DNA of 12,779 nt, taken from contig JAHQWW010000110.1 in the NCBI GenBank assembly GCA_029856365.1, positions 1 to 12,779 on the forward strand, given 5' to 3'. Shown piece by piece: positions 1 to 12,779 of this stretch (the stretch's first letter is position 1; every line of letters begins with the position of its first letter). The notes beneath the pieces are model-generated. The model did not search any database, had not been told where the DNA came from, and was given only the letters and a program-made list of their open reading frames with translations. Both the position numbers and the translations under genes were made by a program. This stretch comes from Candidatus Hodarchaeota archaeon. Lineage in GTDB: Archaea; Asgardarchaeota; Heimdallarchaeia; Hodarchaeales; Hodarchaeaceae.

Positions 1-399
1 GGTTCCAATCACTTTTCCCGATTTTATTGCTTCTTTTATAGCCAAAGCTGCTGCTAGACCTGCAACGCCTAACAGGTTATGTCCGCATCCATGACCAGGA
101 GCTCCTTCTTTTAGAGGTTTTTTTATTGGTTCAGTATTTTGACTAAGTCCAGGTAAAGCATCATATTCTCCTAGTATTGCAATTACTGGTTTTTCAGTTC
201 CATAACTGGCGATAAAGGCCGTTGGCATAAAAGCTACCCCCCGTTCTACTTTAAATCCAGCTTCTTCTAGAGTATATGCTAAAAGATTCGAGGATTTCTC
301 TTCTAACAAACCTATTTCAGCATAACTCCAAATTTGGTCACTAATTGTGATAAATTCCTCTCGGTTCTTCTCTAACCAATCTATGACGTTTTTAGACAA
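1..399 (-). CDS. M20 family amidohydrolase, p-aminobenzoyl-glutamate hydrolase subunit B (AbgB)-like; N-terminal part only, runs off the left edge
   Basis: Not in the ORF track; translated by hand: (MVVS)LSKNVIDWLEKNREEFITISDQIWSYAEIGLLEEKSSNLLAYTLEEAGFKVERGVAFMPTAFIASYGTEKPVIAILGEYDALPGLSQ...GAPGHGCGHNLLGVAGLAAALAIKE. GEYDALPGLSQ and GHGCGHNL are typical of AbgB-like M20 enzymes. Start is either TTG at 399 (GGTGGT just upstream) or in-frame ATG at 411. Confidence 0.92.
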   Translation of the reverse strand, partial: MSKNVIDWLEKNREEFITISDQIWSYAEIGLLEEKSSNLLAYTLEEAGFKVERGVAFMPTAFIASYGTEKPVIAILGEYDALPGLSQNTEPIKKPLKEGAPGHGCGHNLLGVAGLAAALAIKEAIKSGKVIGT

Positions 400-425
400 T
401 GATACCACCATTATACTTTCTATCT

Positions 426-445
426 GATCAAGAAATAAAGCTTAT
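426..445 (-). promoter_or_regulatory. Putative operator/promoter element ATAAGCT-N3-TTTCTTGATC upstream of the amidohydrolase
   Basis: Near-identical copy (ATAAGCT-N4-TTTCTTGATC) at 7450-7470, in the same orientation and at a similar distance from the start of the PCYOX-like gene. Confidence 0.45.
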
Positions 446-613
446 ACCTTGGGTTTTATACTCTTGATAGGATTATCTCTTCCTGATTATCTTTTTTAAC
501 ATAACCAGAGTTTCATGATTAAGGATTCATTTAAAGAAAATTAAGCTAGGATAGATTTCTAACTTTTTTTCTTCATTTCCCCATTTTCATCAATTCAGGT
601 ACTACATGGAGAG

Positions 614-641
614 TCTAAATCAGCACATAAATGGATTTAGA
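614..641 (-). terminator. Hairpin directly after the maa stop codon; possible terminator or 3' stabilising stem
   Basis: Perfect 8-bp inverted repeat TCTAAATC (614-621) / GATTTAGA (634-641) with a 12-nt loop, abutting the TGA at 642-644. No U-tract follows on the minus strand. Confidence 0.35.
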
Positions 642-1259
642 TCACAATTTTTTAGTTTTTAAGCTTTTTATAACTCGACAGGGATTTCCAAAAGCTATAA
701 CATTACTAGGGGTATCCTTAGTAACAACACTACCAGCACCAATACTGACCTGATCACCAATAGTTACTCCAGGACAAACAATAACACCACCACCAAACCA
801 ACAATTTTCCCCTATCTTTATAGGTAATCCTAATTCTAATCCTTTCATACGTGTTTCAGGTTCAGGGAGGTGAGTAGCGGAAAGAAGCTGACAATTAGGC
901 CCAAACATAGTATTTGCTCCAATCTCAACAGTATTTACATCTAAAATAACGCAATTATGATTCATGTAGACATACTCACCCATGGAAATATTGTAACCAT
1001 AATCACAGTAGAACGGTGGCTCAATGAAAACATAAGAGTCAACCTTACCGAACCATTCCTTTACAACCTTCATTCTTTCTTCCAATAATTCCTCTTCGCT
1101 GAAATTAAGTTCAGTTATTGAGTTATATCTCCACATCAGCTTTTTAGCCCTGTATCGATCACTAGTTAATTCAGGGTCACTTGAATAATATAGTTCACCT
1201 GCTAACATCTTCTCTTTTTCTGTTTTTTCGCCAGATTTGACATTATTATCTTCATTCAA
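642..1259 (-). CDS. maa: Maltose/galactoside O-acetyltransferase (Mac domain plus hexapeptide left-handed beta-helix)
   Basis: EKEKMLAGELY, PFYCDYGYNI, ATH, IGENCWFGG, PGVTIG, IGAGSVVTKD and GNPCRVIK motifs. TTG start preceded by GGTGA. Confidence 0.92.
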   Translation of the reverse strand: MNEDNNVKSGEKTEKEKMLAGELYYSSDPELTSDRYRAKKLMWRYNSITELNFSEEELLEERMKVVKEWFGKVDSYVFIEPPFYCDYGYNISMGEYVYMNHNCVILDVNTVEIGANTMFGPNCQLLSATHLPEPETRMKGLELGLPIKIGENCWFGGGVIVCPGVTIGDQVSIGAGSVVTKDTPSNVIAFGNPCRVIKSLKTKKL

Positions 1260-1434
1260 AATGAATCACCGACTAGAGCTTTATCAGTAACACAACTCTG
1301 GTTGCTAGTTATACTTTTTATATCAGAAGTGGAAATTACTTAGGGAGATGCTACTCCACAACTGATATTTGTTAAATAGCTAAAAAACAAAAATATTATT
1401 TGCTCATTGAAAGTAAGTACTAAAACTCCTGAAC

Positions 1435-2700
1435 GTGAACAAAATGAGGTTAAGAAACGAAGTTATCTTTTTTATTTCCCTTATTATCTCATTTGGAGTA
1501 TCCAACTACTCAAGTTACCCAAGATGTCACGTTTTAGAAAATAATTCCTATTCAGGTTACAGAGGTGTCAATTTAGGTAATTTTTTAGAGGCACCAAGTG
1601 AAGGAGAATGGAGTAATGGTATAATAATCCAAAAAAAGCATTTCTATCGAATTGCATCAGCAGGATTTAACCTTGTACGTATTCCTATCCGATGGAATGC
1701 TCATGCTATGGCTACTTCTCCTTATACTATTAATGATTCTTTCTTTGATCGTGTAGATTGGGTAATTAATCAAGGTTTTACGCAAAATCTGTCCATTATT
1801 ATTAATATTCATCATTATAATGAGCTAATGGATCATCCTGAAAGTCATAAGGACCGATTACTTGTTTTATGGCAACAAATTTCCCAACATTATCAGAACT
1901 ATTCAAATAATTTAATTTTCGAAATATTAAATGAACCATACGGCAATTTGACTAATACACTTTGGAACCAATACTTGCAAGAAGCAATTGATATTATTCG
2001 TATAGCCAATCCTAATAGAACACTGATCGTTGGCCCGACGGATTGGAATAATGTATGGGCGCTGAATGAACTCATACTTCCTCAAAATGATTCCAACATA
2101 GTAGTCACGTTCCACTTCTACTCTCCTTTCGAATTTACACACCAAGGTGCCGAATGGGTCTCTGGAAGTAATGCATGGTTAGGTAAAAATTGGAATGGAT
2201 CTCAATCTGAAAAAGATGCTATTAATTATGAATTTGACATTGCAATTAATTGGGCTAAAGCAAACAACAAAAGGTTATTTTTAGGAGAATTTGGTGTATA
2301 TCAATACGCTTTTACGAATAGTCGAATTAGATGGACCACTTATGTACGTACAAAGGCTGAATCACATCCCGAAATGTGGGGGTGGACCTACTGGGAGTTT
2401 TGTGCTGGTTTTGGGATTATGGATAGTAGTTTAACTTACTGGAACAAAGGATTATTGGGTTCTCTCCTTCCAGATAGTCCATTGATTATTATAACTAACA
2501 CCGATACACCCTCTACTACAACCAGTTCACTTCCTGCAACAGATACAACTACTGGGTCTGAAAATAGCACTGTTTCATATTCTATGTCCACCTCGCAGTC
2601 GAATATTTCATCAGTGTTCACTTATCTTGAAATACTACCCATTCTTCTTTTAATTTCCCCTATCACTGTATTCTATACCAAAAGAAGAATTAGAAAATAA
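1435..2700 (+). CDS. Glycoside hydrolase family 5 endoglucanase/mannanase (Thermotoga Cel5A-like), secreted and C-terminally membrane anchored
   Basis: RGVNLGNFLEAP, VRIPIRW, INIHHY, FEILNEP (acid/base E167), FHFYSPFEFTHQGAEW, LGEFG (nucleophile E285), WTYWEF. Has an N-terminal hydrophobic segment, a Ser/Thr-rich linker (aa 354-393), a hydrophobic helix and a KRRIRK tail. True start may be ATG 1444. Confidence 0.93.
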   Translation: MNKMRLRNEVIFFISLIISFGVSNYSSYPRCHVLENNSYSGYRGVNLGNFLEAPSEGEWSNGIIIQKKHFYRIASAGFNLVRIPIRWNAHAMATSPYTINDSFFDRVDWVINQGFTQNLSIIINIHHYNELMDHPESHKDRLLVLWQQISQHYQNYSNNLIFEILNEPYGNLTNTLWNQYLQEAIDIIRIANPNRTLIVGPTDWNNVWALNELILPQNDSNIVVTFHFYSPFEFTHQGAEWVSGSNAWLGKNWNGSQSEKDAINYEFDIAINWAKANNKRLFLGEFGVYQYAFTNSRIRWTTYVRTKAESHPEMWGWTYWEFCAGFGIMDSSLTYWNKGLLGSLLPDSPLIIITNTDTPSTTTSSLPATDTTTGSENSTVSYSMSTSQSNISSVFTYLEILPILLLISPITVFYTKRRIRK

Positions 2701-2721
2701 AATAATAGTTGGATTAACACA

Positions 2722-3876
2722 ATGGGATTTAAAATGAAAATTACCTCTCAACATGGCTTAAATCTCTTCCTTTTTTTAATTCTTGGAAGTATCATTGTGA
2801 ACAATCTTTTTTCCTATGATCTGTTCTGGACAGAACCCATGGAGACTCATGTGGATTTCTCAGAACATACTACTCCAATGGAGCCGATATTACACACTTA
2901 TCCACTTAAAATTATTCAAACCAAAGACGCAATATATTATGGGATTTGGCATGTGATGACAGAGGGACTAGAAGACTTATTCTTTTTCGGATCCACTAAT
3001 GATCACAATCAATGGTTCAATTTTATTTCTTTAGACGAAATTTTTTCAGAAATAGAGGGAAATTTAAGGAATTTTGATTTTATATTATTAGAAAATGATT
3101 CAATTGCACTTTTTGGAGTGGTATCCACTTCACAATTAGTGAATGATACGTGGATTGACAAAATTAACGTTATAATGAGTTTATCGGATAATGGAGGAAT
3201 GAGTTGGAGTAAGGTAGTACAAATCAATAGCACAGATCTCCGAAGTACTTATTTCGGGGTGTATCTTGATGATGATATCAAATTCTGGGTAATCGAAGAA
3301 GATTCTGGGGGTCATATTATATACATTAGAATCTGGACTTTTAATGAGAGTACAACTACAATCATACAGACTCACGTTTACCAACCTGAAACTAATTATC
3401 AAATTTATTGGGGAGGAGTCACATTCAATCATCAATTAATTTTTCTAGAGAGAGGGGTTAATATAAATCATCTACTCATCTTTGATGGTACAAATTGGGA
3501 ACAAATACCAATTACCTTGACTGAATATGATCTAGAAAGAATTACTGTTATTAGATCAACCCTTTATTTGATTTATACCTCACCTAACAATATGTTTTAC
3601 ATTGGAAAAGTTAACATTGAAGATCAAGGAACCAACGCAAAAATAACTGGATCAACAAAAATCATTGCAGGGATGAATTGGAATGTAATTTGGCCTATCG
3701 TAAACAGTACTAATACGACATTCTACTTTACTACACACCGTAATGATATTGCTTCAGTCAGAAATGCATTCAATTGGAGTACTGTACTCTTTATCCTTCT
3801 TTTTTCACTGATTTTCATATTAATTTGGCTGTGGCCTATTTTCAGTTCATATCTTTTTATGGAGAAAGAAAAATGA
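2722..3876 (+). CDS. Hypothetical surface protein with an Asp-box/BNR-like motif (probable beta-propeller) and N- and C-terminal TM helices
   Basis: 384-aa ORF with SDNGGMSW (aa 155-162) resembling the Asp-box, degenerate STNDHNQW and FDGTNW, a beta-strand-rich pattern, hydrophobic helices at both ends and 7 N-x-S/T sequons. Confidence 0.7.
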   Translation: MGFKMKITSQHGLNLFLFLILGSIIVNNLFSYDLFWTEPMETHVDFSEHTTPMEPILHTYPLKIIQTKDAIYYGIWHVMTEGLEDLFFFGSTNDHNQWFNFISLDEIFSEIEGNLRNFDFILLENDSIALFGVVSTSQLVNDTWIDKINVIMSLSDNGGMSWSKVVQINSTDLRSTYFGVYLDDDIKFWVIEEDSGGHIIYIRIWTFNESTTTIIQTHVYQPETNYQIYWGGVTFNHQLIFLERGVNINHLLIFDGTNWEQIPITLTEYDLERITVIRSTLYLIYTSPNNMFYIGKVNIEDQGTNAKITGSTKIIAGMNWNVIWPIVNSTNTTFYFTTHRNDIASVRNAFNWSTVLFILLFSLIFILIWLWPIFSSYLFMEKEK

Positions 3877-5024
3877 ATCTTTCCGAATTCTTTAGTTTAA
3901 ATCGCGAAAAAATTCGTCATTATAACAAACTTCAATTTTTAGTGTCATTAATTCTTCAATTGATTTTCCCTTTCCAAAAAGTGATTAGTTATGATTCATA
4001 TGGCAAAAGCACATTAAGAAGGGTTCATCTCATTTGCTATTTTCAAACAGATACGAACACTATAGTAATCCCATTTATTTTTCTAATATTTTTAATAATG
4101 ACTATATATTTCTATTTTATACAGACAGAAACAAAATATTTCGATTTCATGCCTCTAGCGCTAACACCTATCCTTGGTTATAGCATCTTCTCTTGGCTAG
4201 ACACACTAACCCACCCAATAACATTACCTCGTACGGAAACGTATATAGAACTAGGATTAATAATTCTAGGAATCTCAATAATCATTTATTATATATTTTA
4301 TTTTTATGATAGAATATCAGAAGGCGTAATAAATAGTAAATCAGAGAAAGATAAATTTAATACTAATAATAATACTCCTGCATCACGTCTAGAAGAACGA
4401 TGCATTGGTTTTCTTTTGTGTTTCTCAGTATTACCAATTGCTGTCACTATTCCTGCTTTGGGTATTTTTGCCACACATTTCATTAACACTGAAGAGGTTG
4501 CATTCTTTACAGCTTATGGGTTTCCACTTTTATTACCAGAATCATATATTTATTACAGAATATCCTCAATTATTGGTGACATTATATATAATCCGATTTT
4601 TTTCTCTCTGATTTCCCTAGTTTTGTTTTGTACAAGTATATTCGCTATTCGATCCATTTCTAAACGATCTACAATACAAATATCTGAAATCATTTTTATC
4701 ATTACAACATTGGGTTTTCTTTTCCTCATAAATTCTCTATTAATTTTTTCCCTTTATCTCGTTTTCCCTTGGTTTATAATTCCTTTTTGGATGATATATG
4801 ATAGTAAAAAAGATCCGAAACGACTAAAAAATGGTATAACATTAATAATAGTCATTTTAGGCACTGGGATAATAATAGTTTTTGTACAAAACCTGATTCC
4901 CATTGATTTTGGTCTTATGACAGCGGTAATTGGCTTGGATCAGATAAAAATGCGGCCTACATTTATTCTTTTAGCTCTACCGTATCTCATACACAGGATC
5001 CATCAAGGAAGTGTGGGGGAGTAG
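3873..5024 (+). CDS. Hypothetical polytopic membrane protein (about 9-10 hydrophobic segments)
   Basis: Start moved from the track's 3774 to ATG 3873 (MNLSEFF), which overlaps the upstream TGA as ATGA. Many hydrophobic stretches, with a central polar loop (SKSEKDKFNTNNNTP). Confidence 0.75.
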   Translation: MNLSEFFSLNREKIRHYNKLQFLVSLILQLIFPFQKVISYDSYGKSTLRRVHLICYFQTDTNTIVIPFIFLIFLIMTIYFYFIQTETKYFDFMPLALTPILGYSIFSWLDTLTHPITLPRTETYIELGLIILGISIIIYYIFYFYDRISEGVINSKSEKDKFNTNNNTPASRLEERCIGFLLCFSVLPIAVTIPALGIFATHFINTEEVAFFTAYGFPLLLPESYIYYRISSIIGDIIYNPIFFSLISLVLFCTSIFAIRSISKRSTIQISEIIFIITTLGFLFLINSLLIFSLYLVFPWFIIPFWMIYDSKKDPKRLKNGITLIIVILGTGIIIVFVQNLIPIDFGLMTAVIGLDQIKMRPTFILLALPYLIHRIHQGSVGE

Positions 5025-5098
5025 AAAAATTAAGGCAAGAATAAGCTCCTTAAACAAACATAGCGCGTATTAGAATTAAAATTAACAATAAAACACAA

Positions 5099-5106
5099 TT
5101 TTAAAA
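5099..5106 (+). promoter_or_regulatory. Candidate archaeal TATA box for the DUF362 gene
   Basis: TTTTAAAA begins 28 nt before ATG 5127 and follows an A-rich stretch. Spacing fits a leaderless or short-leader transcript, but the AT-rich background weakens this. Confidence 0.3.
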
Positions 5107-5126
5107 TAAGGTGTAGTTGTAAGAAG

Positions 5127-6071
5127 ATGGTAATTGTTTCTGTTGTCCAAAATGAGAATGTTGAATTCGCAGTTCAAAAGGTAATTAGTCTTCTTGGAGG
5201 GATTGAGAGGTTTTTAAATCCTCGAGATAAAGTAATTATCAAACCAAACTTGGTTGTAGATCTCCCCTCAGACACGGGGGTAACAACTGATCCACGAGTT
5301 GTCCAAGCTATCGTAGAGTTGTGTAAACGCGTAGATCCGTCAAAAATTACTATTGCCGAGGGATCAGGTGGAGTAGATACCAAAATTGCATTTGAAAGAT
5401 GCGGATACACTGACCTGGCACAGAAATATAACGTCGAGCTCCTAGACTTAAATGAGAGTCAAACTAGATTGGTGGATGTCCCAAATGGTAAAGCTATCGA
5501 TGTGTTGAATGTTCCAGATGTCATACTTGAGAGCGATGTTCTAATAAATGTGCCCAAACTTAAGTTATATTCATACCCCTGGGCAAGCCTAGCTATCAAG
5601 AATCTCTTGGGTACTGTTCCTGGAAAGGGAGAATACTCACAAACTTCATCTCTGGATTTTCCCATTAAGTTATCTAATGAATATTTGACACCCGAAAGAA
5701 AAGGTCCATGGTTTGGTCCAAGGGGTGAAAAGCAGAGGATCCACAAGAAATTTGCTGAAAGCATTGTGGATTTGAATACGGTGATACAGCCATCCTTAAC
5801 CGTAATAGACGGTATTGTGGCAGGTTATGGAAAAAAATTTTCAGAGGGAGCAAAGCCCCTAGAACTCAATACAATACTTGCTGGTAAGGATCCTCTAGCA
5901 CTTGATTACATTGCGACTAAGATAGCTGGACTGAATCCGCTCGAAATATCATATCTTAAGCACGCATCAGAAAGGGGGATTGGAGAATCGGATTACCACC
6001 TAATTCAAGTTGTAGGAACTCCTTTGGATAAGATCATAAAAACTTGGGAAAATAGATTGGCTAACAAATAA
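5127..6071 (+). CDS. DUF362 family protein (no fused ferredoxin domain)
   Basis: VIIKPNLV, TTDPRVV, IAEGSG, LINVPKLK, AIKNLLG, TVIDGI and DPLALD motifs in the order typical of DUF362. Confidence 0.85.
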   Translation: MVIVSVVQNENVEFAVQKVISLLGGIERFLNPRDKVIIKPNLVVDLPSDTGVTTDPRVVQAIVELCKRVDPSKITIAEGSGGVDTKIAFERCGYTDLAQKYNVELLDLNESQTRLVDVPNGKAIDVLNVPDVILESDVLINVPKLKLYSYPWASLAIKNLLGTVPGKGEYSQTSSLDFPIKLSNEYLTPERKGPWFGPRGEKQRIHKKFAESIVDLNTVIQPSLTVIDGIVAGYGKKFSEGAKPLELNTILAGKDPLALDYIATKIAGLNPLEISYLKHASERGIGESDYHLIQVVGTPLDKIIKTWENRLANK

Positions 6072-6112
6072 TTACAACCTGATCGATCTTGTAATGAGGA
6101 TGATTTTATCAT
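6071..6112. terminator. Short inverted repeats between convergent genes; possible bidirectional terminator
   Basis: ATTACAA (6071-6077) / TTGTAAT (6089-6095) enclosing GATCGATC, followed by ATGAT-TTT-ATCAT (6100-6112). Confidence 0.3.
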
Positions 6113-6122
6113 TAATCTATTT

Positions 6123-7421
6123 CTATGAGTTTTTTGCTAGAGCTATTTTCAACAGTAACGCTACATTCTTTGCTGCTACTATCGCTGTTTCCAGTGTTGA
6201 TGCGATTGATTCTATGGTATTAATATTAAACAGCCTCATATCTAAAATAAATGGTTGAAATTCTCTGAATGGCTTCGCTATAGGATGTGCAAATTCCCAA
6301 ACATAATCTTCTTCTATTATTCGTTCTAAAAACATTTGTTGTACTAGATCGTCAGTTATTGGATTGGTAGCAAATAGATTATAGATGTACAGACCATTTT
6401 CTGTTTTTCCTAATGTTTCTAAATTATCAAATGGACCTTTGAAATCTGCAGTTGTTAATAACAATTCAGGAATATCAGTAATGTTTTGTAATCCAAAATA
6501 TTGTGGATTAAGTAAGCCCGTGATAAGTTTGATGTAAACCTTCTGATATTTTCGATATGTCATTTCTGGTAATGTGATATTTGTAAACTCTATTTTGAGT
6601 TGTTCAAATGGAGCAGCTAGAATCACCGCATCAAACTCCTCTGAACTCCCTTTCTGATTTGTTAGATTGTAAGTTCCTTGATCTGTTTTGATTATCTTTG
6701 TTATTTTATATTTTAGTTTCACGTCGGCATCTGCAGATTTTATAAGTTTGTTATTAAATTGAACATTCCCATTTTTTAATTTGTAAAGTGGTGTTCCATC
6801 GGAAGCAATAATTGTAGTAATACCCGCAAAACCACCAATATCAATATTCTGATGGTAAATGTATCGTACTCCTGGTTCTAGAATTTCTTTGATTAACTTA
6901 GATGACACACCATTCTCTAGGAGAACATTTTCTAATGTTTTTAATTTCAGAGCTACAATAAAAGGAATGTTTAGCAATTCTTCACATGTTTTGTAAGCGA
7001 ATTCAAAATGGTTGTTCGTGTAGAGCTTTAAAATTTCCCTCTTCGATTTTTTTAGTAAATAATGAAGCCTGAGGGCACTCAATCGATAGCGAAACAATAA
7101 TCTTAGGTTAGTCACTAAAGGAGATTTATTTGATTTATATATGAATTTGGATCCATCCCACACTCCTATGACTGGTAGAACGAATTTTTCTGTCTCTAAG
7201 GAAAACTTTCTCACAAATTCTAGGATATTTTGATTAATTGTATGAAAAAAGGTTCCCCCAAGTTCAATCATTACTGGTTCGATTTTTCGTGCAAGTAAAC
7301 GGCCACCAATACGATCATTGGCTTCAAAGATTGTAATATTCATATCATCAGGGATTAATTCTTTAACAAAATATGCAGCAGAACATCCCCCAATACCTGA
7401 TCCAATTATTGCTAATTTCAT
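6123..7421 (-). CDS. FAD-dependent oxidoreductase, prenylcysteine oxidase/lyase (PCYOX1)-like
   Basis: Rossmann motif IIGSGIGGCSAAYF, IGGRL, ELGGTFFH. Downstream motifs GVWDG, LLFRY, RYIYHQ, DAVILAAP, GLLNPQYFG, LLTT, W-x-x-AHP and NTIESIASTLETAIVAAKNVALL match my recollection of eukaryotic PCYOX along the full length. ATG 7421 has GGTGGG upstream; ATG 7433 is an alternative start. Confidence 0.85.
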   Translation of the reverse strand: MKLAIIGSGIGGCSAAYFVKELIPDDMNITIFEANDRIGGRLLARKIEPVMIELGGTFFHTINQNILEFVRKFSLETEKFVLPVIGVWDGSKFIYKSNKSPLVTNLRLLFRYRLSALRLHYLLKKSKREILKLYTNNHFEFAYKTCEELLNIPFIVALKLKTLENVLLENGVSSKLIKEILEPGVRYIYHQNIDIGGFAGITTIIASDGTPLYKLKNGNVQFNNKLIKSADADVKLKYKITKIIKTDQGTYNLTNQKGSSEEFDAVILAAPFEQLKIEFTNITLPEMTYRKYQKVYIKLITGLLNPQYFGLQNITDIPELLLTTADFKGPFDNLETLGKTENGLYIYNLFATNPITDDLVQQMFLERIIEEDYVWEFAHPIAKPFREFQPFILDMRLFNINTIESIASTLETAIVAAKNVALLLKIALAKNS

Positions 7422-7449
7422 TCTACCCACCATTTTTCTTACTTATTTC

Positions 7450-7470
7450 GATCAAGAAACTCCAGCTTAT
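7450..7470 (-). promoter_or_regulatory. Putative operator/promoter element ATAAGCT-N4-TTTCTTGATC upstream of the PCYOX-like gene
   Basis: Second copy of the motif at 426-445. Confidence 0.45.
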
Positions 7471-7610
7471 TCGTATCATTAATGTTAATGGTATCTAAAA
7501 GTTCTTTCTATCCCAAAAAACAATGGATTATAAACAATTCCTGTAAGTGGTTTTTATAGGAGTAGGTTTGTTAATATCTACAAAAATGTTAGAAAAAAGC
7601 TGACCCATTG

Positions 7611-7625
7611 GAAATTTTTTAAATA
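7611..7625 (+). promoter_or_regulatory. Candidate archaeal BRE/TATA promoter for a leaderless MttB-family mRNA
   Basis: GAAATTTTTTAAATA, with TTTAAATA starting 30 nt before ATG 7648. No Shine-Dalgarno-like sequence precedes that ATG. Confidence 0.45.
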
Positions 7626-7647
7626 CCACAGAATTCTTGGATTATTT

Positions 7648-9078
7648 ATGCTAAAATTGTCTATTTTAACACAACAACAACAAGATTCAATTCATGTGGC
7701 CGCACTAAATGTACTAAAAACCGTCGGTTGTGAGATTCAAGATAAGAAATGGCTAGATCTCTTATCGAAAAACGGAGTAAAAGTCGATTTCAAAACTTCA
7801 AAGGTGTTTATAACTGATGAAGACATTGTTAACTCCTCACTTGAATCCTGTGGTCACTCAATTAAATATGCAGCCAGAGATCCCCAAAAAGATTGGATTA
7901 TAGGGCAAGGGGCAGCTAAAACCCATACACCTGAAGGCATGACACACATTATCGATCTAGAATCAAGACTTTACCGAGAAGCCAAATTATCAGATCTGGC
8001 AGATCTCACAAAAATTTGTGATTTTCTCCCCAATATCGATGGAGTAATCGATCCTGTGGTTCCTTATGATGTTCCTCCTACATTACAAAGTGTAATAATT
8101 ACAAAAACACTGATAGAAAATACGACGAAACCAGTCGATCCAGCAGGAATTGCTTTGAAGGAAGGTTTTCCTTATGTCATGCAGATGCTCATTACTCTCC
8201 TTGGGGATCGTGATATATCAGAATATAGTTTAGGTGTTGGTGTTACTGCTACAAGTCCATTACAATTTCCATTTGACCAATTAGATACCTATTGGCAAGG
8301 AATTGAGCTTGGATCATCCTGTGATGTTGGTTCGATGCCACAAGCGGGATCAACAGCTCCAGCCTCTCTAGCAGGGACATTAACTTTGTTCGTAGCTGAA
8401 ATACTAATGGGACTCATTATGGGACAGATAAAAAAGCCTGGATTATCCCAGTTTGTCTTTGTGAGGCCTTGTCTTTCGAATCCACGTTTTGGGATTTTTA
8501 ATTCAGGTCCACCCGAAGTTGGATTGCTCCAAGCAGCAGCCACTCAATTATGTAAAGAAAAATACGGCCTCCTTGTTAATGCGGGTTGGGGAGTAAGTGA
8601 TTCTCAGTGCATTAATCCCCAAGTAGCCTATGAGAAATGTTATATCTGGATGATGTCGCTAGCTGCTGGTGCAGATATGATTTCAGGTGTTGGAGGCCTC
8701 GGTAGCGGGTTAATATCTTCTCCCGCACAAATTGTTATTGATGATGAAATCATTGCTCACCTTAGACGAGGTGTCCAAGGAATTATTGTAGATGATTTCC
8801 ATTTAGGCGTGGAAATGATTGAAGATATTGGTATTGGTCAAACATTTCTTTTCCATCCAAAAACAAGCCAAATTATTAGGGAAGAATGGTTATTATCTGA
8901 ACTCCCAAACCGAAATTCGTATAATACATGGAAAGTTGAAGGTGCAGCTGATTTAGTTAGTAGAGCAGAAAAAAATGCTAAAGAAATTCTTACGAAGCAT
9001 AAAGTAGAAGCTTTGGATCCCAATCTAGAAGAAGACCTTAATTGTATCCTTAAAGAGGCCAAAAAAATGTTACTATAA
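7648..9078 (+). CDS. Trimethylamine methyltransferase (MttB) superfamily protein, non-pyrrolysine type
   Basis: IHVAALNVLKTVG, ARDP, NTTKP, SPLQF, MPQAGSTAPASLAGTL, GPPE, SDSQ-x-x-x-x-QVAYEK and QIVIDDEI motifs. Uninterrupted 476-aa ORF with Val316 (GTA) at the position equivalent to Pyl. Confidence 0.9.
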   Translation: MLKLSILTQQQQDSIHVAALNVLKTVGCEIQDKKWLDLLSKNGVKVDFKTSKVFITDEDIVNSSLESCGHSIKYAARDPQKDWIIGQGAAKTHTPEGMTHIIDLESRLYREAKLSDLADLTKICDFLPNIDGVIDPVVPYDVPPTLQSVIITKTLIENTTKPVDPAGIALKEGFPYVMQMLITLLGDRDISEYSLGVGVTATSPLQFPFDQLDTYWQGIELGSSCDVGSMPQAGSTAPASLAGTLTLFVAEILMGLIMGQIKKPGLSQFVFVRPCLSNPRFGIFNSGPPEVGLLQAAATQLCKEKYGLLVNAGWGVSDSQCINPQVAYEKCYIWMMSLAAGADMISGVGGLGSGLISSPAQIVIDDEIIAHLRRGVQGIIVDDFHLGVEMIEDIGIGQTFLFHPKTSQIIREEWLLSELPNRNSYNTWKVEGAADLVSRAEKNAKEILTKHKVEALDPNLEEDLNCILKEAKKMLL

Positions 9079-9138
9079 GGATAGATACTTTATTGTCTCT
9101 TCAGGGTCTCGAAAATTTGAATTGTAATTTTAATAAGC

Positions 9139-9981
9139 TTATATATGGTTTTCAAGCCATTCCTTTAAATCTGTTAATACTTGGTTACGCGCAGGCTCTG
9201 GTTCATTGTAAACTTCGTGATATAGTCCCTTATATTGTTTTAGCTGTTTATCAGTGGCTGTTATGTACGAAAACAGCTCAGACGTGTCAAGAGTGAGTTT
9301 ATCGAGTTCTCCTGATTGAACTAAAATAGGAAGCTGAATTTTTGACAAAGATTCAGGTAGCTTTTTAGTGATATTCAAATATTCTGCTCCAAGACGATAC
9401 GTTATGAATGTAAATATCAATGGATCGTTCTTGTAGGCTTCAACGACTTTTGGATCACTAGAAACATCATCAGCTAAGTTAGTATTAATCTTTCCTTTCG
9501 GCCTAATCCTTGAAAGAATTCCTGAAATTAAAACAAGTAATGGATTAACCTTACTTGTAGCGGGGTAACCAAATCCTGAAAAAACAACTCCAATCAATTC
9601 ATCTGGATATCTTATCGCATAGTCAACAGCAATTATAACCCCCATTGAGTGTCCTAACAGGAAAAGTGGGATATCTCCCTGCTGTTCTTTGATAAGCTGA
9701 GTAAATCTCTTTGCATCCTCAGAGTAGTCATTAAAACTATTCACATAACCCCTTGCACCCTCTGATTTTCCATGGCCTCGGAGATCATTGCAATAGATGA
9801 TAAAACCATTTGGAACTAAAAAATTAACCACATTCATATAGCGAGAACTATGTTCTGCCAATCCATGAGCAATTTGAATAATGGCTTTTGGTTTTCCCTC
9901 TGGTTGCCATACTTGATAGTATAAATTGAGGCCATCATACGTGGTAAAATATTCTTCTTTATGTTTCATTATTTTTCCCAT
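9139..9981 (-). CDS. Alpha/beta hydrolase, monoacylglycerol lipase/lysophospholipase (Hydrolase_4) family
   Basis: HGLAEHSSRY, DLRGHGKSEG, nucleophile elbow GHSMG, GELD (catalytic Asp) and GLYHEVYNE (catalytic His). Confidence 0.92.
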   Translation of the reverse strand: MGKIMKHKEEYFTTYDGLNLYYQVWQPEGKPKAIIQIAHGLAEHSSRYMNVVNFLVPNGFIIYCNDLRGHGKSEGARGYVNSFNDYSEDAKRFTQLIKEQQGDIPLFLLGHSMGVIIAVDYAIRYPDELIGVVFSGFGYPATSKVNPLLVLISGILSRIRPKGKINTNLADDVSSDPKVVEAYKNDPLIFTFITYRLGAEYLNITKKLPESLSKIQLPILVQSGELDKLTLDTSELFSYITATDKQLKQYKGLYHEVYNEPEPARNQVLTDLKEWLENHI

Positions 9982-10110
9982 ATCACATTCATCGAAATAA
10001 TCAAATGATTAAGCCATATAATTGTTAAGTTTTTACACTTTCCCCATAAATAACGCTTTTTTGAGGCATTCAAAATATATTATCATACTTTGTTTAATAT
10101 CTCTAATAGC

Positions 10111-10134
10111 AGGTGTAAATACGAATTTATACCT
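10111..10134. other. Near-perfect palindrome between the NUDIX and lipase genes (terminator stem or operator)
   Basis: AGGTGTAAAT-ACGA-ATTTATACCT: 9 of 10 arm positions are complementary, with a 4-nt spacer. Confidence 0.4.
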
Positions 10135-10163
10135 TAATCTAATATTTCTTTATCTTGCAATAA

Positions 10164-10766
10164 TTAGAAAATATAATTCTGAAAACACGATAATTGCGTA
10201 AATGCTTTCCAATGTTCTGCAATTAGTTTAACAGAACCAAATGGTACCATTATAGCGCTCCTAGGAATGTTATATTCCTCTTGCTCTTGAATCAGACAAC
10301 CACTGTTCAATAAATCTCGTAATTTGCCTCCCTGAACTAAATGTGGTAATATATGCAGGAGAGCAGGAACTTCCATCATTGGAGTAGGAGGAGAAGAGAG
10401 ATGTCCAAGATATACACAAACGGTCATTTGCAGTTTGTATGAATTATAGATAAGAATGGGGGTGATCTCGTCCTCTAGTACATAACACTCGAATTTAGGA
10501 GCTTCTAATTCGCAGTACAATGTTTGATTAGACGATTGAAGCTCCACTTCACATCCCAATTCCTCATTTAACTCTCTGTGAGTAGCCTCTATTATTGTTT
10601 CTCCTATTTCAACATGACCTCCTGTGTTAGTGAATGTAATTATCCAAGTATCATTGGTTTTTTTCCAATAGTCCTTTTTTCCAATTACAAAAACTAATCT
10701 CCCGTCATATTTTATAATTACTCCATTTCCCAGTTTTTCGTATTTTAAAAGATCTGAAACTATCAT
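10164..10766 (-). CDS. NUDIX hydrolase
   Basis: Intact Nudix box GGHVEIGETIIEATHRELNEELG (G-x5-E-x7-RE-L-x-EE-x-G). Confidence 0.88.
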   Translation of the reverse strand: MIVSDLLKYEKLGNGVIIKYDGRLVFVIGKKDYWKKTNDTWIITFTNTGGHVEIGETIIEATHRELNEELGCEVELQSSNQTLYCELEAPKFECYVLEDEITPILIYNSYKLQMTVCVYLGHLSSPPTPMMEVPALLHILPHLVQGGKLRDLLNSGCLIQEQEEYNIPRSAIMVPFGSVKLIAEHWKAFTQLSCFQNYIF

Positions 10767-10961
10767 TCTTTAGACTTCTTGAGGGCTTTGTATGCAGGGA
10801 GGATGATTTCTAGCTGCCAAAAATACACTTTTTATTCTATGGTTTGTGAAGATGTCCTAAGAGGTTGGTTAAACTATGAAAAATATATACAGAGGTAAAT
10901 ATGACTTTATTCCAGCGAGATGAATCTTTTATATCTGAACAGTAATAGGGAAAACTAATAC

Positions 10962-11975
10962 TCATGCAAATTGATCACCAATCAAACCACTTCGGCGATA
11001 ATACTCCAGTTGCTTAAGATCATGAGATGCAACTAGATTAATTGACTCTTCTGGGTTATTCCAGATATTATCGAAAAGCCATCTTAGTTGGTGACCTAAG
11101 AGTCCTCCGTTTTCATATCTGATTAACATACCTATCCTTGAATGATTGGTAAGGTGTTTAATATTGATTAGATTCCAGGCAATGTCACCAATGAATAGAA
11201 ATTCTTCTCCATTTTTCAATTGAACATAAATCATTTGGGAACCATAACTATGGCCAGGAGCTTTGATTAACACAATCCCTGGAACAAGAACATGATACTG
11301 ATCATATTCGAATGGAATATAATCATCCAATACATCTTGTGGAAAATTGGCCATCTTAATTGTATGACCAGATATTTGTTCAGAGGTTAAGACAGCTTTC
11401 CTCATAAGTTCATTAATATAAGGTGATTGAGCAATTCCGCCTATATGATCCCAATATTCATGAGTTACAAGGATGAAATCAGCTTCCAGTAATGCTTTCT
11501 GCATAATATTGAAATTCTTCTCATAAAAAGCATTCCCCTTAATCCCCAAGAGTTTAAAACGGCAGAACTTGTCATATAACGCTTTATTGAAAGGACATTC
11601 AATGATAATAGTTTTATCTTTATATACTACCTGAAATGATGTAAAAGAAATGTGAAAATTATGAGGGGCCCCTCCTGCAACAACAATCCAGTCTGGAATT
11701 TCCCCCTCTGCTACTATCAAACTATTTAAATGAGTCGGAAGCTGCCTCTGTTCTGATGTAGCTAGGTTTCTGACGATCTCAAGATCCAAGGTAAAATTAG
11801 AAATTTCAGGAATAGAATTTTTCTCAAAAAGGAAGTATTCGAATAGCCAAAGAGTACTTGATAGAAAAACTACTAGAAGAGTAGTCGGTAAACTCAATAA
11901 TGAGAATGTGAATCCAACTAATGAACAAAGAATACTAATTGGACATAGTAATCTTAAGCACTTTCTCAATCGCAT
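10962..11975 (-). CDS. Metallo-beta-lactamase-fold hydrolase with an N-terminal membrane segment and a variant metal motif
   Basis: THEYWDHIGG (HxHxDH with the second His replaced by Tyr), APGHSYGSQ, FIGDIAW and ASHD. Hydrophobic N-terminus. Confidence 0.85.
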   Translation of the reverse strand: MRLRKCLRLLCPISILCSLVGFTFSLLSLPTTLLVVFLSSTLWLFEYFLFEKNSIPEISNFTLDLEIVRNLATSEQRQLPTHLNSLIVAEGEIPDWIVVAGGAPHNFHISFTSFQVVYKDKTIIIECPFNKALYDKFCRFKLLGIKGNAFYEKNFNIMQKALLEADFILVTHEYWDHIGGIAQSPYINELMRKAVLTSEQISGHTIKMANFPQDVLDDYIPFEYDQYHVLVPGIVLIKAPGHSYGSQMIYVQLKNGEEFLFIGDIAWNLINIKHLTNHSRIGMLIRYENGGLLGHQLRWLFDNIWNNPEESINLVASHDLKQLEYYRRSGLIGDQFA

Positions 11976-11986
11976 CCTTAAGCCCT

Positions 11987-12778
11987 CTATGAAATTACTT
12001 GACCATAGACCGCTGATTTAGGTTCTTCATTGCTAGGAAGAGGGCCATGACCAGCAGCAGCGTTTGAAAGAAGGTGATTCCACCTATTCCAATTTGTAGC
12101 AAAGGTTATTGCATTACTTGGGCAATGAGAGACACAGGAACCACAATGAATACAACTTGGGCTTCCCTCAGAAATAGTTGGTCTCTTATCAATCATTTCA
12201 ATCCTTTGAACAGGACAATTGGCAGAACACTTCCCACAGTGGATACATTTTTCGTAGTCTATCACTAGTTTGGGGTAAAAGTGGTTTTGCCAAAGTTTTT
12301 CCCGAAAAATTGTTTTAGCTTTAATTTGGACTAATAATTTCTGATAACAGAATTTTTTGGAAACATCCACATACTCCACTCCATTCAGAATTTTATTTGA
12401 TATTTCTTCAATCAAATGACTGATTTCTTCTCCAGGCATACCCTCATTTACCTTCACTGTAATTTGGGGTAACTTTGTCAATGAGTGTTGAGAATTGATC
12501 TTCATTCCGGCGATAGGTATTCGACCTGTTTTCTTCAAGAGATTTCCTGCTTCTTGGAGAGCAACACCCGAATTTATTCCCCCATAAGTTATAAATGGAA
12601 TTGCAAAACGTCCCCATCCGTTACGTGGTGGAGGGAGGGATTTAATGATATCTTGGACATTATAATGCAGGTGATGGGCATAAACGGGAGATCCAATGCA
12701 AAGTATATCATGTTCTTCTACATGTTGTTTCATATATTGATTAAATGTTCTGTACTTAAATAATTCTTTTACTCTTGT
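11987..12778 (-). CDS. Flavodoxin-like domain plus 2x[4Fe-4S] ferredoxin fusion (EFR1-like); 5' end lies beyond the window
   Basis: IGSPVY and FITYGG flavodoxin-like motifs, plus CIHCGKCSANCP and CIHCGSCVSHCP. The frame stays open upstream of 12733 to the window edge (TRVKELFKYRTFNQYM), so the track's start is probably internal. Confidence 0.85.
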   Translation of the reverse strand, partial: TRVKELFKYRTFNQYMKQHVEEHDILCIGSPVYAHHLHYNVQDIIKSLPPPRNGWGRFAIPFITYGGINSGVALQEAGNLLKKTGRIPIAGMKINSQHSLTKLPQITVKVNEGMPGEEISHLIEEISNKILNGVEYVDVSKKFCYQKLLVQIKAKTIFREKLWQNHFYPKLVIDYEKCIHCGKCSANCPVQRIEMIDKRPTISEGSPSCIHCGSCVSHCPSNAITFATNWNRWNHLLSNAAAGHGPLPSNEEPKSAVYGQVIS

Positions 12779-12779
12779 A

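Follow-up and report, generated by a model that had tools for sequence, protein, structure and literature searches.

The window, by which we mean the whole 12,779-nucleotide stretch of DNA analysed here, encodes a full-length PCYOX-family flavoprotein in an Asgard archaeon. Across prokaryotes it has the patchy distribution of an accessory gene, with copies in Asgard archaea, Bathyarchaeia and bacteria. An Asgard PCYOX has already been published, and the protein described here is a further Hodarchaeales member of a known family. As for its role, we lean towards a stand-alone enzyme that would apply PCYOX chemistry to a long-chain S-isoprenyl small molecule for the purpose of salvage.

The family assignment rests on both sequence and fold. 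The match to PF07156 (Prenylcys_lyase) scored 190 bits against a cut-off of 27 (E=8e-56) and covered profile positions 5–353 of 363, which bears out the initial annotation's claim, made from the letters alone, of a full-length family member. The sole full-length sequence match in the PDB was ancestral mammalian PCYOX1 (9FXQ; PMC11530802), aligned over residues 6–427 with E 1.3e-45. An AlphaFold model of the protein (pLDDT 94, pTM 0.92) superposed on 9FXQ with a TM score of 0.90 (E 7e-37), and all other structures reached at most 0.70, amine oxidases and HemY included. A search of the ESM Atlas was concordant, with a TM score of 0.94 to a Streptophyta cluster. Identity to PCYOX1 is about 26–30%, and the best named eukaryotic sequence matches were plant FCLY proteins (30–32% identity, E~1e-50). 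We rejected an identity as HemY or flavin amine oxidase, in agreement with the initial annotation: these proteins share the Rossmann FAD fold but align mostly to the first ~90 residues only, and their NCBIfam scores lay far below the cut-offs (60 vs 517 and 57 vs 98 bits, for the N-terminal part only).

The reading frame (Table 1) is stop-free and intact. The initial annotation had placed its start at 7421, which is the second ATG, four codons downstream of the first, and would give a product of 432 aa. A GGTGG Shine-Dalgarno-like motif lies 5 nt upstream of this ATG; the frame itself extends to 7433, and either codon may be the true start. The Rossmann segment carries GxGxxG at residues 11–16, E37, GGR at 43–45, E57/G59 and N67. 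The motifs quoted earlier are all in the protein: LLFRY at 112, RYIYHQ at 190, GLLNPQYFG at 306 and LLTT at 325. Residues 401–427 hold the C-terminal motif, whose alignment to the PCYOX1 chain in 9FXQ is gap-free; nine further residues follow it, so the protein does not end in the motif as first described. We found no N-terminal leader or signal peptide in the protein, which reaches GxGxxG already at residue 11 and thus starts at the Rossmann fold as had been noted. Transmembrane segments are likewise lacking, with hydropathy over 19 residues peaking at 1.57, as is a KDEL-type end or any other ER-retention signal. Lacking a leader, it is presumably cytoplasmic.

Table 1 Coordinates of the features in the window and of related loci elsewhere.
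Feature	Location	Strand	Remarks
PCYOX/farnesylcysteine-lyase family flavoprotein ORF	6123–7433	-	436 aa
N-terminal FAD-binding Rossmann segment (PF13450)	7203–7421	-	residues ~5–77
Prenylcys_lyase domain (PF07156)	6141–7127	-	residues 103–431
Intergenic region, PCYOX gene to divergent MttB-family gene	7434–7647		214 bp; presumed promoter region
GH5 glycoside hydrolase	1435–2700	+	N-terminal signal-like segment, Ser/Thr-rich linker, C-terminal membrane anchor; predicted surface polysaccharide hydrolase
Membrane-anchored, probably beta-propeller-like protein	2722–3876	+	directly behind the GH5 gene; no Pfam match
Polytopic membrane protein	3873–5024	+	4-nt overlap with the preceding gene; no Pfam match
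DUF362 gene	5127–6071	+	atypical codon usage (2nd percentile), GC3 95th percentile; candidate recent acquisition
MttB-family trimethylamine-methyltransferase-like gene	7648–9078	+	lacks an in-frame amber codon (non-pyrrolysine type); at least 3 genome paralogues at 26–27% identity
Membrane-anchored protein, metallo-beta-lactamase-fold-like by eye	10962–11975	-	HEYWDH replaces HxHxDH; no Pfam match at E 0.1
UbiA-linked loci, other Heimdallarchaeia	L103, L104, L109
UbiA-linked locus, second probable Asgard	L105
UbiA-linked loci, Bathyarchaeia	L060/061/068/091/165/167
UbiA-linked locus, metagenome	L156
UbiA-linked locus, acidobacterium	L086
Acidobacterial UbiA preceded by a fused ~250-residue membrane domain that belongs to no known family	L086:6352–7971		41 bp downstream of the PCYOX-like gene
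Loci of one heimdallarchaeial genome with two PCYOX-like genes	L116:7812–9131 (G045:C117); L114:6921–8173 (G045:C293)
PF00432 alpha/alpha-toroid frames	L206–L215 (e.g. G056:C22, G079:C183, G055:C2)		mostly 765–1987 aa, often in tandem pairs; only in COX1-bearing families of the class

We then compared individual residues with PCYOX1 through the alignment to the 9FXQ chain, whose numbering is offset by 20 from that of the paper. Mutants of PCYOX1 have shown that loss of Tyr221 abolishes both activity and substrate binding, that Val234 has to remain small, and that position 433 tolerates replacement of its Tyr (PMC11530802, Barone et al. 2024). All three mutationally tested active-site positions are compatible in the archaeal protein: the Tyr221 counterpart is Y193, invariant in the archaeal group of the family tree, the Val234 counterpart is T206, and the Tyr433 counterpart is H383, a site that holds His in PCYOX1-like as well. 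Of the 51 columns that at least 80% of eukaryotic members conserve, the archaeal protein matches 42, and it retains the family-wide R190, Q195, E408, S412 and E415. The protein departs from eukaryotes at several sites that they hold fixed (K352 to N, T302 to K, N192 to I, Y403 to N, with S355 and others). Thr302 and Lys352 are found in eukaryotes and in most bacterial-group members; most of the archaeal group has Lys or Arg at 302 and no Lys352, and K352 occurs in none of the 85 aligned rows that have K/R302. By analogy with the amine-oxidase fold, adjacent strands may have traded a flavin-side lysine, and the pattern may reflect one single evolutionary event.

Set against PCYOX1 as a whole, the archaeal protein thus differs in having no signal peptide or ER-retention signal, in the replacement of Val234 by Thr and in the loss of Lys352 with a Lys at 302, and its host differs in having no detected protein-prenylation machinery. 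Plant FCLY carries a signal peptide and recycles prenylcysteine downstream of CaaX prenylation; neither feature applies to the archaeal protein. Prokaryotic members in RefSeq resemble it in being leaderless, 430–450 aa long and built of the same domains, but unlike it they belong to the other group of the tree, which is mostly bacterial, and their names are automated.

The gene is single-copy in a 4.24 Mb Asgard genome (84% complete, 59 Ras-family hits). Proteins encoded in genomes of its genus are identical to records labelled Hodarchaeota or Hodarchaeales, which would place the host in Hodarchaeales within Heimdallarchaeia. Its codon usage is ordinary (54th percentile of the genome), the GC content of the contig is 0.348 compared with 0.354 for the genome, and its closest homologues lie in Hodarchaeales genomes of the same genus. 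Contamination is therefore unlikely and very recent transfer is ruled out on the same grounds, which upholds the earlier assignment to an Asgard host rather than to eukaryotic contamination.

To describe the distribution of the family, we searched 399 genomes of the phylum with PF07156. Twelve had a match above the cut-off, all within class Heimdallarchaeia (n=83), and none of the 316 Asgard genomes outside the class did. Carriers within the class comprised 6 of 22 genomes in the source genus and, in two further families, 2 of 3 and 4 of 12. When GTDB was scanned by pattern, about 32 loci came from Bathyarchaeia and five from bacteria (Chloroflexota, Acidobacteriota), and in even genome samples the gene was present in 7 of 301 Bathyarchaeia (about 2%) and 1 of 301 Chloroflexota, each count taking in the seed genome. 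Further carriers are found in Bacillota and in the haloarchaeon Halosegnis longus; RefSeq applies the label 'prenylcysteine lyase family protein' to proteins of Thermicanus aegyptius (WP_028986632.1) and H. longus (WP_075938086.1). Haloferax volcanii, a control, had no PF07156 match. A scan with a single bacterial query locus gave no matches and diverse alignments offered no conserved pattern, so the bacterial group is under-sampled. Virus-borne spread was also considered and set aside, as a pattern search of limited sensitivity found no full-length viral copy. Given all these carriers outside Asgard archaea, the protein is not a eukaryotic signature protein in the strict sense of being absent from other prokaryotes; the initial annotation had suggested that it could be a eukaryotic signature protein. 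One heimdallarchaeial genome holds a very divergent second PCYOX-like gene, with one close relative (P0243), together with an ordinary copy split into two frames.

Within the class, the gene is confined to the three families with cytochrome c oxidase subunit I (COX1) and is found in none of 44 genomes from families without COX1. This restriction is in line with a report of aerobic potential in Heimdallarchaeia (bioRxiv 2024.07.04.601786). The link does not extend to the genus, where COX1 is present in 3 of 6 carriers and 6 of 16 non-carriers, and the source genome, at 84% completeness, had no COX1 match.

In the window the gene stands alone, with a convergent DUF362 gene on one side and a divergent MttB-family gene on the other. 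A scan of the region between the PCYOX and MttB-family genes with bacterial-type promoter and terminator models, applied here to an archaeal host, gave nothing above chance. We rejected a 'salvage operon' with MttB, lipase, NUDIX or DUF362, as the flanking genes are convergent or divergent and no neighbour from the window recurs at 50+ homologous loci; a relative at 83% identity has a different neighbour gene. No UbiA gene lies beside PCYOX in the source genome. Among 49 independent neighbourhood groups, however, five have a UbiA-family gene within 1.5 kb of PCYOX, where ~0.4 would be expected (post hoc Poisson P~6e-5 at 2.5 UbiA genes per Mb). At densities of 1.5–4 UbiA genes per Mb, the expectation is 0.24–0.64 and P ranges from 5e-6 to 5e-4; once some hundreds of possible families are roughly allowed for, the linkage is suggestive rather than decisive. 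The linked UbiA proteins bear a weak resemblance to several acceptor classes. They do not form a single partner family, as they span at least four subfamilies, none with an orthologue in the source genome, and the subfamily linked in Heimdallarchaeia was found in no Hodarchaeales genome. At L109 a PAP2 lipid phosphatase lies between PCYOX and UbiA, and short-chain (SDR) reductases adjoin two PCYOX copies. With UbiA, PAP2 and SDR genes beside PCYOX, the neighbourhoods of relatives point to isoprenoid handling by prenyl transfer, phosphate removal and aldehyde reduction. Separately, seven Bathyarchaeia-type loci have a 205-aa membrane protein after PCYOX with PAP2-like motifs by eye and no Pfam PAP2 match.

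How would such an enzyme work? Characterized PCYOX enzymes transfer a hydride to FAD to form a thiocarbenium, which is hydrolysed to aldehyde and thiol, and the flavin is reoxidized by O2 (PMC11530802). By homology, the archaeal protein would be a soluble FAD enzyme, probably acting at the membrane surface, that works like PCYOX1. It would bind an isoprenoid of C15–C20 or longer, S-linked to cysteine or a similar small thiol, and pass a hydride from prenyl C1 to FAD. Hydrolysis of the resulting thiocarbenium would then release the free thiol and an isoprenoid aldehyde, and FAD would most likely be reoxidized by O2, yielding H2O2, or possibly by another acceptor. Its role in the cell may be accessory salvage of isoprenoid and sulfur, or detoxification, outside any CaaX protein-prenylation cycle, with S-prenyl substrates supplied by detritus or as by-products of the cell's own prenyltransferases. 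The basis of this proposal is the family, the fold, the flavin- and substrate-site residues, and a gene without leader, operon or detected prenylation machinery; it is supported by the TM score of 0.90, the 42 of 51 columns, the kept Y193, the UbiA context of relatives and the restriction to COX1-bearing families. Scavenging of S-isoprenyl compounds, which the initial annotation had offered as its alternative, is close to this proposal and plausible.

Several points weigh against this proposal: the low identity to PCYOX1, the changed eukaryote-fixed residues and the Thr in place of Val234; in the source genome, the missing UbiA neighbour and COX1 match; among relatives, the diversity of linked UbiA subfamilies, with the heimdallarchaeial one lacking from Hodarchaeales; and the want of a COX1 link within the genus. 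Bathyarchaeia carriers are generally held to be anaerobes, and we know of no natural S-prenyl metabolite described in these archaea. The likely anaerobes among the carriers also favour a different view, in which the same fold serves another chemistry, perhaps that of a dehydrogenase, and acts on an N- or O-prenylated or alkylated UbiA product, an amine, or an intermediate on the way to carotenoids or quinones. The family has its roots in the amine-oxidase fold, the archaeal group has substitutions of its own near conserved sites, including the mutually exclusive K/R302 and K352, and the acceptor classes that the linked UbiA proteins weakly resemble are several. We nevertheless judge this rather unlikely, because Tyr221 and the set R190/Q195/E408/S412/E415 are held in common with eukaryotes and all members tested biochemically in PMC11530802 cleave prenyl thioethers. 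Another candidate substrate is thioether-linked archaeol-cysteine (in bacteria, diacylglyceryl-cysteine) left after lipoprotein degradation. Archaeal lipoproteins bear S-linked archaeol, but lipoproteins are few in TACK and Asgard archaea (PMC12462473), home of most archaeal carriers. The gene's presence in H. longus and in bacteria would suit such recycling; Haloferax volcanii, rich in these lipoproteins, has no PF07156 match, the carbon next to the sulfur is not allylic, and the two-chain lipid would probably be bulky for the tunnel. We regard this option as very improbable.

The initial annotation had also raised the turnover of prenylated proteins before eukaryogenesis, in which the archaeon would prenylate proteins on cysteine and the enzyme would dispose of the prenylcysteine. 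At first sight the genome is inviting, with its many Ras-family hits and its 14 Rce1-like and 17 ICMT-like hits. The latter two families are widespread among ordinary prokaryotes, and both matched in our prokaryotic controls too; with the genome's roughly 11 UbiA genes, we read these numbers as expanded lipid-related membrane families. The prenyltransferase alpha subunit (PPTA) gave no match in the 84% complete source genome, and across the phylum PPTA gave only borderline single TPR-like repeats. A full-length beta subunit was not found anywhere in the class, where PF00432 matches cover about half of the profile and lie mostly in frames of 765–1987 aa; in the source genome there were two partial matches, one to a protein of 275 aa that weakly resembles squalene cyclases and one to a 1977-aa frame. 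Of its 56 Ras-family proteins, not one has a CaaX, CC or CXC terminus, and over 3287 ORFs Cys at positions -1 to -5 was at or below expectation. At the genome level, protein prenylation is largely refuted, and we give this explanation scarcely any credence.

We next turned to the question of origin, which is separate from that of function. In trees built with IQ-TREE 'quick' or FastTree, leaderless sequences fell into two groups with the eukaryotic sequences between them, the label 'eukaryote' resting on a signal peptide in most rows and on the name in some. Group A unites Heimdallarchaeia, including the source protein, with Bathyarchaeia; group B contains bacteria and haloarchaea and, mostly bacterial, includes the T. 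aegyptius and H. longus proteins. The phylogeny proposed by the initial annotation yielded a distinct archaeal group, but it did not keep the Asgard sequences together: Hodarchaeales cluster with Bathyarchaeia (SH-aLRT 97–98), and AU tests, whose p-values are indicative only since the constrained groups were defined after the trees had been inspected, rejected Asgard monophyly (p=0.026) and monophyly of all eukaryotes (p=0.001) and did not reject monophyly of core eukaryotes with eight A- or B-branching sequences left free (p=0.14). From the first two of these observations, at least one inter-phylum transfer of the gene is likely. Rooting with HemY and flavoproteins of the genome gave a polytomy in which the outgroup was not monophyletic. 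Eight signal-peptide-bearing sequences lay off the main eukaryotic set (P0067, P0106, P0126; P0156, P0163, P0220, P0158, P0196). One set of them, to which an Amphiura protein belongs, branched close to the archaeal group and another, with Namystynia, joined the bacterial group; they are possibly unrecognised paralogues or separate transfers.

Could PCYOX have been present in a heimdallarchaeial ancestor and have passed vertically to eukaryotes, its patchiness reflecting loss and transfer to Bathyarchaeia? Within Asgard the gene occurs only in class Heimdallarchaeia, where it is far commoner (12/83) than in Bathyarchaeia or Chloroflexota, and Heimdallarchaeia, including the very divergent second paralogue, form the deepest branches of the archaeal group. 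The result for core eukaryotes is compatible with such descent, and PCYOX1 stands on the iESP list (PMC12962969). On the other side, 71 of the 83 class genomes and, within the genus, 16 of 22 lack the gene, the eukaryote-type residues K352, T302 and G117 are commoner in the bacterial than in the archaeal group, and, with all-eukaryote monophyly rejected and the root a polytomy, transfer from eukaryotes or bacteria fits equally. We consider a vertical origin doubtful. As the archaeal group is separate, Asgard monophyly is rejected and the root is a polytomy, inheritance from Asgard archaea by eukaryotes is not demonstrated.

Köstlbacher et al. (bioRxiv 2024.07.03.601958; Nat Microbiol 2026, PMC12962969) name PCYOX1 (Q5R748) among Asgard 'iESP', likewise reporting an Asgard protein with PCYOX1 as best structural match; this takes up one main-text sentence, and the main text has no phylogeny, distribution, gene context or assay. 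PCYOX is not mentioned in the supplements of Eme et al. 2023. The novelty implied by the initial annotation is reduced accordingly, with an iESP entry and RefSeq labels already in existence, although a literature search found no dedicated study or assay of prokaryotic members.

These results change how the iESP flag should be read, as the enzyme occurs without protein prenylation and outside Asgard archaea, and the eukaryogenesis reading of PCYOX is unsupported. It seems quite unlikely, if a little less so than archaeol-cysteine recycling, that the archaeal PCYOX group is both ancestral to the eukaryotic enzyme and half of an undescribed make/break system in which UbiA-type membrane prenyltransferases make an S-prenyl metabolite or modification; if true, thioether prenyl turnover would be older than CaaX prenylation and would have passed from oxygen-using Heimdallarchaeia to eukaryotes. 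The recurrent UbiA linkage supplies candidate partner proteins. T. aegyptius and H. longus, with isolate-type genomes, are potential genetic hosts, and ancestral mammalian PCYOX enzymes can be expressed in E. coli (PMC11530802). Should the archaeal protein prove to be an active prenyl-thioether oxidase in organisms with no known S-prenyl substrate, this would point to detritus scavenging by sediment archaea or to a novel archaeal S-prenylation.
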